From positions 228,824-292,823 of the forward strand of contig CAZTBI010000001.1 in assembly GCA_964612055.1 (NCBI GenBank): 64,000 bases of DNA. The letters are read 5' to 3'. Under the pieces are notes generated by a model, which was not told the DNA's origin, searched no databases, and saw nothing but the letters and a program-made list of their open reading frames with translations. Positions within the stretch are counted from its first letter, which is position 1. The number at the start of each line of letters is the position of its first letter. Below, piece by piece: positions 1-64,000 of the stretch. The translations under genes and the position numbers were made by a program. This DNA is from an uncultured Bdellovibrionales bacterium. Lineage in GTDB: Bacteria > Patescibacteriota > Minisyncoccia > Moranbacterales > UBA1568.

Positions 1-1192
1 TAGGTGCTCCACCGGCAAGCTCAGCAAAAGTGGGTGCCAAATCTACGTTCCCAACAATATCGTCAACTACTTCCCCCTTGGCTACCCCAGGGCCACGGAC
101 AATGAGTGGGAGATGAATATCCTCTTCATAGATAGTTTGCTTTCCAGCATCCAATCGGTGCTGGCCAAGATGAAATCCATTGTCTGATGTAAAGACGATA
201 TACGTGTTGTCGAGTTCGCCCGTTTTTTCCAAAGTCTGAATAATGCGCTCAATCATATCATCTACAGCCTGAAGTGAACCTAAGCGTTTTCGGTATTTCT
301 CATCAAGTTCAGCAATCTTTTTACTAGAAAGCGGGCCTTGCTCTCGTACCCATAGTGCTTTGTCAGAAACATCAGCCTCGTCAAAAGCTGCCGTCCTTGG
401 TACCTGTAGATCCGCAAACATGCCGGCGTGACGAGGGGCGGGAGTGGCAGGGGCATGTGGTGCAGTTGGAGCGAGATACATGAAGAATGGACTGTCTGCG
501 TTGGTCCGCTTCTCTAAGAAAGACACTGTTTTATCAGCGAGCACATCGGTTTTGAAATCCTCGGGGGCTTTCCCGTAGGTGACAACCTTCCCATTCTCAT
601 TCATTTCATAGTCGTACACCTCTTGTGTAAAGATCGCTCGCCAATCGTCCCAACCTGGTGGAACATGATTTTTTGAAGTCGCTTTGTCCTCACCCTTTCC
701 ATACCCATTGAGGTATTTTCCAATAAATGATGTGGTATAACCCCAATTCTTGAGCCAGACACCGATAGTCTCTTGTTCTCCGTTGACCCCCAGTTGCTGA
801 AACTTTTCAAAACCACCGTTTGGAAGTTGATTCCCCTTGACATGGGTATTGTTGGCGTTCTGACCACGAAGAATCGAAGCACGAGCGACACAGCACAGGG
901 CATAGTTGTCAAAATAGTTTGAAAAAGATGTCCCCTCATTTACCAGGTACTTCTGGAGCTTTGGCATGTATGCCAGTGAAGCCAAGTCTTGGTCATCAGT
1001 GAGGATAAAGAGGATATTTGGACTCTCAGATGATACTGGTCGTGACACTACTGGTTGCCGCGTTGTTGATTGGCGCTCGGAGACTGACCCTGTACCTGTT
1101 TTGAGAAATGCCACCGCGGAAGCAATGAGAAATAAGGCGAGGAGGAGGATACCCCCTACCTTTATAGCCTTTGTTGTAAAAAATCCTTTCAT
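1..1192 (-). CDS. Sulfatase family protein, N-acetylglucosamine-6-sulfatase-like; partial, C-terminus beyond the window edge. It has an N-terminal membrane anchor or signal peptide.
   Basis: My own translation of the minus strand from the ATG at 1192 gives MKGFFTTKAIKVGGILLLALFL...NILFILTDDQD...ALCCVARASILRG...YIVFTSDNGFHLGQH, which are sulfatase/alkaline-phosphatase superfamily hallmarks. The ORF is missing from the supplied ORF list because it runs off the window edge. Confidence 0.7.
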   Translation of the reverse strand, partial: MKGFFTTKAIKVGGILLLALFLIASAVAFLKTGTGSVSERQSTTRQPVVSRPVSSESPNILFILTDDQDLASLAYMPKLQKYLVNEGTSFSNYFDNYALCCVARASILRGQNANNTHVKGNQLPNGGFEKFQQLGVNGEQETIGVWLKNWGYTTSFIGKYLNGYGKGEDKATSKNHVPPGWDDWRAIFTQEVYDYEMNENGKVVTYGKAPEDFKTDVLADKTVSFLEKRTNADSPFFMYLAPTAPHAPATPAPRHAGMFADLQVPRTAAFDEADVSDKALWVREQGPLSSKKIAELDEKYRKRLGSLQAVDDMIERIIQTLEKTGELDNTYIVFTSDNGFHLGQHRLDAGKQTIYEEDIHLPLIVRGPGVAKGEVVDDIVGNVDLAPTFAELAGGAP

Positions 1193-1219
1193 CATAATTC
1201 TATCACTTACTTTACCTTA

Positions 1220-2485
1220 TTATTTATACATATTCGGTAAATCACGATCAAACAATGTATACGGATCGTTATAAAACTTTACGAATGAATCATAGTTCTT
1301 CTGACCAGGAAGCGGCACTCTATATCCTCCCTCTCCCCCTCTTGGTTCATTCGTCCAAGTCATAAAATAGACAATATTTTTCGCTACCGAATCAGCCTTG
1401 AGCGGTTCCAGGAAATCTTTCATGAACCAGTCTTGTGATGTCGTATTACCAAAACCTTGTTTCACTCCGGACTCGGTGATAGCAGCGACTTTCCCATGTT
1501 CTTCGGCAAACTCCACCAAAAAACGAGCGTCAGCTAATATAGCCTGAGTATAGTTATCACTCACTCTCTTCCCTTTTTCTGTCTCGTCTGTATCATAGCG
1601 GTCTACACCGACCACATCGACATAGGCATCACCAGGATACCGATCAAACCCTCCGTTAGGATGATCTGTTACCTGTGAAGGCGCGAAGGCGAAAAGCATA
1701 TTATGGACTCCTTTCTCATTGCGGAGGTAGTCAACCATATACCGCCAGGCAGCAATATATTCTTCCGGCGCACTATGCTTCTGTCCCCACCAGTCCCATG
1801 AACCGGTCATTTCGTGCCAAGGTCGGAATATGAGTGGTATTTTAACTCCATTCTCCTCCGCACTATTAGCAAAATCAGCGATATCATCAAGAATCTTTTT
1901 GAAATTCTCATTACCACTCTTGCCCGGCATAAGGTTTACCATTGGGTCACCATTGAAATCGTGAGAATCACCGAGGGTTACAGGGTTCGGCATAGGCATA
2001 TGAACTGTTACCACAGCTCCTTTGCGATAAGCATCAAGAACATACGGCTTGAGCCTATCCATTCCTTCGCCAACGGTGTAGTTTGTATTGAGATTGATCC
2101 CGTACAGGCCCGGACCATCACCAACAGCTGTTTCTATATCAGAAACATTTTTTTGACCAGCTTTTGCATTCCACTGCTGGCCACTAAGCGAAGCGTGCTG
2201 CTGACCAAAAATAAGCCCCTTCCCTCGGAGGGCCCGGAGATTCTGAAACAGCGCTACAGTTTCTTTGGTGGCCTTTTTATCCGAAGGAAGGGCGGTATCT
2301 GAAGAAGTATCTACACTTACAGGCTCTTCTGACGCCCGATTGTTTGTCTGGGTCTGGCGTGGCTGAGTCAAAACCGGTACCCCATCATCTGTCCTCTGTT
2401 TCATGAAAAACGTGACCGCCAGAACCCCAAGTACTACAACAAAGAGCGCTATCAAAAGGTATTTTAGAGCAGTAGCTTTATTCAT
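1220..2485 (-). CDS. Glycoside hydrolase family 26 (beta-mannanase-like), membrane anchored
   Basis: 421-aa ORF with an N-terminal TM helix and a WHEMTGSWDWWG motif typical of GH26. Confidence 0.6.
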   Translation of the reverse strand: MNKATALKYLLIALFVVVLGVLAVTFFMKQRTDDGVPVLTQPRQTQTNNRASEEPVSVDTSSDTALPSDKKATKETVALFQNLRALRGKGLIFGQQHASLSGQQWNAKAGQKNVSDIETAVGDGPGLYGINLNTNYTVGEGMDRLKPYVLDAYRKGAVVTVHMPMPNPVTLGDSHDFNGDPMVNLMPGKSGNENFKKILDDIADFANSAEENGVKIPLIFRPWHEMTGSWDWWGQKHSAPEEYIAAWRYMVDYLRNEKGVHNMLFAFAPSQVTDHPNGGFDRYPGDAYVDVVGVDRYDTDETEKGKRVSDNYTQAILADARFLVEFAEEHGKVAAITESGVKQGFGNTTSQDWFMKDFLEPLKADSVAKNIVYFMTWTNEPRGGEGGYRVPLPGQKNYDSFVKFYNDPYTLFDRDLPNMYK

Positions 2486-2548
2486 AAATGAGGGAAAAAT
2501 ACTAATAAGCGCATTATAACACTCTTTGTCTTAATACTCCCGGGGAAC

Positions 2549-2574
2549 AAAAAAGGACCCATTTAATGGGTCCA
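2549..2574 (-). terminator. Rho-independent terminator downstream of tRNA-Gln
   Basis: GGACCCATT-TAA-ATGGGTCC hairpin followed by a T-run on the minus strand. Confidence 0.5.
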
Positions 2575-2590
2575 CTTATTCTTTTCAATG

Positions 2591-2662
2591 CTGGGGAGGA
2601 AGGGATCGAACCTTCGCATGGTGGGACCAGAACCCACTGCCTTACCGCTTGGCTACTCCCCA
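2591..2662 (-). tRNA. tRNA-Gln, anticodon CTG
   Basis: Manual fold gives acceptor TGGGGAG/CTCCCCA, D arm GCC..GGC, anticodon stem GTGGG/CCCAC with loop TTCTGGT, T arm GAAGG-TTCGATC-CCTTC and discriminator G. No CCA is encoded. Confidence 0.8.
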
Positions 2663-2666
2663 ATAA

Positions 2667-2918
2667 CTACAAACTATCTAGTATTTCTTTTAGTTCTCTT
2701 CTGCCACTTCTTGTTTTCAGGTACAATTCTCTTTTTCTGGCTTTGTCCAGACTATCAAAACTTTCAAAGTAAATCAATCGTAGAGGCCTTCGGTTCATTG
2801 TGGCCCTACATCTGCCATTATTATGCTCCTCTAGTCTCCGCCTGAGATTATCTGTTGAGCCAGTATAAGTTTTACCGTCGCCTAGACTAAGGAGAATGTA
2901 TACTGTGTTTTCTTTCAT
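2667..2918 (-). CDS. GIY-YIG nuclease superfamily protein (UPF0213-like), about 83 aa
   Basis: MKENTVYILLSLGDGKTYTGSTDNLRRRLEEHNNG...ELYLKTRSGRRELKEIL is a classic GIY-YIG core. The ORF-track start at 3071 adds 51 residues that are a read-through of tRNA-like sequence, so the start was set at the ATG at 2918. Confidence 0.65.
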   Translation of the reverse strand: MKENTVYILLSLGDGKTYTGSTDNLRRRLEEHNNGRCRATMNRRPLRLIYFESFDSLDKARKRELYLKTRSGRRELKEILDSL

Positions 2919-2924
2919 AAGACC

Positions 2925-3020
2925 AGAACCCACTGCCTTATCCGTCCTCGTTTCTCTCGGCCGAGACAAGCCGCTTGGTTTACCTCGGCTCGCTTTAGCG
3001 AGACGGGCTACTCCCCAAGA
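2925..3020 (-). repeat. Degenerate partial copy of the 5' half of tRNA-Gln, interrupted by a palindromic insertion of about 65 nt
   Basis: Three blocks match the intact tRNA in order: TGGGGAGTAGC, CCAAGCGG and TAAGGCAGTGGGTTCTGGTC. Hairpin-forming inserts lie between them (CCGTC...GACGG ends). The T arm and 3' acceptor are absent. Confidence 0.55.
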
Positions 3021-3094
3021 ATGTATATCAAAACGCCCTCCTATCCTAGCGAAAAAGAGGCTCTCGGTCAAGATGAAAGCCTCCTTGGAAACAC

Positions 3095-4009
3095 CTACAC
3101 TTTCAGATAGCGACGGATGGCAATGGTGCTGGAAATCACTCCCAAGAGTACGCCGAGGAGTAAAAGTCCGAAGAGAACAGGAAAGAAGAAATGAAGGTAC
3201 AGTCCCATGAAATTCCCCTGCGGAATCGCTCCTTCAGTCAGTGGTGAGATAAAATAAGCAGCGCCAAAAAGAGAAATGGCCGTCACCAAAGCTGCCGCCA
3301 CTCCGTAGAATATACCTTCGAACATAAATGGCATACGTACATAGATGTTGGACGCCCCTACCAAACGCATGATCTCGAATTCCTGACGGTGCGAATAAAT
3401 AGTGATTCGAATCGTGTTGAACGTAATGAGAACAGCAATAAAGATAAATGACAAGCCGAGAATCAAGCCCACTCTCTTCGCAGTACTATTGATGTGATCG
3501 AGGCGATCAAAAATCTTTTTATTCTTGGCGTAGTTGATACGGCTGATGTCACTCTGGAAGGTCGAATGCTCTATCTGATTGACGATCACATCGTAGTATT
3601 CTGGCTGCACCGCTTTCACAACGAGCGAAGCCAAAAGTGGGTTTTCGCCAATTTCTTCTACTGCCTGAGCAATGATCGGGTCATTACCACTTTCTGAGAG
3701 GAAATTCTTCAGCGCATTATCTCGTGAAACGTACTCGACCGACGCTACTTCTTTTTTGTATTTGGCCAGTTCATCACGAATCTCCAAGATACGCTCTTCT
3801 GAAACATCCGGGTTGAAAGAAACACTCACCGTTACCTTGTCACGCATCCCTTGGAGTACATAGTGTGTCGTCACACCGAGCAGAGTCGAGAGACTGACGA
3901 TGAAAAGCGAAAGTGTCAAAATACTGACCGTCGCAAAAGACAACCAACCATTACGATGGAAGTTGAGCCAGCCTTCTTTAAATGTTCGCCACAGTTTCAG
4001 TGCTTTCAT
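3095..4009 (-). CDS. ftsX: Cell division ABC transporter permease FtsX
   Basis: Four C-terminal TM helices plus a periplasmic domain, FtsX-like. A start at the ATG at 4009 (MKALKLWRTF) avoids a 50-nt overlap with ftsE. Confidence 0.75.
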   Translation of the reverse strand: MKALKLWRTFKEGWLNFHRNGWLSFATVSILTLSLFIVSLSTLLGVTTHYVLQGMRDKVTVSVSFNPDVSEERILEIRDELAKYKKEVASVEYVSRDNALKNFLSESGNDPIIAQAVEEIGENPLLASLVVKAVQPEYYDVIVNQIEHSTFQSDISRINYAKNKKIFDRLDHINSTAKRVGLILGLSFIFIAVLITFNTIRITIYSHRQEFEIMRLVGASNIYVRMPFMFEGIFYGVAAALVTAISLFGAAYFISPLTEGAIPQGNFMGLYLHFFFPVLFGLLLLGVLLGVISSTIAIRRYLKV

Positions 4010-4016
4010 GTTTTTA

Positions 4017-4733
4017 TTATTGTAACATATACTTCCCCTTGCTTTCATCATGAGCAATACGCCCATCCTTCAAAATAACAACGCGCTTACCTAAATTATC
4101 AACAACCCCTTTGTTGTGGGTCGCCAAAATGACCGTAGTGCCAAAGGAATTAATCTCAAGGAGTAGCTGGATGATTTCATTACTGGATATTGGATCCAAG
4201 TTACCGGTCGGCTCATCAGCAATAATCACCTTTGGACGATGGATAAGAGCTCGGGCCAAAGAAACACGCTGCTGCTCTCCTCCAGAAAGTTGGTGTGGAA
4301 ACTTGTCCATCTTTGTTGCCAAACCAACGATGTCGAGTATTTCTGGCACTTGAGCGCTGATCTCTTCTTCGCTCACACCATCAACTTCGAGTGCGTAGGC
4401 CACGTTTTCAAAGGCTGTCTTCTGTGGGAGAAGCTTGAAATCCTGAAAAACTGTCCCGATGTTGCGACGATAGTATGGGAGATGCTTGCGATTGATCTGC
4501 GTTATTGGACGCTCACTGAAATACACCTCGCCCTCTGTTGGTATCTCTTCAGCATAGATCAATTTGAGGAGTGTCGATTTTCCCACGCCACTCGCTCCCA
4601 CCAGAGAAAGAAACTCTCCAGGATAGACTACCAGGTTGATGTTTTTCAATACCGTAATATCACCCTGGTAGGTTTTTGAGACATTTTCGAAACGAATAAT
4701 AGATCGTTTCTTTTCTGGTATTTTTTCTGGCAT
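4017..4733 (-). CDS. ftsE: Cell division ATP-binding protein FtsE
   Basis: Walker A GASGVGKST, ABC signature LSGGEQQR and Walker B IIADEPTGNLD. Confidence 0.9.
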   Translation of the reverse strand: MPEKIPEKKRSIIRFENVSKTYQGDITVLKNINLVVYPGEFLSLVGASGVGKSTLLKLIYAEEIPTEGEVYFSERPITQINRKHLPYYRRNIGTVFQDFKLLPQKTAFENVAYALEVDGVSEEEISAQVPEILDIVGLATKMDKFPHQLSGGEQQRVSLARALIHRPKVIIADEPTGNLDPISSNEIIQLLLEINSFGTTVILATHNKGVVDNLGKRVVILKDGRIAHDESKGKYMLQ

Positions 4734-4755
4734 AGTTTTTATTTTGAAAATTCTG

Positions 4756-5845
4756 TTATTGCGATTGGAGATAACGGAGTGTACTTTCTATGAACATATC
4801 CAGTGATCCATCAAGCACTTTGGCCGTATCACTGGTTTCCGTGTCGGTACGATGATCTTTGACGAGGGTATAGGGGTGGAGGACATAGGAACGAATCTGG
4901 TTTCCCCACTCAGCGCTCTTGTATTCACCCCGGAGTTTGCGCTTAGCCTCTGCTTCTTCTTCCAATTGCTTCTGGAGCAACTTTGATTTCAAAAGTTTCA
5001 TTGCCTGCTCACGATTCTGGAGTTGAGAACGCTCAGTTTGACAGGTCACCACTGTGTTCGTCGGTAAGTGCGTGATCCGGACTGCGCTCTCGGTCTTGTT
5101 GACGTTTTGTCCGCCAGCGCCAGAAGAGCGATAGGTATCGATACGCAGTTCTTCAGGCTTGATGACAATAGCCGTGTCATCATTTTCGATCACCGGCATC
5201 ACTTCGACCGAAGCAAAGGAAGTCTGACGCAAGCTATTGGCATTGAAAGGCGAGAGACGCACCAATCGATGAATCCCGGCTTCTCCGCGTAAATAACCAT
5301 ACCCATAGACACCGTCTATCTCGAGAGTCACGCTCTTGATCCCTGCTTCACTACCACGGGCTTCATCGAGAATACTGGTCCGAAAGCCTTTCTTCTCAGC
5401 ATACCGGAGATACATGCGCATCAGTATCTCTGCCCAATCCTGAGCATCGACACCGCCAGCTCCACTTCGAATAGTGAGCAGTGCTGAGCCACGATCATAC
5501 GTTCCTCCCAAGAGCGTTTTGAACTCCCAGTCGTGTATAGCTTGTGCCGCCTTCTTATACTCATCCTCTACCAAGGCCATAGCTTCAGTAGTATTTTCTT
5601 TGGAAAAAGCTTCCAAATCAGAGAGGGCATTTCGAAGCGATTCAAAAGACTGACGTTCTTTTTCGAGAGTTTCTATTTCTTGCATGATGCGACCAGCTTT
5701 CTTTGGATCATTCCAAAACCCTGGCTGCTCACTCTCTCGCTTCAGTTCGTCTTTCTTTTTTTCCTTTGCGGCAAAGTCAAAGGTAGTCCTGCAACTGCAG
5801 GAGTTTTTGTTGAAGAGCTGCGATGTTTTCCTGTACTTCGCTCAT
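4756..5845 (-). CDS. prfB: Peptide chain release factor 2 with a programmed +1 ribosomal frameshift
   Basis: SPF and GGQ motifs are present in the 309-aa ORF. An upstream 22-codon frame-0 ORF (MSEVQENIAALQQKLLQLQDYL) ends at CTT TGA C, and the +1 frame joins in-frame (DFAAKEKKKDEL...MQEIETLEK). Confidence 0.85.
5776..5782 (-). promoter_or_regulatory. prfB +1 frameshift site CTT-TGA-C, with an AGGA Shine-Dalgarno-like element 3 nt upstream
   Basis: Read directly: minus-strand GAC TAC CTT TGA CTT TGC. Confidence 0.8.
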
Positions 5846-5948
5846 GAGTCTCATTATAGCAACTTTCTTATTATTCGAGAAGGAATCCCTGCCCTCAGGT
5901 TGAAATTTTTCGCTCTTTGATATAGACTGGTCTCCATGCCGATGTAGC

Positions 5949-6025
5949 TCAGTTTCCGCCAGAGGCGGACCAGCCTCGGGCTGGGGTACGAATGATAACG
6001 CACTTCCGCCAAAGGCGGATAGACT
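5949..6025. repeat. Three stable 6-bp hairpins with triloops in the prfB/tRNA-Thr divergent intergenic region: TCCGCC-AGA-GGCGGA, CCAGCC-TCG-GGCTGG and TCCGCC-AAA-GGCGGA
   Basis: Read directly. The CCAGAGGCGG 10-mer recurs at 6156-6165 (reverse complement) and at 14170-14179. Confidence 0.45.
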
Positions 6026-6049
6026 CCACGCGCAGGTTATTTTTTAAGA

Positions 6050-6122
6050 GCCGTCTTAGCTCAGTTGGTAGAGCGTGGCATTCGTAACGCCAAGGTCCGG
6101 AGTTCGATCCTCCGAGACGGCT
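6050..6122 (+). tRNA. tRNA-Thr, anticodon CGT
   Basis: GCCGTCT acceptor, GCTCAGTTGGTAGAGC D arm, anticodon loop TTCGTAA and T arm CGGAG-TTCGATC-CTCCG. Confidence 0.85.
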
Positions 6123-6193
6123 CTCAGGAAATAACACTTAGGTTTTTAGGTTCCCTGCCCGCCTCTGGAGGGAATCCCGGTCATCGGCTCAAA

Positions 6194-6229
6194 GAAAAAA
6201 CAGCCCTCGTAAACACGGGCTGTTTTTTA
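6194..6229. terminator. Bidirectional Rho-independent terminator
   Basis: A-run, then CAGCCC-TCGTAAACAC-GGGCTG, then a T-run. It lies between tRNA-Thr and the convergent dsbA-like gene. Confidence 0.6.
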
Positions 6230-6237
6230 TCGCCTCA

Positions 6238-7266
6238 TCACTTGGCGAGCTCTTGGTCGATAGCCTGCTTGATGTCGGTAGCTGTGACTGCACCATCAAG
6301 AAAAGTCCCCCCAATAAAAGTAGCTGGGGTAGTGCTCAAGAAAAGCGTTGCTGCCTCTTCTTTATCCTGTGCTATTTTTTCTTTGTACGTACCATTCTCG
6401 AGACAACTTGAGAATTTCTTGTAATCAAGTTTCAGCCACCAAGCGTAATCCTTGAATTTCTGGAGATTCGAGACCTTACCCCACTCCCCTTGCTTATTGA
6501 AAAGATGATCGGCATAGATATCAAACTTTCCTTGTTCATTGGCACATTCCGAAGCCAAGGCGGCATTTTCTGCCTGAGCATGATAAGAGAGTGGTAGGTG
6601 CTTGTAGACCAGACGCACCTGATCACCATAGGAAGCAGCTACTTGCTTCAGCGTAGTATGAAATGTTTTGCAGTGTGGACATTCAAAATCAGAAAACTCA
6701 ATCAGAGTCACTTTGGCATTTTCCGAGCCAGAGACAATATCTTTTTCACTAACTCCTGGAAGTTTCAAATATCTTCCAGCCGGCAAACCGATTTTTGCCA
6801 TGTCAAAGAAGTAACGACCGTCACGTACCTGAAAAAGACTTGATGCCTGAGAGTAAAAACTGGTGTGAAGAATGTCTTTGGAAAAAACAAAAGCTGGCAA
6901 CGTCACTACGCCAGAACGCTCAGCCAGACCCTTCCCAAGAGGATCAGCGATATCAATCTTGGTCGCTTCCAGAGTCGGGACGACACGACGAAGCCAGACC
7001 AGAGCCTCGCTCGGATCACAGGCACTACAATCCTTATCCGTGATCACTGAAAGCTCTACCTTTGGATCACCATATCCCACCCACGTCTTTCCGGATGTCT
7101 CAAGGACGTTGTGCGTTCGCGTCGCCCAAGGGGAAAATCCTTCACCACTTACGAGCTGAACAAAATCAACACACAGACTCCCGAGAAAAAGTCCGCCGAG
7201 AATAATCGTCAACGCCAAAAGATTCTTGGTCTTTTCGTTCTTTTTCTCAAACAATTCTTCTTGCAT
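6238..7266 (-). CDS. Membrane-anchored thiol:disulfide oxidoreductase with two thioredoxin-like domains (DsbA/BdbD family)
   Basis: N-terminal TM helix, and CSAC and CPHC redox motifs. Confidence 0.7.
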   Translation of the reverse strand: MQEELFEKKNEKTKNLLALTIILGGLFLGSLCVDFVQLVSGEGFSPWATRTHNVLETSGKTWVGYGDPKVELSVITDKDCSACDPSEALVWLRRVVPTLEATKIDIADPLGKGLAERSGVVTLPAFVFSKDILHTSFYSQASSLFQVRDGRYFFDMAKIGLPAGRYLKLPGVSEKDIVSGSENAKVTLIEFSDFECPHCKTFHTTLKQVAASYGDQVRLVYKHLPLSYHAQAENAALASECANEQGKFDIYADHLFNKQGEWGKVSNLQKFKDYAWWLKLDYKKFSSCLENGTYKEKIAQDKEEAATLFLSTTPATFIGGTFLDGAVTATDIKQAIDQELAK

Positions 7267-7284
7267 AGATAGAGATTATCAGGA

Positions 7285-7605
7285 TTATTCCCCTTCCTCC
7301 GAACATGATTCTCCACGAGGGGCTGGCTCTTGTGAGGTCGCCAGTGTCCCGCCGTTTTGAATCAACTCTTTCTGAAGGATGTTCAAATCAACAACATTTG
7401 AAGAGCGAGAGAGCTTGTAATCGTCGAAACCAATGGTGAGTGTGTCGTTCACGATAGACTTCAAGAGGGCGCCGGTAAGCAAGGCAACAAGAAAGAGCAG
7501 GGCTAAATCACGAGATGTATATTCGCGATGAAGTAGGTTTTTTGCAAAAACCTGAGCTTCCTTGGCTTTTTTTGAAGCTTTATCCTGCCAATCAATCATT
7601 TCCAT
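7285..7605 (-). CDS. Hypothetical small membrane protein
   Basis: 106-aa ORF with one TM segment; no recognisable domain. Confidence 0.35.
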   Translation of the reverse strand: MEMIDWQDKASKKAKEAQVFAKNLLHREYTSRDLALLFLVALLTGALLKSIVNDTLTIGFDDYKLSRSSNVVDLNILQKELIQNGGTLATSQEPAPRGESCSEEGE

Positions 7606-7705
7606 AGGCTTGAAAGTTGAAAGAGTACCTTAGCACGAGACCGTCCTTTTTGACAATCCCCGTCTAAAAGAAAAAAGGCCCTACTTATATAGGCGCCCTC
7701 TTTTC

Positions 7706-8467
7706 TTACTTCGAGCCAAAAGCACTTGGCGTACGAATGGTTTTGAAACCATCTGTTGGTCCGAACCACTTTGAGAGATAACCTTCGCAGTTATTACTCT
7801 TCTGGCAGGTACCATCAAACGTATTGTAGGCTGAGTTTGTTTCGCGCCAGTAATCAATACCCATTTGCAATCGTGCTAGACCACTGATTCGCACCTCCAT
7901 CTCAACAATATAATTCATGCCGGGCTTGGCAGTGGCCTTTGGATCTGTCCAGCCATGATAAATAAAACGTGGTGCTTTACTGACATCAATAACGAGCGCT
8001 TCATCCCCCTTCTTGACCATTCCTTTTGTTGGCTGCGAAGGACCTCCTTGGTACCAACCTGGAATACGTGGGTATAATTCTCCATCAAAAGTCGCCGCGC
8101 CATTATTGTCCGAGAAGTCTGTAACCTCACTCACTACTTCCTCTGTATTAGTAGAGAGGTCATGTTCAATCAACCGGATCGCTCTAATTTCGAGTTTTGC
8201 CTCTTGATCAGCCGGCGTATCACACGGAACGACACTCACCACTTGCATAAGAGCAAGTACCGCATGAAAATCTTCCGGCGCCGTCCCTCGCCAAATAGTT
8301 TCTTTTTTATGCTGTGCCCCAAATGGCACGGTGAAGGACTGAAGCGCCAAAGGAGCCTCTTTGCTCAAAGCGCACACCGCCTCAATCGTTTTGAGTTCTG
8401 GTCCAAATGTAGCGGCATAACTTGCCACCAACATTGTAAGTATTCCAAAATAGACAATTCTTCCCAT
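7706..8467 (-). CDS. Hypothetical secreted protein
   Basis: 253-aa ORF with an N-terminal signal-peptide-like hydrophobic segment. Confidence 0.45.
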   Translation of the reverse strand: MGRIVYFGILTMLVASYAATFGPELKTIEAVCALSKEAPLALQSFTVPFGAQHKKETIWRGTAPEDFHAVLALMQVVSVVPCDTPADQEAKLEIRAIRLIEHDLSTNTEEVVSEVTDFSDNNGAATFDGELYPRIPGWYQGGPSQPTKGMVKKGDEALVIDVSKAPRFIYHGWTDPKATAKPGMNYIVEMEVRISGLARLQMGIDYWRETNSAYNTFDGTCQKSNNCEGYLSKWFGPTDGFKTIRTPSAFGSK

Positions 8468-8525
8468 AACTAAAAGGTGGGGTTAGCGTTCAAAATGACT
8501 CTACATTTAAGCACTTTTCTGTGTT

Positions 8526-8867
8526 TTAGTCAATGGAGATAATGTCGTCCAGAACACTGTCCAAATCATCGATACTTCGTGAACCAATGCCATCAGCCTT
8601 GCACGATGGGTTCTTCAATTCTGCTCGAACAGTTTCTACCACCGAAACCGGCTTCACTCCCTTGATAATATTGTCATTTACGGCGATATTTGGCCCCTCC
8701 TTGCAGCCAGACAGACAGCGTGGGGACTTCATGACCAACGCTTCTTCAGAGGCAAATCCTTGCTTCAAAGCAAGGAGAATATTTTCTGCCCCTCTTTGGC
8801 AGCAGCTTTCCTCGAAACACACTTTGATAGTGGCTCGGACATCTTTTTGTGGAGTGATTTCTTCCAT
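8526..8867 (-). CDS. Thioredoxin-like [2Fe-2S] ferredoxin (NuoE-like fold)
   Basis: C-x4-C (VCFEESCC) and C-x3-C (RCLSGC) followed by GPNIAVND, resembling TRX-like 2Fe-2S ferredoxins. Confidence 0.55.
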   Translation of the reverse strand: MEEITPQKDVRATIKVCFEESCCQRGAENILLALKQGFASEEALVMKSPRCLSGCKEGPNIAVNDNIIKGVKPVSVVETVRAELKNPSCKADGIGSRSIDDLDSVLDDIISID

Positions 8868-8908
8868 ATCCGTCCTACTCTATCACGCTTCCCATCTCTT
8901 GACAATAC

Positions 8909-8943
8909 TCAAAAGAAAGGGTATAAATAGAAGATTTCTTTGA
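8909..8943 (+). promoter_or_regulatory. Putative sigma70 promoter for the GNAT genes
   Basis: TTGACA, 17-nt spacer, TATAAA. Confidence 0.35.
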
Positions 8944-8991
8944 CAATCTAACTCTGTCCGCAAGACAGCTCTCAACAACTGAGGAGTCACC

Positions 8992-9605
8992 GTGAAAAAT
9001 ATCACCGCAACCGCATTGCTTTCTGATGGACAGGAAGCTCCAATCGAAACCTACAGTGTCGAACCAAATGATGCTGAGTACCTGCAGTTATTTCGACGTA
9101 TCGTGCATTTGCACAGAGACGCGGCTCTCGTGACGCATGGACTGATCGCTCTCAGCAACGAGGCAGGCAAGTACTTCGATCGAGACCCCTTCGAACAAGC
9201 CACGGGTGACTATCAAAGGTACGCCCACTCCAAGGAAGAGCATTTCATCCACTGGATCATCGTGAAAGGCAGGAAGAAACAACAAGCCCACGTTGGTGGC
9301 ATTGTCGAATGGACCCCTATCACTACCGGAGAAGCAGTCATTCTGCGTCTCTATGTTCTGAAGGCCTTTCGACGCCGCGGTGCGGCAACGGCGCTCCTCG
9401 CAGAAGCTGTTGGGCATATGACCGGCCAAGGATACCAATTCGTCACGGCACTCCCACAGAAGAATCCACGCGATGGCAAAGGATTCCTCATCAGAAGCGG
9501 TTTCTTTCAAACCATGCTGGGGTTTTCCAGAAAGGTCTCCAGGCACCAACTGAATCAACCTCCCAGCTCGAGGAACTCGAGCCGATCATTGTTGTCAACG
9601 ACTAA
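8992..9605 (+). CDS. GNAT family N-acetyltransferase, probably frameshifted or miscalled near 9480-9530
   Basis: GTG start with a GAGGAG SD. GNAT motif A LKAFRRRGAATALL. Frame 1 runs to 9873 with a low-complexity tail overlapping the next gene, while frame 0 ends cleanly at 9605 just before the next SD. Confidence 0.45.
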
Positions 9606-9626
9606 ATACTCACCAAGGAGCATGCG

Positions 9627-10151
9627 ATGCATATCCGTGTCGAATCCCCCTACGTACCGATTGATGGCGAGCTCGCCGCCTTTCGTACGCTCACTGGTCA
9701 AAAAGCCGCACAACTGCATCGACTCACCCAAGAAGCAGCCACCGTGCCAAGAACAACTCTGCACAGATTCGTTTCTGCGCGACATGGCAAGTATGTCTTT
9801 GTCGCCTTTGCCACAGAAAGCGACTTCCCGGTTGCCTTCGCCACCTGCATCGTCGTCGAAACCGGCGTCATGAGCTACGGCATCATCACCGACTTTGTCG
9901 TCTTGGCAGAATGTCGTAGAAAGGGAGTGGCTCATCAGCTGGTCTTCGACATCGTGAGAAGAATGAGTGACGCAAGCGTCCTTCTGGCTTCAGGAAACAA
10001 ACAGCTAACGCTACTCCACGTGGCGATAAGCTCACACCTCATTTCTTGTCGCAAGCTCTTCGAGGGCTGCGGGTTCACGCTCGTGCACGGCAACAATGGA
10101 AACGTCACTGAGAGCATCTACGAACTCCGCCTCACGAAGACTGAAGACTGA
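9627..10151 (+). CDS. GNAT family N-acetyltransferase
   Basis: AAGGAG SD 6 nt upstream of the ATG; motif A VVLAECRRKGVAHQL. Confidence 0.7.
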   Translation: MHIRVESPYVPIDGELAAFRTLTGQKAAQLHRLTQEAATVPRTTLHRFVSARHGKYVFVAFATESDFPVAFATCIVVETGVMSYGIITDFVVLAECRRKGVAHQLVFDIVRRMSDASVLLASGNKQLTLLHVAISSHLISCRKLFEGCGFTLVHGNNGNVTESIYELRLTKTED

Positions 10152-10178
10152 GGATTGCGGACGAAGAACAGACAGACA

Positions 10179-10209
10179 CCCGAAGCGAAACACGCGCTTC
10201 GGGTTTTTC
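10179..10209 (+). terminator. Rho-independent terminator
   Basis: CCCGAAGCG-AAACACG-CGCTTCGGG followed by TTTTT. Confidence 0.55.
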
Positions 10210-10307
10210 ATTTGTAAAATTGACAGTAAATAAAGGTTGCGCCATGATGCTATCAATCGACATCGTCGAGAGTTCCTTTGTCTTTCAACCCCTCTTGGGA
10301 GAAAGTC

Positions 10308-10628
10308 ATGCAAACAGCCCTTTGTTTCGATGCTCAAGATCTCGCGTTTGAAGCAGCAGTCAGACTCCATGCTCCCTGTCCACAACACGAGCTCCTGCGC
10401 TACTTCCTCTATCCGCAGAAATACTGGGAAGGCTTTCTGGAGCGCTTTGGCAGACCCGGAGCAACACCCGAAGAACAGGCTTCCAAAGAAGGTCTCGAGT
10501 ATGTCTATGCCAAATGGTTCTTGGCACTGCGCGAAGCCTGCATGGACCCGGAAAAGGAAATCGTGGTCACCCACGGTTCGCCGGACAGCGACTACAGGTT
10601 ACTCCGGAGCACCGAGGAGCAATCATGA
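10308..10628 (+). CDS. Hypothetical protein, high GC
   Basis: GGGAG SD. The stop overlaps the next start (ATGA). The ORF-track start at 10278 is a TTG. Confidence 0.4.
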   Translation: MQTALCFDAQDLAFEAAVRLHAPCPQHELLRYFLYPQKYWEGFLERFGRPGATPEEQASKEGLEYVYAKWFLALREACMDPEKEIVVTHGSPDSDYRLLRSTEEQS

Positions 10629-11020
10629 TCACACGAGATGATGCTGTCAGAAAAGAGACAATGGCTGATTTTCATACCATTGTCGCGCAAGCTGCAGACT
10701 GCATCGCTCAGGCTTTGAGCTCCATGGAACAGCCGCCACCTCTACAACTGACGCAGGACGAATACGAAAAGGGCGAATGGCCAATACCAGCACCCTACAG
10801 AAAGCTCATCGATCAAGTCCGGAGAGAATTTCAGAATGAGCGACTGTACGAAATTTCAAACGCTCAACTACGCCTTGCAATTCTTCAAGGGACTGAACGA
10901 GTTTCGCTTTTGTATGTTGGTGGAATGCTTGTTGTCACACCCAAGCCAGACAGATGCAGCACGCACTGGAGTCATCGTGGAAACTCTCGTCGTCGCACAT
11001 CGCTCCGCAATCAAGCCTAG
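10625..11020 (+). CDS. Hypothetical protein, high GC
   Basis: GAGGAG SD. Translationally coupled to the upstream ORF. Confidence 0.45.
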   Translation: MITRDDAVRKETMADFHTIVAQAADCIAQALSSMEQPPPLQLTQDEYEKGEWPIPAPYRKLIDQVRREFQNERLYEISNAQLRLAILQGTERVSLLYVGGMLVVTPKPDRCSTHWSHRGNSRRRTSLRNQA

Positions 11021-11131
11021 GCCAACATACCTCGGCTTTTTCATTTCTTGACTTTGTGATATATTTTCGATAGAGTTCAAGGTTCGTGAAACCGCGAACA
11101 TCTATCAACCCTTCCCCAACGGAGGTTTCTC

Positions 11132-11470
11132 ATGACAGCACAACAGTTGTTTGCCAAACAGGCGTTTGCCATGGCCTTGAGCTCGGCCTGCGGGGTCGAC
11201 ATCAAGCCCGAAGCAGTGTCCGTCTCGTTCATGTCGGACGAAGTGCTCCAATGCCTCGTCGTCCGTCCCGGAGGTGTCGCCGAAGGAACCTTCCATGGCG
11301 ACGAAGACGGTGGCATGGTTCACATCGAATCGATCGGCCAGAAGCGCTGCGCCTATACCTACTGGTTCGAGGCCTGCACGGACGGCACGGCGGTCCCGAT
11401 CGAAACGGTGCTGGCATACGCCAACTACGAAGATCGCGTGATCCAAGTCCTGGAGCTGGAAGCAGCCTGA
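11132..11470 (+). CDS. Hypothetical protein, high GC
   Basis: GGAGG SD 6 nt upstream; followed by a terminator. Confidence 0.5.
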   Translation: MTAQQLFAKQAFAMALSSACGVDIKPEAVSVSFMSDEVLQCLVVRPGGVAEGTFHGDEDGGMVHIESIGQKRCAYTYWFEACTDGTAVPIETVLAYANYEDRVIQVLELEAA

Positions 11471-11504
11471 GACCACAAGCGCCGGCACGCCCGGTACACA
11501 AAAC

Positions 11505-11543
11505 GGCAGCACCAGTCCCTGGTCTGCCGCTTTTCTTTTTTTT
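11505..11543 (+). terminator. Rho-independent terminator
   Basis: GGCAGCACCAG-TCC-CTGGTCTGCC followed by GCTTTTCTTTTTTTT. Confidence 0.5.
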
Positions 11544-11557
11544 ATATCAAATTTTCT

Positions 11558-12076
11558 CTAACGCGCCAGAGAAAGGTCGGCGGAGTTGAAAAGCACAGAG
11601 AAGTCCTCGCACCAGGTCAGCACGTAGCGATATTGTGATAGGTCGGTACCTGCCGGTACCGTATAATTTATATTTCCCTCTGTTCCCTTGATCTTCCCGA
11701 GATCAACGTATTTGGTCGCTTGGAGATCAGTCGAAAGATAGACGCGCAGGTCCGGGCCATTGATTGTCTTGTAGTTTTCATAACGGATAATCGTCTCGTC
11801 ACCGTTTTTCACTACCCGTACCGTCCCCGATGCTGGGTGAGCTGTTGTTGCAACCACAGGAACAGTTCCAGCGGCGCTCTTATTCGGGTCAGGCTCCCCT
11901 ACCGCAATCGACTGGGGTATTTCTTTCGACTGACCATCCTGACGTGCAGGTTCGGGCAAAACATCATTGACGACTTTGTTCCGAAGCAACGGAGAAAGCG
12001 CGTACCATGCGATAGCGAGCGCTACAGTAGCTACAAGCGCGAACAAGATATGCTTCTTTTGTATGCCAGCGCTCAT
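11558..12076 (-). CDS. DM13 domain protein, membrane anchored
   Basis: C-terminal LRVYLSTD...LGKIKGTEGNINYTVPAGTDLSQYRYVLTWCEDFSVLFNSA resembles the DM13 domain. The start was set at MSAGIQKK, just before the TM helix. Confidence 0.55.
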   Translation of the reverse strand: MSAGIQKKHILFALVATVALAIAWYALSPLLRNKVVNDVLPEPARQDGQSKEIPQSIAVGEPDPNKSAAGTVPVVATTAHPASGTVRVVKNGDETIIRYENYKTINGPDLRVYLSTDLQATKYVDLGKIKGTEGNINYTVPAGTDLSQYRYVLTWCEDFSVLFNSADLSLAR

Positions 12077-12123
12077 AGAGTTGCAACCAATGTTTATGCG
12101 TGTAGTATAGCAGATTGACAGGA

Positions 12124-12372
12124 ATGAGCTTTTACGGCACCATGGGGAAGCGTATTTCTCACCCCCCCAACTGGTCAAGGAGACGAGAAGTGTCGAAAAC
12201 TGGACAACAAAGCCAAGGTGGTTCGGGCAAGCCGAACTTCAAACCCTACAGGAAGGGTTCCAGCAAAAAGGGTGCGGCTCGCCGGAAAGAGCGTGCGGGC
12301 AAGCAGTGGGCTGCTGGCGAAAAGAAAAAGGACAAGCTGCGCGAAGAGCGCCAGAAGTCCGACAGGTGGTAA
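12124..12372 (+). CDS. Possible small highly basic protein
   Basis: ORF in high-GC DNA followed by a terminator-like hairpin, with a weak SD. It may be spurious. Confidence 0.2.
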   Translation: MSFYGTMGKRISHPPNWSRRREVSKTGQQSQGGSGKPNFKPYRKGSSKKGAARRKERAGKQWAAGEKKKDKLREERQKSDRW

Positions 12373-12439
12373 TCCGCCTTCAATCGAAACAATCGGCAGA
12401 CAACGAAGTCCCGGTAGCAACGCTCCCGGGCTTTTTCAT

Positions 12440-12690
12440 TGACACAAAAGTCTGAGGGAGTTACCTTATGAGCAACAGAGTATGAAGAAGCATAGGAGTG
12501 TCTAATCTTCCATTAGCTGGGCACTTCAGCACAGATGGTCTAGAGCAAATGCTTCTCGGTGGGTAGGATTCCATAGGGAAAAGTCCCCCCTTATGACATG
12601 TTACCTTCTCGCAAGGCTTACGAGCAGCAACCTGAGATGGCGCGACTCTGTTGGTCCGACCACTGGTCTGGGGCATAAATAAAGAAGGCG
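12440..12690 (+). ncRNA. Candidate non-coding RNA in a roughly 250-nt gap flanked by terminator hairpins
   Basis: No convincing ORF or SD. TTGACA at 12439-12444. It ends at the strong bidirectional terminator at 12687-12727. Confidence 0.2.
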
Positions 12691-12727
12691 TCGGAGCAAC
12701 CGCTCTCGACGCCTATTTCTTTTTTTC
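12683..12727. terminator. Bidirectional Rho-independent terminator
   Basis: GGCGTCGGAGCAACCGCTCTCGACGCC with an A-run upstream and a T-run downstream. Confidence 0.6.
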
Positions 12728-13111
12728 TTCCTTCTTTTTGATCGCTCTCCATTGTTTCTGGTAAAAGCGACAACGCTTTGCCAACCATTGGATGGCCTGG
12801 TGATAGCTCATCTCCTGGTGCTCTTCGAGAAACTTAATCACCCCGCCGTGCCGACCACAACCAAAACAATGATAGGTTTGCATGGTTGAACTCAAAAGAA
12901 ACGAAGGCGTTTGCTCCTCATGAAATGGGCAAAGAGCTCTGTACCTCCTTTGCCCATTACGATCTCGCCTCAGTTTCATGAAGCACCTGATCACTGCAAC
13001 GATATCAGCTCTACAACAGAGCCGATCGACGTACTCTTTCGAATAATACATCGTAAGCTCCTGGTTGAAAGAACAATATTCCTTTGTATCATCGAGCCAA
13101 GAGAAAGTCAA
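12713..13111 (-). CDS. Stand-alone DnaG-type CHC2 zinc-finger protein
   Basis: CPFHEEQTPSFLLSSTMQTYHCFGCGRHGGVIKFL matches the primase zinc-binding domain. No TOPRIM or polymerase domain follows. Confidence 0.6.
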   Translation of the reverse strand: MTFSWLDDTKEYCSFNQELTMYYSKEYVDRLCCRADIVAVIRCFMKLRRDRNGQRRYRALCPFHEEQTPSFLLSSTMQTYHCFGCGRHGGVIKFLEEHQEMSYHQAIQWLAKRCRFYQKQWRAIKKKEEKKK

Positions 13112-13464
13112 TTCTTAAAGAAATAAAAAACCCGCACCTTTCTTTCGAAAGATCCGGGTATCTGAGGAACCGAAGAGGGGCTAGGAAAAGCGGAACCTCT
13201 GCGGTATGCGAAAGAGCGGTCGACCGGACACGTAGCGACATTCCAGTCGCCCATATTCAGTCAGCCTCCTCAGGCGAAACAGCAACTGTGCGCAGACGCA
13301 GCCAATTTCTCGCGGGGCCACCCAGCACCTCTGGTTCCTATCCCCAGGTTTGGGTCGCATACCTTTCCGCAAGCCGTACTGGTGTTGGCACCACCCTGCT
13401 TTTTCCACGGCAATGAGGATGTATTTGTCATCCGCTCCAACCTTCACAAGCATGGCAACCTCCT

Positions 13465-13761
13465 TCAGATTGAGTACTTCGACCAAACAAGGATGATGTA
13501 CTTCTGGTAAGAAGCGAAGTCTTGCCCTTTGGCAGCGCCCTCCGCGTCTATTTTCCAAATGGACTCTTCCTTCCCAGGACCATTCCCTTTGACGATGTAG
13601 TGCTCGCCAGACTTCCAAAGAGCGAAACAGGTGTCTTGCTTTCTGTCTGGGCAGTCCACAGGGGCTATGATCCTCGCCCCACGGAGGTCAGGCTTTTCCT
13701 GAGCCAAGACTCCAGTGTGGCACAGAAGGGCCAACGTAAAGATAACGAGGTAGCGTGACAT
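13465..13761 (-). CDS. Small secreted hypothetical protein
   Basis: AAGGAG SD 9 nt upstream of ATG (MSRYLVIFTLALLCHTGVLAQE signal peptide). Confidence 0.5.
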   Translation of the reverse strand: MSRYLVIFTLALLCHTGVLAQEKPDLRGARIIAPVDCPDRKQDTCFALWKSGEHYIVKGNGPGKEESIWKIDAEGAAKGQDFASYQKYIILVWSKYSI

Positions 13762-13845
13762 GATTGGGACTCCTTTCACCATGCCAAAAGAACTCTTTCT
13801 GCTACCCGCTTTGTAGCACCAGGCCGAAGTGAAGTCAATCTATCC

Positions 13846-14133
13846 CTAAGCTTCGAAGCCGATTTTGGATGTCGGAGCCTCCGATGGGGCGACATTACCG
13901 AATTGTGATTCGTATTTAGCCAGGTTATCGGTCATGGCCATGACTATACGTTTGAAATGACTAGGACTGACAATCACTCGGGCATTGAGTGTTCCTGTTG
14001 GAGGAAAAACATTCAAGAAGTCCAAAACGAATTCTTCTTTCGTGTGCAAAATATTGGCCATATTTGAATAGTGACCTCGCAGAATCTCGTCACTGGCCTT
14101 AATCTGAATTTGTGGTGCTTGTGGTTGTTCCAT
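13846..14133 (-). CDS. DUF3467 family protein
   Basis: MEQPQAPQIQIKASDEILRGHYSNMANILHTKEEFVLDF...FKRIVMAMTDNLAKYESQFG matches what I recall of DUF3467. Confidence 0.55.
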   Translation of the reverse strand: MEQPQAPQIQIKASDEILRGHYSNMANILHTKEEFVLDFLNVFPPTGTLNARVIVSPSHFKRIVMAMTDNLAKYESQFGNVAPSEAPTSKIGFEA

Positions 14134-14201
14134 AATGTTGTAATTATTTATTTACCTGCATGACCCTCCAGAGGCGGGCAGGCATTCGCACCCCTTTTTT
14201 T

Positions 14202-14288
14202 TCAACTTCTCATCCAGAGTTTATCCGCCGAAGCCAGGCGTAGGAGGACTTTGATTTGAACTTGGTTTGGTTGTTGTTGTTCGGTCAT
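14202..14288 (-). pseudogene. Truncated N-terminal copy of a DUF3467 gene (MTEQQQPNQVQIK...) plus a shared GGATGAGAA tail; copy A
   Basis: 28-codon mini-ORF starting 14 nt after the upstream gene. Its first 13 codons parallel the DUF3467 N-terminus. Confidence 0.45.
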
Positions 14289-14302
14289 AAGTTTTATTTA
14301 TT

Positions 14303-15130
14303 TTAAATTATTTGTGATAACTTCAGACTCTCCTGTATCCCAAGCGGTTTGATATGGGTGAGCTTTTGCATGAGAGTGTTATCGAGAGATGTATCCACAA
14401 GCATACCGTCTGGTTGTGGTGAAGGCATTGGCACACCATGGAGCCCAGCTGTGGGTACTCCCAGTGTCTCCATTCCCTCTCGGGTAAATTCATACACATT
14501 CATTCTCTCGCCAGAAATATGAATGAGACCAGTATAGTCCGAAAGAGTCAGTATCGTGATGATTTCGGCAGCTTGGTGATAACTGAGAGGAGATTTGTAC
14601 ATGTCAGTGAAACGAGACACTTCCTTCCCTTGGTTCAGATCCTTACGAACTACTTCCAGTCGATCGTCGAGTACACCACTAACGAATCCATACATATAGC
14701 TCGGTCGGATGATGCAATGATTTTCCGTATTCTTTCGAACGAGGTTCTCACAAAGTTCCAGATTCCTACCGTAGAGCGTTACAGGCTGAGGTTGATCGGA
14801 TTCTGTATACATACCTTTCTTGCCATCAAAGATACCATCACTTGATATGTACACTATTCTCGAATTCTTAAAGAACTGGAGAAAGCGCTTCATGGCTTGT
14901 TCGAGAGCGGCGCTATCCTCTGTAAATTCTATCTTGGCTGGGATGATCACTGCGTCAATCTCTTTGCCAGCAAAAACTTTCTCCGGATCATCATTGAAGA
15001 AATCATACTGGCGAGAGGTCTTAAATTTCTGATGCATATTATGCGTCATGACAACATCAGCACCACGTTCTTTGAGTACGCGACATAATTCTTCTCCAAG
15101 AAACCCTGTCCCTATAACCGCTACTCGCAT
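14303..15130 (-). CDS. NAD(P)-dependent sugar epimerase/reductase (RmlD-like)
   Basis: MRVAVIGTGFLGEEL Rossmann motif. Confidence 0.65.
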   Translation of the reverse strand: MRVAVIGTGFLGEELCRVLKERGADVVMTHNMHQKFKTSRQYDFFNDDPEKVFAGKEIDAVIIPAKIEFTEDSAALEQAMKRFLQFFKNSRIVYISSDGIFDGKKGMYTESDQPQPVTLYGRNLELCENLVRKNTENHCIIRPSYMYGFVSGVLDDRLEVVRKDLNQGKEVSRFTDMYKSPLSYHQAAEIITILTLSDYTGLIHISGERMNVYEFTREGMETLGVPTAGLHGVPMPSPQPDGMLVDTSLDNTLMQKLTHIKPLGIQESLKLSQII

Positions 15131-15147
15131 AGTCTTTAATTTTATCC

Positions 15148-15846
15148 TTAGAATTTTCGATGGGAAAATTGGACGATATAGGCAAGCTGAGTTTCCATAT
15201 ATTCTGGTTTATCTCGACGGTAGGAAAAGTATTTTTCCTTGAGACAGTAGGAACACTCACCGGAGTCTATTATTTTTTCAGGCAGTATACCGAGACTTTC
15301 GGCCTGCTGACGCATAATCCCCTTCAAATCAACATGAATACCATTGTCACGAGAGATATATTCTGGATACTGAGCAAATGATGAAAGGACGTCTTCTTGT
15401 ATTTCAAAATGTTTCGCACAAATACCAGGACCAAAAGTAAGAATTATTTCAGATCTTTTCCCACCAGCTTTTTCAATCGCAGAAAGAGTCTCGGCAATAA
15501 CTCCAGCGACAATACCGCGCCATCCACAGTGCGCCAAGCCGATGATGCCAGAGTGTTTTTCTTCAAAGTAAACCGGGAAACAATCAGCTCCGGTGAGCGT
15601 GAGAATAATATCTGAGTCTTTGGTAACGAGAGCATCTGTTTCGGGGGTGATATATGGAGAATGTCGATTGATCATTGCCACCCGTGTACCATGTACCAGG
15701 TTCGCAACAACAATTTGCTTTCCGCCAAGTCTGAGTGCTTCGAAAAACTCTTTACGATGAGCAATATTCTCTGCGCGCGGATTGGTAAGCGGCAAATACA
15801 TCGAGCCATCCTTCTTTTCCGAAAATCCTTTCAAAACTTTGTTCAT
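15148..15846 (-). CDS. pgeF: Laccase-domain protein YfiH/PgeF
   Basis: GADCFPV and HCGWRG motifs. Confidence 0.8.
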   Translation of the reverse strand: MNKVLKGFSEKKDGSMYLPLTNPRAENIAHRKEFFEALRLGGKQIVVANLVHGTRVAMINRHSPYITPETDALVTKDSDIILTLTGADCFPVYFEEKHSGIIGLAHCGWRGIVAGVIAETLSAIEKAGGKRSEIILTFGPGICAKHFEIQEDVLSSFAQYPEYISRDNGIHVDLKGIMRQQAESLGILPEKIIDSGECSYCLKEKYFSYRRDKPEYMETQLAYIVQFSHRKF

Positions 15847-15864
15847 AAGATTATTATAGCACTC

Positions 15865-15918
15865 TTGACTTTCTTATGAAAAAGTGCTATAAAATGAGGT
15901 TGGCAAATTCCTTGCCAA
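15865..15918 (+). promoter_or_regulatory. sigma70 promoter (TTGACT-17-TATAAA) followed immediately by the inverted repeat TTGGCAA-ATTCC-TTGCCAA, a candidate operator
   Basis: Read directly upstream of the high-GC ClpP-like gene. Confidence 0.45.
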
Positions 15919-15963
15919 TCCGATTAAATAATCGGCCAGAAGATCTTTTACAGGAGAGACAGC

Positions 15964-16536
15964 GTGAATTTCAACCACTTCTTCCCGCTCTACACCAGCC
16001 ACATGACCGGCGATGACGCCGTGACCGCTACCCAAAGCATCCAGAACGGGGAAGCGTGCGGAGTGGTGATCAACTCGCCCGGTGGCACCATGAACAGCTT
16101 CATGGACGAAGCCGTGGCCCTCATCGATCAGCGGTTCACGGCTCTGGGACTCACCATTGGCTCGCTGGCTGTCGACTACTACCTCTGCGCCAGTACCCGG
16201 ATCGCACTCCCCAGCTCCACCTTCTTCGTCCACCACCCGCAGTTCGGGCCAGAAGAAGAAGCAGGCCAGACGCTGGAACAGCTGTTCTGGAAGTACGAAG
16301 TGAGCCGGGCGCTCATCGAAACTGGCCAGGCATCGGAACGGGCACGCAAAAGCCACAACGAGCTCATCCGCGTGATCCTCGGTACCGCCGACTGCCAGTA
16401 TTTCGGCGTACGATGGGTCGCCAAGCGGACCGGTCTCGAGCCGGGCATCGTCGACCAACTCATGCGCGACGAAGTCATGCTCACCGCGAGCGAAGCGCTC
16501 CAACTGGGGTTCGTGCATCACATCATCGACACCTAG
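15964..16536 (+). CDS. ClpP-like (S14/crotonase-fold) protease homolog, high GC, probably horizontally acquired
   Basis: GTG start with an AGGAGA SD. VVINSPGG, FVHHPQ and LTASEALQLGFVHHIID resemble ClpP-family cores. The gene is about 62% GC. The antisense ORF 15874-16608 was judged spurious. Confidence 0.5.
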   Translation: MNFNHFFPLYTSHMTGDDAVTATQSIQNGEACGVVINSPGGTMNSFMDEAVALIDQRFTALGLTIGSLAVDYYLCASTRIALPSSTFFVHHPQFGPEEEAGQTLEQLFWKYEVSRALIETGQASERARKSHNELIRVILGTADCQYFGVRWVAKRTGLEPGIVDQLMRDEVMLTASEALQLGFVHHIIDT

Positions 16537-16554
16537 GTCAAACGACCAAGGCAT

Positions 16555-16600
16555 CAAAAAAGCGCTGACAGAGAAATCTGCCAGCGCTTCTTCATTTTTA
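16555..16600. terminator. Bidirectional terminator
   Basis: AGCGCTGACAGAGAAATCTGCCAGCGCT with flanking A and T runs. Confidence 0.5.
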
Positions 16601-16652
16601 TTTCTCATCCGTCGCTTTGATTTGAATCTGATTTGGTTGTTGTTCGGACATA
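16599..16652 (-). pseudogene. Truncated N-terminal DUF3467 copy B (MSEQQPNQIQIKATDEK-stop)
   Basis: 17-codon mini-ORF starting 5 nt after the upstream gene stop. It is homologous to DUF3467 codons 1-16 and to copy A. Confidence 0.45.
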
Positions 16653-16656
16653 ATTA

Positions 16657-17238
16657 TTACTTTAGAAAAGGATATTTCTCCTGAAAGAAAGTTTTGAGAC
16701 TAACAAAATTATCTTCTCTTACATGACCCCATCCTTGAAGATCTTGCTTTCTACTTTGTGCAATGAATATATCAATTACAGAAAAGAAATCTTTTATTTG
16801 AGATGCATAACTCTTAATTATTTTCCCTAGCTCTTCTTCATCGATAAAGTTGTGCTCTTTATTTTTTTTGAGAACATACATAAGCTCCTGAAGAAGCATA
16901 AAAAAGTCGGTTGCTTCTTCTCTCACCATTTCTTCAGCTCCACCTCCCGTGTACTGAATGCCACCTTTTGTTATCTTAAAATCGTTTAATGGAATACGTT
17001 TGACTAGAATGCTCTGAAGATACTCATAAAAATGAAGGAAGAAAAATTTTTCGTAGTACTCTTGAAACTTTCTGCCATAGTAAAAGGTTTGTGTTACCTT
17101 TTTCTGAAAATCTCTAACACTTTTTTGGTTTTTCTGATGTAAGTATGCAGCAGCTGCAACTGCTATCCCTAAACCAGATAATAAATCACCCATGTTTCCT
17201 GCTTCTTGACTAGTGACGAGTTTAATCAAATCTTCCAT
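16657..17238 (-). CDS. Hypothetical protein, AT-rich
   Basis: 193-aa ORF with no recognisable motifs. Confidence 0.4.
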   Translation of the reverse strand: MEDLIKLVTSQEAGNMGDLLSGLGIAVAAAAYLHQKNQKSVRDFQKKVTQTFYYGRKFQEYYEKFFFLHFYEYLQSILVKRIPLNDFKITKGGIQYTGGGAEEMVREEATDFFMLLQELMYVLKKNKEHNFIDEEELGKIIKSYASQIKDFFSVIDIFIAQSRKQDLQGWGHVREDNFVSLKTFFQEKYPFLK

Positions 17239-17263
17239 AAACAGTTAGTTTTTCAATTATTAG

Positions 17264-17293
17264 CCAAAAGCGGGGCGAAATGCCCCGCTTTTA
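17264..17293. terminator. Terminator downstream of dnaK
   Basis: AAAA-GCGGGGCGAAATGCCCCGC-TTTT. Confidence 0.6.
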
Positions 17294-17302
17294 TGCTACA
17301 CC

Positions 17303-19231
17303 TTATTTTTTCTCTTCGCTAGGCTTCTCCTCGCCAGCAGGCTCGGTTTCGGCGTCCCTTGGAGCTTCCGTAGAGCCTTCCTTCTTCTCGCCATCTTCTG
17401 CCTGGCTCGGCGAAGCTTTAGCGGAGTCGGCAGCGGCTTGGTACAGTTTTTGTCCGATTTTTTGCGCCTCTTGAGACAAAACCTCGGTAGCTTTCTTGAT
17501 GGCTTCTAGATCATCGCCATTCTTTACCTTGTTCAATTCCGTGATGGCGTCTTCGACTGGTTTCTTCTCATCAGCCGTGACCTTGTCACCCGCATCCTTG
17601 AGTGCCTTTTCTGTCGTGTAGGACAGAGTATCAGCCATATTACGAGCTTCGATCAATTCTTTCTTTTTCTTGTCTTCATCAGCATGCATCTCAGCATCCT
17701 TCTTCATACGCTCGATCTCCTCTTTGGAAAGTCCAGTTGAAGACTCGATACGAATGTTCTGACTCTTGCCGGTCGCCTTGTCCTTGGCGGTTACCGAGAG
17801 AATACCAGAAGCATCAATGTCGAATGTGACTTCGATCTGTGGCACCCCGCGTGGAGCAGGCATGATGCCATCGAGGATGAACTGACCGAGAGATTTGTTG
17901 TCAGAGGCCATCTCACGCTCACCCTGGAGCACATGAATCTGCACGCTCGGCTGATTGTCAGACGCGGTCGAGAAGACCTGTGAGCGGCTAACTGGGATAG
18001 TCGTGTTGCGATCAATAAGCGGTGTCCGGACTCCTCCCATGGTTTCGATACCAAAGGTAAGCGGCGTGACATCAAGCAAGAGCACATCTTTCACCGAACC
18101 TTCGAGCACACCACCCTGGATAGCAGCACCGAGAGCCACTACTTCATCTGGGTTCACCGTGATGTTTGCCTTCTTGCCGAAGAATTTCTCAACAGAAGAA
18201 AGGACAAGTGGCATACGGGTCATACCACCGACCAACACCACTTCGTTGATATCAGAGACAGAGAGCTTGGCATCAGCAAGTGCTTTCTTGACTGGTTCAA
18301 ACGATGCCTCAACCAAGTCACCGACTAATTCTTCCAGCTTGGCACGGCTCATCTTGATCAGAAGGTGCTTCGGACCATCGCTACCGGCAGTGATAAACGG
18401 CTGATTGATTTCTGTTTCTTGAGCGGTCGAGAGTTCAATCTTGGCTTTTTCAGCAGCTTCCTTGATACGCTGGAGCGCCAATGGATCTTTCGAGAGATCG
18501 AGTCCTTCTTGCTTCTTGAATTCATCGAGAATCCAGTGAATAATCCGCTGATCGAAGTCATCACCACCTAAGTGGGTATCACCGTTGGTCGAACGGACTT
18601 CTACGGTGTCTTCGGAAACTTCGAGGATAGAGATATCAAAGGTTCCACCACCTAAGTCATAGACAGCGATCTTCTCATCTTTCTTTTTGTTGAAACCATA
18701 GGCGAGCGCTGCTGCTGTTGGTTCGTTGATGATACGACGGACATTGAAGCCTGCGATTTCTCCAGCTTCTTTGGTCGCTTTGCGTTGCGAATCATCGAAG
18801 TAGGCCGGTACGGTGATGACCGCGTCGGTGATCTTTTCTCCGAGCTTTTCCTCAGCATCCGCTTTCAGTTTGGCGAGGATCATACCACTAATTTCCTGTG
18901 GTGTGTATTCTTTGCCACCCATGACGATCTTCACCCCTTCACCGGCCTGAATAACCTTGTACGGCAAGGTCTTCATGTCGCGGCTCACTTCTTCATCGTT
19001 GAAATGTCGTCCGATGAGACGCTTCACGGAGAACAGCGTGTTCTCTGGATTGGTGACCGATTGGCGCTTGGCAAGCAAACCTACCAGACGCTCATTAGTC
19101 TTGCTCATCGCTACCATCGACGGCGTGGTGCGATTCCCCTCCTTGTTTTCGATAATGCTAGGAGTCCCTCCTTCGACAAATGCCATCGCCGAGTTGGTGG
19201 TCCCGAGATCGATACCTAATATCTTGGCCAT
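17303..19231 (-). CDS. dnaK: Chaperone DnaK (Hsp70)
   Basis: [16 protein letters not shown] and other Hsp70 signatures. Confidence 0.95.
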
Positions 19232-19271
19232 ATGTTTGTAGTTACTACTTATATTCTTTATTATCTGAAAG

Positions 19272-20177
19272 TTATTTTACTGATACTTTTGCTGGGCGGA
19301 TCACTTTGCCTCCAAGTCGGAAACCATTTTGGAGTACTTTCGCTATCACATGCTTTTCTGCTTCTTTCTTCCCTTGCCCGTCCGTAGCCTCGGCAGAGGA
19401 GGGTTCGTTTTCTTGACTGACGGCTTCATGAATAGTCGGATCAAATGCGTCCCCTTCTTTTGCTTCTATCACTTCGACACCGTTCTGCTTTACTACGTCT
19501 TCCAACTGTTTCTCGATGTACTGGATACCAACGACCCAAGGGCTCTCTTTCTGTTCCGGTGGGACATGCATGGTCGCGGCACGGAAGTTATCGAGAACTG
19601 GGATGATATCGAGAACCAATTTTTCTATCAGATAGCCGCCAAGTTCTTTCTGTGATTCCTGCTGACGCTTTTTGTAGTTTTCAAAGTCCGCCTGTATTCG
19701 CTTGAGATCTGTCAGATATTCTTCCTTCTGTATATGAGTTGTAGCAGAACGGATAAACTCCTTTAGCCATGATTTATACTCTTTTCCGGATTCTATCTCC
19801 TCGACCGTCTTCCAATCGTATTCAGAATGTTCATCACTGATATTGATTTCTCCACCTTTGAAAATAGTGAGGTAGGCGAATACCGCTCGGTATGGGTCGT
19901 TGTTTCGGTCTGAATCAAGTTTCATGTGACATCCAGCAACCGCACCCTTGAGGTCAAATTCTATCTCTTCTCCTAATTCTTCTTTAATTTCACGAAACAG
20001 AGCCGCTTCCACATTTTCTCCTGTATCTACTCGACCCCCGGGAAGCTCCCATGGGCCATACTTCTGATGATACTCTGAATCCTCAAACGCATCCTTCACC
20101 AAAAGAAACTTCTTATCGCTTGGTCGGTACAGAATTATTTTCTGACTGAGTTGGAAATGTTCGTAATTTTTGTTCAT
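19272..20177 (-). CDS. grpE: Fusion protein: N-terminal Nudix hydrolase domain plus C-terminal GrpE nucleotide-exchange factor
   Basis: Residues about 1-150 carry a perfect Nudix box [25 protein letters not shown]. Residues about 155-301 are GrpE-like (DFENYKKR helix, [14 protein letters not shown] tail). It sits between hrcA and dnaK. Confidence 0.8.
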
Positions 20178-20181
20178 ATTT

Positions 20182-20937
20182 TTATCCGATGAAATATACG
20201 GCGTTACTGGTTACTAAAATTATTACGAGTGAGGAGCCGAGCATCTTGCGCATGTATTCAATGAGGGATTTGTTCTTGGCGTAGTCCATGCGCTTGGGAC
20301 CGATGATAGCGAGCATGCCGCGTCCTTCGTCTGTCTGATAGGGAGCCACAATCATGGAACAGTTATTGATACCACTGATAGGGTTTTCATTACCGATAAA
20401 AATACGTGTTTCACCATCTTTCAATTTCAGCATGATACCGTCTACTTTTTCATCGAGCGAATCCAGTGTTTCTACCAACTGACAGAGCTCATCCATTTCT
20501 TGAAATTCTGGATTGTCGATCAGTTCCCGAATTCCGAAATCGTAGTATTCATCTTTATCAACGATACCTGAGACGGCGAGGTTACCAGAGAGGGATGAGA
20601 GGAGCTTGGCGGTACTGCGACCCAGGCGCATGTGCTTGGCTTTCAGAGTCAGGAGTTCTTTTTGCAAACGACGTTGATCTTCGCGTGACAGATCCTGATC
20701 CCCCATCATCTCCTCAACGTAGATCCGATACCCTTGGTCAGTCGGGATACGTCCGGCAGAGACGTGCGGTTGATACAGATACCCCTCTTCTTCCAAGGCT
20801 GCCATGTCGTTTCGCAACGTTGCCGAGCTTACTCCGAAATCATAATGTTCAAGCAGTGCCTGTGAACCAACTGGGATCGCTGTCTTGGTGTACAGTTCGA
20901 CGATCGCAGAAAGAAGTTGTTTTTGACGATCATTCAT
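20182..20937 (-). CDS. hrcA: Heat-inducible transcription repressor HrcA
   Basis: HrcA-like sequence. Start set at MNDRQKQLL. The ORF-track start at 20979 is a GTG inside the CIRCE element. Confidence 0.85.
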   Translation of the reverse strand: MNDRQKQLLSAIVELYTKTAIPVGSQALLEHYDFGVSSATLRNDMAALEEEGYLYQPHVSAGRIPTDQGYRIYVEEMMGDQDLSREDQRRLQKELLTLKAKHMRLGRSTAKLLSSLSGNLAVSGIVDKDEYYDFGIRELIDNPEFQEMDELCQLVETLDSLDEKVDGIMLKLKDGETRIFIGNENPISGINNCSMIVAPYQTDEGRGMLAIIGPKRMDYAKNKSLIEYMRKMLGSSLVIILVTSNAVYFIG

Positions 20938-20958
20938 AAAGTTTTCTATTACAACTTC

Positions 20959-20999
20959 ATTATATAAAGTGATTAGCACTCTGTCAAGTAGAGTGCTAA
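20959..20999 (-). promoter_or_regulatory. CIRCE operator TTAGCACTC-N9-GAGTGCTAA, with the -35 TTGACA inside the spacer and a -10 TATAAT (17-nt spacing) for the hrcA-grpE-dnaK operon
   Basis: Read directly: CIRCE at 20973-20999, -35 at 20982-20987 and -10 at 20959-20964 on the minus strand. Confidence 0.85.
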
Positions 21000-21064
21000 T
21001 TAGGAAGCATCTGGCATTTTTAGGTATGAAAAAAGCCCGGAGGATAGCGATCCTTTCGAGCTTG

Positions 21065-21250
21065 TCAGCGATTCATCAAAGACGGCTTCTTGCTATCCAC
21101 GCTGTTGTGGGCATAGCAAGGAACGCGCGCCGGGCAAGTCTCACAGAACATACTGCCGACGTGTTGCTTGGCATCTTCGATTGGTATCCGCATACCGACG
21201 CCATTTCGTTTGGCAAGACACATCACGGTTGGAACAAGAGGCACTTCCAT
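21065..21250 (-). CDS. Small Cys4 protein (61 aa), paralog of the 21443-21619 product
   Basis: GAGGAA SD that incorporates the stop of the upstream ORF. Cys spacing C-x24-C-x2-C-x5-C is shared with its paralog. Confidence 0.45.
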   Translation of the reverse strand: MEVPLVPTVMCLAKRNGVGMRIPIEDAKQHVGSMFCETCPARVPCYAHNSVDSKKPSLMNR

Positions 21251-21254
21251 TGTT

Positions 21255-21428
21255 TCCTCATTTCTTGTTGCGCATCCGGTGTGGAACCTTACGGCGGTTG
21301 TTTTTCTTCCGCCGCGACGTCGGGTTGTTGGAATGACTCGATCCCCTTCGACTCAAGGCCGGTTCAGCAGAAGCAGCCAACGCCATTGCCCAGAGCAATA
21401 CAGGGAGCACGAGGTAATCTTTCAGCAT
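21255..21428 (-). CDS. Small secreted, highly basic peptide (57 aa; signal peptide ending ASA, then an Arg/Lys-rich 36-aa mature part)
   Basis: AGGAGA SD that incorporates the TAG of the upstream ORF. Translation: MLKDYLVLPVLLWAMALAASAEPALSRRGSSHSNNPTSRRKKNNRRKVPHRMRNKK. Confidence 0.4.
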
Positions 21429-21442
21429 TTCAGTGTCTCCTA

Positions 21443-21619
21443 TTTCTCAGTCGAGGGAGGCTGGTTGCATGATTGCCTCACAGGACAATGTTCACACACC
21501 CAACCACCATTGTTGTACTTTCGGGCTTTTCGCAGCTTGATGTGTTCTCCGCGTCCCCTGTTGGCAACTTGGCAGTAGACCAGAGTTCTACCGCCAGCCC
21601 TGATGACAATAGTCTTCAT
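21443..21619 (-). CDS. Small Cys4 protein (58 aa)
   Basis: AAGGAG SD 7 nt upstream. Translation: MKTIVIRAGGRTLVYCQVANRGRGEHIKLRKARKYNNGGWVCEHCPVRQSC. It is absent from the ORF list because it is under 60 aa. Confidence 0.45.
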
Positions 21620-21656
21620 GATCTACTCCTTCTCAATCAAAAAAATGAAGCACTCC

Positions 21657-22046
21657 TCAGGAGAGGCCGAACTTGGCGAGGAAGGCAGCTTCTTCCGCCC
21701 GAGACCTCTCCTTTGCTAGCTCGTCCAGAGCCATTGAACATTCAACCCCGCATACGCCCGACCAGAGACGCTTGACTGGATCGTTCGGCTTTTTGCCGTC
21801 ATCACGATACCCCCACGGGAGTTGAAACGTCTTCTTGCAGCCTGTAACAGGCTGAGCAAGGCAGGTAAGAACCGGCAGATGATCATGTTCCGTACCACGA
21901 GCCTCCGTCGGCCGTTTATAGACGATGGTTTTTTCGGGACGCCTCTCTCTTTGCTCATCCTCATCACTGTCTACGAGATGCGGCAGGGCTCCACCGCGCA
22001 GCCTCTTGAAATCGTCCAGCGACGTCAATTTCGCAGGTCTGGCCAT
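21657..22046 (-). CDS. Hypothetical protein, high GC, with a CxxxC pair
   Basis: 129-aa ORF in an operon with yidD and the small-protein module. Confidence 0.4.
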   Translation of the reverse strand: MARPAKLTSLDDFKRLRGGALPHLVDSDEDEQRERRPEKTIVYKRPTEARGTEHDHLPVLTCLAQPVTGCKKTFQLPWGYRDDGKKPNDPVKRLWSGVCGVECSMALDELAKERSRAEEAAFLAKFGLS

Positions 22047-22074
22047 TGCTTTCCCCTTGGTTCGTTGTTAAAGA

Positions 22075-22326
22075 TCACGACAATGGGTCGTACCCACCGT
22101 CGTTCCATGGATGGCAGCGAAGGACACGTTTGCATCCTATCCAGCTTCCTCGGAAAACTCCATAGCGTTCGATCGCCTGATAGGAGTACTCTGAGCACGT
22201 CGGATAGAATCGGCAGAAGCGCTCGCCGAAAATCTTACCTATGATCCCATGGTCAAAGGACAGGGTTTTTTGATAGAGACGAATAAGCCCAAGTACGATG
22301 CTCTTCCACATATCGTCATTCTCCAT
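22075..22326 (-). CDS. yidD: Membrane protein insertion efficiency factor YidD
   Basis: RFYPTCSEY...[15 protein letters not shown] motifs. Confidence 0.75.
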
Positions 22327-22399
22327 CTTTCAGGCGAAAAGTCAACTCTAAGAAGAATTTTATGATATAATTCAGAGGAAATAAAAACCGAAAGAAAAA

Positions 22400-23308
22400 A
22401 TGAAAACCATCGAGCACAAACACCTCACATGGATTGATTTTGAGAATCCAGCGCCGGACGATATCACCTATCTCCAGGAGAACTTCAATATCCATCCGCT
22501 GGCCATTGAAGAACTGGTCACGCCAACGTACCAACCAAAAGTCGTTCAGTACGATGGCTGTTTGTTTTTTTCCGTCCACATTCCGCTTTTTGATACCAAA
22601 CTGCGCACTACCTATCCGGGTGAACTCGACATCATTCTGACCAACCACCACCTGATCACCAGTCACAAGCAAGGCATCTATCAATTGACCAACTTTTTTG
22701 AGTCACTCGAAAAGAGCGAAGGAAAACGCCGTCTCTTTCTCGAGAACTCCCCTGCCAAGCTCCTGCACCAATTGCTCGAAATTCTGCTCAATTCTTGCTT
22801 TCCTCGACTCGATCATATTAGTAAGAAGCTCGACTTTATCGAAGCCGAAGTGTTCGCTGGCAAAGAAAAGGAAATGGTGTTTGAAATATCCGTTCTCAAA
22901 CGTGATGTGCTCAATTTCCGCCGAACGCTCAAGCCGCAACGCGCCATCATCGAATCCCTCGTTCAAAAAGATCATCCGTTCATCCCGGATGACATGAAGG
23001 TATATTTCAGTGACCTGGTCGGTACCAACATCCGTCTCTGGAACATGCTCGAGAGTCAAAAAGAAACCATCGAAGCCTTGGAAGATACCAACAACTCTCT
23101 CCTCTCGAACAAACTCGACCAGACCATGAAAGTGCTCACTATCTTCTCGGCCATCCTCCTCCCCCTGACTGCCTACTCCAACATGATGGCCATGAATGCT
23201 GCCGTACCCTTTCTCGGGAACCACTACGGCTTTTGGATCCATCTCGGCATCATGGCCGTGATTTCTGTCATGACCTTTGGTATCTTCAAATTCAAAAAGT
23301 GGCTGTAA
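22400..23308 (+). CDS. corA: CorA family magnesium/cobalt transporter
   Basis: Two C-terminal TM helices and an AMN variant of the GMN motif. The antisense ORF 22316-22684 was rejected. Confidence 0.8.
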   Translation: MKTIEHKHLTWIDFENPAPDDITYLQENFNIHPLAIEELVTPTYQPKVVQYDGCLFFSVHIPLFDTKLRTTYPGELDIILTNHHLITSHKQGIYQLTNFFESLEKSEGKRRLFLENSPAKLLHQLLEILLNSCFPRLDHISKKLDFIEAEVFAGKEKEMVFEISVLKRDVLNFRRTLKPQRAIIESLVQKDHPFIPDDMKVYFSDLVGTNIRLWNMLESQKETIEALEDTNNSLLSNKLDQTMKVLTIFSAILLPLTAYSNMMAMNAAVPFLGNHYGFWIHLGIMAVISVMTFGIFKFKKWL

Positions 23309-23333
23309 AAAAAGACACGTCGTTGACGTGTCA
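23307..23333 (-). terminator. Terminator for the 23341-23961 gene
   Basis: GACACGT-CGTTG-ACGTGTC followed by a T-run on the minus strand. Confidence 0.45.
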
Positions 23334-23340
23334 CATTGCT

Positions 23341-23961
23341 TCACTGAAGCACAATCGAAGAGCCACCCCCTTCTTCGCCCTCTTCCATTTCTTCAGAATC
23401 ATCAAGATAGAACTTCAAGGTGCCTGAGAGCTTCGGGGAAAGTTCGACCTTATAGAAATCAGCCATCCCCGCGATTTGAAAAGCGATTTCTTGACCTATC
23501 TCCGTTCCGGCCTCGACAGCTTCCTCCAAGGCCTCTACACTGCCCATCACAAACTCGATAAGGGTCTCTCGATCGATTTTGAGACGTGTCCATTCCGCGA
23601 GATCGGACCTACGGAAACGAAGTATGAGATCTGGGTAGTTCCTTAGATCGCGGACAAGTGTCACAAACTCGAAATACTCAGCGAAGCATTCTTGGCTTTT
23701 CTGGTCATTTTCTGCCTCCGCCGCTTCGTACACCATTTGCTGCATCTGTGCCGCATACGCTACCTGATCGAACGCTTCCCCGCCCCTTCGGAACTTCTTC
23801 AGCCGTTCAAAATTCTTCTCAATCAAAGCGGTCAATTCTATGGCAGAAGGAAGCCCCTCAACCACCTCTTCCCCCTCTTCCATTCTTTCCAAGATTCCAT
23901 AGCAGGAAACTATTTCCTTGAAAACAGTCACCATGGTTTCCAAGGTTTTCCACGCATCCAT
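23341..23961 (-). CDS. Hypothetical protein; paralog of the 24099-24722 product
   Basis: Shared blocks LAEWTRLKIDRETLIEF / LHEWATLTVDRETLYPF. Confidence 0.45.
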   Translation of the reverse strand: MDAWKTLETMVTVFKEIVSCYGILERMEEGEEVVEGLPSAIELTALIEKNFERLKKFRRGGEAFDQVAYAAQMQQMVYEAAEAENDQKSQECFAEYFEFVTLVRDLRNYPDLILRFRRSDLAEWTRLKIDRETLIEFVMGSVEALEEAVEAGTEIGQEIAFQIAGMADFYKVELSPKLSGTLKFYLDDSEEMEEGEEGGGSSIVLQ

Positions 23962-24046
23962 GTCCGTCTCCTTTCGGAAGGTGAGTTGTGAATGTTCTGA
24001 TTGACCAGAGTATAGTGAGTACGCTTCGCTTTGTCAAAGTTCCAAC

Positions 24047-24080
24047 AAATGAAAAAGGACTGGCACGTTGGCACAGTCCT
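24047..24080 (-). terminator. Terminator for the 24099-24722 gene
   Basis: GGACTG-GCACGTTGGCA-CAGTCC followed by TTTTTC on the minus strand. Confidence 0.5.
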
Positions 24081-24098
24081 TGCGTCTGATATGAAAGT

Positions 24099-24722
24099 TC
24101 ACGAAGTGATTTCCCGAAGCCCCTCTCGTGAGCGGAGCCAAATCGGCGAACACCCTTGATCGTGAGCGGTACTCATGTACCAGTCAACCAACCGACGCAG
24201 CCCGCTCGAAAGGTTGATACCGAAGAGATCGGCCGTCAGAGTGATGAGTTCGGCATTCACGTGAGCGTCCTCCGGGTCAGTCGTCGTCGTTTCGTAGAGC
24301 TCAGCCGCTGTTGCATTCAAACTTCCAATCAACGTCTCAGCAAACGGGTAGAGAGTCTCTCTGTCCACCGTCAGCGTCGCCCACTCATGCAGACCAACAG
24401 AACGGAAGAGGGCCACCAAATACGGGTAATGCTCGAGCATGAACACTTGGCACTGAAACCGGCAGTACTCAGTGAAAATCTGCGTCATGTCGTCAGCGCT
24501 TTCAGCCTCAGCCAGTAGCTGATGAACCTTCTTTGAATACTCTTTCATCCTGAAGACCCCAGTCCGCCCACGAAGCTGAGTCATGGCTTCCAAACGCCGA
24601 GAGATCCTGTGTTCAAGCTCGGTCATGGTGTAGCCAACGTTTCGGCCATTGGCCTGAAGTCGCCGGTAATGCTCAAGGTGAACGATTTGACTGAAAATAC
24701 TCGGAAGCAGATTCATTTCCAT
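24099..24722 (-). CDS. Hypothetical protein (paralog pair with 23341-23961)
   Basis: 207-aa ORF with its own terminator. Confidence 0.45.
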   Translation of the reverse strand: MEMNLLPSIFSQIVHLEHYRRLQANGRNVGYTMTELEHRISRRLEAMTQLRGRTGVFRMKEYSKKVHQLLAEAESADDMTQIFTEYCRFQCQVFMLEHYPYLVALFRSVGLHEWATLTVDRETLYPFAETLIGSLNATAAELYETTTTDPEDAHVNAELITLTADLFGINLSSGLRRLVDWYMSTAHDQGCSPIWLRSREGLREITS

Positions 24723-24833
24723 TTTGTTCTCCCTTCTGGAAATAGGTTGTTAACGTCCCAATCGGAATTGCGCTCAGTATAGTAACAGCTTCTCCCTTTG
24801 TCAAAAACGGCTGAAAAGCGCTATACTGGAGCA

Positions 24834-26246
24834 ATGATTCTCTACAATACTCTCTCCAAAAAGAAGGAAGAATTTGTCCCGCTCCATACTGGAAAAGTGG
24901 GGATGTATGTCTGTGGCCCGACGGTCTATGACTATATCCACGTGGGAAATATTCGTTCCTACGTTTTTGCTGATACTCTGCGTCGTGTCTTGGAAGATAT
25001 CGGCTACGAAGTGCGCCTGATCAAAAACATCACTGATGTCGGCCATCTGACGGCCGATGATATCGCCCAGGGTGACAGTGGCGAAGACAAGATCGCCAAG
25101 AAAGCTGCTAAAGAACACAAAACTCCGGAAGAAATTGCGAGTTTCTACGAAGAATACGCGCTCTCTACCGAAAAGAAAATGAATATCGAGCCGGCCCACT
25201 ATTTCCCACGTGCCACAGCACATGTGAAACAGATGATTCGCCTGATTGAGGAACTGATCATCAAAGGTCACGCGTACGAAAAGAATGGCAATGTTTTCTT
25301 GGATGTCACTACCTTTCCTGAATATGGGAAACTCTCGGGCAACAGCCTCGCTAATCTGGAAGTCGGCGCGCGTCTCGAAGAACACCCTGACAAGAAAAAT
25401 CCTTGGGACTTTGCTCTGTGGCTCAAAGCACCAGAAAAACACCTGATGCACTGGTCATCACCATGGAGCGAAGGCTATCCTGGCTGGCACATCGAATGTA
25501 GCGCCATGGCCATGGAGTACCTGGGTGACACCCTGGATATCCATACGGGTGGTGAAGACAATATTTTCCCTCATCATGAAGCAGAAATTGTGCAGTCCGA
25601 AGGAGTGACCGGCAAACCTTTTGTCCGCTATTTCGTCCATGCCAGGCACATGCTCATCGATGGTGCCAAGATGTCGAAGTCCAAAGGTAATTTCTATGTC
25701 TTGGAAGATTTGATCGAGAAAGGCTACACCCCGATGGACTTCCGCATGCTTTTGAATAGCGCTCATTATCGGAGCCAAATGAATTTCACCTGGGAATCAC
25801 TGGAGCAAGCCAAGAAAAACAAAGAGGCTTTATTCGCGACTGTTGATCGTTTGAATAGCTTATCAAAAGAAGAGACCAGTCCCGAAGGTTTCGATGGGGC
25901 TGATATGCTGCACGAAATTCGCAATGCTGTGCAAGATGATTTGAATACTCCCCAGGCACTCGCTCTCACCCTGGAACTGGCAAAGAAAATAAATACGCTG
26001 CTTGATAAGAAAGAAGTGGTGAATACCACGGTGCTCGGACTGGTATTTGAAAAGATATTTTTCTTCTTTGGGCTGGTTGCTGAAAATCAAACTGTCCCCG
26101 AAGAAGTTGAAGCATTGGCTAAAGCTCGAGATCTCGCACGAGAAAATAAAGATTTTGCGGAATCCGATCGCCTGCGTGATGAAATTACCAACCATGGCTA
26201 CCGTGTCGAAGATACCGCTCGCGGCTATCGCTTGAAAAAGATATAA
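24834..26246 (+). CDS. cysS: Cysteinyl-tRNA synthetase
   Basis: HVGNIRSY (HIGH) and KMSKSKGN motifs. Start at ATG 24834 ([14 protein letters not shown]); the ORF-track start at 24798 is a TTG. Confidence 0.9.
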
Positions 26247-26308
26247 GTGTCCTGAAAAATGTTGAGGGCCGGAAGTCGCGTAGACTCCCGGCCCCTGTTG
26301 TTGGTCCG

Positions 26309-26491
26309 CTATTCGCTGATGATTTCCTCATTGAAACCCTCGGGGGCTCCGGAGTAATGGATCATGGCTTCAGCCATGGGCAGATTATGAACCGGTGGCG
26401 ACTCTTCACGTTGCCGTTTCAGCCCGGGAAACAGCCCGAGCAAGGCAACGAAAAAGGCAATGGCTCTTTGCTTCGAAATCTTCAGCTTCAT
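26309..26491 (-). CDS. Small membrane/secreted hypothetical protein (60 aa)
   Basis: GAGGAGA SD 6 nt upstream, an N-terminal hydrophobic segment, and a terminator hairpin downstream. Confidence 0.45.
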   Translation of the reverse strand: MKLKISKQRAIAFFVALLGLFPGLKRQREESPPVHNLPMAEAMIHYSGAPEGFNEEIISE

Positions 26492-26645
26492 GCTGATTCT
26501 CCTCTTGGTATAGGGGTTTTTGATCTGCCCGTGAATTTCACGTACAGATTCTTATTATACTCCTTTTTAAGGGTTTTGTCAATGGTGCCTAAGAAGCTAT
26601 CCACATATCCCCCATTGCTGGCTCTCTTCCAAGGAGCACGCTATA

Positions 26646-28028
26646 ATGCACTATATTCAAGTTTCACTCCCAGGTATGGCAAGTAAGAACGATCACGTTC
26701 GCGTTCCCCCGCATAACCTCGAAGCCGAAGCCTCGGTGCTTGGTTCGCTGATGCTCGACAAGGACGCCATCATCAAGGTGGCTGATCTTTTGAAGGTGGG
26801 AGATTTTTATAAAGAAGATCACAATCTCATCTACGAAACAATGCTCGCCCTCTATGAAGAGCGTGAGCCAATTGATGTACTCTCACTTTCCAACAAACTG
26901 GAAGAAAAAGGGAAACTGGAACGAGTTGGCGGATCAAGCTACCTGGCATCGCTCGTCAACACCGTTCCTTCTGCAACGAACGTCGTCCACTACGCCAAAG
27001 TCGTTCAGAAAAAAACTCTCCTGAGACGCCTGATCAGTGCAGCGAGTGATATCGTCGAGATGGGTTATGACGAATCCGAAGATGTTCAAAAGCTCCTCGA
27101 TGAAGCCGAACAGAAAGTTTTTGCGGTATCACAAAAGTACATCAAGCAAGACTTCGTGCCCATCAAGTCTATTCTCGAAGTGGCTTTCAATCGTATCGAT
27201 GAACTCCACAAGAGTGATCATGCTTTCCGTGGTGTCCAAACCCACTACCCTGATCTCGACAATCTCTTGGCTGGACTGCAAAAATCTGACCTCCTCATCT
27301 TGGCGGCTCGACCATCGGTTGGAAAAACGACTTTCGCTCTTGATATCGCGCGTCAGGTCGGTGTCCACAGCAAAGTCCCCGTCGGTATCTTCTCCCTCGA
27401 AATGGGCGCCGACCAGCTGGTTGATCGTATGATTGCTGCTCAGGCGGGTGTCGACTTGTGGCGTCTGCGTACTGGCAAACTCTCGAGCGAAGGACCAGGC
27501 AATGACTTTGAAAAAATTTCTGATGCGATGGGAGTACTCTCTGAAGCGCCTATTTTCATTGATGATTCCGGATCACTCAACATCATGGAAATGCGTACCA
27601 TGGCACGACGCCTCCAAGCCGAGCACAACCTGGGCCTCATCATCGTCGACTATCTGCAGCTCATGGAAGGTCGGAGTTCCAAAGGCGATAACCGCGTGCA
27701 AGAAATTTCTGAAATTTCTCGTGGATTGAAGCAGCTAGCTCGTGAACTCAACATCCCGGTCATTGCTCTCTCGCAGCTGTCCCGTGCCGTCGAATCCCGC
27801 CCTGACCAAATACCGAAACTCTCTGACTTGCGTGAATCTGGATCTATCGAACAGGACGCTGACGTCGTTATGTTCCTCTACCGTGAAGACCGCGTGAAAC
27901 CAGATACTCCAAACAAGGGTATTGCCGATGTCATCGTGGCCAAGCACCGTAATGGTCCTGTCGGAAAGATCTCCCTCTACTTTGAAGAAAACTCGACCAC
28001 TTTCAAATCGCTCGAAAAAGCGCACTAG
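26646..28028 (+). CDS. dnaB: Replicative DNA helicase DnaB
   Basis: Walker A GKT, RecA-like C-terminal domain and N-terminal PPHNLEAEASVLG. An AAGGAG SD lies 9 nt upstream of the 26646 ATG; the alternative start is 26676. Confidence 0.9.
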   Translation: MHYIQVSLPGMASKNDHVRVPPHNLEAEASVLGSLMLDKDAIIKVADLLKVGDFYKEDHNLIYETMLALYEEREPIDVLSLSNKLEEKGKLERVGGSSYLASLVNTVPSATNVVHYAKVVQKKTLLRRLISAASDIVEMGYDESEDVQKLLDEAEQKVFAVSQKYIKQDFVPIKSILEVAFNRIDELHKSDHAFRGVQTHYPDLDNLLAGLQKSDLLILAARPSVGKTTFALDIARQVGVHSKVPVGIFSLEMGADQLVDRMIAAQAGVDLWRLRTGKLSSEGPGNDFEKISDAMGVLSEAPIFIDDSGSLNIMEMRTMARRLQAEHNLGLIIVDYLQLMEGRSSKGDNRVQEISEISRGLKQLARELNIPVIALSQLSRAVESRPDQIPKLSDLRESGSIEQDADVVMFLYREDRVKPDTPNKGIADVIVAKHRNGPVGKISLYFEENSTTFKSLEKAH

Positions 28029-28068
28029 ATACCAATAAACAATTAACAGTCGTTGCTTCTTGATTCCT

Positions 28069-28665
28069 ATGCAGTACCCAAAAGCTTTTCAATCGCTTAT
28101 TGCGCATTTCTCTGCCCTGCCGTCCGTTGGCCCGAAGATGGCGGAGCGTATCGTCCTCTACCTCTTCAAACAAGATCCGGAGAAGCTCCAGAACTTTGCT
28201 GAAAGTCTCGAAGAACTCCCCCGACTCAAGAGTTGCACGCGATGTTTTCATATTGCCGAAAAAGAACTCTGTGACATTTGCTCCGATAGTCGTCGCGACA
28301 CCACCGCCTTGTGCGTGGTCGAAGAACCACTCGACGTTATTGCCATCGAACGTTTGGGTATTTACTCTGGCCTGTATCATGTTTTAGGTGGTCTTCTTGA
28401 AACTGGCAAGAATGATAATAGCGGCAATTTACGCATTACCGAGCTCTTACACCGAGTTTCAGGCGACGGTATCGTAGAGGTCATTTTGGCCACCAACCCG
28501 ACGACTGAGGGCGATCTGACCGCTTTATACCTGAAAAAGAAACTTGAGTCTCTCGGGGTCAAAATTACCCGTATGGGACGGGGTCTGGCCACTGGTGGCG
28601 ACATTGAATATGCTGACGAACTTACTTTGAGTGCCGCCTTGACAAATCGCAAGGAACTGGCATAA
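28069..28665 (+). CDS. recR: Recombination protein RecR
   Basis: HhH, a C4 zinc finger (CTRCFHIAEKELCDIC) and a Toprim domain. The ORF-track start at 28060 is a TTG. Confidence 0.85.
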   Translation: MQYPKAFQSLIAHFSALPSVGPKMAERIVLYLFKQDPEKLQNFAESLEELPRLKSCTRCFHIAEKELCDICSDSRRDTTALCVVEEPLDVIAIERLGIYSGLYHVLGGLLETGKNDNSGNLRITELLHRVSGDGIVEVILATNPTTEGDLTALYLKKKLESLGVKITRMGRGLATGGDIEYADELTLSAALTNRKELA

Positions 28666-28703
28666 TTACAAGCATCGTTTTGAACCAAAGCGAAGGAGAC
28701 AGA

Positions 28704-28876
28704 GATGCCAGCAGTTGTTCCAGCATCAATCCCGGTTCCACTGGGAGATCCGCCAATCGACTACGACAGCCTTACCGAGGAAGAACGAAAGAAAGCCCTC
28801 CTCGCCCTTCAAGAAGGGACCGCCTATCCGGAGAACATCTTGCCTCCCACTGGCGTCTCACTTGCCAGCGAGTAAG
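28704..28876 (+). CDS. Small hypothetical protein (57 aa)
   Basis: GAAGGAGA SD. Followed by two terminators. Confidence 0.4.
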
Positions 28877-28951
28877 TCGGCAACCATGTGCAAAAAAATC
28901 AAGAGCGGACCCGAAGCCTCAGGTCCGCCTTTTCATTTTCTTTATTTTAGA

Positions 28952-28986
28952 AATAAAAAACCCGCTCTTGTAAGCGGGTTTTAGAT
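28952..28986. terminator. Bidirectional terminator between the recR side and rplU
   Basis: AAAAAA-CCCGCTCTTGTAAGCGGG-TTTT. Confidence 0.6.
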
Positions 28987-29295
28987 TTAAGCAGAAATCT
29001 TGGTGATCTGTACTTCTGTGTATGGCTGACGGTGTCCGAAACGAACGAGGTAACGCTTCTTTGGCTTGTGCTTCACGCCCTTTACCTTGTCATGACGATC
29101 TTGAGCGACAACTTTGCCCTCAACAACAGCCTTTTCCAATACTGGAGTACCAACATGAGCTACTTTGTCATCACCGACAAAGAGCACTTCAAATTTCACT
29201 ACACCATCAACTTCCGTGTCGAGCTTTTCAATCTTAACCTTGTCCCCTTCGGAGACTTTGTATTGCTTGCCACCAGTTCTGATAATCGCCAACAT
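28987..29295 (-). CDS. rplU: 50S ribosomal protein L21
   Basis: MLAIIRTGGKQYKV, typical of L21. Confidence 0.85.
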   Translation of the reverse strand: MLAIIRTGGKQYKVSEGDKVKIEKLDTEVDGVVKFEVLFVGDDKVAHVGTPVLEKAVVEGKVVAQDRHDKVKGVKHKPKKRYLVRFGHRQPYTEVQITKISA

Positions 29296-29373
29296 ACGCC
29301 AAAAATGAGCCATTTAGATACTTGCCTATTGTACCGGATTTCCCGAGCCCTGTCAAACCTGCTACCTTTCTAT

Positions 29374-30015
29374 TTAATTTTCTTCTTTTTGGACCTTTTT
29401 CAGAATAAGAACTTCTTGCCCAGTCTCTGGCTCAAGAACAAATTCAGATTCCAGTCCTAAATTGTCTACAAAAGCTTTTATTTTGTCCATTTCTCGAATC
29501 TGGTACTCTGGGTCAGAGGGACTCTGTAAGTCTAATTTAGCTTTTCTAAATGGACCAACACGGAACGTTCCTCCATCTTTCAAAACTCGGATGGCTTCTG
29601 GAAGCCACCTTGGATAATTTTCTAGTGAATATGTAGTAACAGCAAAGAGCGAAAGGACTTCATCAAAGCTCTCATCCCCGAAAGGAAGCTGCTCGGCAAT
29701 TCCGGCAACCACCAAAGGAGACTCAGGCAATCTTCCTCCAACGAAAGCTTTTATTTTTTCTTTTCGACTTGGCTGAAGGAACTTTCTTTGTTTTTCGTCA
29801 GCGTAATCAGGACTCATGGATATTACATCCGCTTTAATCCCTGCTTCTTTCATATCCCTTGCAAATCTTGCCTCTGGTCCAGCCCCCAGATCTAAGACTA
29901 CTTTTCCTTCCAAAGAATTTCTTTTAAAAGCAAGAAATCGCTCGTAATCATCAATACCTCTTCCTTTTTCTGGACCCTTCTCAATCGATCCTTTCCACGC
30001 TGGAGTCTCAAACAT
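29374..30015 (-). CDS. Class I SAM-dependent methyltransferase
   Basis: VLDLGAGPE motif I. Start chosen to avoid overlap with alaS. Confidence 0.6.
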   Translation of the reverse strand: MFETPAWKGSIEKGPEKGRGIDDYERFLAFKRNSLEGKVVLDLGAGPEARFARDMKEAGIKADVISMSPDYADEKQRKFLQPSRKEKIKAFVGGRLPESPLVVAGIAEQLPFGDESFDEVLSLFAVTTYSLENYPRWLPEAIRVLKDGGTFRVGPFRKAKLDLQSPSDPEYQIREMDKIKAFVDNLGLESEFVLEPETGQEVLILKKVQKEEN

Positions 30016-30019
30016 ACTA

Positions 30020-31921
30020 TTATTGTAAGATCGCTTTGATCCGGCGGACACCGGCCGAAGAGGCTTCTTCCTTGATAATCTTAAACTTCCCAAAGAGGGC
30101 TATATCAGCCGTCGTCGTGACATGTGGCCCACCGCAGAGTTCACGGGAATAGACCTTACCATCTGGTGCCTCTACCTGGTACACCGTCACTTTATCTGGA
30201 TATTTCTCCCAGAAACTTCCTTCGACGCCAGCGGCTTTGGCTGCATCTTTGTCCATTACTACTGTCCCGACTGTCGCCTGAGCAGCGATCGCCTCATTTA
30301 CGTAAGCTTCCACACGATCTAATATTTCTCGTGAGACTTTTTCTCCATAGGTGAAGTCGAACCGAGTGCGTTCTTCCGTAATATTGGATCCTGCTTGATG
30401 AACATCTGGTCCAAGCTCTTTGCGCAGTGCCGCAAGCATAAGATGGGTAGCTGTATGAAGCGCCGTCACCTTGACACTATGATCTGCTAGCCCGCCCTTG
30501 AATTTCCCAGCACTCGCCGTGCGAGAGAGGTCCTGATGTTTCTTAAATTCCTCACGAAAGGCCGCTTCATCAATAACCACTCCTTGCTCCTTGGCAAGTT
30601 CTTGAGTCATTTCAAGAGGAAAGCCGTAGGTAGATAGAAGATCGAAAGCATCCTTTCCAGTAAGAGCACCACTCTCTGTACGGCGCCCCAATTCTTTCAA
30701 CCCCTTCGAAAGCGTAGTTCGAAATTTTGTTTCCTCCTGAATCAGAGCTTCTGTAATAAAAGGTTTTTTCTCTGACAAGTTTGGATACGCTTCTTTGTAT
30801 GAACTAATAAAATCTTCTGCTAGAGCTGCCGCAAAGGACGTTTCTACTCCAAGAGCATCACTGTAGCGAATAGCACGACGAATCAAGCGGCGAACAAAGT
30901 AACCCTGATCCTTATTGGATGGCAAAACCCCATCTCCGATCAAGAAAATAGCAGCCCGCACATGATCCAAGACAACTCTCATAGCATAGGTAGTCCGTTC
31001 ATCGCTTCCATATGTTTTCCCAGAAAGTTTCTCTAGTGCTGTACGTGGGATATCGAAAAGTGGAATCATGAAGACATCAGGATTGTCTCGCAAGGCAGCA
31101 TCTATCCGTTCCAGTCCACCACCAAAGTCGACGTTTTGCTGAGCAAGTTTTTCAAAACCGGTAGCGGTCTTTTTGTACTCCATGAACACGTTGTTGCCGA
31201 TTTCCATGAAGCGGCCGCAATCACAATTCACATGACACGCTTCATCTTTCCACTGAGAAACTTCGTGAAGTCCTCGCTCAATACCGAAATCCCAGAACAT
31301 CTCCGTGTCTGGTCCGCCAGGTTCACCAACCGGCATATTCCCTGGTACACCAGCGCGACTCCACCAGTTCTTCTTTTCTGAATAGTAAAAGATGTGTTCC
31401 CCTTCACGCATACCATCTTGCTCTGGATTCTCCCCAATAGTCACCTCGATACCAACTTCTTTGAAAAGTGCCTGCCATTTTTCGGCTGACTCGGTATCTT
31501 TCGGAATGCCAAGCTCATCATTGCCACGGAAACAGGTAAAGTAGAGCTTCTTGGGATCGAGACCAAGCTCTTTCGTCAAAAACTCCCACATGAACGCGAT
31601 TTGCTCTTGTTTGAAATAATCACCAAAAGACCAGTTGCCGAGCATTTCGAAGAACGTGGTGTGACGATTGTCTCCAACCTCTTCAATGTCCTGACTACGG
31701 AAACACTTCTGCGAATCAGTGATACGCGTTCCCAACGGATGCTTCTCACCGAGAAGATACGGTACAATTGGCTGCATCCCAGAGCCAGTGAAAAGCGTGG
31801 TCGGGTCATTTTCTGGCACAAGCAAAGCAGAGGGAACAATCACGTGCCCTTTACTTTGGAAAAATTCGAGATACTTCTGTCGGATGTCGTTCGTATGCAT
31901 ACCCGGTGGTAATACTTTCAC
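30020..31921 (-). CDS. alaS: Alanyl-tRNA synthetase, short form (633 aa, no C-Ala domain)
   Basis: Class II catalytic core and an editing-domain HxxxH (HTATHLM), ending ...VRRIKAILQ. Confidence 0.85.
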   Translation of the reverse strand: MKVLPPGMHTNDIRQKYLEFFQSKGHVIVPSALLVPENDPTTLFTGSGMQPIVPYLLGEKHPLGTRITDSQKCFRSQDIEEVGDNRHTTFFEMLGNWSFGDYFKQEQIAFMWEFLTKELGLDPKKLYFTCFRGNDELGIPKDTESAEKWQALFKEVGIEVTIGENPEQDGMREGEHIFYYSEKKNWWSRAGVPGNMPVGEPGGPDTEMFWDFGIERGLHEVSQWKDEACHVNCDCGRFMEIGNNVFMEYKKTATGFEKLAQQNVDFGGGLERIDAALRDNPDVFMIPLFDIPRTALEKLSGKTYGSDERTTYAMRVVLDHVRAAIFLIGDGVLPSNKDQGYFVRRLIRRAIRYSDALGVETSFAAALAEDFISSYKEAYPNLSEKKPFITEALIQEETKFRTTLSKGLKELGRRTESGALTGKDAFDLLSTYGFPLEMTQELAKEQGVVIDEAAFREEFKKHQDLSRTASAGKFKGGLADHSVKVTALHTATHLMLAALRKELGPDVHQAGSNITEERTRFDFTYGEKVSREILDRVEAYVNEAIAAQATVGTVVMDKDAAKAAGVEGSFWEKYPDKVTVYQVEAPDGKVYSRELCGGPHVTTTADIALFGKFKIIKEEASSAGVRRIKAILQ

Positions 31922-31993
31922 TATTCTTAAAAATTGTAATCTTAGAGCATATCAGTTTACTTGCCTGGTGAAAGTTTTCCCACCGGGCATAGA

Positions 31994-32254
31994 CTACAGT
32001 GCGTTCATTTTTTTCTTCAGCTGGGAAATTTCTCCATCGACATCAAAAATATTCCGATCCAGAGCGGCCAGAGCGGCTTCCTTTTCTTCTTTCTCAGATT
32101 CTAAACGGGAGATATCTTTTTTACAACGAGTCACCTCCGCCTGAATCGCCTCTTTCTTTCTTTCGAGGCTTCTTTTCTCTCCCTCAAAAGAAAATACCTC
32201 TGTCTCGAGACGTCGTCGCTCCCCTGCTTTGTTGCCAGTGTTTTCGTCATTCAT
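31994..32254 (-). CDS. Small coiled-coil hypothetical protein
   Basis: 86-aa charged, heptad-like sequence. Confidence 0.35.
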   Translation of the reverse strand: MNDENTGNKAGERRRLETEVFSFEGEKRSLERKKEAIQAEVTRCKKDISRLESEKEEKEAALAALDRNIFDVDGEISQLKKKMNAL

Positions 32255-32325
32255 AGAGGAAATACTTACGTTTCCGATACCCGATGATACCAGAAGAAAA
32301 GAAGAAAATCAATCCCGCACCTTGC

Positions 32326-34224
32326 TTATTCTACGCTCCCAGGGGCCACTATGATTGTCACTCGACTCTTGGCAGTCGGGATAGAAGAAGAGAACCACTG
32401 AGGCTTGAAGGTGATCTCGACTTTTTTGATTTCCGGAAAAGAACCAAGAAGACTATTGATTTCGGCAGTATTCTTCCCCAAAATCCCGTTCAAAAGTTTT
32501 TCCTTGTCGATCACCGACTCGGAATCAACAACCGCGTGTACTTTGAGACGTATTTTTTTGGCATCGTAGTCAGGAATAGCTTCACCATAGGAAAGAGTAA
32601 CCGTCGTTGGCCGGAAGGTCACGCCGTCAAGCTTTTGCTCACCGTTTTCAATGATTTTCTGCTTAATAGCATCTTCAGAGAAGATAAAGCCTCGTACTTT
32701 AAAAGTATTCTTATACTCAAAGGAAGTAGCTACCGTACCAGAAAGTGGTAGGGCTATATTTCCAAGAGCCACAATATCGAGGTTCTCCTCGAGCACCCGC
32801 TCACCAGAGAGGAGTTCTCCCTTCACTGAGTTCAGATAGGCTTCTTTGACTTTTGCTTTGGCCTGATTCTCAGCTTTTTCGAGATCTTCTTTGGAAATAA
32901 CACGGAGGTCTGCACCACTAGCATCCCCTCCACCAGACATCGCTTTGCTCGACTCCGCAGAAAACTTCTCATATTTCACACTTCCCTTGAAACCAGGGAT
33001 AGTAAACTTGGTAGCGGCAATATTGTACCCCACCCCGACCTGATCAGCTATCACAGAAGCTTCGATAACTCCTGGTTGACTGTTGGTCATACCAGGCACC
33101 ACCACGCCACTGGTCAGACGAAATATCTTGCCATCCGGTGCCTCGAGACGCGTGGTCGCTACCAATGACTGCGATTCTGTACTGAAGCGGTTGGAAATAA
33201 CAACCGTCCCATGAGCTTTCTGGGCTGTCCCGAGAGACGCGCCCGTAGCATCGACCGAAAAGACGACTTCCTGTTGTTTCTCAACTAAGCGAACTGGCAA
33301 AATATTCTCTTCCGCAAGAACGCCTTCGGAACGACCATCAAACTGGAGATCGACACCCTGCGTAGTTTTGTACGGGATGACTCGAACCTCTGCTTTTGGC
33401 AAGAAGAGAAATAACAGCACGCCGACAAGAGAAAGGAACGACACTCCTCCGAGAAGGAGGAAGATGCCGCCAACCTTTTTTGATCCTACAGCAATTTTTG
33501 GCTTCGTATCAGGGCGGTTTCTCACGACTGGAGCGCTCTGCGGCATAACTGCCTTACGATCTGCCGAGAAAAAGTTTTTCAACCGCTCTTCCCTGTTATC
33601 CGTAGGTACACTTCCCATACTCGAAGCCACTTCTTTTTGAGAGGGCACATACGAAGGAGTCATCATTGTCCGCATCGGCTTTGGAGCTATCGGCTGCTGT
33701 CTCTGTGCCTGTTCTTCAACCCGCTTAGAATTGAGACTGGTCTGCTGCAAAGGAGAAGCGTTTCGCACTCTGAGAGCCTGAGGCTGAGGAGCCTGAGTTT
33801 GCTTGATCTCTCGACGTATGCCGTTTTCTCCACTTCCAGTATAAAAATCACTGCTCCCTAATTCTTCGGACCGAGGAGCATTTTGTTCGGCATTCAAAAT
33901 CTTGGCTGGCGCCTTTTTCTCACCCTCAGATGAAACAACCATCTCCATGTGAGTAGCTTTACGAGAAAAATCATCCGTATAGTGTTCGGTAGCGAGGCCA
34001 GCTTTTTCAGCGAGCGCTTTCCCTGTCTCGTCTTGAGTAACCACGATAACTTTTTTCCCTAATTTTTCAGCCTCTCTCTGAAACAAACGGAGATTGATGA
34101 TACTTTGCAGTACCAATGAGCGCTTCGGGAAAATAAAATAATTCTCCTCGGAAGACGAGTGACGGAGACGGCCGATGACTGAGATAATCTCTTCGTCATT
34201 TTCGATATAAAATGTCTGTGGCAT
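32326..34224 (-). CDS. Large bitopic membrane protein (cytoplasmic N-domain, one TM, about 370-aa external domain); hypothetical
   Basis: 632-aa ORF immediately downstream of the FtsA-like gene. Confidence 0.45.
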   Translation of the reverse strand: MPQTFYIENDEEIISVIGRLRHSSSEENYFIFPKRSLVLQSIINLRLFQREAEKLGKKVIVVTQDETGKALAEKAGLATEHYTDDFSRKATHMEMVVSSEGEKKAPAKILNAEQNAPRSEELGSSDFYTGSGENGIRREIKQTQAPQPQALRVRNASPLQQTSLNSKRVEEQAQRQQPIAPKPMRTMMTPSYVPSQKEVASSMGSVPTDNREERLKNFFSADRKAVMPQSAPVVRNRPDTKPKIAVGSKKVGGIFLLLGGVSFLSLVGVLLFLFLPKAEVRVIPYKTTQGVDLQFDGRSEGVLAEENILPVRLVEKQQEVVFSVDATGASLGTAQKAHGTVVISNRFSTESQSLVATTRLEAPDGKIFRLTSGVVVPGMTNSQPGVIEASVIADQVGVGYNIAATKFTIPGFKGSVKYEKFSAESSKAMSGGGDASGADLRVISKEDLEKAENQAKAKVKEAYLNSVKGELLSGERVLEENLDIVALGNIALPLSGTVATSFEYKNTFKVRGFIFSEDAIKQKIIENGEQKLDGVTFRPTTVTLSYGEAIPDYDAKKIRLKVHAVVDSESVIDKEKLLNGILGKNTAEINSLLGSFPEIKKVEITFKPQWFSSSIPTAKSRVTIIVAPGSVE

Positions 34225-34235
34225 AGGGATGGAAA

Positions 34236-35492
34236 TTATTTTTTCTCAAGTGACTCCATACTGCGACGTAAAATACTGGAAAGCATCTTTTCTTCTTCGA
34301 CGGAATCAAGGAGAGCAAGGTGCGCCAAACCAATCGGTGTCATATCCTGCGGATTATTTAGTTCTCCGGTGGTATCAGTAATACGAGCGACGTCACGAGG
34401 CTGTAGGAAAGAAACTTGCGGGACTTTTGGGAAAGGAAAGGTAGACCACTCTTGTGAAAGCAGTGCTTGTTTGATACCTGGCAACGCTGAACCACCACCA
34501 CAGAGGAAAATACGAGGTGGGAGCAGGTCTGTCTCAGCAAATTCAAGGAGCGAAAGCTCCACTCCACCGAGCCAGATACGACAGTCATCAGCAAACAAAG
34601 CGGCGATACGGCCTGCTTCTTCACTTTTCAAACGGCCATTGGCATAGTCTATCTTCATCCGTTCGGCGACATCGAAATTGACCTGAAATTCCTGCATCAA
34701 ACGCTTGGTAAAAGCACGACCACCCAAAGCAAACATCTTGGTCCCTTCCAGTCCGCCATTGCGCACCACAGCAATATCAGTGGTTCCTCCTCCAATATCA
34801 ATGAAGATAGCGCTGAAATCGAGCATATCAGCCACTTCTATGGAACGAGCTACCGCATACGGCTCAGCGGCCACAGAGAGAAGATCAAGCCCAAGCTCAT
34901 CGGCAATGGTTTCGAGAGCACCCAAGTGCACCATAGGCGCGTAAGCATTGAAAACGCTCATGGAGACCTCTCTCCCCTGGAAATCAACTGGATTGACTAC
35001 TGGATAGCCATCAATCCGGACATCGACGATGGCGGCATTGATCAATTTGACGTCGATATCATCCTTCCCCATTTCCCAGGCCAGCTGGCGACGAATACGC
35101 TCATAGGCTTTTTCCTGCACCTTTTGGATAATCATCTTGAGCTCTGGAACCCCAATGTGCATTTCTGGATTAACGCGTTCATAGTGCACCGTCGTCGTCG
35201 TTCCTTTGACAAGCTCGCCTGCAATACCGATGATACTTTTCTCTACTCGCTTGACCCCGGCTTTTTCTTTGGCCAAAGCAATGGCCTGACGTGATGATTC
35301 AATCACCCCACTAATATCAGAAACAGCACCGCTTTGCATATTCCCCATTCTCTGCACCACTCGACCGACACCGATAACCACACCGCGTCGTTCTTGTTTC
35401 TCGATACGAAGAATAAGCGCTTTGACAACTTCGGTTCCTATATCCAAAGCAAGCACCAAATCAGATTCCTGTTTAAAGGAGAATAACCCCAT
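34236..35492 (-). CDS. Actin-like ATPase, FtsA/PilM family
   Basis: LALDIGTEVVKALI, FIDIGGGTTDIAV and LCGGGSALPGI phosphate-binding motifs. Confidence 0.65.
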   Translation of the reverse strand: MGLFSFKQESDLVLALDIGTEVVKALILRIEKQERRGVVIGVGRVVQRMGNMQSGAVSDISGVIESSRQAIALAKEKAGVKRVEKSIIGIAGELVKGTTTTVHYERVNPEMHIGVPELKMIIQKVQEKAYERIRRQLAWEMGKDDIDVKLINAAIVDVRIDGYPVVNPVDFQGREVSMSVFNAYAPMVHLGALETIADELGLDLLSVAAEPYAVARSIEVADMLDFSAIFIDIGGGTTDIAVVRNGGLEGTKMFALGGRAFTKRLMQEFQVNFDVAERMKIDYANGRLKSEEAGRIAALFADDCRIWLGGVELSLLEFAETDLLPPRIFLCGGGSALPGIKQALLSQEWSTFPFPKVPQVSFLQPRDVARITDTTGELNNPQDMTPIGLAHLALLDSVEEEKMLSSILRRSMESLEKK

Positions 35493-35558
35493 AAAAAATC
35501 TTTGTGTTTTCTTTACGCTTCATCTCTCTTATTATACACGAGTGAGCGATAAAAGACC

Positions 35559-36587
35559 TTAGCGGAGACGTTTCGGAGTAATCTTGGCAGAAATTTCTTC
35601 CATCTCATGAGGAGTGAGCAGTCCTTCTACTGCACCATAAAAACCGACAACGCTGCCACTGTTGGCTATTCCATATTGGAGAGCTCGTGAAAGAGGCTTC
35701 CCAGTTAGGTGTGCTGCAAAGAATCCTGATCCAAAGGCATCCCCGGCGCCCGTGCTATCAACCACCTTGATTCTGGTATGAATCGGGCAGTGCCAGTATT
35801 CTTTTCCGTCATACCCCCACGATCCCCTCTTACCATCTGTCATACCGATGCATTTCACGCCAGTCTGAGCTAATTTCTCCAGAAGAAACAATTCGTCGTC
35901 GAGCTCTGCGTTCGTCGGTTTCGGCGTTGACTGCAGGAGCAGTTCGATAGCTTCATCCTTGTTGAGAAGCAAAAGATCGACTGATGGAAGCGTGTCAAAA
36001 ATACGTTTCGGATTCTCTTTGATGTTGTGCTGACCAGGATTAAGAGCAAGCTTCAGGCCAAATTTTTCCTTGGCCGAAAGAAGAGTGTCCATGTTTGTTT
36101 CCCAATTACCATTCAAGGCACTGACGAAAAGCCACTTGGCACCACGAAGTTTTGCTTCCTCAACTACCAAACGTTCGTTGGCATCACGGTTATGAAAAAT
36201 CGTCCGTTCACCATTTTGAGTGAGAACGATGATGGCCGAGAGATCAGTCCTGGCATCAGTCTGCTGACACACGAGATTGGTCAACACGCCCTCTTCTTCA
36301 AACTCCTTGAGCAAAATCTTTCCAAGCGCATCGCCTCCGACACAGCTATACGGAGCGACCTGATGACCTAATCGTGCCAGTCCCACGGAAACATTGGCCG
36401 CGACTCCACCGATGGCTTCGTAGCGATCAGCCACTCGGTACTTTCCCCCAAGTTCAAACGCAATTTTCTCCTTGGCAGTAATATCTTCTGGGGTTTCGAG
36501 TATCGTTCCTTCGTCGGTCGGAAAAAAAATATCCTGTGAAGTAGAACCGATACAAATGACCTCTGGATTTTTCGTGCCGAACCACAT
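35559..36587 (-). CDS. PfkB family sugar kinase
   Basis: DSTGAGDAFGSGF motif. Start at MWFGTKNPEVICIGS, which abuts the eno stop. Confidence 0.7.
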   Translation of the reverse strand: MWFGTKNPEVICIGSTSQDIFFPTDEGTILETPEDITAKEKIAFELGGKYRVADRYEAIGGVAANVSVGLARLGHQVAPYSCVGGDALGKILLKEFEEEGVLTNLVCQQTDARTDLSAIIVLTQNGERTIFHNRDANERLVVEEAKLRGAKWLFVSALNGNWETNMDTLLSAKEKFGLKLALNPGQHNIKENPKRIFDTLPSVDLLLLNKDEAIELLLQSTPKPTNAELDDELFLLEKLAQTGVKCIGMTDGKRGSWGYDGKEYWHCPIHTRIKVVDSTGAGDAFGSGFFAAHLTGKPLSRALQYGIANSGSVVGFYGAVEGLLTPHEMEEISAKITPKRLR

Positions 36588-36597
36588 AAAGAAATGT

Positions 36598-37878
36598 TTA
36601 GCGAGTAGACTCGTATATTTCCAAGAGACGATTATACTTTGCGAGACGCTCTCCACGAGAAAGCGATCCTGATTTGATGAATTCCGCTCCTGTCCCGAAG
36701 GCGAGATCAGCAATGAAATCATCCACTGTTTCTCCGGAACGATGGGAAATGACCCGATTCATCCCGTGCTCTTCTGCCAAACGCATACAATCAAGTGTCT
36801 CAGAAACAGAACCGATCTGGTTCACCTTGATAAGTACTGCATTACAGGCCTTCTTTTCAATTGCTTTCTTGAGACGCTCGACATTTGTCACCAAGAGATC
36901 ATCACCGATCAGCATCAATGGCTTCTTCCAGGCAGTTTCTTCTTTTTCCAATTTCTCCTTCATAGTTGGCCATCCCTCCCAATCCTCTTCATGCAAACCA
37001 TCTTCGATAGAAACGACCGCATACTTCTGCATCCATTCACGATAGACATTGATGAGACTCTCGCGAGAAAGCGCTGCCCCTTCCGGTTTCAAAAGATATT
37101 GATCTTCTGTCTTGTCATAAAAAGAATCAGCCGCAACATCAAGTCCAACAAAAATATCTTCCCCCATTTTGTACCCAGCATCAGTCACGGCCTGACCGAT
37201 AACTTCCAGGGCCTGCGCATGACTTTCTACTCGAGGAGCAAATCCCCCCTCGTCACCTACAGCCGTTGTGAAACCGCGTTGTTCCAAAATCTTCTGTAAT
37301 GCATGAAATACTTCACTGCCTGCCCGAAGCTGCTCAGGGAAAGTCTTGATTCCAAACGGGACAATTTTAAATTCCTGAACCGAGAGACCAGAATCGGCGT
37401 GCTTTCCGCCATTCACAATATTGAACATCGGTACCGGAAAAGAAGCCTCTGACTTCTTTTTGCCGTAAAGCTCGGCAATATGTTCATACAGTGGCATCTT
37501 GGCAGACTTAGCGGCAGCACGACAGGCAGCCAAGGAAACACCCAAGATAGCATTGGCTCCAAGACGCCCCTTATTCGGAGTACCATCAAGTGCCGTCATC
37601 TTCTCATCAAGTGCTTTTTGATCAGCAGCATCCATCCCGAGCACTGCTTCAGCGATTTCTGTGTTGACGTTAGCAACGGCCTGGAGTACTCCGGCGCCAC
37701 GATAACGCTTCGTATCACCATCGCGAAGCTCAACTGCTTCAAAGGCACCTGTTGATTTCCCGGATGGGACACCGGCACGCGCTACAATACCATCATCCAG
37801 GGTCACTTTTACCTCTACGGTTGGCTCACCACGAGAATCCAGAATCTCTCTCGCCTGTACAGCAGTAATTTTTGCCAT
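36598..37878 (-). CDS. eno: Enolase
   Basis: Full-length enolase signatures. Confidence 0.95.
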   Translation of the reverse strand: MAKITAVQAREILDSRGEPTVEVKVTLDDGIVARAGVPSGKSTGAFEAVELRDGDTKRYRGAGVLQAVANVNTEIAEAVLGMDAADQKALDEKMTALDGTPNKGRLGANAILGVSLAACRAAAKSAKMPLYEHIAELYGKKKSEASFPVPMFNIVNGGKHADSGLSVQEFKIVPFGIKTFPEQLRAGSEVFHALQKILEQRGFTTAVGDEGGFAPRVESHAQALEVIGQAVTDAGYKMGEDIFVGLDVAADSFYDKTEDQYLLKPEGAALSRESLINVYREWMQKYAVVSIEDGLHEEDWEGWPTMKEKLEKEETAWKKPLMLIGDDLLVTNVERLKKAIEKKACNAVLIKVNQIGSVSETLDCMRLAEEHGMNRVISHRSGETVDDFIADLAFGTGAEFIKSGSLSRGERLAKYNRLLEIYESTR

Positions 37879-37924
37879 AGATTCATTTCAACAGTTTAGT
37901 ATTCGGAAACTTTTCTTTAGTATA

Positions 37925-38974
37925 TCATGCCGTGAGTACGAGTAACCCAGGAAGCTCTTGGCCGCCCAAGTATTCGAGCATGGCTCCACCACCAGAAGAA
38001 ACAAAACTAACTTTTTTGATCGCATCAGCCTTTTCCAGAACCGCCAGCGACTCTCCACCGCCGATGACCACATAGGCTTCGCTCTTCAAAAGTGCATAGA
38101 GGATGGCCTCTGTCCCGATGTCATAGGGCTTCTCTTCAAACTTTCCCATCGGACCATTCCAAATAATCGTTTTGGCCATAGCAATAATCTGCGTGTAGTA
38201 AGCGACCGTCTGAGGACCAATGTCGAGTCTGAGATCAGAGTCAAAATCTTTTGGCAAAAGCACTTTCTCAGAAAAAACGAGCTTCTGATCAATAGCTTCA
38301 TTGGCTACCTTTCCTCCTACCAAGATAGCATCGTAATTCTTTTCCAAGGCTGAGATAAGCGGCAGCTTCGTTTCAATTTTTGCCCCACCAATAATAGCGA
38401 TGGCTGGATGCTCTGGTGAAAGACGGATACGATCAAGTTCGGTAATCTCTTCACACAAACGGAGACCGGCGTACGATGGAAGGAGCTTGGTTATCGCCTC
38501 AACCGAGGCATGCGCCCGATGACAAACGCTAAAGGCCTCATTGACGTACAAGGTGAAAGGAGCGGCTAATTTCTCTGCAAAAGCGGCATCATTTTGTTCT
38601 TCTTCCGGATAAAAACGCACGTTCTCCAGTAACAGTATCTGATTCTCTGAAAGCTGTTCAAGAGCTTCTTTGACGCCGTCACCGATGCAATCAGGAACAA
38701 ACACGACCGATCTCCCGAGGGAGCGCTCTATAGCGGGAATAAGTTTAGCCACCGAAGCCTCTTCATCTCTCTTCCCATCCGGGCGCCCAAAGTGGGTCAA
38801 AAGAGCGATCTTCACTCCAGAGGAAGAGGCAATAAGATCAATCGTTTTTTTGGCAATACTGAGACGAAAGTGCTCTTCACTGCCAGCTAGATTACTCTGC
38901 TCAATATTGAAATCGACACGTATCAACACTCTTTGATGAGAAACATCCGCTCCTTCAATACTCCGTAGCGCCAT
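37925..38974 (-). CDS. pgk: Phosphoglycerate kinase (short, 349 aa)
   Basis: PGK N- and C-domain motifs. Confidence 0.8.
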   Translation of the reverse strand: MALRSIEGADVSHQRVLIRVDFNIEQSNLAGSEEHFRLSIAKKTIDLIASSSGVKIALLTHFGRPDGKRDEEASVAKLIPAIERSLGRSVVFVPDCIGDGVKEALEQLSENQILLLENVRFYPEEEQNDAAFAEKLAAPFTLYVNEAFSVCHRAHASVEAITKLLPSYAGLRLCEEITELDRIRLSPEHPAIAIIGGAKIETKLPLISALEKNYDAILVGGKVANEAIDQKLVFSEKVLLPKDFDSDLRLDIGPQTVAYYTQIIAMAKTIIWNGPMGKFEEKPYDIGTEAILYALLKSEAYVVIGGGESLAVLEKADAIKKVSFVSSGGGAMLEYLGGQELPGLLVLTA

Positions 38975-39001
38975 ACATTTGAAAACATTATATATTATTT
39001 T

Positions 39002-40135
39002 CTATTTCCCCATTCCCAAAATACCGATCATTACTCCGATGAGAGCTGTCAGCGCCGTAAATATCCAAGCTCGCATGACAATTTTCGGTTCTGGCCAACC
39101 CTTGGCCTCGAAATGATGGTGAATAGGAGCAGCCAAAAATATTTTCCGTCCGAAATATTTCTTACTCAAAAGCTGCAGCGCCGCACTGCCTGATTCGATG
39201 GAGTAGAGTGCCACAATAATAAAAAGTACCAAGGCGGAGTTGGTCATCATAGCTACCACGCCAAGCGTTGTCCCGAGAGCAATAGCGCCGGTATCACCCA
39301 TGAAAAAGCGGGCGGGGTAGATATTGAACCAGAGAAATGCCATAAGCGCCCCAGCGAGTGCCGCACAAAAGGCGGCTAGATCCATCTTGTTGTGCACAAA
39401 CGCGATGAGCGAGAAAGCACTAAAGGCGATGAGGAGAACTCCACCATTCAAACCATCCAGGCCATCTGTTTCATTGGAAGAAATGGCTGCAAAGAGAATA
39501 ACGAAGATAAAGAGCGGAATATACCACCAACCAATCGTGAAATCGCCAATAGCTGGTACATGAATCTCATCCCAACCAAGCTTGCTATAAAACCACCAAG
39601 CACCAAGACCGGCGATAGCAAAAAGCCACCAAAAACGAAAAGCAAAACGCATACCACCACCTTTGTTCGTCCCGCGACCCCGAACACTCATGTAATCATC
39701 AAAGAGCCCTAAAATACCAGCTGTGATGAGGACAAAAAGTGGTAACCATACCTGAGAGCGCTTGAAAAAATCGAGCCGCGCGATAAAGTTGGTACTGGTC
39801 CACTCGGCAATAAATGGAAAGACGTAGTGGGAAAGGAGAACAAGTATAAGCACCGTGAACCAAACAATCACCCCACCCATCGTTGGCGTTCCTGCTTTAA
39901 TCGCGTGCATCTTGTTCACAAACGTCAGCTGCTCACCGTTGACTGATTTTTCCTTTATCTTGATCCCGAATTTATATTTGTAGAGAAGGTGTGTCCAAAG
40001 CGGTGTCAAAGCAAAAGCGATAAGAAAAGCCAGAAGTCCTGTCGTCAAAACCTTGAGAACATTGATGATCTGAGGAACACTCTGTATCTGGGCAATCTGG
40101 ATCGTTTCCATAAAGTAAGAAAAAATTATTTCCAA
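39002..40135 (-). CDS. mraY: Phospho-N-acetylmuramoyl-pentapeptide transferase
   Basis: NETDGLDGL and HHHFE motifs; 10 TM helices. Confidence 0.9.
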   Translation of the reverse strand: MEIIFSYFMETIQIAQIQSVPQIINVLKVLTTGLLAFLIAFALTPLWTHLLYKYKFGIKIKEKSVNGEQLTFVNKMHAIKAGTPTMGGVIVWFTVLILVLLSHYVFPFIAEWTSTNFIARLDFFKRSQVWLPLFVLITAGILGLFDDYMSVRGRGTNKGGGMRFAFRFWWLFAIAGLGAWWFYSKLGWDEIHVPAIGDFTIGWWYIPLFIFVILFAAISSNETDGLDGLNGGVLLIAFSAFSLIAFVHNKMDLAAFCAALAGALMAFLWFNIYPARFFMGDTGAIALGTTLGVVAMMTNSALVLFIIVALYSIESGSAALQLLSKKYFGRKIFLAAPIHHHFEAKGWPEPKIVMRAWIFTALTALIGVMIGILGMGK

Positions 40136-41163
40136 TCAAAAGCCTGAAAACTCCAGTCAAACATGGAGCGGACGCTCTGCCAACGTGACTGATCATCGAG
40201 TACCACTGCCACGATCTTGTGATTCTCAGTTCGATCAGTCGCTACTGCCAAGAGCGAGTACCCAGCGAGTGGCGTAAAACCAGTCTTGGTACCAATCAGG
40301 TTTGGAAATTGCCCGAGGAGCTGGTCAGTGTTGAAAATTTCATGCGTATATTTTCCATCACTCGAAGTAATATACACTTTTTCAAAACGCATGATTTCCC
40401 AAATCTCTGGGAATTTCAAAGCATGTGTCGCAATTTTCGCCACATCAGAAGCCGTAGAGTAGCATTCCGTTTCTCGACCATCAGGCTCGAGACCAGAAGG
40501 TGTACAGAAATGGGAATTTACCAAGCCAAGTTCCAACGCTCGTTCGTTCATGATCTTGGCAAAACCGTCTTGCGTCTTGCCCATATGTTTCCCAAGAGCA
40601 ATAGCGGCATCGTTAGCACTATTCATCAGCGCTGCTTTGAGCAGATCACGAGCCGTGAGTTTCTCTCCTGGCTTGAGTCGAATACCATTACAGAAACCAG
40701 AGCGTGGACACCCTACCCGAGTGCCATCAGAGTAGATCGCTTCTTCATCGATCGTTACCAATTCATCAAGATTCTTGATTCGTTCCATGACAAGTGTCGC
40801 GGTAAAAAGCTTGGTCAATGACGCGATCTGGCGCCTTTGATCAGCATTTCTCTCGTAGAGAACTTTCCCAGATTCCGCATCAACGATGATTGAAGCGTGC
40901 GCCGTCACAATAGAAAGACGAGGCGAGTATTCTTTTAGTTCAGGCTGAAAACTGGTCGCTAATTCGCGACTTTCAGCTACCAATGGCTCAGTAATGAGGG
41001 ACGTTACGCTTTGATCACGCTTCTCTTTCCCGCCGAAACGCTCATCTTCAACTTGCAAAAAACCGAGAATATTTTTCCCATGAGCAATAAGAGAACCGCC
41101 CTTTCCACCTACGGTGATATAGACTGCCCCCGCAACAATAATGAGAAGTATCAGTACGCGCAT
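40126..41163 (-). CDS. D-alanyl-D-alanine carboxypeptidase (S11, PBP5/6-like)
   Basis: SLTK, SAND and KTGFT motifs. Confidence 0.8.
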   Translation of the reverse strand: MRVLILLIIVAGAVYITVGGKGGSLIAHGKNILGFLQVEDERFGGKEKRDQSVTSLITEPLVAESRELATSFQPELKEYSPRLSIVTAHASIIVDAESGKVLYERNADQRRQIASLTKLFTATLVMERIKNLDELVTIDEEAIYSDGTRVGCPRSGFCNGIRLKPGEKLTARDLLKAALMNSANDAAIALGKHMGKTQDGFAKIMNERALELGLVNSHFCTPSGLEPDGRETECYSTASDVAKIATHALKFPEIWEIMRFEKVYITSSDGKYTHEIFNTDQLLGQFPNLIGTKTGFTPLAGYSLLAVATDRTENHKIVAVVLDDQSRWQSVRSMFDWSFQAFDWK

Positions 41164-41166
41164 ATC

Positions 41167-41772
41167 CTATTTGTTTTCATTTTCAGTTGATTGAGAGAGC
41201 ACTTCTTCCGGTGCCGCTCCAGCTTCTTGCTCTAGAATCATGCGGAGACGCTCATCCTGCGAAAGAGCTTCGTACTGGGGGAGCTCAGAAACCTTTTCGA
41301 TACCGAGTACCTGTAGAAAGTGGAGCGTCGGACGATAGAGATAGCCACGACTATCACTCGGATTCCCCTCACGGGATATCAAATCTCGCAGAAGGAGATT
41401 ACGGAGCGTGAAGCTACAATTCACCCCTCGAATAGCATCGATCTCAACTCGAGCAATCGGGGCTCGATAAGCGATAATCGCCAAAACCTCCAGCGCTGCT
41501 TTGCTCATGTTTTCTTGAAGCGTGCTCTTGGTGAGAGACTCCACCACTGAGGCATTTTCTGGTTTTGTAGCTAAAAGCGCTGTCTTGTCATCTCGTACAA
41601 GCATAAGCCCCCTTTCAGTATCCTCTCCATATTTTTGAGCCAATTGGTCAAGAGCTGTACGTACCTCTTCCTCTGGAATTTCAAGAATTTTTGCTATCCG
41701 AGATACGGAAACCGGTTCTCCGCTGACGAAGAGGAGTGATTCCAAGACTGAAAGAGGATGCGTGTGTGCCAT
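41167..41772 (-). CDS. scpB: Segregation and condensation protein B
   Basis: ScpB winged-helix repeats. Confidence 0.85.
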   Translation of the reverse strand: MAHTHPLSVLESLLFVSGEPVSVSRIAKILEIPEEEVRTALDQLAQKYGEDTERGLMLVRDDKTALLATKPENASVVESLTKSTLQENMSKAALEVLAIIAYRAPIARVEIDAIRGVNCSFTLRNLLLRDLISREGNPSDSRGYLYRPTLHFLQVLGIEKVSELPQYEALSQDERLRMILEQEAGAAPEEVLSQSTENENK

Positions 41773-41778
41773 AAAATT

Positions 41779-42483
41779 CTAGACGAGGCGTTTTATTCGA
41801 ATATCACTGAAAAACTTTTCTTGTTCCACATGGATGAAACGCTGCTTGATGAGTTCGAGCATAGCGAGGAAAGAAACGATCACTTCTACCTTATCCTGTG
41901 CCGTACTGATAATCTCATGAAAGGAGGATTCCACTCTTTCGGAAAGGGTTCTCTGTAAAAGCGCGATCTTCTCTTCCAAGGTTATGATAGCCGCCACTTC
42001 CTTTTCTGGAAGCACTTCAAACACCGGAATATCCCCCAAAACACTCATGAAGTGATCATGCAACGCTTCTTTGGTAATGTCTTTGGGAGGATAAAAAACT
42101 ACTTGCGTCCCTAAGAAACTTTCCCGAGAAAAGGCGCCACGAGACTTCATGAAGAGATTTCCGAGTCCCAACGAAGCTTCTCGGAAGAGTTTGTAGGCTT
42201 TGAGACGATACTCCAGATCCTCCATCGCCTCTTCCTCTTCATCACTGAAATCAAGCACCGGAAGCAGCGCTCGTGACTTGATCAAGATCAACCGGGCAGC
42301 GATTGAGAGGAAAACGGAAAGATTTTCAAGGGTGATCGCCTCTTCATCACGAATATAAGCCAGGTACTGATCAGCCACCTGCGCCAAACTGACCTGCGTG
42401 ATATCAAGCTTTTCTTTTTCTATTAAAGCAAGCAAAAGATCAAGTGGTCCTTCGAACTTCTCGAGATGAAAGTGATAGGCCAT
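41779..42483 (-). CDS. scpA: Segregation and condensation protein A
   Basis: FEGPLDLLLALIEKEKLDI motif. Confidence 0.85.
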   Translation of the reverse strand: MAYHFHLEKFEGPLDLLLALIEKEKLDITQVSLAQVADQYLAYIRDEEAITLENLSVFLSIAARLILIKSRALLPVLDFSDEEEEAMEDLEYRLKAYKLFREASLGLGNLFMKSRGAFSRESFLGTQVVFYPPKDITKEALHDHFMSVLGDIPVFEVLPEKEVAAIITLEEKIALLQRTLSERVESSFHEIISTAQDKVEVIVSFLAMLELIKQRFIHVEQEKFFSDIRIKRLV

Positions 42484-42561
42484 AACAAAGAGGAAATGCT
42501 TTACTACATTTCCTCACTAGAATACCATTTTTTTTATCTTTTTCCAAGGAAAGAAGTCGCT

Positions 42562-43755
42562 TTATAAAGCCATCCGAAGGCGTTCCCGAGCACTCTTTGT
42601 ATCTTTCAAGAACAGAGTCTCTATCAGAGCGAAGAAAAGCATCAGGGCCACGATAAAGAAAACGCTCCAAACAGGGAAAAGGAGGAGCATAAGGGTCGAA
42701 AGAATGGCGGCCACAATATTTGCGAGCGGTCTGGCGGTCCGGAAAAAAGCAATAACGTCGAGATTGTCGCCATCAATTTGCTTGTAGAAATAGGAATCAC
42801 GAAGGATCTCAATACCAGCAATGCCCACCCGCGTCATAAAAAGCGCCGTCCCCCACACGGCCAAATTACCTGCTGGAAGAAAGGGTAGTACCAATGTCGC
42901 AGCCATGACAATGGCGATACTTCCCATAAGCATTTCTTTTTCTCCAAAATAACGATCCGCGAGCACTCCCAACGGGTACTGGAGCAGAACAAATGGGATG
43001 AGCATGACGGTAAAAATGATCCCAATATCACTCCAAGAGAATCCAAGGGAACGAAGATAGATCGGCGTATAGATAATCATGAGCGCATAGAAGAATTCCA
43101 TAGCAAAAGAAATATGATAAATGCGGAGTAAATTTCTCTCCTGCATCATTTTTTTCACCGTCTCACGAAAGCGAAGCTTCTCCTGAAATACATGATTATC
43201 CTTACGGAAACCGAGGAGCGCCATAACAAAAACTAACGCATACCCAACGACCAGAACCAAGAAGATTCCATCATAACTGAACCGATCAAGCGTTTGGAGC
43301 GAAAGAAATGGCGCTATAAGAAGCCCAGCATTCATGATAGTCAGGTAGAGACCACGAATAGTTCCAGAGACATGATCCTTAGAAAAGCTTTCCAAGAGAA
43401 TATCGAGCGCCACCCAGGTCACATTCGTTGTGACAATAAGAAACAGCGCTACGCCAAGCGTCACCCATTGATTCGTGACCACCGCTAAAATCGCTGCCGC
43501 ACAGATACTCATCCCCAATGAGAGATAGAGAATCCGCGCCTTGCCCATGAAACGAATGAGTGGCTGGAGGTAAAACAATGTTATCAGTACTCCTCCATAA
43601 CCCAAGAAGTAGAAGATGCCAACATTCGTTACCCCAGAAACCACTGAAAAATACGTAGAGAGTACGTAGATAAAAAAAGCATCAAGAAATCCGATGATGA
43701 AGGAGATGAGGCTGATGAGGCGAATTTTGTTTTTTTGTAGATTTTCTTCGGTCAT
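42562..43755 (-). CDS. MFS transporter
   Basis: 12 TM segments. Start moved to MTEENLQK to avoid overlap with the next gene. Confidence 0.65.
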   Translation of the reverse strand: MTEENLQKNKIRLISLISFIIGFLDAFFIYVLSTYFSVVSGVTNVGIFYFLGYGGVLITLFYLQPLIRFMGKARILYLSLGMSICAAAILAVVTNQWVTLGVALFLIVTTNVTWVALDILLESFSKDHVSGTIRGLYLTIMNAGLLIAPFLSLQTLDRFSYDGIFLVLVVGYALVFVMALLGFRKDNHVFQEKLRFRETVKKMMQERNLLRIYHISFAMEFFYALMIIYTPIYLRSLGFSWSDIGIIFTVMLIPFVLLQYPLGVLADRYFGEKEMLMGSIAIVMAATLVLPFLPAGNLAVWGTALFMTRVGIAGIEILRDSYFYKQIDGDNLDVIAFFRTARPLANIVAAILSTLMLLLFPVWSVFFIVALMLFFALIETLFLKDTKSARERLRMAL

Positions 43756-43792
43756 TTTTGTTTTTTTCTCTTCGTAGTATGCCACAAAGATG

Positions 43793-44206
43793 CTATTCGA
43801 GACAGCTCGGGACATAACCGCGCTTTTCTGCCTCTTCTTTTGAGGCAAAACATACTCTGTTTTCCGGCTTAATCCTCTTGGCTACCGCACAGGTCGGAAG
43901 GTGATATTTGTTCGAATTCTTACTTCCCACAAAAACACAGCCTGTTTTTTCGCTACTTTTGGCGACAATTGGCTCAACATGCGAGAGTACCTGTTGTTCA
44001 GAAGACGGAACGGTTTCAGTCCCGGCCGAAGTAATACTCTCGATAGGAACCGACGGAAGAGACAAAACAAGCGGCGTTTCCTGCTTCATTTTCCCCTGAA
44101 GCAGGCCTGCCTCAAAACAGAGGACTCCTACCAGTAAAACTCCGATGAGCGCCCCTAAACGCCCTTTATTCTCTTGTAACCACTGTAAGATACGTTCTTT
44201 CATAGC
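43793..44206 (-). CDS. Membrane-anchored protein with an Ada-like zinc-binding domain
   Basis: C-terminal KYHLPTCAVAKRIKPENRVCFASKEEAEKRGYVPS resembles the Ada N-terminal metal-binding motif. Start at MKERILQ. Confidence 0.45.
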   Translation of the reverse strand, partial: AMKERILQWLQENKGRLGALIGVLLVGVLCFEAGLLQGKMKQETPLVLSLPSVPIESITSAGTETVPSSEQQVLSHVEPIVAKSSEKTGCVFVGSKNSNKYHLPTCAVAKRIKPENRVCFASKEEAEKRGYVPSCLE

Positions 44207-44370
44207 ATACTTGACCAATAGCCAGAGCCGTGATATACTCCCTCTACAGTATATCGCACTTTCCGTAATGTGTAAGCGCTCCCTCGTGCCGTTACAAGTC
44301 CGTACTTCGACAGGCATACCAGGGAAAGGATTGAGTGTTTTTCATACTTAAACTTGTAACGGTATAAATT

Positions 44371-44661
44371 ATGGCAACCAGAAAAGCAGGTGGATCAACC
44401 ACCCTCGGCCGCGATTCGATTTCTAAGCGTCTCGGCGTCAAAATCTTCGGTAACCAGGCTGTTGCCGTCGGTAACATCATCATCCGTCAGCGTGGAACCC
44501 AGTTCCACCCAGGCAAGAACGTCAAGCGTGGTGAAGATGATACCCTCTTTGCCCTAGCCTCCGGATTCGTCGAATTCCAGGCTCGCAAGGTCAAGGACTT
44601 CACTGGTAAGATCGTTTCCCGAACCTTCGTGAACATCCTCCCAGAGAAGAAGCAGTCCTAA
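44371..44661 (+). CDS. rpmA: 50S ribosomal protein L27
   Basis: [18 protein letters not shown]...[13 protein letters not shown]. Confidence 0.9.
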
Positions 44662-44671
44662 TACTTCCGAT

Positions 44672-44706
44672 ATAAAAAACACCTCCTTCCGGGGGTGTTT
44701 TTTATT
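44672..44706. terminator. Bidirectional terminator between rpmA and pyrG
   Basis: ACACCTCCTTCCGGGGGTGT followed by TTTTTT. Confidence 0.6.
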
Positions 44707-44722
44707 ACTCCAAAGACTACTC

Positions 44723-46372
44723 CTACTTCTTCTTACAAGCTTCAAGAAAAGCGACAAAGAGCGGGTGCGGGTGAAGCAGCGAGGACTGGAATTCCGGGTG
44801 GAACTGGGTCGCCAGGAAAAACGGGTGCTTCTCTTTCGGAAGCTCGGCAATCTCCATGAGCACACCATTCGGCGAAGTCGCGGAGAATACCATACCAGCC
44901 TTTTTCAACTGCTCTACATATTCTGGATTCACTTCATAGCGATGGCGATGACGCTCAAGAATCCTTTCTGTACCGTAGGCTTTGGCAGCCAGAGTCTTTG
45001 GCAGAACCTTGGCTTCATAGTGACCGAGGCGCATCGTCGCCCCATAATTTTTCTTGCGGAGGTTCTCTTTTTGCTCCGGCATGATATCGACTACTGGCTG
45101 GGTCGTTTTTTGATTGACTTCGGTGGTATGAGCCTCTTTCAATCCCACCACGTGACGGGCATATTCGATGACGGCCAGTTGCATGCCGTAGCACAAACCA
45201 AAATATGGAATCTGATTTTCACGACAGAAACGAATAGCATTAATCTTTCCTTCAATACCACGACTCCCGAAACCGCCAGGAATAATAATACCGTCATACT
45301 TTTTGAGTCCCTTCAATCTCTTCGCATCCCCTTCAAACTCGGTACTATCAATCCAGGTCAATTCTGCTTTGCGCCCCACCTGACAGGCAGCGTGTTTCAA
45401 TGCTTCAATAACGCTAATATAGGCATCAGAGAGGACAAAATCACCGGTCTTAAAATACTTCCCTACTACACCAATTTTCACTACCTCCTTGGCCGCTTTG
45501 ATACGCTTCACCCGCTTCTCCCATTCCCCGATACCAATCACTTTCTTCGCCTTCAAACCAAGCTTCTTCAAAAGGATGTCGCTCAGGTGATCCTTCTCAA
45601 AATTTACTGGTACATCATAGATACTCTCAACATCTGGGGCACTGATGACGTCTTCCCTGTGAACATTGCAAAAAACCGCAATCTTTTCTTTGCGTTTCTC
45701 ATCCAGCGGTCGATCAGCCCGAGCAATGATAATATCCGGTTGAATGCCAGTACCATTTAAGGTTCGGACAGCATGTTGTGTTGGTTTCGTCTTCATCTCC
45801 CCTACCTTGGATGGCGTAGGAATATAGCTCACAATGGCGGTGATCACATCTCCTGGCTGCTCGGTTTTGAGCATACGGATAGCTTCGAGAAAAAGGATGT
45901 TCTCATACTCCCCAACTGTTCCACCAATTTCAATGATCGCGATATCAGCCTTGGCTTGTTTCACCGCCCTCTTGATGCGACTGATCACTTCCATCGGAAT
46001 ATGTGGCACCACCTGGACACATTTCCCGGCATATTCCAGGTTCCTCTCCTTTTCAATGACGGTTTTGTAGACCAAGCCGGTCGTCATGTAGTTATCCCGA
46101 GTCAGTTCAATATTCAAAAAACGCTCATAATTCCCCATGTCTTGATCAGTCTCGTACCCATCTTTCAAAACAAACACTTCGCCGTGCTCGGTCGGGTTCA
46201 TAGTGCCAGCATCGACGTTGATGTACGGATCAATCTTGAGCGCCGTCACATTGAAGCCCTTCCCCTGAAGAATCTTACCTATAGAGGACGTCGCGATACC
46301 CTTACCGACACCGCTCATCACACCGCCTACTACGAAAATATACTTGGTCTGCTTCGCTTTTTGTTTTGCCAT
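44723..46372 (-). CDS. pyrG: CTP synthase
   Basis: Full-length synthase domain plus a glutamine amidotransferase domain. Confidence 0.95.
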   Translation of the reverse strand: MAKQKAKQTKYIFVVGGVMSGVGKGIATSSIGKILQGKGFNVTALKIDPYINVDAGTMNPTEHGEVFVLKDGYETDQDMGNYERFLNIELTRDNYMTTGLVYKTVIEKERNLEYAGKCVQVVPHIPMEVISRIKRAVKQAKADIAIIEIGGTVGEYENILFLEAIRMLKTEQPGDVITAIVSYIPTPSKVGEMKTKPTQHAVRTLNGTGIQPDIIIARADRPLDEKRKEKIAVFCNVHREDVISAPDVESIYDVPVNFEKDHLSDILLKKLGLKAKKVIGIGEWEKRVKRIKAAKEVVKIGVVGKYFKTGDFVLSDAYISVIEALKHAACQVGRKAELTWIDSTEFEGDAKRLKGLKKYDGIIIPGGFGSRGIEGKINAIRFCRENQIPYFGLCYGMQLAVIEYARHVVGLKEAHTTEVNQKTTQPVVDIMPEQKENLRKKNYGATMRLGHYEAKVLPKTLAAKAYGTERILERHRHRYEVNPEYVEQLKKAGMVFSATSPNGVLMEIAELPKEKHPFFLATQFHPEFQSSLLHPHPLFVAFLEACKKK

Positions 46373-46543
46373 ACGAGTATGAAAAATGATTTTTATTACT
46401 AAACGAAGCGAGTGAAAAGAAAATTTATTTTCGTTTCCGAGCGAGTGCTAGTAAAATCAGGACAATATTTTACCTGTTATAGAGAAAGAGCCGCTACCAG
46501 GGACAGTGTGGGGAGCGGCTCTTTGTAAAATAGCGTTCGATCT

Positions 46544-46984
46544 TTACTCCGATTCTATCAGAACGGTAAAGCTCGCCTTCACTCCGTGACCGAAATCCGC
46601 TGAAACAGGGAATTCACCCACTTCTTTGAGAGCCTTATCTAAAACGATCACTTCTTTACTCACCTTGATACCCAGAGCTTCCAAAGCAGTAGCCACTTCT
46701 TCGCGCCCTACAGAACCGAAGAGTTTTCCTTTTTCAGCCTTGCTCTTGATCACCACTTTCTTGCCAGAAAGTGAAGTAGCTACCGTACGGTGCTCCTCAG
46801 TTGTTTTGGCCATTTCTTCCTTCCGCTTCGCAATAAAACGTTCCGCCTGTTTGATCGCACCAGGCGTCGCCAAATCAGCCAACCCTTCCGGAAGGAGATA
46901 GTTAAATCCGTAACCATTTTTTACTTCTTTGATGTCCAAAGCTTTTCCTAAGCCTTTCACATCCGTCAAAAGAATCACCTTCAT
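46544..46984 (-). CDS. rplI: 50S ribosomal protein L9
   Basis: MKVILLTDVKGLGK. Confidence 0.85.
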   Translation of the reverse strand: MKVILLTDVKGLGKALDIKEVKNGYGFNYLLPEGLADLATPGAIKQAERFIAKRKEEMAKTTEEHRTVATSLSGKKVVIKSKAEKGKLFGSVGREEVATALEALGIKVSKEVIVLDKALKEVGEFPVSADFGHGVKASFTVLIESE

Positions 46985-47124
46985 AGTGCAGTCATTCATC
47001 TATTACTCCGGTCAGCATACCGTACTTCCAGCCTTTTGGCAAGCAACCCGTCTTAATAAAAGAGTATGTCTCGGTAAGAAAAAAGCCTTGAGGGAGATAC
47101 CCACAAGGCCTGGAGCCCGAAAGC

Positions 47125-47730
47125 CTACGTCGCTGAAAATTCCATACTGAGCAAAGACTCAACGCGGAACCCATTCTTCGTTCCTGCTGGCCGGCCGTCG
47201 AACTCGATAACCGTGCCGATGGCGGAAACATTGGCATTGAGGCTCAATGCCTCGATACTCTTGAGGCAGGTCTGGATCCGTGGCCAGCGCCCGGGAGCCA
47301 GAAATGGCTCAATCAGAATGGCGTTAGCGCCTCGGAGCACCTCTGGCGCATGCAAAGAGAACGCATACGTGCCATCGTGATTCTCCTTCATGGAGAGAAA
47401 GGACACCGGACGATCCGATGAATACAACCCCTCCAGAATGCGTGCCACGCTGTGAGCCAGAACGGCGCCATGGTCATCGATCCCGATAACCAAAGTCACT
47501 TCCTTGGTATGGAAGAGCCTCGCCAGACGACTGGCGAACACCTCGGTTTCTGCTGGCCGAAGCAACATCGCCTTGAGTAGCGGGAGTTCCGTCAGGATTC
47601 CGTCATCGCCGATAGCGGCACTCGCTATCACCGAAAACAACTTTTGGCGAAATTTGATGTCTTCCTCCAAAAGTCCAGTGGGACGCAGCGTCCTCACCTC
47701 AGCAAGGGTACCTACTGTTGATGCGCTCAT
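47125..47730 (-). CDS. Hypothetical protein, high GC (about 57%), occupying the position of the missing ppaC body
   Basis: ORF with a VIGIDDHG segment and no firm family assignment. Confidence 0.4.
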   Translation of the reverse strand: MSASTVGTLAEVRTLRPTGLLEEDIKFRQKLFSVIASAAIGDDGILTELPLLKAMLLRPAETEVFASRLARLFHTKEVTLVIGIDDHGAVLAHSVARILEGLYSSDRPVSFLSMKENHDGTYAFSLHAPEVLRGANAILIEPFLAPGRWPRIQTCLKSIEALSLNANVSAIGTVIEFDGRPAGTKNGFRVESLLSMEFSAT

Positions 47731-47812
47731 AACAACTTCCTCCTCAGAAAGGTCTATGATGAAAAAGGGCACAAAGAACGACGTTTTATTATTCCACGAA
47801 ACTGTCTATCAG

Positions 47813-48058
47813 TCAATAGGATAGGTCTATCTTTTGAGAAAAACAAAGAGTGTTAACCAAGCCATGAGCATCTGGAAGTTCCTGTGGATATGAAATAGCA
47901 AAGCGATTCAGAATGTATTTTGCCTCTTCGTGTGGTTCACCAAAAATCCCTACCACTGCAATTTTGCCCATTTTCTGTAAAAACTCAGCATAAGCAACAG
48001 AGCCTGACACGCCGTCAAGGTCTGGATTGACATAACAAGTAACAAGAATTGGTTTCAT
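47813..48058 (-). pseudogene. N-terminal 81-codon fragment of a DHH-family Mn-dependent inorganic pyrophosphatase (ppaC-like), truncated
   Basis: MKPILVTCYVNPDLDGVSGSVAYAEFLQKMGK...EPHEEAKYILNRF matches PpaC/DHH N-termini and stops after 81 codons. The ORF-track N-terminal extension is a read-through of the tRNA-Ala sequence. Confidence 0.45.
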
Positions 48059-48077
48059 AGAGATATCAAAAATTTTG

Positions 48078-48148
48078 TGGACCTGGCGAGAATCGGACTC
48101 GCGCCTCTGCAATGCGAATGCAGCGTTGTACCACTTAACTACAGGCCC
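48078..48148 (-). tRNA. tRNA-Ala, anticodon CGC
   Basis: Acceptor GGGCCTG/CAGGTCC with the G3:U70 wobble pair, anticodon stem CTGCA/TGCAG, loop TTCGCAT. No CCA is encoded. Confidence 0.8.
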
Positions 48149-48277
48149 AAAGGAAACGAAGGTATTGTAGAGCAACTAAAGAGAAAACTCAAGGAAAAAT
48201 GAAAGCTCGCGAAAACCCTGGTTCAGGTCTTCGCGAGCGGGACTAAGGAGAGAGCCTTAGTACTCCTGGAACCCCTT

Positions 48278-48502
48278 TCAGTTGGGGACGGTGGGCATCT
48301 GCGGGAGCCGCGGATCCGACTCGGGCTCAGGGCTCGGGCGCGGACGACGGCCTTCCGTGCCGATGTAGATCGGCGCCTGATCCATCACCGCTGCGACGAT
48401 CATCGCCTTGGGCGGCTCCGGGGGCGGGGCGGCCGGGGCAGCAGCGGCGGCGGCGATGGCCATGGACATGACAGCCAAACGCGCCAGTGTCTTTTTCTGC
48501 AT
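48278..48502 (-). CDS. Small Ala/Pro-rich secreted protein, about 70% GC
   Basis: AAGGAG SD 8 nt upstream; signal peptide MQKKTLARLAVMSMAIAAAAAA. Confidence 0.45.
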   Translation of the reverse strand: MQKKTLARLAVMSMAIAAAAAAPAAPPPEPPKAMIVAAVMDQAPIYIGTEGRRPRPSPEPESDPRLPQMPTVPN

Positions 48503-48761
48503 TGGAGTAACTCCTTGTTTCCCTTTGGGCGGTTCCTTGGACTATTCCTCGGACTCCTCAGGGACACCTAGAATAGCACAAAAAAAGACCCCTGTAAAGC
48601 CCCGCACCTTTTTGGCATTATTCCCCACAATGAAACCAATCCTTACGGCACCTAGTTTTTATTTATATAGTATGTAAGCACCCCCACTAAAATGATTGCA
48701 GAGATACTCCTGCCAAAAAGGTGCGGGGTAAAGAGTCCTTCGTGGCTTAGAAAAGGTGTTT

Positions 48762-49229
48762 TTAGAAATCCAATACCGGAACTACCTCAGTTTCCAGTAT
48801 TGTATCCCCTTCTCCAAAGAGAAATTTCGTACGAAATTTTTTACCAGTCAGGAACACCGGCACCCAATGAATGTCGTCCGGCCACATCTCATCGTAAGGA
48901 ATAGCATCAGTCGTGAACCACTGCGGTCGCATCTCTTCGGTTTCTCGCGGTTCCCCTGTCCAAGTATCAACCCGAAAAACGTGCACTTCCAAAATATCAC
49001 CTCGCGCATTTTCAAATTCAAACTCATGAATACCAACTTTTTCCATCTCCGTGATCACGATACCGCACTCTTCCTCAGTTTCTCGTTTGGCAGCAGCCTC
49101 AATCGTTTCCCCTGCTTCTACCTTCCCGCCAAAGCCATTCCACCGTCCCGCGCCAAACCCACGCTTCTTCATACCTAGAAGTATCTGATTTTCCCGAAGC
49201 ACAAGACACAGTGTCAGTATTTTCCGCAT
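48762..49229 (-). CDS. Nudix hydrolase
   Basis: Nudix box GGKVEAGETIEAAAKRETEEECG. Confidence 0.8.
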   Translation of the reverse strand: MRKILTLCLVLRENQILLGMKKRGFGAGRWNGFGGKVEAGETIEAAAKRETEEECGIVITEMEKVGIHEFEFENARGDILEVHVFRVDTWTGEPRETEEMRPQWFTTDAIPYDEMWPDDIHWVPVFLTGKKFRTKFLFGEGDTILETEVVPVLDF

Positions 49230-49305
49230 AGATATATTGACATTTTATCCTCTTCGTGATTAGTTTAGCACATAGTTCATCGGTCCCATTCACAGGAGGG
49301 TTCAT

Positions 49306-49591
49306 CGTGACCACTCACCTCACCATATTACAGCCCGGACCGGATCATTCCTGCCCACCAGACGCGATCATCGTAGAACTTTCTCCGCCAGAAGTTCACT
49401 CACTTGAATCCGCTCGCAGATTCTGGAAGGAAGCTGGCGAATCTCCAGACATTGTCGTCGGATACATCCCCTTGGAACTCCCAGATGAAGTTGCGGAATA
49501 CTTGAATGACCTCCGAGCAAGTGACGGTCCCGAAATGTTGGAGCAGATCATCAATGCCGCCTTCAATCTTGGGAGAGCCTATCAGGGCTAA
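49306..49591 (+). CDS. Hypothetical protein
   Basis: GTG start with an AGGAGGG SD. Confidence 0.3.
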
Positions 49592-49791
49592 CGAAAAGCC
49601 CTTGCCGCTAAGCGTTAGTAATGTTATATTCAAGGCACGGGGCTGGGGGATTTGAGAGGACGCTGGTATTCGCTTGAATACCAAAAATTATAAGAACAAC
49701 GCTTCCTATACTCTCTCCCCCTCCCCTTCTCCCTTCCGCAAACGCGGACCCATCCCAGGCCTTTGACTCACGTCATTGGCCTTTTCTATTT

Positions 49792-50376
49792 TTATTCACC
49801 AAAGAGTTTCTTTTCTTCTTTCCGAAGCAGTTCCATAAACTCATCAAAGTACGGCTGTATTTCTGGCGAGAGAGCTATTTTAGCTTTCTTATGCTCATAG
49901 AGCATTTCAAGGGTGATCTTTTTTTCTTGCCAGGTTCGGCCATTATCAAGATACACTTTCAACATTGGCTCAACCTTATCAAGAGCATAGACAAAACGAC
50001 TTTCCGGATCTTCTTTGGTCACATAGCCCTTGATAGCGGTATGTATTTCCGGAACATCTGGGAATTCTCCCACCAGTCGCTCGGCTGCCAAACGTTCGCG
50101 CTCCGGTTTCGATGCCAAGAACTCTTTATCCTCACTGTATATATAAGTGTCGCCAGCGTACACCTCGACCAAATCATGAGCTAGAGCATACGAAAAGACT
50201 TTTTCCTTATCAAGTGACAGATGCTCACTTTCGATAATATACCAAGCCAGCATTGCGAGACTATACGAATGCTCTACATCATTCTCCCAACGCTCCGAAC
50301 CCGGCACGCGGATCACGCGCTCCACTTTCTGCAACTCATTCAAAATTTTCGCAAAGCCAAGCAGTTTCTGAAGCAT
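49792..50376 (-). CDS. HD-domain phosphohydrolase (YfbR-like 5'-deoxynucleotidase family)
   Basis: H...HD...D motif: VEHSYSLAMLA, ALAHDLVEVYAGD. Confidence 0.7.
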   Translation of the reverse strand: MLQKLLGFAKILNELQKVERVIRVPGSERWENDVEHSYSLAMLAWYIIESEHLSLDKEKVFSYALAHDLVEVYAGDTYIYSEDKEFLASKPERERLAAERLVGEFPDVPEIHTAIKGYVTKEDPESRFVYALDKVEPMLKVYLDNGRTWQEKKITLEMLYEHKKAKIALSPEIQPYFDEFMELLRKEEKKLFGE

Positions 50377-50382
50377 ATTTTC

Positions 50383-50838
50383 TTATATCTTGAATCCTGA
50401 TTTTTTGATAATTTTCAATTGATCACGGAAGGCACTATGAAGAGGTTTTGGTAACTTACTCGATCGAAACCAAGCAAGTTCTTCCATCTTATCCGGCTCA
50501 CCAATTTTCACTTTTTTGGGATCAACTTGCGCAACAAAGAGAAATGCAATCCAATGGGTCTTAGTAGTACCGTTCTTTCGCAAAACATTGCGCGCACCAA
50601 AAAACTGAAGCTTCTTCGCTCTTACACAATACTCTTCCCGTATTTCCCGGATGACTCCTTGTTCAGGGGTTTCTCCAAATTCCAATGATCCTGATCCGGT
50701 ATCCCAACGGCCAACTTCATCTCGACAATTCTTACTCCGTTTGTGCATGAGAAGATTTCCTCTTCCATCGTGACAAAAAAATACACATGTCACCCCGATA
50801 AAATCTACACCCTTTTTCAGATCAAATGATTTTTTCAT
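50383..50838 (-). CDS. Nudix hydrolase
   Basis: Nudix box GSGSLEFGETPEQGVIREIREEYCV. Start at MKKSFDLKKG. Confidence 0.75.
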   Translation of the reverse strand: MKKSFDLKKGVDFIGVTCVFFCHDGRGNLLMHKRSKNCRDEVGRWDTGSGSLEFGETPEQGVIREIREEYCVRAKKLQFFGARNVLRKNGTTKTHWIAFLFVAQVDPKKVKIGEPDKMEELAWFRSSKLPKPLHSAFRDQLKIIKKSGFKI

Positions 50839-51029
50839 ATCGGCTCTCCAAATACTTCTTCTTTTACCCTTTTCACTTCGTCCTCTTTCTCGATAATAAC
50901 TCCTTTGTGAAGTTTGTAGAGAAGCGGGATCACGCCACAATTTTCACATTTTCCCCAATTGCAACCCTTTTGCTTATGATGAAGCCTACGACACATCCCC
51001 AGTTCTTTTTCAAAAGTTTCCTTGTCCAT
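50835..51029 (-). CDS. Small Cys4 protein (about 64 aa), translationally coupled to the secA stop
   Basis: The ATG lies 3 nt after the secA TAG; CNWGKCENCG and two further Cys; ATGA overlap with the downstream Nudix start. Confidence 0.35.
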   Translation of the reverse strand: MDKETFEKELGMCRRLHHKQKGCNWGKCENCGVIPLLYKLHKGVIIEKEDEVKRVKEEVFGEPI

Positions 51030-51031
51030 AT

Positions 51032-53725
51032 CTATGCCCCATGACACTTCTTATATTTCTTACCGCTCCCACAGGGACAAGGATCGTTTCGGCCAACTAT
51101 TTCTTCATTAACAATGGGGGCTTGTTTCTGGGTTTCGCCCTGATTACTGCCACCGCCCGCTTGAGCCTCTCCTTTCAGCGTCGCAAAGGATTCAATATTT
51201 TCACTGGCACCACGAAATTGCATCTCGCGAGGGCGCTCCTGCTCCACAGTTCCGGTAGCACTCACTTTCAGGATCGTCATCAAGTACGTCTTGCGCACCG
51301 TATCCATCAGTCCAAGGAAGAGATCGAAGGCTTCCCGCTTATATTCGATAAGCGGATCGCGCTGACCATAGCCACGAAGCCCAATTCCCTGTCGCAAATA
51401 ATCAATCTCATCTAGGTGATTCATCCAGAGCGTATCAAGGGAGCGAAGGTAGAGCGACTTTTGAATGAGGCTCCAGGTCTCTTTACCAATCATTTTCTCT
51501 TTCTGGTTGTAGACCTTTTTGGCTTCACCGAGCAGGTGTTCGAGAATAAGATTTTTCTTTTCAATTTCATCCTTGGAGCGATCATCACGAATAGCCTCAA
51601 GCTTCTTCAATGCCTCTTTTTCATTAAGCGTCGAAAACATGGCATTGGCTTCGTTCACGATCTCCTGCATGTTCCACTCGCCCTCTTCGACAGCGGTATG
51701 GAAACCAATCACATGATCCAACTCTTCGGAGAGCAAGCGCAGCGTTTCGTTCTCAAAATCTCCCGTTTCAAGAATGGCACGACGCTTGCGGTAGACGACT
51801 TCGCGCTGCTTGTTCATGACATCATCATAGTCGAGCACGTGCTTGCGAATATCAAAGTTGAAGCCTTCAATCTTCGACTGGGCGCTCTCGATCGTTTTCG
51901 ATATAATGCCATTTTGAATCGGCTCATCATCAGGCAAACCGAGCGTCGTCATCATACCCTTCATTTTCTCGCCACCGAAACGACGCATCAGCTCATCTTC
52001 GAGCGACACAAAGAACTGCGACACTCCAGGGTCACCCTGACGTCCAGCACGACCACGAAGCTGATTGTCGATACGACGGGCCTCGTGACGCTCGGTACCG
52101 ATGATGGTGAGTCCACCCAGTTCCCGCACGCCATCGCCTAATTTGATGTCCGTACCACGACCAGCCATGTTCGTTGCGATAGTGATGGATCCTTTTTGGC
52201 CGGCATTAGCAATAATATGCGCTTCCCGTTCGTGATTCTTGGCATTCAATACCTCATGGGTGATACCTTCATGCTGCAGTAACGTACTCAAGTACTCAGA
52301 TTTTTCAATAGCGACTGTGCCAATAAGGGCTGGCTGGCCAGTGGTATGGATCTCTTTGATATGTTCCACAATAGCCCGAAACTTTGCTTCCTCCGTCTTA
52401 TAGACAATATCCGGCAAGTCCTTGCGTGTCATCGAACGATTGGTCGGGATTTCGAGCACATCGAGCTTGTATACCTTGGAAAGTTCCTCAGCAGAAGTCG
52501 AGGCGGTACCAGTCATACCAGCCAGTTTCTCATAAAGACGGAAGTAATTCTGAAAAGTAATAGTAGCCAAGGTGCGAGATTCGCGCTGTACCGTTACGCC
52601 TTCTTTGGCTTCAATAGCCTGATGGAGTCCCTCACTATAGCGGCGACCTGGCATAAGCCGTCCGGTGAAGTCATCTACGATAATCACCTGATCATCTTTT
52701 ACGACGTAGTCACGATCGAGTTTGAAAATGATATTGGCTTTGAGTGATTGTTCCAGATGATGGACATATTGGACATTGCCGGAGGCATAGATATTGCCCA
52801 TCCCCAAAAGCCGTTCGACAGAGTTCATACCTTCATCGGTCAGCGTCACCACCTTCATCTTTTCATCAATCACGTAGTCTTTCTCTTCTTTCAGATTCGG
52901 AACAATCTTCGCAAAGCGTTCGTAGAGCTTGGTCGATTCACTATCTGGCGCCGAAATGATAAGCGGGGTGCGGGCTTCATCAATCAAAATAGAGTCTACT
53001 TCATCGACAATAGCGAAATGAAGATGACGCTGTGTCATCTCTTCTAAGGTTGAAACCATGTTGTCACGCAGGTAGTCAAAACCAAATTCGTTATTGGTAC
53101 CGTAGGTGATATCAGTTGCATAGGCCTCTTTTCTCGAGATAGGGACCAAATTTTCCATCTCCACGCTGACCTCATCACGATCTTCGACATTGGAAGTGTA
53201 ACGATACGAAACCCCCTGACCAACAATACAAGAAGTAGTAAGCCCAAGCGCCTCATACACCTTGCCCATCCAGTTACAATCACGCTTAGCAAGGTAATCA
53301 TTGACCGTCACCACGTGCACACCTTTCCCTGTTAGAGCATTGAGATAAATCGGCAGTGTCGATGTCAGCGTCTTTCCTTCACCCGTTTTCATCTCAGCAA
53401 TTTTCCCCCGATGAAGAGCAATGCCACCTAACATCTGTACATCGTAGTGACGCTCACCGATGACACGCCTCGCTACTTCTCGCACCACCGCATAGGTTTC
53501 GGGCAACAAATCCTCCAGCGTTTCGCCGTCCGTCAGTCGCTTCTTGAATACCTCGGCTTTCCCTCGTAGCTCATCAGAAGAAAGAGCCTGAAGTGCTTCT
53601 TCAAAGGTATTTATTTTTTCAACAATCGGGCGCAGTTTATCCACCTCGCGCTCATTCGAACCAAAAAGTTTTTCCAAAAATGACATAAGTATACGTAATC
53701 GATAAAAGTTCTTCCATTGTAGCAA
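51032..53725 (-). CDS. secA: Preprotein translocase ATPase SecA
   Basis: DEAD-like motor domains and a C-terminal zinc finger [14 protein letters not shown]. Confidence 0.95.
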
Positions 53726-53744
53726 AAATGACCGTACCAGTCAA

Positions 53745-53784
53745 AAGAAAAATCCCGCCAAAATGACGGGATTTTTCCTTATTT
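53745..53784. terminator. Terminator downstream of hpf
   Basis: AAATCCCGCCAAAATGACGGGATTT hairpin with flanking A and T runs. Confidence 0.55.
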
Positions 53785-53790
53785 TAAGCC

Positions 53791-54141
53791 CTAAAATCGA
53801 GCCGACTCATCTAGGACAAGTTTCTTTTTAATCGAACGATTGCCCCGTAATTTAAGATCACGATTACGATTCTTTTTCTTATCTATCTGGACTTCGAGTT
53901 CATCAATTACTTTATCTGTTGAGCCTTCGACACTTTCCGTCATTTCTTCAGCTCGGTAGAGATTGTGCGGCGTTTTCACCATGATCTCTACGCGAAATTT
54001 CCCCTTCTTATCCTGTTCCATTTCCACTTCAAACTCCGTCACTGGATCTACGAGTTTTTCCACCCGCTCCAAACGCTTGAGGACATAGTCTTTCGTTCGA
54101 TCATCGATCTCGATACCCTTGAATAAGAAACGCGTATTCAT
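53791..54141 (-). CDS. hpf: Ribosome hibernation promoting factor (RaiA/HPF family)
   Basis: The N-terminal region and overall S30AE/RaiA-like fold. Confidence 0.75.
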   Translation of the reverse strand: MNTRFLFKGIEIDDRTKDYVLKRLERVEKLVDPVTEFEVEMEQDKKGKFRVEIMVKTPHNLYRAEEMTESVEGSTDKVIDELEVQIDKKKNRNRDLKLRGNRSIKKKLVLDESARF

Positions 54142-54159
54142 AGCTTTGCTGTTAAGAAA

Positions 54160-54375
54160 TTACAGACCGTAAGCCGCGGACAAAGAGTTCAGAAAAAACG
54201 GAATAGCAAAAATGAGTCCGAGGAGCGGGAGAAAAAACATCACGAGTGTCACTATCAGTGTCCAGAGGAAATAACGACGCGTCTTCTCGACAGACTGGTA
54301 AATCTGCTCGAGTTTTGCGTCCTGCGCTTGAATTTTCTGCAAAATTTCTTGTTCCATAGCCTCAGTATAGCACAC
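54160..54375 (-). CDS. Small membrane hypothetical protein
   Basis: 71-aa ORF with one TM helix. Confidence 0.3.
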   Translation of the reverse strand: MCYTEAMEQEILQKIQAQDAKLEQIYQSVEKTRRYFLWTLIVTLVMFFLPLLGLIFAIPFFLNSLSAAYGL

Positions 54376-54432
54376 CTGCGATAAACCTTTTTAGAGAAGA
54401 AAAAAGGCGGTCTGGAAATTCCAAACCGTCCA

Positions 54433-54747
54433 TCAGTCCCATTTTGGGAATGGTCTGAGATCATCCATCTGGAGAGGCTTCCTTTCCCGACTATCAGCCT
54501 GATCCGAAACAGATTCTTTCCCATCACCCATCTGCATCTGATTCATGACTCCCGGGATGGGTATGTTGTTCACCCGGTAACAATTCAAAGCGCATGCCTC
54601 AGTGCAAAAGATGCCGTACAGACCCTCTGATCGCACGGCATTTTCCCGCAACGCGGATTGGCAACATCCGCAGCAGTAAAAATACAAACGGTCGTCGTGC
54701 ACAACCACCTCGCTCTCAAAAGAACCAAACAAAAAGACGGGAAACAC
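54433..54747 (-). CDS. Small Cys-rich protein with a TRASH/YHS-like C-x2-C-x19-C-x3-C metal-binding motif
   Basis: YFYCCGCCQSALRENAVRSEGLYGIFCTEAC. Confidence 0.35.
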   Translation of the reverse strand: MFPVFLFGSFESEVVVHDDRLYFYCCGCCQSALRENAVRSEGLYGIFCTEACALNCYRVNNIPIPGVMNQMQMGDGKESVSDQADSRERKPLQMDDLRPFPKWD

Positions 54748-54842
54748 GCCCCCGCCTCACCAAATATTCTCGAATTCTTTCTTTGTTTTCACACTTTCAG
54801 TATACACCCGGAAAAGGATACTTCTACATACCCTGTCAATCC

Positions 54843-55772
54843 CTAAAATCCCACGTATTGCACCTCTTCTTGAAGTCGGATCCGTAATTCATCACGGACC
54901 TTTGTTTTAACTAAACTCGCTAAGGTGACAATATCTTCCGCTGTCGCTGTTCCAGTATTCAAAAGGTAGTTTGGATGCCGCTCACTCACCATGGCGCCAC
55001 CAATTCTTTTCCCACGCAGCCCGACATGATCGATAAGCCAGCCAGCTGGCAGCTTTCCGCCTTTTGATGGCATACCGGTGTCTTTCTCAAATTCTTGAAG
55101 CAGGTGCTCGTCCTTCACTTCTGGATTCATGAAAAATGATCCAGCACACTTGGCATCCTGCGGATGTTTTGCTTCACGCGCTGCTACCGTTTCTTTGATC
55201 ACTCGCTCCAGCATCCCCTTTTCACCAGATAAAAGTTTCATCTCAGCAGAGAGAATTACGAATTGAGGATTTTTCTTGAAAAGACTAGTTCGGTAACCAA
55301 ATTCACATTCCTCCTGACGATATTCTCGCACCATGCCCGTGTGACGATCCAGTGTTTTGACAGACACAATAACATCACCAATTTCCGTACCAAAAGCCCC
55401 AGCATTGCCACGGACCGCTCCACCAAAAGAACCGGGAATACCGGCGAGTTTCTCGATGCCTTCAAGCTCAGCATCCTTCGCCTTCCAGACAACATCAAAA
55501 AGCGAGACGCCTGCTCCAGCAGTAATCTTTTCTCCCGATACATGCAGACCACCATCGACAACATGCACTACAATCCCTGGAAACCCTTTATCAGAAAATA
55601 AAACATTACTTCCACCGCCTAAAACGTAGAGTGGAAGCTTGTGCTGTTCGGCGTATTCAAGAATTTCGGCAATCTCAATAGCACCTGACACTTCGGCATA
55701 GTACCGAGCTGAACCACCGATACGAAACGTGGTGAACGGCGCCAAGGGAATATTCTCTTGCAAGGCAATCAT
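54843..55772 (-). CDS. murB: UDP-N-acetylenolpyruvoylglucosamine reductase
   Basis: FAD-binding FTTFRIGGSARYYAE. Confidence 0.9.
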   Translation of the reverse strand: MIALQENIPLAPFTTFRIGGSARYYAEVSGAIEIAEILEYAEQHKLPLYVLGGGSNVLFSDKGFPGIVVHVVDGGLHVSGEKITAGAGVSLFDVVWKAKDAELEGIEKLAGIPGSFGGAVRGNAGAFGTEIGDVIVSVKTLDRHTGMVREYRQEECEFGYRTSLFKKNPQFVILSAEMKLLSGEKGMLERVIKETVAAREAKHPQDAKCAGSFFMNPEVKDEHLLQEFEKDTGMPSKGGKLPAGWLIDHVGLRGKRIGGAMVSERHPNYLLNTGTATAEDIVTLASLVKTKVRDELRIRLQEEVQYVGF

Positions 55773-55825
55773 ACCAAAAAATATTTGTGTGAGTTTTTTT
55801 ATTTACTTTTCGCACTCGCCCCTTC

Positions 55826-57244
55826 TTACTTCTTGGCCAAGGCATGAGAAATTTCCCAAACACTCCCTGCGCCTAAAGTAATGATAACATCTTGCCGCCC
55901 CATTGTCTTCTCAAGATCAGAGGTCAGCATGACAGTATCAGAGGCATATTCTGCCTTACCAGGAAAAAAACGATTAATGAGATCAACCAGGTCACGAGAA
56001 GAAACACCCCCCTGAACTTCTCGGGCACTCCCGTAAATGTCGAGTACCACTACCCGATCTGCGGCATCAAAACTCTGAGCAAAATCAGTCAGAAAAGCCT
56101 TGGTTCGAGTAAAGGTGTGGGGATGAAAAACGACAGAGAGCTTCTTCTCAGGGTACAGATCACGAAAAGCCTGGAGTGTCGCTCGGATTTCTTCTGGATG
56201 GTGTGCATAGTCGTCATACACAAGAGCGCCGTAACGTTCTCCAATATACTCAAAGCGTCGCTCCGTACCAGAAAACTTTTCGAAAGCATCTTTGATGCGC
56301 TCAGTTTTTTCCCCTAAAACCGACAGGAGTCCGAGAACGGCAGTGGCATTTAAAGCATTGTGCAAACCGGCAAGCTTCAGGTGGAAAGGGCCCTGTCTCT
56401 CCCCCTCATGGAGTACGGAAAATGACTGGCGAAACACTTCTTTCTCCCCGACAAAGCCCATTTTCTCCGGAACGTATTCTACGACTTGAAAATCTGCCCC
56501 CTCGAGCGTTCCATAAGAAACCTTGCGACAATGCGCATGACTAGCAATACGAGCCACGCTCGCCGAATCAGCGCAATACACAAGAATACCGTGGGCTGGG
56601 ATACGAGCAACAAATTCTGCAAATACCCGCTCATAACTTTCCATATCCGGGAAAAAGTCCGGGTGATCCCAGTCGACACTCGTCAGAATAACGGCAAAAG
56701 GCGTATAGTGCGCTAGTTTATTCTGATATTCATCAGCTTCAATTACGAGGTATTCCCCAGAGCCAGAGAGAGCATTACCGCCCCAACTCATGATGCGACT
56801 CCCAACAATCGCCGAAGGATCTTTTCCGCAAAATTTGAGCGTGTCAGAAAGGAGAGCACTCGTAGTCGTCTTGCCATGCGTGCCGCACACTGCGAGCGTC
56901 AGTTTTTCTTGCGTGAGAGCACCTAAAGCCTCTGGATAACTGAGTACCGGGATGCCTTCTTCAAAAGCTGCTACCAACTCCTTATTCTTTTCTCGGGTAT
57001 ACGCTGTCGAATAGACAATCAGATCAGCCGATGCGGGAATATTTTCTGGCTGAAACTTTTCTGAAACAGTTATCCCCAATTTTTTGAGTATGGGGTCAGT
57101 AAAGAATACTTCTTCGACATCCGAGCCGGTCACTAGCGCTCCTTGACGAAGCAATAACTCAGCCAGCGCCGTCATACCAGCGCCTTTGATACCGACCATG
57201 TGAATTTTTTTGAAGCGTGACAGACGCAGATCGGAAATAGACAT
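55826..57244 (-). CDS. murC: UDP-N-acetylmuramate--L-alanine ligase
   Basis: MVGIKGAGMTALAELL; Mur ligase domains. Confidence 0.9.
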   Translation of the reverse strand: MSISDLRLSRFKKIHMVGIKGAGMTALAELLLRQGALVTGSDVEEVFFTDPILKKLGITVSEKFQPENIPASADLIVYSTAYTREKNKELVAAFEEGIPVLSYPEALGALTQEKLTLAVCGTHGKTTTSALLSDTLKFCGKDPSAIVGSRIMSWGGNALSGSGEYLVIEADEYQNKLAHYTPFAVILTSVDWDHPDFFPDMESYERVFAEFVARIPAHGILVYCADSASVARIASHAHCRKVSYGTLEGADFQVVEYVPEKMGFVGEKEVFRQSFSVLHEGERQGPFHLKLAGLHNALNATAVLGLLSVLGEKTERIKDAFEKFSGTERRFEYIGERYGALVYDDYAHHPEEIRATLQAFRDLYPEKKLSVVFHPHTFTRTKAFLTDFAQSFDAADRVVVLDIYGSAREVQGGVSSRDLVDLINRFFPGKAEYASDTVMLTSDLEKTMGRQDVIITLGAGSVWEISHALAKK

Positions 57245-57248
57245 AAAA

Positions 57249-58373
57249 TCAACGCTTCATAAGTGTTCGGAGTCCGTTCGCAATGGCAAGCGCTGCATCC
57301 GGGTGATGAAACTGGTTCATTCTTTCGCCCATAGCCGCCCTAAGGTCGGCATCAGCCATAAGTTCTGTAATTTTCTCAAGCAAAATATGCTCTCTCAAAT
57401 TTGGTTCTTCCAGTACGATAGCACCACCGATCTTGGCAATATCATAAGCATTGAGACGCTGCTCATCATTAGCAGCGCTCGCCAAAGGTGCCAAAATAAC
57501 CGCCTTCTTCAAAGCGGCAAGCTCCGAGATAGAACCCGCCCCGGCTCGTGAGAGCACCACTGAAGCGAGCGCCAAGACATCCGCCAATTCCGAAGCGGAG
57601 AAAAAATCTCGTGGTACATAGCCCCCACCTTCAGTTGCTATGCCGTTCTCCTGTAGCACCTTGATGATGTCCTCGTAATTCTCACGACCTGTCTGATGCA
57701 CCACCTGGATCCCAGCCTGTAAAAGCTCTGGGAGAATATGCAGTACCGCCTCGTTCAAGATAACTGCTCCCTGGCTTCCTCCCAGAACCAGAAGCGTCGA
57801 CTTGTCGACGGAAAGCCCGAGATGAGTAGCTGCTTGCGCCGCATCACCGCGAAGTAATTCTTCCCGCACCGGATTGCCCGTCAACGCCGTTTTGGCTTCC
57901 GGAAAATAATCCCGAGCACTCGGATACGCGATAGCGATGCGTGTCGCAAAACGAGACAGTAGCCTGTTAGCACGACCCGCTACGGCATCGGAATCATGGA
58001 TGATGATAGGGATGCGATATACCCACGCCGCCAAAACCACCGGCACCGAGGCAGACCCTCCTTTCGAAAAAACAGCATCCGGCATGAAGAGGAAGAGTTT
58101 CCACAAAGATTGCAGGAAACCGATTGGCACCTTGAACGGATCGATAAAATTGCGCCAGGAAAAATAGCGGCGCATTTTGCCGGTCATCACATACTCCGCC
58201 CTGATCCCTTCGGCGGCCATAGCCTCGCTTTCAAACTGACCTTTGGATCCAACGAAAAGAAACTCCACCCCTTCGGGAAGTTCTTGGCGCAAAGCGCGCG
58301 CCACAGCGATTAACGGAAAAGTGTGTCCGCCGGAAACGCCACCGGAAAGGACAATACGCGGAAGAGAGGCCAT
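57249..58373 (-). CDS. murG: Undecaprenyl-PP-MurNAc-pentapeptide GlcNAc transferase
   Basis: GT28 N- and C-domains, with GGSQGA. Confidence 0.9.
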   Translation of the reverse strand: MASLPRIVLSGGVSGGHTFPLIAVARALRQELPEGVEFLFVGSKGQFESEAMAAEGIRAEYVMTGKMRRYFSWRNFIDPFKVPIGFLQSLWKLFLFMPDAVFSKGGSASVPVVLAAWVYRIPIIIHDSDAVAGRANRLLSRFATRIAIAYPSARDYFPEAKTALTGNPVREELLRGDAAQAATHLGLSVDKSTLLVLGGSQGAVILNEAVLHILPELLQAGIQVVHQTGRENYEDIIKVLQENGIATEGGGYVPRDFFSASELADVLALASVVLSRAGAGSISELAALKKAVILAPLASAANDEQRLNAYDIAKIGGAIVLEEPNLREHILLEKITELMADADLRAAMGERMNQFHHPDAALAIANGLRTLMKR

Positions 58374-58384
58374 AGAAAAGCTTT

Positions 58385-59494
58385 TTACACCTTAAGTGTA
58401 GAATGTTTGGATATATTAAGCAATATTCCCACCGCTGCCAAAAGTACTGCCAGAGAGGTGCCTCCGTAGCTAATGAACGGGAGCGGGATACCAGTCAGAG
58501 GAATCAAGCCGGTAATAGCTGAGATATTGATAAAGGCTTGAAAAACGATCCAGGAAACGATGCCGACGGCGAGGAGTCGGCCAAATTCATCTGGGGCTCG
58601 AAGCGCAATTCGGACTCCGCGCCAAGCGAGAAAAAGGAAAAGACCGACCACTACTGTTGCCCCGACCATACCCAGCTCCTCACCTAAAACAGCAAAAATA
58701 GAATCTGTCACTGGCTCAGGAAGATAGTTAAATTTCTGACGACTCTGCCCGAGGCCAACACCAAATATTCCTCCGGAACCAATCGCAAGGAGCGCCTGCG
58801 TCATCTGATAACCGAAACCCATCGGGTCATGATCTGGATTCATAAAAACAAGGAAGCGCTGCATGCGATAGGGCGCTATCTTAATCAGGATAAAAAGTGC
58901 GAACAGTCCACCCGCAAAAAGAGAGAAGATATGGACAATACTCGCTCCGGAGGCGAAAAAGATGGCCAGGGAAATAAGGAAAATAAGTCCAAGCGTTCCA
59001 GTATCAGGCTGCTTGATAATGAGGAATCCCACCACGGAAAGAAGCGCCAGGAATGGAACCAATCCTTCAAAAAAGTCTGAGGTCTTGGCTCGGCCTTTGC
59101 TCGAGAGCCAGGCTGAGAGGTAAAGGATGATGGCAAACTTCATAACCTCCGACGGCTGGAAGGAAAGCGGCCCGAGCTCTACCCAACGAGCAGCGCCGTA
59201 CACTGTCGTCCCGAATCCAGGAATAAAGACCAGGACCAAGAGCACAATGGCCACAATAAAAATTGGCACGACAAAACGCTGCCAAATATGGTAATCAATC
59301 TTCTGAAGAATGTAGAGAAAAAGCAGTCCCACTCCCAACCCAAAGAGTTGTTGTTTCAAAAAGTAGTAATCATCACCAAAACGCACCCGCCCGTAAACGA
59401 CACCGGCACTGGCAATCATAATAAGGCCGATGCCAAGTAACGTGAGGAGGGTGAAAAAGAGCGTCCGATCAAAATGACTTTCGTTTCCTTTCAT
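58385..59494 (-). CDS. ftsW: SEDS family peptidoglycan glycosyltransferase FtsW/RodA
   Basis: 10 TM helices. Start at MKGNESHFDR to limit overlap with trmD. Confidence 0.85.
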   Translation of the reverse strand: MKGNESHFDRTLFFTLLTLLGIGLIMIASAGVVYGRVRFGDDYYFLKQQLFGLGVGLLFLYILQKIDYHIWQRFVVPIFIVAIVLLVLVFIPGFGTTVYGAARWVELGPLSFQPSEVMKFAIILYLSAWLSSKGRAKTSDFFEGLVPFLALLSVVGFLIIKQPDTGTLGLIFLISLAIFFASGASIVHIFSLFAGGLFALFILIKIAPYRMQRFLVFMNPDHDPMGFGYQMTQALLAIGSGGIFGVGLGQSRQKFNYLPEPVTDSIFAVLGEELGMVGATVVVGLFLFLAWRGVRIALRAPDEFGRLLAVGIVSWIVFQAFINISAITGLIPLTGIPLPFISYGGTSLAVLLAAVGILLNISKHSTLKV

Positions 59495-59516
59495 GATAAT
59501 CTCGAAACTGTTTGTT

Positions 59517-60182
59517 TTAAGCTGTAGAATGTTTCTTTTCTGACATCTCTTTACGCCACTTTTCGATCTCGGCATGATGACCCGAGAGAAGTATTTCTGG
59601 TACGCGCTTCCCCTGCCAGACTTCCGGCTTCGTATACTGAGGATATTCGAGTGTTCCAGGGACCGAATGCGATTCCGTCTCAGCACTTTCGGCATTCCCG
59701 AGTACTCCCGGTACTAGCCGAGAGACCGCATCTACGACGATCATGGCTGGAATTTCTCCGCCGGTCAGGACGTATTCGCCAATGGAGAGTTCTTCATCTA
59801 CCAAGTGTTCTGCTACCCGCTCATCCACCCCCTCATAACGGCCACAAAGAAGGATCAGTCGTTCATGCGCCGCCAAACGCTTGGCATCCTCTTGGGTGAA
59901 CACCTTCCCCTTGGCAGAAAAGAGAATGGTGCGAGTATTTTTTTCCGGCGTCAGAGCCTTCACGTGTTCCAATGCTTCAGCAATCGGCTCGACTTTGAGC
60001 ACCATGCCAGCCCCGCCACCATACGGGGTATCATCCACTGTTTTGTGCTTATCGTGAGCAAAGTCACGAAGCTTATGAGTCACTATTTCGATGAGATTAT
60101 TTTCTTGTGCGCGCTTCAAAATAGACACGTCAAAATACGCTGCAAAGCTTTCTGGAAACAGGGAAATAATATCAAAACGCAT
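59517..60182 (-). CDS. trmD: tRNA (guanine37-N1)-methyltransferase
   Basis: [11 protein letters not shown] start and a SPOUT knot region. Confidence 0.85.
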
Positions 60183-60282
60183 AGGGTTGCAATGCTTGAT
60201 TTTCACTCATTTTAGCATAGAAAAAGAAAAAAGGCCGCAGAAGTGTTGCTTCTCAGCCTTCCATACGACTCTTATCGAGCTT

Positions 60283-60882
60283 TCATTCCCAACGGTCGCT
60301 TTCGTACACCCCCTCGGTCGCTACCACTAAGAAAGGCTGTGCTCTTTCGGATTCCCGTACTCCATCCTTCGGTTCGGTACTGTGCATCGCCCAGCACCGA
60401 TCCAAGTCGCGCTTGTACCACCAATGCATCACTTTGTAGAGCACGAGGAGCAAGATGAGTTCAATGAACCACGCCCCCATCAGAACCTCCACCGGGAGCT
60501 CTCCGCGCAAGAAGAACTTGATCAAGAGAGCGTTCACGATGAGCGTCGCCACAGCCCGCAGGAAGCCCCAGACATGGAACTGGGGCTGGATCATGCTCGG
60601 CCGGAAACACTTCTTTGCCCCATGGAACTTGCCTTGAACCGTGGCGCGGTCGTAGCCGTCCACGCCGCACATACCCCAGGCCAGCACAGAGAGCAGGAAG
60701 CTGATCGCTCCCGAAACATAAACATGCAAGACAATCTGATCATTCACGTCTCTCTCCTTGCGCCAAAGCGCTTTTTGGTTGAACGATACGCCAGTTGGCG
60801 TGATGAAAGGTACACTGCCAGTAAACCGACAGGAGACGAGGGGCATCAGGGCACATGCAGGATACCCCTTTTCTCCTGCCAC
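60283..60882 (-). CDS. Hypothetical membrane protein, high GC
   Basis: ORF with 2-3 TM segments; start uncertain. Confidence 0.35.
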   Translation of the reverse strand: MAGEKGYPACALMPLVSCRFTGSVPFITPTGVSFNQKALWRKERDVNDQIVLHVYVSGAISFLLSVLAWGMCGVDGYDRATVQGKFHGAKKCFRPSMIQPQFHVWGFLRAVATLIVNALLIKFFLRGELPVEVLMGAWFIELILLLVLYKVMHWWYKRDLDRCWAMHSTEPKDGVRESERAQPFLVVATEGVYESDRWE

Positions 60883-60914
60883 GAAGCGGAACGCTTCGTG
60901 AGGGAGGAGCTTCT

Positions 60915-62288
60915 TTACTCGACGTCACTCAAAACCGTATTTCTATTGAGCACAAATTCTTTTTCTTCCTTGGTGCCATCAGTCTTGATAATAGTTACCT
61001 TGACTGGTACATCGTTCAGTCCTGGTTGCTTCTCGACTTTCAAATCATACCAGGTACGTTCGATATCCTTCGGCAATGTATAACGGAATACCACGGTCTT
61101 CTCAGTGCCAAGCGGGACATGTACCAAAACACCAAAATATTTTTTGTTCAGAAATTGTCCGAATGCCTTAGGCAAAGATGTATTGCCAGTCACTTCCGTC
61201 AGGAAGCTTCCTTCGGGAACATAGACGCGCAGAAAGGTCTGATAATCCTTGGTCAGCCAACTTTTTTCCTTGGCCGTATGCTTATACGTTACGGCAAGTA
61301 CAGCCTCCGGCGTTTCCTTGGAAAGATCAATCGTATAACTATAGGAACGCTTCATGAAGTAATCACTCTTGAAAGAGTTCAGGTTAGCGTCTACTAACAA
61401 GAGATAATCATCTTTCCACGTACCGTCAAGTCGACCATCCCATCCGGAGGCCATGACTTGATCCTGAAGAGCTGGGTCTTTGAAAGAAAGCTGTACGTCC
61501 TTGCGATGCAGATCATCCAGAACTACCTTGAACAATTCATACTTCTGTGTCAGCGACAAGCCTTTCACACGGTGCAGGATCTCCAGCCCGAGAATACCCA
61601 TCACCGACTTACGTTCACCAAACTCTATACCCTGCTTGAGATAGCCCTGCTCCACTTGATATTCGAGATCAAGGATAGCGTTGTCCGCGCCATAGGTACC
61701 AGGGAAACCATCGATTTCAATCGGACCGGTGATACGAAGAAATGATGTCAGCACATTCGCCGTCACTCCAACTACGCCATCGAACTGTTCCTGCCCCTGT
61801 CCCATGTGGTAGAAATCCTCCGCCCACTTAGCATTCTCTGAAAAATCAGGTGAATAGTTGGAGTCACGAAATTTCCAGGAAGGAATATTAAGTGTCTCCT
61901 TCATCGGATACGGTGGCGCTATCGTGTCAGGAATACGGCCGTCAAAGTTGCCCGTGTCATGGACAGCAAAGTGAGTAATATTACCATCACGCACTTTCAA
62001 GATACCGAACGACCCAATAAATCCCCCACCCGGGCGAAGTTCCAAATTATTCTGGAATAAGATAAGAAAAATCTTCTCTGCTCCATTGGTATCAAGGAGT
62101 GAATCAGCCAGCGAAATAACCGTATCGAGATCCGTTTTCAATTCCTCCTTTACAGGAAGCAAGCCCAAGAGACGCTTCAAACTCTCAAGTCCATGGGTCT
62201 TCACCTGCCAAAACACGAACCAACCGGAAAGAAAAATAATCGCGACGGTAACGAACGTGAACCAAAATTTCTTCGAATGTTGTTTCAT
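60915..62288 (-). CDS. DUF4012 domain protein, membrane anchored
   Basis: LELRPGGGFIGSFG signature. Confidence 0.6.
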   Translation of the reverse strand: MKQHSKKFWFTFVTVAIIFLSGWFVFWQVKTHGLESLKRLLGLLPVKEELKTDLDTVISLADSLLDTNGAEKIFLILFQNNLELRPGGGFIGSFGILKVRDGNITHFAVHDTGNFDGRIPDTIAPPYPMKETLNIPSWKFRDSNYSPDFSENAKWAEDFYHMGQGQEQFDGVVGVTANVLTSFLRITGPIEIDGFPGTYGADNAILDLEYQVEQGYLKQGIEFGERKSVMGILGLEILHRVKGLSLTQKYELFKVVLDDLHRKDVQLSFKDPALQDQVMASGWDGRLDGTWKDDYLLLVDANLNSFKSDYFMKRSYSYTIDLSKETPEAVLAVTYKHTAKEKSWLTKDYQTFLRVYVPEGSFLTEVTGNTSLPKAFGQFLNKKYFGVLVHVPLGTEKTVVFRYTLPKDIERTWYDLKVEKQPGLNDVPVKVTIIKTDGTKEEKEFVLNRNTVLSDVE

Positions 62289-62300
62289 AAAAGTTCTTTA

Positions 62301-63344
62301 TTACTTCCCGCCAGATAAAAGTTCGTTTAAACGACGTTTGTATTCTTCTACCGTCGGTTCTTCATGCTTCACCGGAACCTCTTCTTTGACTACTTCTTCC
62401 GAAGCGACCGCTTCCGGAAAGATCTCCACGACCTCAATCTCAGGAACCTCCTCTTCCTCCCGCAACATTCCCTGCGGCAACTCTTCGTATGTTTCTTCAA
62501 ACTGAAACGGCAGATCCTCGACATCCATACCTGGAAGCAAACGTTCATCCGAAACAACCTCAGGGCGTGAGACTTCCTGCGATTTATCCGACTCTACCAC
62601 AGTCTCCCTTGATTCCTGTGCCTCATGAGAAGACTCAAAAGCCAGGTTAGTAGGACGAGCAGGAACGAATTTCCGTGGATCAATAAAAGGGACAGCGGCT
62701 CCAACTTCAAACGAAGGGGCGATGGCTACTTTGCGCTCGCCGAACAAAAGCGGCACAACGGACAGTATTCCAAAGAAAAAGGCCGTGATACCAAAGGCGC
62801 TCGCGAAACTTACCAATACGTATTGGAGCGGGTCGCGGAGCACGGTCTTCGTGATCGACTCATCGACAACGCGCATGTCGATATCTGTCTTGATATTATA
62901 ATAGAAAGAAGCTACCGCAAAGAGTGCCTTGGTCGTTTCTTCAGAAAGAAGCTTGGCTTTTTCTGCTCTGTCCTGTCTGGCAGTAATGATGAGCACACCG
63001 CTTTTGTCACTCCGTTTCACACTCACCGTCTCATTCCACAGCTCCTTGCGCTTGTCCTGGGAATAACCCTGAAAATCATCATCAATCAAGTCGCTCCCTT
63101 CAAGGACTCGATCATAAAACGAAAGGTTCTTGGAAAGTTCCGCGAAATTCTCTACCACTTGATCAGCAGCCACATTCGAAGACTTTCCAATCACCAGTAC
63201 CCGCACCTCCGACTCATAAGCCCGAAAAGAATCCAACCAAAACAGAAGTGCTGCCAAAGTCACGAAAAAAAGAGTCACCGCAAAAGAGCGCTGCCAGGTA
63301 CTATAAAGGATAGAATTTTTCTTATTTGCTGCGGAAAGAGACAT
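62301..63344 (-). CDS. Polysaccharide chain-length determinant-like protein (Wzz/CapA-like topology)
   Basis: Two TM helices flank a large external loop, with an acidic C-terminal tail. Confidence 0.45.
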   Translation of the reverse strand: MSLSAANKKNSILYSTWQRSFAVTLFFVTLAALLFWLDSFRAYESEVRVLVIGKSSNVAADQVVENFAELSKNLSFYDRVLEGSDLIDDDFQGYSQDKRKELWNETVSVKRSDKSGVLIITARQDRAEKAKLLSEETTKALFAVASFYYNIKTDIDMRVVDESITKTVLRDPLQYVLVSFASAFGITAFFFGILSVVPLLFGERKVAIAPSFEVGAAVPFIDPRKFVPARPTNLAFESSHEAQESRETVVESDKSQEVSRPEVVSDERLLPGMDVEDLPFQFEETYEELPQGMLREEEEVPEIEVVEIFPEAVASEEVVKEEVPVKHEEPTVEEYKRRLNELLSGGK

Positions 63345-64000
63345 AGTGTTCCTTGAGATTTTGACTGAGTACGTCCTGATACACTTCGAGAGTCTTTTTG
63401 GCGATAGCGTCCCAGCTATAGTGCTCGCGCACCCGTTCCTGAGCTGCCTTGCCCAGCGCCTCGACTTCGTCACTTCTATTGATGAAATACGCCAATTCCT
63501 TTTTCAATCCATCAACATCCTTGACCGGGAAAAAGGCTCCAGTATTGGCTACAGCCTCTTTGTGCGCCTCGATATCACTCACCACCGGCAAGAGTCCATG
63601 ACCCATCGCTTCAAGCAACGCAAGCGACAGACCCTCCTGCTCGGAAGGCTGAACATACAGGTACGCGTGCGAGTACAGAGTCTCGAGCGCCTTGCCCGTC
63701 TGTTCTCCCACCAAAAGAATGTTGGAGCGACCCTCGGCCAAATGCTTCAGGAACGCTTCATACTCTTCCGTGTTTGCCTGCGAACCGACGATCACCAGCT
63801 TGAAGTTATTCGGAATCCGGTTGGTATCTTCCAGCTCCTTGAAAGCCTTGATAAGATAGTGTGTCCCTTTGTGTGGTACCAAGCGATGCACCGCCAAAAG
63901 ATAGCGCTTGGAACGAAGTCCAAACTCTGCAAGAGCACGGGTATCTTTTTCAAAGGCTACTTCGGCACCACTCGGAATAAACGTGACTGTGCGACCATAC
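63322..64000 (-). CDS. Glycosyltransferase family 1 (GT4); partial, N-terminus beyond the window
   Basis: C-terminal GT-B half with the LVPHKG and EGLSLALLEAMG motifs. Confidence 0.7.
   Translation of the reverse strand, partial: YGRTVTFIPSGAEVAFEKDTRALAEFGLRSKRYLLAVHRLVPHKGTHYLIKAFKELEDTNRIPNNFKLVIVGSQANTEEYEAFLKHLAEGRSNILLVGEQTGKALETLYSHAYLYVQPSEQEGLSLALLEAMGHGLLPVVSDIEAHKEAVANTGAFFPVKDVDGLKKELAYFINRSDEVEALGKAAQERVREHYSWDAIAKKTLEVYQDVLSQNLKEHYVSFRSK

Follow-up and report, generated by a model that had tools for sequence, protein, structure and literature searches.

A GIY-YIG nuclease gene in a split tRNA-Gln gene of an ultra-small bacterium, a probable selfish cassette

How does a nuclease gene come to lie inside a tRNA gene? 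The question is raised by a locus of an uncultured ultra-small bacterium in which a GIY-YIG gene sits within the gene for tRNA-Gln. We analysed this locus within a 64-kb stretch of DNA (64,000 nucleotides, hereafter the window), in which the gene is the sole GIY-YIG open reading frame (ORF). The anatomy that we observed on the minus strand consists, in this order, of a promoter, nt 1–38 of tRNA-Gln with two palindromes within them, an 83-aa GIY-YIG ORF, tRNA-Gln(CUG) and a terminator. The sigma-70-like promoter (TTGACC-17 nt-TAGGAT, 3043..3071) is the native tRNA-Gln promoter, which now stands ahead of the tRNA remnant, the nuclease gene and the tRNA and is the sole promoter-like site within 2450..3150. 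It is followed by tRNA nt 1–12 (TGGGGAGTAGCC, 3006..3017; acceptor 5′ strand and start of the D arm), a direct repeat with 2651..2666 that is part of a 16-nt repeat of 15/16 identity and keeps the same order as in the tRNA. Next come a 29-nt palindrome read from the sequence (copy 1, CGTCTCGCTAAAGCGAGCCGAGGTAAACC, 2977..3005), the retained D-loop core AAGCGG (tRNA nt 13–18, 2971..2976), which forms the tip of a composite hairpin in the predicted fold, and a 30-nt palindrome (copy 2, CTTGTCTCGGCCGAGAGAAACGAGGACGGA, 2941..2970) at GG^TA, the usual D-loop site of this palindrome family. The remnant resumes with nt 19–38 (2921..2940), comprising the 3′ strand of the D stem, the 5′ strand of the anticodon stem, the full anticodon loop and the first 3′-strand base, as a 20/20 exact direct repeat with 2625..2644; by our own estimate, the chance of a 20-mer repeat within 900 nt is about 4e-7. 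All of tRNA nt 1–38 are present in the remnant, broken at two points. An initial annotation of this DNA had described a D arm split by an insert of about 65 nt: the interruption is real, but it is made up of 29 nt (3005..2977), the AAGCGG core and 30 nt (2970..2941).

The nuclease gene (2667..2918, 83 aa plus stop) starts with an ATG at 2918, 2 nt past the remnant, and ends with a TAG at 2669..2667, 4 nt ahead of the intact tRNA-Gln(CUG) (2590..2662), so that the order and spacing of fragment, ORF and tRNA first annotated were borne out. ARAGORN and Infernal (Rfam tRNA, 59.8 bits; gathering score 29) recognised this tRNA only and called none on the upstream fragment, in agreement with the initial annotation. 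An intrinsic terminator, an 8-bp stem followed by TTTTTT (2555..2573), closes the transcription unit. Since the arrangement is shared by the independent assemblies L012, L224, L225, L101 and L102, the locus is not an assembly artefact. One promoter and one terminator serve the unit, and a promoter for the tRNA alone would not fit into the 4-nt gap, so that nuclease and tRNA must share a transcript. In the arrangement that we propose, the cassette would split the tRNA-Gln gene, regenerate an intact tRNA 4 nt past the nuclease stop and use the tRNA promoter, a single promoter and terminator bracketing the unit. The displaced original 5′ part of the tRNA would stay behind the native promoter and become the 5′ leader of the nuclease mRNA, the D loop of this part holding the palindromes; RNase P, by cutting at the 5′ end of the tRNA, would part the tRNA from the nuclease transcript. 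A start at 3071 had been suspected of adding a false N-terminus of 51 residues, and rightly so: homologues are mostly 79–92 aa long, and the supposed TTG start of the annotated 134-aa ORF falls on the −35 hexamer of the promoter. A split or permuted tRNA and excision of the inserts at the RNA level were also considered and dropped, since no bacterial mechanism known would fit, inserts occur in both orientations and there is always an intact tRNA.

The protein matches the GIY-YIG family of Pfam (PF01541) over residues 5–73 of 83 (E = 2.3e-15; 57.1 bits vs. a cut-off of 22.6). Residues Y7, Y18, G20, R28, H32 and E64, which we take, by reference to I-TevI and UvrC, to be the catalytic positions (Tyr of GIY, Tyr-x-Gly of YIG, Arg, His and Glu), are invariant in an alignment of 23 family members. 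There is no sequence beyond the catalytic domain, and a separate DNA-binding domain is absent. When compared with the PDB, the family profile matched 1ZG2 (4.8e-15), 1YWL (8.4e-14), SLX1 (6e-5) and I-TevI (0.03). As judged by these similarities, the protein is a member of the minimal stand-alone Slx1-like/UPF0213 branch, nearer to the UPF0213/SLX1 structures than to I-TevI or UvrC; UPF0213/YhbQ-type proteins (1ZG2 and 1YWL, E of 5e-15 and 8e-14) are its best sequence match and have the same minimal single-domain architecture. This stand-alone, single-domain Slx1-like architecture has been described as the ancestral form (PMC1564403). A PHROGs search with the nuclease gave no match, exact-sequence look-ups of the 83-aa product, the 134-aa product and P0001 matched no contig, and the phage relatives are distant (at most 41% identity), the one phage locus inspected not lying beside tRNAs. 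In the literature searched, we found neither a biological role nor a tRNA-gene association for the UPF0213/Slx1-like family.

Both empty and filled alleles of the locus were observed among related genomes. The window, L012, L224 and L225 are filled, and L092, L093, L095, L098 and L099 are empty; in L095, a serine recombinase island adjoins the same tRNA-Gln. Empty and filled alleles share promoter and tRNA and are one clean 355-nt indel apart. Indeed, L092 (FtsX 94% identical) and L093 (FtsX 90%) carry a single intact tRNA-Gln and lack exactly 355 nt, and the promoter directly 5′ of their single tRNA is identical in sequence to that of the window (invariant alignment columns). The flanking FtsX and GH26 are syntenic, with GH26 following the tRNA locus in the empty allele L093 too, and the tRNA-Gln(CUG) of the window is 100% identical to those of L012 and L092. 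The 355 nt added consist of the nuclease gene, a second copy of tRNA nt 1–38 and two copies of a GC-rich palindrome specific to the cassette. Presence/absence polymorphism at a conserved site, a criterion for homing endonucleases, is met. The related tRNA-Gln loci thus have the GIY-YIG gene in some cases and lack it in others, and none of this amounts to a plain tandem tRNA array. The earlier proposal, by which the tRNA gene had been targeted or duplicated by an element encoding a GIY-YIG nuclease, gains support from the syntenic relatives without the 355 nt and from recurrence at many isotypes (see below).

Two known routes into tRNA genes have to be weighed against these alleles. The locus could be the scar of an integrase-borne island, given that tRNA genes are classic integration sites and that such a position is illustrated by the island of L095. 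The insertion, however, measures just 355 nt, has the 83-aa ORF as its only gene and includes no integrase, and it is the 5′ part of the tRNA, not its 3′ end, that is duplicated. Alternatively, the ORF could encode the endonuclease of a group I intron inserted in the anticodon loop of the tRNA; bacterial tRNA genes can carry such introns (PMC3984707), and residues 5–34 weakly matched the NCBIfam model 'group I intron endonuclease'. This match lies far under the cut-off (21 vs. 56 bits), and of the 258 nt that separate the repeats the ORF takes up 252, which leaves no space for a ribozyme. Moreover, Rfam detected no family besides tRNA on the fragment (no intron match at E up to 10) and tRNA only on the odd element 3′ of the tRNA in relatives, and the downstream sequence is an entire tRNA where an intron would have its 3′ exon. 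We consider both origins extremely unlikely.

The layout is not restricted to this locus. We fetched 91 homologue loci, comprising 11 from three homologues and 80 further genome loci, and a same-strand tRNA abuts the ORF end in 36 of them. All 11 loci of the first set have a same-strand tRNA 6–16 nt past the ORF. Among the further 80, a same-strand tRNA abuts or overlaps the ORF end in 25, such a tRNA ends at most 17 nt from the ORF start in seven others, and 13 more have one 55–305 nt upstream. Upstream of the ORF, an ungapped match (score at least 11) to the adjacent tRNA was present in 23 of 36 loci vs. 1 of 36 control regions. A mirror form (tRNA, ORF, 3′ piece) also exists, with a partial tRNA copy across the ORF in six of seven cases. 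The remnant/ORF/tRNA layout was observed at many isotypes, namely at Gln, Leu, Asp, Asn, Gly, Val, Ile, Ala and Ser genes, and the ORF sits at the tRNA T loop in several relatives. In a rough tree, a clade without tRNA neighbour makes up about half of the fetched relatives. The recurrence of the layout in related bacteria points to a little-known selfish DNA element.

This recurrence also bears on the possibility of an accidental scar, i.e., a decayed tandem duplication of tRNA-Gln with a small ORF of unrelated origin and a chance hairpin caught between the copies. Duplicated tRNA genes and tRNA fragments are frequent in bacterial genomes, which lends this idea some plausibility; an ordered architecture repeated at dozens of loci and about ten isotypes is not what it would lead one to expect, nor are a remnant conserved above coding sequence, a strongly constrained ORF and palindrome families exclusive to these sites. 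Indeed, the dN/dS of the ORF is 0.07–0.08 relative to L012 and L101 (dS of about 1.6). Across the palindrome-bearing leader, the window and L012 are 95% identical at a divergence that brings synonymous sites near saturation, with every change within two hairpin loops, and identity elsewhere is 71.6% in the intergenic region, 71.8% in FtsX and 77.8% in the ORF. Judging from these substitution patterns, we observed purifying selection on both the ORF and the palindrome-bearing leader. The half-copy had been annotated as degenerate, a description that does not hold: the bases that stem from the tRNA are intact in it, and taken as a whole it is better conserved than the ORF. The comparative data already contradict an accidental scar, and we regard it as very unlikely. 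What counts against the selfish cassette favoured below is that the cassettes of the window and L012 differ from each other about as much as the genes of their hosts do; presence/absence could therefore reflect old vertical inheritance with repeated precise losses via the 12-nt repeat, not recent gain.

Strong purifying selection on protein and leader, as well as obligatory co-transcription with a tRNA, would likewise suit a module that serves the host. Here, the nuclease would have tRNA, or nucleic acid linked to it, as its substrate (for instance in quality control, in defence or as half of a toxin-antitoxin-like pair), the palindrome-bearing tRNA-like leader would be a regulatory or decoy RNA, and the tRNA association would reflect co-regulation. 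A hint at RNA metabolism comes from a published case in which a TrmH (tRNA Gm18, D-loop) methyltransferase is joined to a prokaryotic Slx1-like GIY-YIG domain (PMC1564403). Such a module is difficult to reconcile with a patchy distribution among close relatives that have the same tRNA and neighbours, with tRNA remnants and cargo tRNAs typical of invasion, and with palindromes in either orientation, which are hard to square with a sequence-specific RNA partner. PADLOC yielded no convincing family, only weak N-terminal motif matches at E above 0.002 and, to our knowledge, the GIY-YIG enzymes characterised to date are DNases. We hold a host-serving role to be improbable.

The palindromes are a second component of these loci. 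In 382 kb of related loci, 72 of 72 matches to the type-i palindrome fell in tRNA remnants beside GIY-YIG genes; types ii and iii occurred only beside ORFs of the matching nuclease clades, save one unrelated match far from an ORF, and they cross tRNA isotypes. We thus observed co-variation of palindrome and nuclease clade: palindrome type tracks the clade, not the tRNA isotype. Copy 1 of the window resembles the single palindrome of L022 (CCCGTCTCGCCGAGGCGAGCCGAGGCGGA), and its variation among the window, L012 and L101 is confined to the hairpin loop; L016 has two inserts around CCAAGCGG, arranged as in the window. Terminal inverted repeats are present as 9-bp arms (CCCGCCTCG/CGAGGCGGG) in relatives and as imperfect equivalents in the window copies. 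The same element can occur in both orientations, L014 and L015 being 95% identical as reverse complement and 52% directly, and L009 and L026 96% identical as reverse complement. Removal of the two palindromes from the dead 3′ piece of L013 restores nt 8–73 of the window tRNA exactly, and a different tRNA-Gln(CUG) adjoins the ORF there; the cassette can therefore carry its own tRNA, and the palindromes are clean GG^T insertions without target-site duplication. The initial annotation's suggestion of a miniature inverted-repeat element did not survive, as no dispersed copies were found in the 64-kb window, a target-site duplication is lacking and the 72 matches were confined to remnants by GIY-YIG genes.

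Both window copies together fold at −27.9 kcal/mol (z = −2.0) and their antisense strand at −31.8 (z = −3.7), and for the CCCGTCTCG palindrome type the sense strand folds slightly better. This asymmetry did not separate a role at the RNA level from one at the DNA level. The whole 102-nt fragment folds no better than shuffles (z = 0.19), and the inserts alone have z of −2 to −4. A metagenome scan for the window-type leader retrieved only three further loci, of which two repeat the L012 sequence and the third that of L016; the window-type double palindrome is known in only three sequence versions, too few for a covariation test. Scanning viral contigs for the palindrome arms returned chance hairpins only; of the 80 that we examined, 77 lay in phage contigs with a G+C content of 50% or more, and none was in a tRNA-like context. 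Short palindromes by a small nuclease gene, inserted at GG^T in either orientation without target-site duplication, resemble REP/RAYT and IS200/IS605. Unlike in those systems, the nuclease is of the GIY-YIG type and not an HUH tyrosine transposase, the palindromes are not dispersed, and there is no evidence that the cassette nuclease moves them. A two-part mobile system, in which a structure-specific nuclease would recognise or write a clade-specific hairpin at GG^T of tRNA-derived DNA and drive insertion and spread of the cassette between tRNA genes, would parallel REP/RAYT or IS200/IS605 functionally, but with GIY-YIG chemistry; we put this forward as a tentative and rather unlikely extension.

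Our preferred reading, to which we assign a probability of roughly 0.7, is a selfish cassette resident in the tRNA gene and built on a minimal Slx1/UPF0213-type GIY-YIG nuclease, its mobility being inferred and not demonstrated. The nuclease, for which neither a cleavage activity nor a target is known, would break tRNA-gene DNA, and the unit would be spread or maintained in a homing-like manner, as for phage SegB, through recombination with a copy that bears the cassette. The palindromes would be a functional partner in one of three roles that we cannot tell apart: they could be a structure that the nuclease recognises, they could interrupt the 38-nt direct repeat and so prevent it from causing loss of the gene, or they could stabilise the mRNA leader. 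Against the selfish cassette, an 83-aa protein without DNA-binding domain is unlike characterised homing endonucleases, SegB having about 220 aa including a DNA-binding part, and the adjoining intact tRNA has the same sequence as any presumed target, which leaves self-immunity unexplained.

By analogy, the closest precedent of the cassette is SegB, a free-standing GIY-YIG homing endonuclease of the phage T4/T6 tRNA gene cluster (PMC13096335, which cites Brok-Volchanskaya 2008, PMC2330249). SegB cleaves within phage tRNA genes, is statistically co-localised with such genes among phages and causes tRNA and segB to be duplicated together through recombination; removal of 28 aa from its C terminus changes how it acts in vivo (PMC13096335). 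Both systems have a GIY-YIG gene among or beside same-strand tRNA genes and, in our own reading, the SegB motif RAWTSGAAC is complementary to the T loop, the position that the ORF occupies in several of the relatives studied. Unlike phage SegB, the cassette protein has 83 aa, is cellular (Patescibacteria) and belongs to the Slx1/UPF0213 branch, with I-TevI-type similarity at E = 0.03 only; a gene within a split tRNA gene, a regenerated copy and a palindrome-marked leftover are not described for SegB. A mitochondrial atp6 element of Allomyces is an example of an endonuclease cassette that replaces part of a gene, with the displaced fragment kept and double-hairpin elements nearby. It shares with our cassette a nuclease gene joined to a functional copy of the target segment, a surviving resident fragment and GC-rich hairpins close by. 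That element, however, is organellar and protein-coding and has other nuclease architectures, whereas here the target is a tRNA gene, the unit is below 0.4 kb and it is the leftover itself that contains the hairpins. No account of GIY-YIG genes lying within bacterial tRNA genes emerged from the literature, our coverage of which was incomplete, so that a prior description is not excluded.

The compact design, in which a tRNA gene is split and regenerated and its promoter taken over, has a practical consequence, in that gene callers will be misled in these genomes by palindrome-bearing tRNA fragments, by over-extended ORF starts (134 vs. 83 aa) and by stop codons that tRNA positions 8–10 supply. 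The locus also extends the link between GIY-YIG nucleases and tRNA genes, shown in 2026 for phage SegB, to cellular Candidate Phyla Radiation genomes. We found no function assigned to bacterial stand-alone UPF0213/Slx1-like GIY-YIG proteins, and the fact that roughly half of the closest relatives are nested within tRNA genes or lie next to them suggests that their target may be tRNA-gene DNA and the linked palindromes. The two-part system, if true, would be the first biological role for bacterial UPF0213/Slx1-like proteins.

On the minus strand of the window, ARAGORN and Infernal both called an intact tRNA-Gln(CUG) at 2662..2590 and no other tRNA upstream of it. Nucleotides 1-12 (3017..3006) and 19-38 (2940..2921; 20/20 exact) of this tRNA recur upstream as direct repeats in the same order, separated by 29 nt, then AAGCGG (tRNA nucleotides 13-18), then 30 nt. 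The fragment thus contains all of the first 38 nt of the tRNA, with two interruptions, and is not the degenerate half-copy described in the initial annotation. Its spacing of the remaining parts agreed with our coordinates: the GIY-YIG ORF (minus strand, ATG at 2918, stop 2669..2667; 83-aa product, Pfam E-value 2.3e-15 over residues 5-73) begins 2 nt past this remnant, and the intact tRNA follows 4 nt beyond the stop codon. The same holds for the suspected false N-terminus of 51 residues, as the TTG start of the annotated 134-aa ORF is a -35 hexamer, and homologues are mostly 79–92 aa long. The public protein, P0001, is therefore over-extended by the translation of the tRNA remnant and its palindromes (2919-3071, minus strand). 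The hexamer belongs to TTGACC-17-TAGGAT (3071..3043, minus strand), the single promoter-like sequence of the region, and the only terminator on that strand lies directly past the tRNA (2573..2555). Given that the 4 nt between stop codon and tRNA leave no room for a separate tRNA promoter, we infer from this anatomy that remnant, nuclease gene and tRNA must form a single transcript. An assembly artefact can be excluded, since the arrangement was also found in independent assemblies.

For the empty-site search, we fetched contigs encoding the closest FtsX proteins. Five of these loci (L092, L093, L095, L098 and L099) carried a single intact tRNA-Gln(CUG) downstream of FtsX without a GIY-YIG gene; FtsX identity to the window was 94% for L092 and 90% for L093, and in L093 GH26 comes next, as in the window. 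When two filled alleles (the window and the relative L012) were aligned with two empty ones (L092 and L093), promoter and tRNA were conserved in 4/4 sequences, and filled and empty alleles differed by one clean 355-nt block. The remnant therefore sits where the tRNA originally lay, downstream of the native promoter, and the DNA added to the empty allele comprises the palindromes, the ORF and a second copy of tRNA nucleotides 1-38, together referred to as the cassette. Cassette divergence between the window and L012 was similar to that of host genes. The empty alleles could represent the ancestral state or precise losses, and we do not choose between the two. We rejected a scar left by an integrase, or a group I intron, as the least credible of the alternatives, as the defining features fail: there is no integrase, the duplicated part of the tRNA is the 5' one, a ribozyme is missing and a whole tRNA comes next.

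Two further observations concern these loci. In L095 (3550-5094), the tRNA-Gln call (3562-3636) is overlapped on the opposite strand by a large serine recombinase gene with Resolvase/Recombinase/Zn_ribbon_recom domains, next to which comes a helicase-like gene; this tRNA therefore also serves a conventional integrative element. In addition, a conserved element of ~150–200 nt follows tRNA-Gln and terminator in several relatives, including cassette-free L092 (L092:3655-3757; L012:1890-2090; downstream of the tRNA in L016 and L017; L224/L225). The element opens with the T arm in reverse complement (GGAAGAGATCGAAC), closes with a tRNA 3' end (GTTCGATTTCCCTTCCTCCCCAGC), carries the conserved inner motifs GGGAAAA.A...TGTTTGCCCGTT.GGGGTGACC and GGAAGCCCTATAGAGCG, had no Rfam match and is absent from the window. 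The named FtsX and GIY-YIG homologues come from Moranbacteria/Moraniibacteriota (Patescibacteria or CPR). MAG labels such as 'Bdellovibrionales' or 'Gammaproteobacteria' look doubtful for several loci, because these share cassette types with named Patescibacteria, although this was not checked.

The link to tRNA genes recurred across the family. At all loci fetched for three homologues (L001-L011), a same-strand tRNA (Gln-UUG, Leu-UAG or Leu-CAA) lay 6–16 nt past the ORF (11/11). Among the 80 genome loci that the family profile retrieved (L012-L091), a same-strand tRNA abutted or overlapped the ORF end in 25, ended at most 17 nt from the ORF start in another 7 and lay 55–305 nt upstream in 13 more; opposite-strand neighbors were rare. 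In the window type (type A), a 5' tRNA piece, the ORF and an intact tRNA of the same isotype follow one another; an ungapped match to the adjacent tRNA (score of at least 11 within 220 nt upstream of the ORF) was present in 23/36 loci versus 1/36 control regions. The mirror arrangement (type B), in which an intact tRNA is followed within 0–17 nt by the ATG and the ORF by a 3' tRNA piece, was seen in 6/7 loci. Six composite loci (L002, L008, L052, L058, L068 and L070) carry both pieces, whose acceptor strands (3' in the downstream piece, 5' in the upstream one) are complementary, and look like an older tRNA split around an 'ORF plus tRNA' unit. At L013, the dead 3' piece minus its two palindromes equals nucleotides 8-73 of the window tRNA exactly, while the functional neighbor is a tRNA-Gln(CUG) of different sequence; hence, a cassette can carry a replacement tRNA. 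L014 hints at a chimeric working tRNA, with its 5' part from the cassette and its 3' part from the resident gene: in its intact tRNA-Gln (1757-1828), the top pair of the anticodon stem is mismatched (C:U; CTGGG/CCCAT), and the remnant upstream (~1428-1500) retains ATGGG, for which pairing would be perfect. In many relatives the ORF stop is U8-A9-G10 of the tRNA itself; the ORF runs through the acceptor strand to UAG/UAA at positions 8-10 in L034, L050, L052, L054, L058, L068, L070, L074, L089 and others. RNase P cleavage would strip such a stop from the mRNA, possibly a built-in brake on nuclease expression. ORF starts in our scripts were heuristic.

Nearly every leftover tRNA piece contains GC-rich palindromes. 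Type i (CCCGYCTCG...CGAGGCGGR, 29–45 nt, at times in tandem arrays of 1–7 units) had 72 matches in 382 kb of sequence from related loci, 72/72 of which were inside tRNA remnants beside ORFs; no further palindrome copy was found elsewhere in the 64-kb window. Type i insertion points were mostly GG^T, in the D or anticodon loop or past the acceptor stem, and those in L013 lacked target duplication. The same element occurs at the same site in both orientations (L014 vs L015, 95% identity as reverse complement and 52% direct; L009 vs L026, 96% as reverse complement). In distant nuclease clades, other palindromes replace the anticodon arm: GGTCGCC-NNN-GGCGACA at Gly, Val and Ile loci and GGTCCGAYGGACATCGGACA at Asp, Val and Ala loci, both only beside ORFs of matching clades (assigned from a rough neighbor-joining tree of the 80-aa protein), except for one unrelated match in L025 far from the ORF. 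Palindrome type thus tracks nuclease lineage and not tRNA isotype, which argues that the palindrome belongs to the cassette. Both window inserts belong to the CCCGTCTCG subtype and, being similar, also pair with each other, so that the predicted composite hairpin has the D-loop core at its tip. Since the palindromes work in either orientation and both of their strands are predicted to fold, a role at the DNA level (as a recognition structure, or by interrupting the repeat and so preventing deletion) could not be separated from one at the RNA level (stabilizing the leader). The 31-nt unit CCCGTCTCGCCCGAGGCTTGCCGAGGTCGGA forms tandem arrays at the loci encoding the homologue P0010 (L001-L007 and L019); copy number ranges from 1 to 7 among otherwise near-identical loci, with runs of N in two assemblies, so that these arrays are hypervariable and break assemblies. 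In L021 (1850-2010), the cassette adjoins a second tRNA-Gln(UUG) copy, almost full-length, whose D arm contains two palindromes and which encloses no ORF. A tRNA copy can therefore bear palindromes even when no nuclease gene lies inside it. At the tRNA-Ser locus L055 (1320-1490), the remnant has other small palindromes (TCCGGCATTCGCCGGA, TGGGGCGGATGCCCCA) inserted in its anticodon; GC-rich hairpins are a general feature of leftover pieces and not bound to one sequence family.

Nucleotide identity between the window and L012 was 71.8% for FtsX, 71.6% for the promoter-proximal intergenic region, 77.8% for the GIY-YIG ORF (dN/dS 0.07–0.08, dS ~0.9–1.6), 95% for the remnant with its palindromes and 100% for the intact tRNA; all five remnant differences fell in two hairpin loops. 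Gene conversion from the intact tRNA could preserve the 38 tRNA-derived nucleotides, but not 59 nt of palindrome, and the palindrome-bearing leader is thus functional rather than a decaying scar. That the arrangement is a scar left by chance is contradicted by the comparative data and deserves very little credence. A tRNA-linked nuclease working for the host, its leader acting as a decoy or regulator, would also fit the selection data, but we consider this unlikely, as it leaves unexplained the patchy distribution, the presence of remnants and cargo tRNAs, and the fact that the palindromes do not depend on orientation.

The nuclease profile matched the UPF0213 proteins BH0048 (1ZG2, 4.8e-15) and EF2693 (1YWL, 8.4e-14), SLX1 (6e-5) and, weakly, I-TevI (0.03), and Y7, Y18, G20, R28, H32 and E64 are invariant in the family. 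PHROGs gave no match, PADLOC only weak N-terminal motif matches and NCBIfam a match far below its cut-off. The protein is thus a minimal stand-alone Slx1-like GIY-YIG domain, a class described as lacking auxiliary domains (PMC1564403) and for which we found no known role.

Endonuclease cassettes that leave gene fragments behind are known, and so is the association of GIY-YIG enzymes with tRNAs through phage SegB. The phage T6 enzyme cuts inside tRNA genes at RAWTSGAAC; across phages it co-localizes with such genes, and the duplication of tRNA plus segB that it drives depends on recombination (PMC13096335). We read this motif as complementary to the T loop, the site of ORF insertion in distant clades of the nuclease studied here. 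A full-text literature search of incomplete coverage found no description of such tRNA-nested cassettes. What is new is the occurrence in cells of the CPR, with a minimal enzyme of the Slx1/UPF0213 type, nested in a tRNA gene that is both split and regenerated, and with clade-specific palindromes marking the piece left behind.

The comparisons establish how the cassette is built, that it is an insertion when set against empty alleles, that it recurs and that every part of it is constrained. Cutting of tRNA-gene DNA by the nuclease is inferred; how a domain-only enzyme would find its site, and how the adjacent intact tRNA is spared, remain unexplained. In the mechanism we propose, for which phage SegB is a supporting precedent, the nuclease would break tRNA-gene DNA, and repair against a cassette-bearing copy would spread or retain the unit. 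The regenerated or cargo tRNA would keep the host viable, and the borrowed tRNA promoter would make the nuclease gene hard to silence.

Follow-up and report, generated by a model that had tools for sequence, protein, structure and literature searches.

Core-gene-flanked hotspots, such as those described in Pseudomonas aeruginosa (PMC10250203), place conserved anchors around variable cargo, and flexible islands, including those of groundwater Patescibacteria, combine atypical composition with exchange mainly among close relatives (PMC12455944). In groundwater Patescibacteria, horizontal gene transfer has been reported mostly between Patescibacteria (PMC12455944). Some alleles of such islands and hotspots carry a defence-type gene. 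These traits recur in the block at positions 8990-13800 of a 64-kb stretch of DNA (the window, meaning the whole stretch analysed) from a groundwater Candidatus Moranbacteria (CPR) genome, the defence-type gene here being a retron-type reverse transcriptase. We consider it probable that the interval from a ferredoxin-like gene to DUF3467 is a flexible gene hotspot; the block is a fast-changing set of small, lineage-specific genes, not foreign mobile DNA.

Composition and gene content of the block

The block is bordered by a 2Fe-2S ferredoxin-like gene (8526-8867, minus strand) on one side and, as first noted, by DUF3467 (13846-14133) on the other. It sits inside a larger plastic region delimited by the hrcA-grpE-dnaK operon and, at the opposite end, by a DsbA-like gene with RF2. 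Among named organisms, those closest by RF2 all belong to Moranbacteria or Moraniibacteriota, at most 86% identical, and groundwater metagenomes, including a Hainich 0.1-um filter fraction, yield near-identical contigs.

Sliding-window GC and tetranucleotide analysis revealed a composition that is not uniform: the block is the top 4.8-kb window on both measures, with 51.9% GC against 47.3% in the rest of the window, a level reached by only 0.3% of sliding windows, and a tetranucleotide deviation of 0.222 against 0.119-0.194 in non-overlapping windows. The GC jump of the original prediction is real but milder than the 55-60% claimed. Within the block only 11200-11500 gets to 62% GC, the CHC2 zinc finger gene lies at the background level (45%), and native genes outside overlap the block's GC range (DnaK, 50.5%); a ClpP-like gene, also outside, has 61% GC and a GC3 of 0.80. 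In the related locus L214 the block has a GC of 0.53-0.56 against 0.48-0.50 in its flanks, and the modestly raised GC would be a standing property of the block, one that it has in common with a sister species. It may stem from exchange within a clade of 40-56% GC, from recombination-associated GC bias, or from both.

Promoter-like sites (10 against 3.9 expected) and terminator-like sites (10 against 5.5 expected) are both in excess, the latter bearing out the several terminators predicted. The block can be read as a mosaic of about 10 self-contained promoter-gene-terminator units, namely GNAT1, GNAT2, the o106 and o131 pair, o112, DM13, o82, an RNA gene, the CHC2 finger, o105 and o90, whose products would be small, lineage-restricted and fast evolving. 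Reading the sequence upheld the good Shine-Dalgarno sequences of the original prediction and its promoter (TTGACA-17-TATAAA, 8899-8927, plus strand, within the spacer from which the ferredoxin-like gene and GNAT1 diverge); domain searches likewise upheld its tandem GNAT pair, DM13-domain protein and stand-alone CHC2 finger lacking a catalytic domain.

GNAT1 (8992-9873, plus strand; PF00583, E 1.5e-7) carries here a 1-nt deletion near 9517, a frameshift seen against three related loci (L002, L208 and L214), which turns an intact protein of 204 aa ending at 9603 into a 293-aa read-through ORF. Strain C is without GNAT1, and the leader and Shine-Dalgarno sequence downstream of the promoter would there drive GNAT2 directly. 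GNAT2 (9627-10151, plus strand; PF00583, E 1.5e-4) appears to be a fast-evolving, lineage-restricted family, with only four clusters among 5.8 billion proteins (59-94% identical) and 62% identity in L214, where the flanks are 88-94% identical. It is followed on the plus strand by an intrinsic terminator with a 10-bp stem and T run (10178-10204) and, downstream of that, by a promoter-like TTGACA-17-CATGAT (10220-10248).

The three-gene coupled operon originally proposed is reduced to a pair. The small protein gene o106 (10308-10628, plus strand) is coupled to o131 (10625-11020, plus strand) by an ATGA overlap at 10625, and o112 (11132-11470, plus strand, with a GGAGG Shine-Dalgarno sequence) is a separate unit, preceded by a terminator-like hairpin and its own promoter-like site (11048-11076). 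Homologues of o106 in L214, L217 and L084 are 46-48% identical; the protein had no match in Pfam, NCBIfam, PHROG or PADLOC and is predicted, at low confidence, to be helical (AlphaFold2 pLDDT 58). The gene o131 is strain-variable: in strains B and C all that is left of it is 17 codons, still in frame. Its homologues lie beside a retron-type reverse transcriptase in L218 (39% identical) and beside DM13 in L220 (29% identical). With 60% GC and a GC3 of 0.74, o112 has the highest GC of the block genes; only three credible clusters were found among 1.84 billion representatives, and its predicted structure (AlphaFold2, a helix and five strands, pLDDT 71) had no fold match. A bidirectional terminator (11504-11543; hairpin CGGCAGCACCAG-TCCC-TGGTCTGCCG) with T runs on both strands separates o112 from the DM13 gene on the minus strand.

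The DM13 protein (11558-12076, minus strand; PF10517, E 8.5e-17), predicted to be membrane anchored or secreted, occurs in most relatives examined and is 64-82% identical in L206, L084, L214 and L220. Beyond it lie two gaps described at first as structured and non-coding. Both contain small ORFs, and folding energy alone does not single them out as structured (z is -2.1 over the entire gap and -0.36 over the RNA core). Gap 1 does hold a conserved RNA gene, alongside the very basic, Lys/Arg/Gly-rich o82 (12124-12372, plus strand), which likely starts at a GTG at 12190 behind an AAGGAG Shine-Dalgarno sequence and is followed by a terminator-like hairpin (12410-12436, plus strand); strain B carries o82 at 100% identity and strain C at 78%, and the family searches run gave no match to it. 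Gap 2 holds the 90-aa, Cys- and Arg-rich o90 (13181-13453, minus strand), annotated as a gene in L001 and L002 and sharing 93% identity with its strain C counterpart; it has an AAGGAGG Shine-Dalgarno sequence and a terminator-like hairpin at about 13115-13150. It comes directly after o105/o98 (13465-13761, minus strand; promoter-like site 13787-13760), a putative small secreted protein with the signal peptide MSRYLVIFTLALLCHTGVLAQ, which shares 58% identity with its L214 homologue and 98% with that of strain C.

Gene turnover among relatives and strains

The original prediction named conserved synteny as evidence against foreign DNA, and such synteny exists in part. L214 keeps the left half in order, sharing FtsX, FtsE, RF2, DsbA, o106L, o253 and the ferredoxin-like gene followed by GNAT1, GNAT2, o106, o112, DM13 and o105, and others keep only scattered block genes; L206 and L084, for example, have the CHC2 gene and RNA, DUF3467 and DM13 between dnaK and DsbA. 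The whole block is absent in L218 and L219, and L218 presents an empty site, where 68 bp separate DUF3467 from the 2Fe-2S ferredoxin-like gene. The block is also polymorphic among conspecific strains, which differ in their cassettes between flanks that are 97-100% identical: GNAT1, o131 and an RmlD-like gene are present in some and absent in others, and strain C has a retron-type reverse transcriptase (PADLOC RT_II-A, E 4.9e-25) in place of the finger-plus-RNA cassette. Cassette absence was scored at this locus, and a copy elsewhere in those strains' genomes is possible.

Identity to L214 is uneven, at 95% for GNAT1, 62% for GNAT2, 46% for o106, 40% for o112 and 82% for DM13, with flanks at 77-94%. 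At the nucleotide level GNAT1 is 94.6% identical to its L214 counterpart against 78-83% for flank DNA; this cassette has recently moved between sister lineages. Such exchange is shown, together with local deletions and replacements that end at gene boundaries, and would proceed by recombination through the conserved anchor genes. The within-lineage homologues, empty site, strain cassettes and GNAT1 exchange point to a recombination-driven flexible hotspot, not one import. The related loci recovered number only about 10 and are mostly short metagenomic contigs, so that gain and loss are not reliably polarised; the block, missing from one relative and deviant in composition, may have been acquired long ago by the ancestor of a subclade.

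A function in anti-phage defence or toxin-immunity conflict, exerted by the GNAT pair, o106 and o131, or the finger and RNA, is conceivable but on balance doubtful. Such conflict would drive fast evolution and cassette turnover, and GNAT2, o106 and o112 do diverge fast and very unevenly. The reverse transcriptase cassette of strain C is allelic to the finger-plus-RNA cassette, a 63%-identical enzyme lies in the same region of L218 beside the o131 homologue, and the variable cargo between core genes recalls the core defence hotspots described in P. aeruginosa (PMC10250203). However, genes that are relaxed and dispensable also typically evolve fast and vary in presence and absence, and PADLOC found no system in the block, the zinc finger giving only domain-level matches to primase-bearing DRT proteins. 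Neither a recognisable defence island nor the toxin-like GNAT module, both suggested at first, gained support; no antitoxin-like partner adjoins the GNATs.

The RNA gene, the zinc finger and the question of foreign DNA

The most novel part of the block is the element at 12472-12716 (plus strand), which appears from nucleotide conservation and covariation to be a structured RNA gene, about 245 nt long and so far undescribed; no Rfam family matches it. Its promoter (12440-12468, plus strand) has a TTGACA invariant in six lineages and, 17-18 nt further on, a second element reading TACCTT, CATGAT, CATTAT or TAAGGT. In the predicted fold, four hairpin domains lie within a closing helix and a 3' hairpin comes next; RNAalifold gave 74 pairs, 19 of them compensatory. 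In this structure 94-95% of alignment cells pair, compared with about 43% in slid controls, and none of 500 shuffles reach the observed value; the evidence comprises six sequences from one clade, which also supplied the structure itself. When five of them were used to build a covariance model, it located the sixth copy, that of L222, at the expected position with 178 bits.

It is quite unlikely that this element is instead a minus-strand protein gene (the 71-aa ORF 12461-12676) or a conserved DNA site, such as a single-strand initiation site bound by the zinc finger. One minus-strand frame is open in the five lineages checked (tblastn identity 43-69%), and the adjoining protein is a primase DNA-binding domain. 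However, conservation is at the nucleotide level, so that all three reading frames look equally conserved, and in two of the five lineages (L084 and L206) the open frame lacks an ATG, the only start scored. Indels in L207 shift the middle third of the apparent ORF into another frame yet keep the base pairs. There are 17-19 compensatory pairs, and the many G-U pairs allow the fold on the plus strand only, where promoter and hairpin-plus-T-run terminator bracket the element in six lineages.

The DnaG-type CHC2 zinc-binding domain protein (12713-13051, minus strand; 112 aa; PF01807, E 5e-28) is matched at 1e-15 to solved zinc-binding domains of DnaG (2au3, 1d0q) and ends in a basic KQW...KKK tail. 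Its orthologues, all of 109-125 aa, are 58-79% identical across six lineages with invariant CHC2 ligands, between which its promoter (TTGACT) and 5'UTR hardly vary; a family so conserved is not debris. The RNA gene is convergent to the finger gene in all six lineages, and its terminator (12689-12715) is common to both. The two form one conserved, dispensable cassette; the finger gene is missing at this locus from strains B and C and from the region examined in L218, L220 and L221. We infer a functional link between RNA and finger, and consider a ribonucleoprotein or RNA-regulated module more likely than a chance neighbourhood.

The finger had been taken, as an orphan, for a sign of foreign DNA, a role that does not suit a conserved stand-alone family. 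Of the integrated foreign or mobile DNA originally envisaged, accessory DNA is what stands; neither a plasmid remnant nor a single foreign element is supported. That a single element came recently from an out-of-lineage donor of higher GC and inserted beside DUF3467 is very improbable, even though the compositional deviation is the highest in the window, the L218 empty site falls exactly between the two flanking genes and most products are without an annotated family. Domain and family searches found no integrase, transposase, relaxase or replication gene in the block; blastn against plasmids and phages gave no match to it; a search for flanking direct repeats, looked for as a sign of mobility, found none at its edges; and no tRNA lies at an edge, the nearest tRNA gene being 2.9 kb off, past four native genes. 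A site-specific mobile element is excluded as far as tested. All homologues found are from Moranbacteria relatives, L214 shares both gene order and raised GC, and the parts have mixed histories (a finger at background GC, a recently exchanged GNAT1, a DM13 present in most relatives examined); because of this within-lineage synteny and mosaicism we regard the single-element view as refuted.

Primase zinc-binding domains can work in trans between subunits (DnaG, T7 gp4). That the CHC2 protein, a bona fide and well conserved domain of this type, is the detached part of a split replicative primase with a housekeeping role is nonetheless highly improbable given its absences among strains and relatives; the window holds no TOPRIM domain anywhere and no dnaG remnant beside the gene, and the genome's own dnaG lies outside the window.

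Comparison with known systems

The finger shares its CHC2 ligands and fold-level signature with the DnaG zinc-binding domain (PF01807; 1d0q, 2au3). Unlike DnaG it stands alone, without the TOPRIM polymerase or helicase-binding domain, has a Lys-rich tail, is dispensable between strains and always lies beside a convergent RNA gene. In that arrangement the pair resembles the par-type (Fst/RNA II) type I loci, which have convergent promoters and one bidirectional terminator (PMC7472228); the finger and RNA genes use one terminator hairpin, and their transcripts are therefore complementary at the 3' ends. The par toxin, however, is a hydrophobic peptide of fewer than 60 aa and the finger is soluble, the par RNA is a short antisense whereas the present RNA has about 245 nt and a conserved multi-helix core, and, unlike in par-type loci, no conserved complementarity between the RNA and the 5' region of the CHC2 mRNA was found across lineages.

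Type II GNAT toxins (TacT, AtaT and KacT) are likewise small GNAT-fold acetyltransferases in variable DNA. The block differs in lacking an RHH/DUF1778 antitoxin gene and in having two GNATs in tandem, which matched only generic GNAT/acetyltransferase models (Pfam, PHROGs) and sub-threshold NCBIfam models, with no PADLOC match. Retrons, like the finger and RNA cassette, place a protein gene beside a structured RNA with paired 5' and 3' ends, and a true retron-type reverse transcriptase fills the cassette's slot in a sister strain. In contrast to retrons, the window has no reverse transcriptase and its RNA is convergent to the protein gene, not upstream; the RNA has no similarity to the reverse transcriptase-associated upstream region of L212 or L218. 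Compared with flexible islands, the block is without mobility genes, the window's allele carries no recognised defence system, the whole is very small (about 5 kb) and made of single-gene units, and several of its cargo genes have long resided in this neighbourhood and were reshuffled rather than imported.

Composition and gene content of the block

The block at 8990-13800, between a 2Fe-2S ferredoxin-like gene (8526-8867, minus strand) and DUF3467 (13846-14133), differs modestly in composition from its surroundings. Its GC content of 51.9%, against 47.3% in the remainder of the window, makes it the highest-GC 4.8-kb window, this value being reached by 0.3% of sliding windows, all of which overlap the block, and its tetranucleotide deviation (0.222) is likewise the largest, non-overlapping windows giving 0.119-0.194. 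The original prediction of a GC jump to 55-60% had thus located a real anomaly, ranking first in both measures, but overstated its size; within the block, only 11200-11500 exceeds 60% GC. Individual genes range from 45% GC (the zinc-finger gene, equal to background) up to 60% (o112, a small open reading frame), with GC3 of 0.45-0.74, and native genes outside the block, such as DnaK at 50.5%, fall within the same GC range. Just outside, a ClpP-like gene (15964-16536, plus strand) exceeds the block genes at 61% GC and GC3 0.80; automatic callers choose the antisense ORF 15874-16608 (minus strand) in its place, and its homologues adjoin the finger gene in two related metagenomic loci, L206 and L207. 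The raised GC may derive from exchange within a clade whose members have 40-56% GC, from recombination-associated GC bias, or from both.

The predicted gene content was largely borne out, comprising two tandem GNAT acetyltransferases, a DM13 protein and a stand-alone CHC2 finger, adjoining DUF3467, as was the promoter TTGACA-17-TATAAA, which is present at 8899-8927. Promoter-like and terminator-like sites are commoner in the block than in shuffles. A terminator-tail-to-promoter junction, GGCTTTTTCATT followed by TTGAC, recurs at 10190-10212, 11023-11045, and 12418-12440, dividing successive units. Of the proposed three-gene coupled operon, the coupling of o106 and o131 stands, via an ATGA overlap, but o112 has its own promoter-like site following a terminator-like hairpin. 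The two supposed noncoding gaps are both occupied: in 13112-13464 lies an ORF of 90 aa that is preceded by the Shine-Dalgarno sequence AAGGAGG and is also conserved in a second strain, and in 12180-12712 lie a short basic ORF and the candidate RNA gene described below. The o105 product has a signal peptide and the DM13 protein an N-terminal membrane anchor. Searches of four protein-family libraries assigned none of the small ORFs o106, o131, o112, o82, o90, and o105 to a family, and of the single-sequence structure models, that of o106 was poor (pLDDT 58) and that of o112 had fold matches only at E 0.07 or worse; an 847-aa match to o112 was dismissed as a repeat-protein artefact.

GNAT1 carries an apparent 1-nt deletion near 9517 that produces a 293-aa read-through ORF in the window, the protein being 204 aa in three other genomes. 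Both GNATs matched only generic GNAT/acetyltransferase models in Pfam and PHROGs, apart from sub-threshold NCBIfam matches to rimI and PanM, and no relative was found among PDB sequences. The suggestion that they form a toxin-like module is unsupported, because neither GNAT is adjoined by an RHH/DUF1778 antitoxin ORF; neither has a PADLOC match.

Strain cassettes, empty site, and the question of foreign origin

All named relatives of the window's RF2 are Candidatus Moranbacteria/Moraniibacteriota, at up to 86% identity, and identical or 98%-identical contigs to the window, itself drawn from a 485,659-bp source contig, occur in Logan sequencing-run assemblies and groundwater metagenomes including a Hainich 0.1-um filter fraction. 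About ten informative loci were recovered via exact-protein look-ups. No close relatives were reached among GTDB species representatives or JGI contigs, and with the RmlD-like gene as anchor the GTDB species representatives gave matches of at most 35% identity and no usable synteny. Close homologues of the finger, GNAT2, and o112 form few clusters (four for GNAT2 among 5.8 billion proteins, three credible ones for o112 among 1.84 billion representatives), and the contexts examined were all Moranbacteria-like neighborhoods.

The sister species represented by locus L214 (RF2 and FtsX 93-94% identical) has the same gene order of FtsX, FtsE, RF2, DsbA, o106L, o253, ferredoxin-like gene, GNAT1, GNAT2, o106, o112, DM13, and o105, with a block GC of 0.53-0.56 against 0.48-0.50 in its own flanks. 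Amino-acid identity to L214 is 77-94% for the flanking genes and, within the block, 95% for GNAT1, 82% for DM13, 62% for GNAT2, 58% for o105, 46% for o106, and 40% for o112. Nucleotide identity is 94.6% for GNAT1 versus 78-83% for the flanks, with sharp edges at 8927 and 9624, which indicates a recent exchange of this gene between sister lineages, in agreement with the mostly intra-phylum horizontal gene transfer reported for groundwater Patescibacteria (PMC12455944). In loci L206 and L084 (DnaK about 83-86% identical), the finger with its RNA, DUF3467, DM13, and a ClpP-like gene lie reordered between dnaK and DsbA. As a side observation in this region, the GrpE gene (19272-20177, minus strand) in the hrcA-grpE-dnaK operon encodes a fusion of NUDIX and GrpE, as assigned with Pfam on the identical gene of L209, and this architecture is also found in L085, L206, and L218.

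The corresponding site is empty in L218 and L219 (RF2 85% identical), where only 68 bp separate DUF3467 from the ferredoxin-like gene at the place of window 8868-13845, and different genes occupy the position in L220 and L221. Conspecific strains have flanks 97-100% identical to the window and differ in their cassettes. Strain B (L208-L211) is without the RmlD-like gene, o105, o90, the finger, and the RNA. Strain C (L212 and L213) is without GNAT1, the leader and Shine-Dalgarno sequence of which are joined to GNAT2, has an additional GNAT gene further on between o82 and DM13, and in place of window 12441-13175 carries about 2 kb with a retron-type reverse transcriptase (RT; PADLOC RT_II-A, E 4.9e-25). 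Both strains keep an in-frame 17-codon remnant of o131 (compared with window 10636-10975) that still overlaps the o106 stop codon, so o131 was deleted in these strains and not inserted in that of the window.

The RmlD-like epimerase gene beside DUF3467 (14303-15147) is absent in strains B and C and in the Hainich contig L005, making it another regional indel polymorphism. The retron-type RTs of the sister strain (L212, 3146-4192) and a sister species (L218, 3653-4750) lie in the same chromosomal region and share 63% identity; each is preceded by about 360 nt of conserved sequence that could be retron RNA, and in L218 an o131 homologue is located divergently upstream of the RT. Strains without the finger-plus-RNA cassette have another element, about 380 nt long and bounded by a TTGACA promoter and a terminator (L208 3760-4150, L212 2344-2722). 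The copies of strains B and C share 91% identity. The element has no Rfam match and a folding z of -2.4, includes a stretch resembling 16S rRNA by eye, and may be a second RNA gene.

In our reading the block is a flexible hotspot driven by recombination, and its autonomous promoter-gene-terminator units differ in history. The reading as integrated foreign or mobile DNA holds only in part: the block is accessory and exchangeable, being missing in L218 and L219, but it is a mosaic indigenous to the lineage, its homologues being kept within the lineage and its order partly conserved in L214, and it shows no mobility signals. Such partial synteny argues against a recent foreign insert by the original prediction's own measure, conserved gene order among relatives. 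No integrase, transposase, relaxase, or replication gene was found among the block products (Pfam, NCBIfam, PHROGs), and the flanking direct repeats that had been anticipated as a possible signature were not found at the block edges. The tRNA-Thr is 2.9 kb away with four native genes between, and the cassette junctions display nothing beyond gene-end coincidence or microhomology. For contrast, L218 contains a classic mobile island past FtsX and tRNA-Gln (12816-20933), with a serine recombinase, SNF2 helicase, N6 methyltransferase, and tyrosine integrase.

A recognisable defence island is not supported: a PADLOC-DB 2.0 scan of the block returned no system-specific full-length match and recognized no defence system in the window's allele. 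The only matches were domain-level ones of the finger to primase-bearing DRT proteins, namely RT_UG29 (profile positions 3-106 of 2280) and RTasDnaG-like; an N-terminal DnaG-type primase is carried by UG29 proteins (PMC9226505). Nor is a plasmid remnant supported, with no replication gene in the block and no blastn match of the block to 72,556 plasmids, nor to 50,697 phages. There is nevertheless a moderate case that some of the units of this flexible hotspot take part in genetic conflict, because of the retron-type RT in the allelic slot, the o131 homologue beside the L218 RT, and fast divergence. The locus is a compact illustration of how strains of an uncultivated Moranbacteria population exchange cassettes, since its conserved frame is accompanied by an empty site and by alternative alleles. 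It also cautions that an unannotated GC-rich patch in a streamlined CPR genome can be an old flexible hotspot driven by recombination, the parts of which differ widely in history, and not a recent foreign insert.

A candidate structured RNA convergent with the zinc finger

The region 12472-12716 (plus strand) is a candidate new structured RNA family of about 245 nt outside Rfam. The conserved element follows the stop codon of the finger gene (12713-13051, minus strand), and its three reading frames look equally conserved across five lineages, indicating that the nucleotides are conserved and not a protein. In the most divergent copy (L207), indels shift the frame in the middle third while base pairs are retained. 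A plus-strand promoter at 12440-12468 has an invariant TTGACA followed 17-18 nt on by a -10-like hexamer, and the plus-strand terminator at 12689-12715 is a hairpin with a T run that is the antisense of the finger's Lys-rich tail. By this layout the two genes are convergent and have one terminator in common.

RNAalifold predicted 74 pairs, of which 19 show compensatory changes; they form four hairpin domains enclosed by a closing helix, and a further hairpin at the 3' end. The set numbers only six sequences, from which the structure itself was derived. Paired cells amounted to 94-95%, against about 43% with slid partners, and double-change pairs to 17-19, against 1-6 in slid controls; 0 of 500 shuffles reached the observed value. 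Many of the pairs are G-U, which ties the fold to the plus strand. In a successful independent test, a covariance model made with five of the sequences recovered the sixth copy, in L222 (178 bits); this copy is convergent to the finger orthologue that diverges most (58% identical) and lies exactly downstream of it. Folding energy is weak as evidence of structure (z of -2.1 over the entire gap, -0.36 over the core). Searches of the window and four relatives against Rfam 15 gave no match, whether at the gathering score or with E relaxed to 1, and an exact-pattern scan of viral contigs found nothing.

Two other identities were considered for the element. For a housekeeping RNA (RNase P, SRP, 6S, tmRNA) there is no Rfam or ARAGORN match, and an essential one is unlikely because strains B and C are without the element at this locus. 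The minus-strand ORF o71 was rejected as a protein because of its frame behavior and the covariation.

The finger, its pairing with the RNA, and comparison with known systems

The 112-aa finger is a genuine DnaG zinc-binding domain (PF01807, E 5e-28; structures 2au3 and 1d0q at 1e-15), matched by TIGR01391 at positions 3-105 only. Its orthologues are always stand-alone proteins of 109-125 aa with a basic tail and invariant C41, H44, C62, and C65. They are 58-79% identical, the next matches being generic primase N-termini at no more than 48%; an alignment-based search of JGI metagenomes and IMG/VR likewise yielded nothing but ordinary primase N-termini, with identities of up to 51-52%. A decaying dnaG can be dismissed, as no remnant of TOPRIM is present and every orthologue stands alone. 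The finger promoter (TTGACT) and 5'UTR at 13052-13115 (minus strand), GGAATATYGTTCTTTCAAYCAGGAGCTTACGATG, are nearly invariant in six lineages and more conserved than the coding sequence, suggesting a regulatory site.

The finger and the RNA co-occur in 6/6 lineages, from which we infer a functional link. In a further reading, which we consider rather improbable, the 735-bp cassette 12441-13175 would be a new two-component module in which finger and RNA act jointly, as a ribonucleoprotein or an RNA-controlled nucleic-acid sensor; it would be an exchangeable accessory with a possible role in conflict or defence, suggested by the retron cassette that is its allelic counterpart in these CPR bacteria.

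Measured against known systems, the block shares atypical composition and presence-absence variation with integrated islands, and mobility genes, insertion at repeats or a tRNA, and close homologues outside the lineage were not seen; as an island it is an ordinary flexible hotspot of a known kind. The RNA has the promoter, terminator, nucleotide-level conservation, and covarying helices generally expected of structured RNAs, across six sequences. The cassette resembles par-type type I toxin-antitoxin systems (PMC7472228) in its convergent promoters (12440, plus strand; TTGACT upstream of 13051, minus strand) and shared hairpin (12689-12715), but the par-type toxin is a small hydrophobic peptide, unlike the zinc finger. 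A par-like pairing of the RNA with the finger mRNA 5'UTR was dropped, conserved complementarity not being found: the two share no conserved k-mers and duplex energies were not consistently better than those of shuffled controls. With DnaG primase the finger shares the CHC2 domain and is without the TOPRIM RNA-polymerase and C-terminal helicase-binding domains; it ends after the zinc-binding domain, and a 579-aa DnaG aligns in the window at residues 11-98 only. The RNA and finger pair, which a retron replaces in a sister strain, may matter more than the island; if functional, it would be a new kind of partnership between RNA and protein and would show the DnaG zinc-binding domain in a new use.

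Follow-up and report, generated by a model that had tools for sequence, protein, structure and literature searches.

The window, i.e. the whole 64-kb stretch of DNA analyzed here, carries a hrcA-grpE-dnaK-DUF3467 locus in which hyp193, a ClpP-like gene, pgeF and an rmlD-like gene lie between dnaK and the intact DUF3467 gene (Table 1). Two DUF3467 5'-end fragments, relic A and relic B, are located upstream of the intact gene and on the same (minus) strand. The source is an uncultured groundwater bacterium, which is Moranbacteria-like and falls within the Patescibacteria. The order hrcA-grpE-dnaK-DUF3467 is conserved across Patescibacteria, with DUF3467 normally directly 3' of dnaK; of 80 genome loci about three quarters show this synteny, as do many metagenome loci. 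The CIRCE operator upstream of hrcA is a perfect match (0.02 expected by chance). With 80.1 bits against the full-length PF11950 profile (cut-off 25) the intact gene is a member of the DUF3467 family, on which there is essentially no literature apart from a single incidental mention.

Table 1. Features of the dnaK-DUF3467 region, with positions counted in the window.
Feature	Position	Strand	Description
Intact DUF3467 (95 aa)	13846..14133	-	Pfam PF11950, E=1.3e-22
HTKEEFVLDF-coding core of intact DUF3467	14017-14046	-	conserved; body after the core is clade-typical
Codons 1-29 of intact DUF3467	14047-14133	-	divergent 5' third, apparently of atypical ancestry
Relic A	14154..14288	-	decayed 5' fragment of clade-typical DUF3467 (MTEQQQPNQVQIK..DEKLKG..)
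rmlD-like NAD-dependent reductase gene	14303..15130	-	Pfam RmlD_sub_bind, 2e-22
pgeF (YfiH / Cu-oxidase_4 family)	15148..15846	-	Pfam 3.9e-48, TIGR00726 4.9e-40
Palindromic bidirectional promoter	15853..15894	.	between pgeF and ClpP-like gene; inverted repeat I15
ClpP-like gene (190 aa, 61% GC)	15964..16536	+	opposite orientation to dnaK operon
Bidirectional terminator hairpin	16556..16593	.	directly after relic B and after ClpP-like gene
Relic B	16598..16651	-	5' fragment of clade-typical dnaK-linked DUF3467 (MSEQQPNQIQIKATDEK*)
hyp193	16657..17238	-	orphan gene in variable slot directly 3' of dnaK
dnaK	17303..19231	-	upstream conserved neighbour in hrcA-grpE-dnaK-DUF3467 order
Canonical CIRCE operator	20973..20999	.	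TTAGCACTC-N9-GAGTGCTAA, overlaps hrcA promoter

A synteny comparison between dnaK and DUF3467 revealed a different gene content in each of the close relatives compared. The slot directly after dnaK is hypervariable, and the gene found there differs in L007, L009, L012, L015 and L175. Searches with hyp193 in Pfam, NCBIfam, PHROGs and PADLOC gave no family match. Five homologues were found; the sequence directly 5' of the gene, where available, encodes DnaK in L182 and L001 and a partial gene of unknown family in L175-L180 and L183.

Strains differ in whether they carry the segment with the rmlD-like gene (14303-15147). L005, which is 98% identical, lacks this gene; there the stop of pgeF joins relic A directly and the breakpoint is the start of relic A. 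As far as can be read from the sequence, the pgeF mRNA is probably leaderless and transcribed from the bidirectional promoter; a TG-extended TATAAT ends 6 nt 5' of the pgeF ATG. This ClpP-like/pgeF promoter contains CIRCE-like half-sites (TAGCACTC-N17-AGTGCTA at 15857-15889; two such sites in the window, 0 expected), which are spaced by 17 nt and not by the N9 of CIRCE. The palindrome is kept in L169 and partly in L170, and L171 retains the AGTGCTA arm only.

The ClpP-like gene owes its assignment to weak ClpP matches in Pfam, NCBIfam and PDB, which include the INSPGG and C-terminal motifs, and its family is rare (10 homologues among 5.8e9 proteins). The GC contrast reported for it earlier (62%) was reproduced, with 61% measured compared to 47.6% for the window. 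The simple reading of this value as a very recent foreign insertion was rejected because members of the family are GC-rich (54-62%) in every low-GC host examined. Together with its promoter and terminator the gene forms a unit that was found in several different contexts.

No integrase, transposase or recombinase domain was detected by Pfam, PHROGs, PADLOC and NCBIfam in the segments between relic and gene of the window, L169, L175 and L044. The interposed genes gave no match to defence systems in the same four collections, including PADLOC for the ClpP-like gene and hyp193 of the window, and no match to toxin domains in Pfam; weak KAP or AAA NTPase matches occur in relatives only. In the repeat search, none of the segments 14134-14288, 14303-15147 and 15853-16597 was flanked by a pair of inverted repeats, so that they do not show the ends of a transposon or MITE.

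Judged by their sequence, both relics are genuine DUF3467 5' ends of clade-typical sequence. The earlier note had described two truncated DUF3467 5' copies with a shared tail, which start 5-14 nt after the stops of unrelated upstream genes. Both mini-ORFs are indeed present and translate as described, the spacing amounts to 5 nt from hyp193 to relic B and to 14 nt from the rmlD-like gene to relic A, and the GGATGAGAA tail was recovered as flanking repeat D6 (81%), besides a further flanking repeat D4 (27 nt, 85%). The coordinates given there for relic B (16599-16652) were off by one base. At the nucleotide level the three 5' regions align as one repeat family, with members at 14249-14278 (reference), 16615-16644 (90%) and 14097-14126 (70%) in the repeat search of the window. 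The 31-nt core GAACAACAACCAAAYCARRTTCAAATCAAAG shared by the relics has two occurrences in the window and 0 matches in 100 shuffles, and the longest exact match from relic to relic is approximately 12 nt.

The relics are too short for the PF11950 profile and were matched to the 5' ends of the family by nucleotide and peptide comparison. Self-BLAST of each 5' end against its own locus gave AT-rich noise only, and an nhmmer 5' profile was used instead. If the N-termini of 85 loci (80 distinct genome loci) are aligned, both relics follow the clade consensus QIQIKATDEKLKGEY. They run past their own ORFs, to approximately codon 22-27 of DUF3467, and both end just upstream of the HTKEEFVLDF-coding core.

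For relic B the homology to real genes extends from approximately 16682, in the upstream region, to approximately 16592 (nhmmer E=1.2e-6). It is matched by blastn to the DUF3467 5' ends of L006 (94% over 32 nt), L031, L039, L009, L012 and others, and its 27-nt core agrees in 26 out of 27 positions with L006 compared to only 18 out of 27 with its own intact gene. The terminator behind it (inverted repeat I9) folds with -40 kcal/mol (z=-3.8); the orientation of the hairpin is flipped in L170. The ORF of relic A (14202-14288) begins with MTEQQQPNQVQIKVLL. Compared to relic B and the intact genes, 33 additional nt (14216-14248) separate ...QIK from DEKLK in relic A, and its A-run is expanded as well. 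The homology of relic A is firm to approximately 14191 and possible to 14154 (ATGCAGGT). Its similarity to the 5' end of the intact gene of L175 (37 out of 40 nt) was reached in 0 out of 2000 shuffles, and the strain variants L004 and L005 carry relic A with the 33-nt insertion included.

A search for the same element in relatives found equivalents in L169, L175-L179 and, probably, L171, and an independent case in L044; the relics of L169 and L175-L179 are homologous to relic B. In L175 the order is hyp193 (87%), decayed relic, terminator, three reverse genes and intact DUF3467. The relic thus follows the same upstream gene as relic B does in the window, and the interposed cargo, which includes an AAA ATPase, differs completely from that of the window. 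The order in L169 is relic, terminator, ClpP-like gene (87%), the same promoter and intact DUF3467. Here the relic agrees with the 5' end of its own intact gene in 33 out of 40 nt (0 out of 2000 shuffles), and this direct repeat brackets the ClpP-like unit. L171 has the ClpP-like gene head-to-head with DUF3467, in addition to its probable relic, and in L044, which belongs to a distant lineage, a mini-ORF and then a long hairpin precede the gene. An extra nhmmer match in L109 was a false positive caused by a GrpE motif.

Among approximately 180 related loci the relics are confined to one lineage group plus the one independent case. They decay freely by indels and loss of the ATG; in L169 and L175 the start codon or the N-terminal part of the relic is no longer present. 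All are 5' ends, and each lies on the strand of the gene with an intact copy downstream of it. When the approximately 180 loci were searched with a nucleotide profile of the full-length gene, none contained a body or 3' fragment of DUF3467; tblastn at relaxed settings, run on the window to detect C-terminal relics, gave chance matches only.

The intact gene is itself a likely mosaic, in which a 5' third of different ancestry is joined to a clade-typical body with a breakpoint at the core. Compared to clade members its 5' core has an identity of 0.54-0.60 and its 3' 156 nt of 0.72-0.81. The difference is most prominent against L007, with 36 out of 63 positions identical in the 5' core and 127 out of 156 in the 3' part (Fisher p=0.0003), and the drop against other relatives has p=0.01-0.08. 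Clade members compared with each other show no such drop, their 5' core matching or exceeding the 3' part in conservation. The closest body match is L007 (81% over 156 nt), which shares the downstream island and whose own N-terminus (MSENNQIQIKATDEK) resembles relic B; L175, with its intact A-type gene, was rejected as the nearest body (0.72 compared to 0.81 for L007). Across the family nucleotide conservation peaks in the HTKEEFVLDF core (0.85, compared to 0.60-0.77 elsewhere). The support for the mosaic is moderate because the segment is short (63 nt), and local accelerated evolution of these 63 nt may be another source of the signal.

We regard the mini-ORFs as non-functional scars of serial insertions that stranded native DUF3467 5' ends upstream, and put the probability of this reading at about 0.6. 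Both the mode of recombination and the sequence of events are inferred. Incoming DNA would have recombined repeatedly into DUF3467 in this Moranbacteria clade, carrying cargo genes and a DUF3467 5' end of its own. One end would have crossed over in or beside the HTKEEFVLDF-coding core, and the other end would have been joined without homology. Each such event could strand the resident 5' end (approximately 17-27 codons) upstream, directly after the preceding gene, and at the same time regenerate an intact DUF3467 downstream. This would be an insertion-duplication, for which homology-facilitated illegitimate recombination (HFIR) and a Campbell-type single crossover are the two candidate routes. 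With selection keeping DUF3467 intact and the upstream genes tightly packed, only 5' fragments would survive, starting a few bases after a stop.

At least two rounds of insertion would be required. An older round may have placed the terminator, the reverse-oriented ClpP-like gene and the bidirectional promoter behind relic B; a later one may have displaced the next 5' end, which became relic A, and left the present chimeric gene. The pgeF gene and the strain-variable rmlD-like gene would have been added between the ClpP-like block and relic A. No empty-site or direct intermediate genome (e.g. dnaK-hyp193-intact B-type gene) was recovered among the relatives, and the event order is therefore a reconstruction. 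The event behind relic A is not parsimonious, as the inserted patch would have to be very short (the new 5' end and approximately 68 nt) unless deletions followed. The joints have been blurred by later indels (13-nt and 3-nt gaps compared to L169, the expansion of the A-run, GC-rich insertions), and because the end-points of the relics are blurred in this way, microhomology at the joints or a common end-point cannot be established.

The earlier note had proposed a serial replacement of paralog bodies. Its idea of a recombination hotspot at the start of DUF3467 is supported by the variable content between dnaK and DUF3467, the breakpoint of L005 at the start of relic A and the intact counterpart of relic A in L175. 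A replacement of bodies is not supported, since the body and the downstream order are constant (81% over 156 nt in L007) and it is the 5' ends that appear to be serially displaced.

A decay of redundant full-length paralogs, i.e. of two or three complete DUF3467 copies whose upstream bodies were deleted, seems rather unlikely to us; it is essentially the model of the earlier note. In its favor are the two full-length genes 4.6 kb apart in L089, the two loci of one genome (L013 and L016) and the intact gene that L175 has in the place of relic A. Deletions that arose independently, however, should not all end at a near-identical codon just before the core, as seen in relic A, relic B and the relic of L169, nor do they account for an atypical 5' third on a clade-typical body or for the lack of 3' or body remnants in approximately 180 loci. 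There is only a small chance that mobile cassettes integrate at the 5' end of DUF3467, by a site-specific mechanism or by a homology arm, carrying a replacement 5' end and leaving relic and gene start as something like attL and attR. The ClpP-like unit of L169, with terminator, gene, promoter and new 5' end inside the 33/40-nt direct repeat, has the look of such a cassette, relic end-points look alike in three cases, and the unit recurs in several contexts with its promoter and terminator. Missing from this picture are a recombinase domain in the interposed segments of the window, L169, L175 and L044, terminal inverted repeats, and a DUF3467 fragment next to the ClpP-like units of L166, L167 and L168; the cargo of the window and of L175, moreover, is wholly different. 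We give just as little weight to the idea that the ClpP-like unit and other blocks are recombinase-free Patescibacteria cassettes, which circularise and re-integrate by single crossover via a carried start of a host gene. If this were true, homology-arm targeting would always regenerate the host gene and leave a relic with a fixed end-point (an arm to approximately codon 25-27), and the dnaK-DUF3467 junction would be a dedicated cassette-acquisition site, integron-like in function without an integrase.

Functional leader peptides or attenuators (uORFs) that control DUF3467 or its neighbours had been offered earlier as the alternative, and we consider them very improbable. Both mini-ORFs start with ATG directly after an upstream gene, a strong terminator follows relic B, and L044 has its mini-ORF and long hairpin ahead of the gene, all of which would suit a leader. 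The relics are not leader peptides because they are absent from approximately 160 other DUF3467 loci, and their restriction to a lineage, their decay by indels and the loss of the ATG, or of the N-terminal part, in L175 and L169 point the same way. The predicted fold of the relic A region is not more stable than that of shuffled sequence (z=0.48), and Rfam reports three tRNAs only in the whole 64-kb window and no family at either relic. Between relic B and the intact gene, furthermore, there are 2.4 kb of DNA with an oppositely oriented gene. An assembly chimera formed via a short repeat is hardly credible at all. The mixed composition and the metagenome-assembled source might suggest one, but 12,323 nt, from dnaK to beyond the island, agree to 100% in L001, an independent Logan assembly, 3.8 kb do so in the likewise independent L003, and the 98.5% identical strain L002 has the same arrangement. 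The exact matches of approximately 12 nt between the copies are far under assembler k-mer sizes, and the hyp193 protein is also present on a public contig of 486 kb.

The serial stranding of 5' ends that we favor has relatives among known systems. Jackson et al. reportedly described a "C-terminal displacement" for Rhs/CDI in 2009. At Rhs/T6SS loci, sequential displacement of the HFIR type, by which T6SS effector-immunity arrays are built, leaves orphaned gene ends (Kirchberger et al. 2017, PMC5361080). In common with Rhs/CDI/T6SS arrays, a conserved part of the gene, here the HTKEEFVLDF core (conservation 0.85), would serve as the recombination anchor, the displaced resident end persists as an orphan so that a row of relics in the same orientation lies beside one intact gene, HFIR is proposed without involvement of an integrase, and the intact gene is a mosaic with its breakpoint at the anchor (p=0.0003 to 0.08, i.e. 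moderate support). The polarity, however, is mirrored, with 5' ends going upstream instead of 3' ends going downstream. DUF3467 encodes a protein of 95 aa whose function is unknown, is linked to a chaperone operon and does not specify a polymorphic toxin; the relics measure just 17-27 codons, have no immunity gene and give no sign of function or re-use, and anchor and cargo genes are not related to each other. The locus thus works like the displacement arrays but is not a member of them, because it has no polymorphic toxin/immunity pair.

According to the description in PMC3240628, HFIR occurs in naturally transformable bacteria (de Vries & Wackernagel 2002; Prudhomme et al. 2002). The locus resembles these cases in its one-sided homologous anchor, the non-homologous joint, the foreign DNA trapped by a conserved gene and the mosaic anchor gene; competence of the host, in contrast to those cases, is only assumed here. 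With Campbell-type insertion-duplications and elements at att sites it shares a gene-end direct repeat that flanks the insert and the coexistence of truncated and intact, partly donor-derived copies. Unlike integrase-type elements it has no detected integrase, circular form or defined ends, and the repeats are 65-88% identical. Leader-peptide attenuators are similar in that a short ORF and then a hairpin lie upstream of a gene (relic B; L044), but these ORFs are not conserved, show no alternative terminator/antiterminator, and their peptide is the N-terminus of the gene itself.

Most likely the relics arose in the normal course of genome evolution and do not represent a new genetic element. 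DUF3467 as a near-universal companion of hrcA-grpE-dnaK in the phylum may even out-rank them in biological interest. Annotation of the mini-ORFs as genes or regulatory leaders should be avoided, and the dnaK-DUF3467 junction is a useful marker of strain variation in Moranbacteria. What the relics offer is a readable record of gene acquisition in streamlined uncultured Patescibacteria, where foreign or accessory genes would stack at one junction of a chaperone operon and the essential-looking DUF3467 would be rebuilt each time. Conserved gene cores may thus serve as one-sided recombination anchors in these organisms.

Two decayed 5′ fragments of the DUF3467 gene, relic A and relic B, lie between dnaK and the intact gene. 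A repeat search places both relics and the 5′ end of the intact gene in one family (90% and 70% identity to the reference copy), and also picks up the flanking start-codon and GGATGAGAA segments. For the 31-nt core common to both relics the window has exactly two occurrences, against none in 100 shuffles. According to the alignment, relic A corresponds to relic B (or an intact gene) with a 33-nt insertion at 14216-14248 between ..QIK and DEKLK, and with an expanded A-run. The two 5′ copies described in an earlier note made from the sequence alone are thereby confirmed, as is the translation given there for mini-ORF A. Mini-ORF B also exists, but had been placed one base off (16599-16652 instead of 16598-16651, minus strand).

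Features of the dnaK-DUF3467 region in minus-strand order, followed by further features of the window
Feature	Position	Strand	Remark
dnaK	17303-19231	-	first in order
hyp193, orphan gene, 193 aa	16657-17238	-	next after dnaK
mini-ORF B (relic B)	16598-16651	-	after hyp193; translation MSEQQPNQIQIKATDEK*
strong hairpin	16556-16593		between mini-ORF B and ClpP-like gene
ClpP-like gene	15964-16536	+	opposite orientation to neighbours
palindromic bidirectional promoter	15853-15894		CIRCE half-sites
pgeF	15148-15846	-	
rmlD-like gene	14303-15130	-	
mini-ORF A	14202-14288	-	within relic A (14154-14288)
intact DUF3467 gene	13846-14133	-	last in order; HTKEEFVLDF core at 14017-14046
CIRCE operator, perfect	20973-20999		overlaps hrcA promoter
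GrpE with N-terminal NUDIX hydrolase domain, 301 aa	19272-20177	-	
stand-alone CHC2 primase-type zinc-finger protein	12713-13111		
DM13-domain protein	11558-12178		

The same arrangement is found at 100% identity in the independent assemblies L001 (12.3 kb) and L003 and again in the 98.5% identical strain L002, and an assembly artefact was therefore rejected. The relic A region 14154-14248 carries two GC-rich insertions, TCCTCCTACGCCTGGCTTCGGCGG.. and ..CCCGCCTCTGGAGGG, which complement each other (CCTCC/GGAGG, GGCGG/CCGCC). A similar string, GTCTCCTACG, is located 3′ of the pgeF stop in the compared locus L088.

To place the region in a wider context, 80 genome loci and 80 metagenome loci carrying relatives of the intact protein were compared. 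On sequence grounds the source organism was identified as a Moranbacteria-like member of the Patescibacteria from groundwater. The order hrcA-grpE-dnaK-DUF3467 occurs in about three quarters of the phylum loci with enough flank, and some patescibacterial lineages have grpE-DUF3467-dnaK. DUF3467 usually follows 0.1-0.6 kb 3′ of dnaK. In the closest relatives of the window (DnaK 85-91% identical) the gap measures 0.6-7 kb and its gene content differs per genome: L007 has a KAP-type NTPase there, L175 an AAA ATPase alongside two orphan genes, and L009, L012 and L015 have small ORFs that are unrelated. The rmlD-like gene is missing from L005, a strain of the same aquifer with 98% identity, and there the pgeF stop adjoins relic A. 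Genes have therefore been gained and lost repeatedly at the start of DUF3467, which supports the hotspot at the gene start that the earlier note had suggested.

The clade consensus of the DUF3467 N-terminus reads M..QQ..Q(I/V)QIKATDEKLKGEY(S/A)N..Q(I/V)LHTKEEFVLDF. Both relics fit it better than the window's intact gene, which has ..QIQIKASDEILRGHYSNMANILH. Relic B with about 25 nt upstream matches DUF3467 5′ ends in at least eight relatives (best 94% over 32 nt), and its 27-nt core agrees in 26 of 27 positions with the relative L006 compared to only 18 of 27 with the window's own intact gene. Identity of the intact gene to clade members is only 0.54-0.60 over the 63 nt that run from IQIK to the His of HTKEEF, and 0.72-0.81 over the next 156 nt (Fisher p 0.0003 versus L007, 0.01-0.08 versus others). 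Compared with one another, clade members conserve the 5′ core at least as strongly as the 3′ part. By this sequence comparison the window's intact gene is a mosaic, its 5′ third apparently being of different ancestry. Nucleotide conservation in the family peaks at the stretch coding for HTKEEFVLDF (0.85), and relic A, relic B and the relic of L169 all stop within a few codons upstream of it. No fragments of the DUF3467 body or 3′ end were found in any locus.

A nucleotide profile of the 5′ end, run over all loci, returned very few extra copies: in the window lineage, in the hyp193-bearing relatives L175-L179, in L169 and in L044. The last belongs to an unrelated lineage; at 9841-10000 it holds a 5′ relic mini-ORF, MNNQPQQQQLQIKAN.., then a long TACTCCC-rich palindrome, imperfect and about 70 nt in length, that forms a hairpin immediately before the intact gene.

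Several relatives show intact or intermediate states. L175, whose hyp193 homologue is 87% identical, has the order dnaK (partial), hyp193, relic, terminator, three reverse-oriented genes and intact DUF3467. Its relic is decayed, lacks the ATG and occupies the exact position of relic B; the score of their local alignment was reached in no more than 3 of 2000 shuffles. The intact DUF3467 of L175 agrees with relic A in 37 of its first 40 nt (0/2000 shuffles). L169, with an 87% identical ClpP-like homologue, has a DUF3467 fragment (..ATDEKLKGE..), a terminator, the reverse ClpP-like gene, the same palindromic promoter and intact DUF3467. In 33 of 40 nt this fragment agrees with the matching part of the adjacent intact gene (0/2000 shuffles). 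The junction between fragment and terminator and the corresponding junction at relic B are homologous. In L171 the ClpP-like gene is again head-to-head with DUF3467, with a probable decayed relic beyond the terminator. In L007 the intact DUF3467 belongs directly to the dnaK operon, and its N-terminal sequence, MSENNQIQIKATDEK, is similar to relic B. Its body is 81% identical to the window's intact gene over 156 nt, and its downstream island matches the window from about 13800 down to about 10300.

Clade-typical 5′ ends are stranded upstream in one orientation only, with cargo genes between. Together with the constant body and downstream synteny and the working gene's 5′ third of different ancestry, this pattern leads us to infer an insertion-duplication as the origin of the relics. 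Incoming DNA would bring its own DUF3467 5′ end and cross over homologously at the conserved core, while its other end would join without homology. The route could be homology-facilitated illegitimate recombination (HFIR), a process described in PMC3240628, or a Campbell-type single crossover of a circular intermediate. The empty site would then have been dnaK-hyp193, followed by an intact gene starting MSEQQPNQIQIKATDEKLKGEY. At least two rounds would be needed, an older one leaving relic B (common to L169, L170 and L175) and a later one leaving relic A. Intergenic spacers in this genome measure just 5-14 nt, and the cell appears to need DUF3467. Viable joints would therefore be limited to a stretch of approximately 90 nt from the upstream stop codon to the core, which could explain why each relic begins right behind an unrelated gene. 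Displacement of this kind has been put forward to explain the T6SS effector-immunity arrays of Vibrio cholerae and the series of orphaned 3′ ends at Rhs loci (PMC5361080); here the polarity is mirrored, and 5′ ends are orphaned.

Full-length tandem paralogs could also have decayed and left their 5′ ends behind. L089, a metagenome contig with two full-length DUF3467 copies 4.6 kb apart (3594-3839 and 8262-8546), speaks for such a history, which we nevertheless regard as unlikely, as it leaves both the similar end-points of the relics and the mosaic intact gene unexplained. An integrase-type or homology-arm cassette would fit the direct repeat in L169; with cargo inconsistent between lineages and no recombinase found, we consider it more doubtful still. 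The search of the locus for a recombinase, a transposase, terminal inverted repeats or a known RNA family was negative throughout. A leader-peptide function, the alternative offered by the earlier note, was rejected, the relics being decayed, not conserved and without structure. The replacement of paralog bodies proposed in that note has to be reversed: the gene body is constant and the 5′ ends are displaced.

The dnaK operon is predicted to end now at the hairpin that follows relic B (-40 kcal/mol, z=-3.8). In L170 this hairpin is exactly inverted (reverse-complemented, loop included) between collinear flanks, i.e. a hairpin flip. The genes pgeF, rmlD-like and DUF3467 sit behind the palindromic promoter, which they have in common with the ClpP-like gene. 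Its half-sites, TAGCACTC...AGTGCTA with a 17-nt spacer, and the operator at hrcA are the only CIRCE-type pairs in the window. Because of these half-sites DUF3467 may have been kept under HrcA control after its uncoupling from dnaK, and HrcA control of the ClpP-like gene is likewise possible. The ClpP-like gene belongs to a very rare family, for which 10 homologues were found among 5.8e9 proteins. This family always has 54-62% GC in hosts of 44-49% GC, and is always accompanied by its own promoter, two-hairpin 5′ UTR and terminator, with varying neighbours (pgeF, DUF3467, DUF1189, CutA1).

Between DUF3467 and the next backbone genes, the stretch from about 9000 to 13800 has raised GC (50-54%) and orphan ORFs. 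It is partly common to L007, absent from the L088 backbone and probably foreign or accessory DNA. L088 has a similar high-GC insert between pgeF and DUF3467. Several relatives match the NUDIX-GrpE fusion over its full length, which suggests that it is conserved in the clade.

The relics are most likely a set of recombination scars and a fresh instance of a known footprint of genome evolution. For DUF3467 itself no solved structure was found, and literature is almost absent. It is a near-constant neighbour of hrcA-grpE-dnaK across the Patescibacteria (loci L008-L165; 13846-20999 in the window), with a DnaJ-like motif 1-2 kb further downstream in L054 and L058. The genomic comparison suggests that DUF3467 may be an uncharacterised component of the DnaK system.
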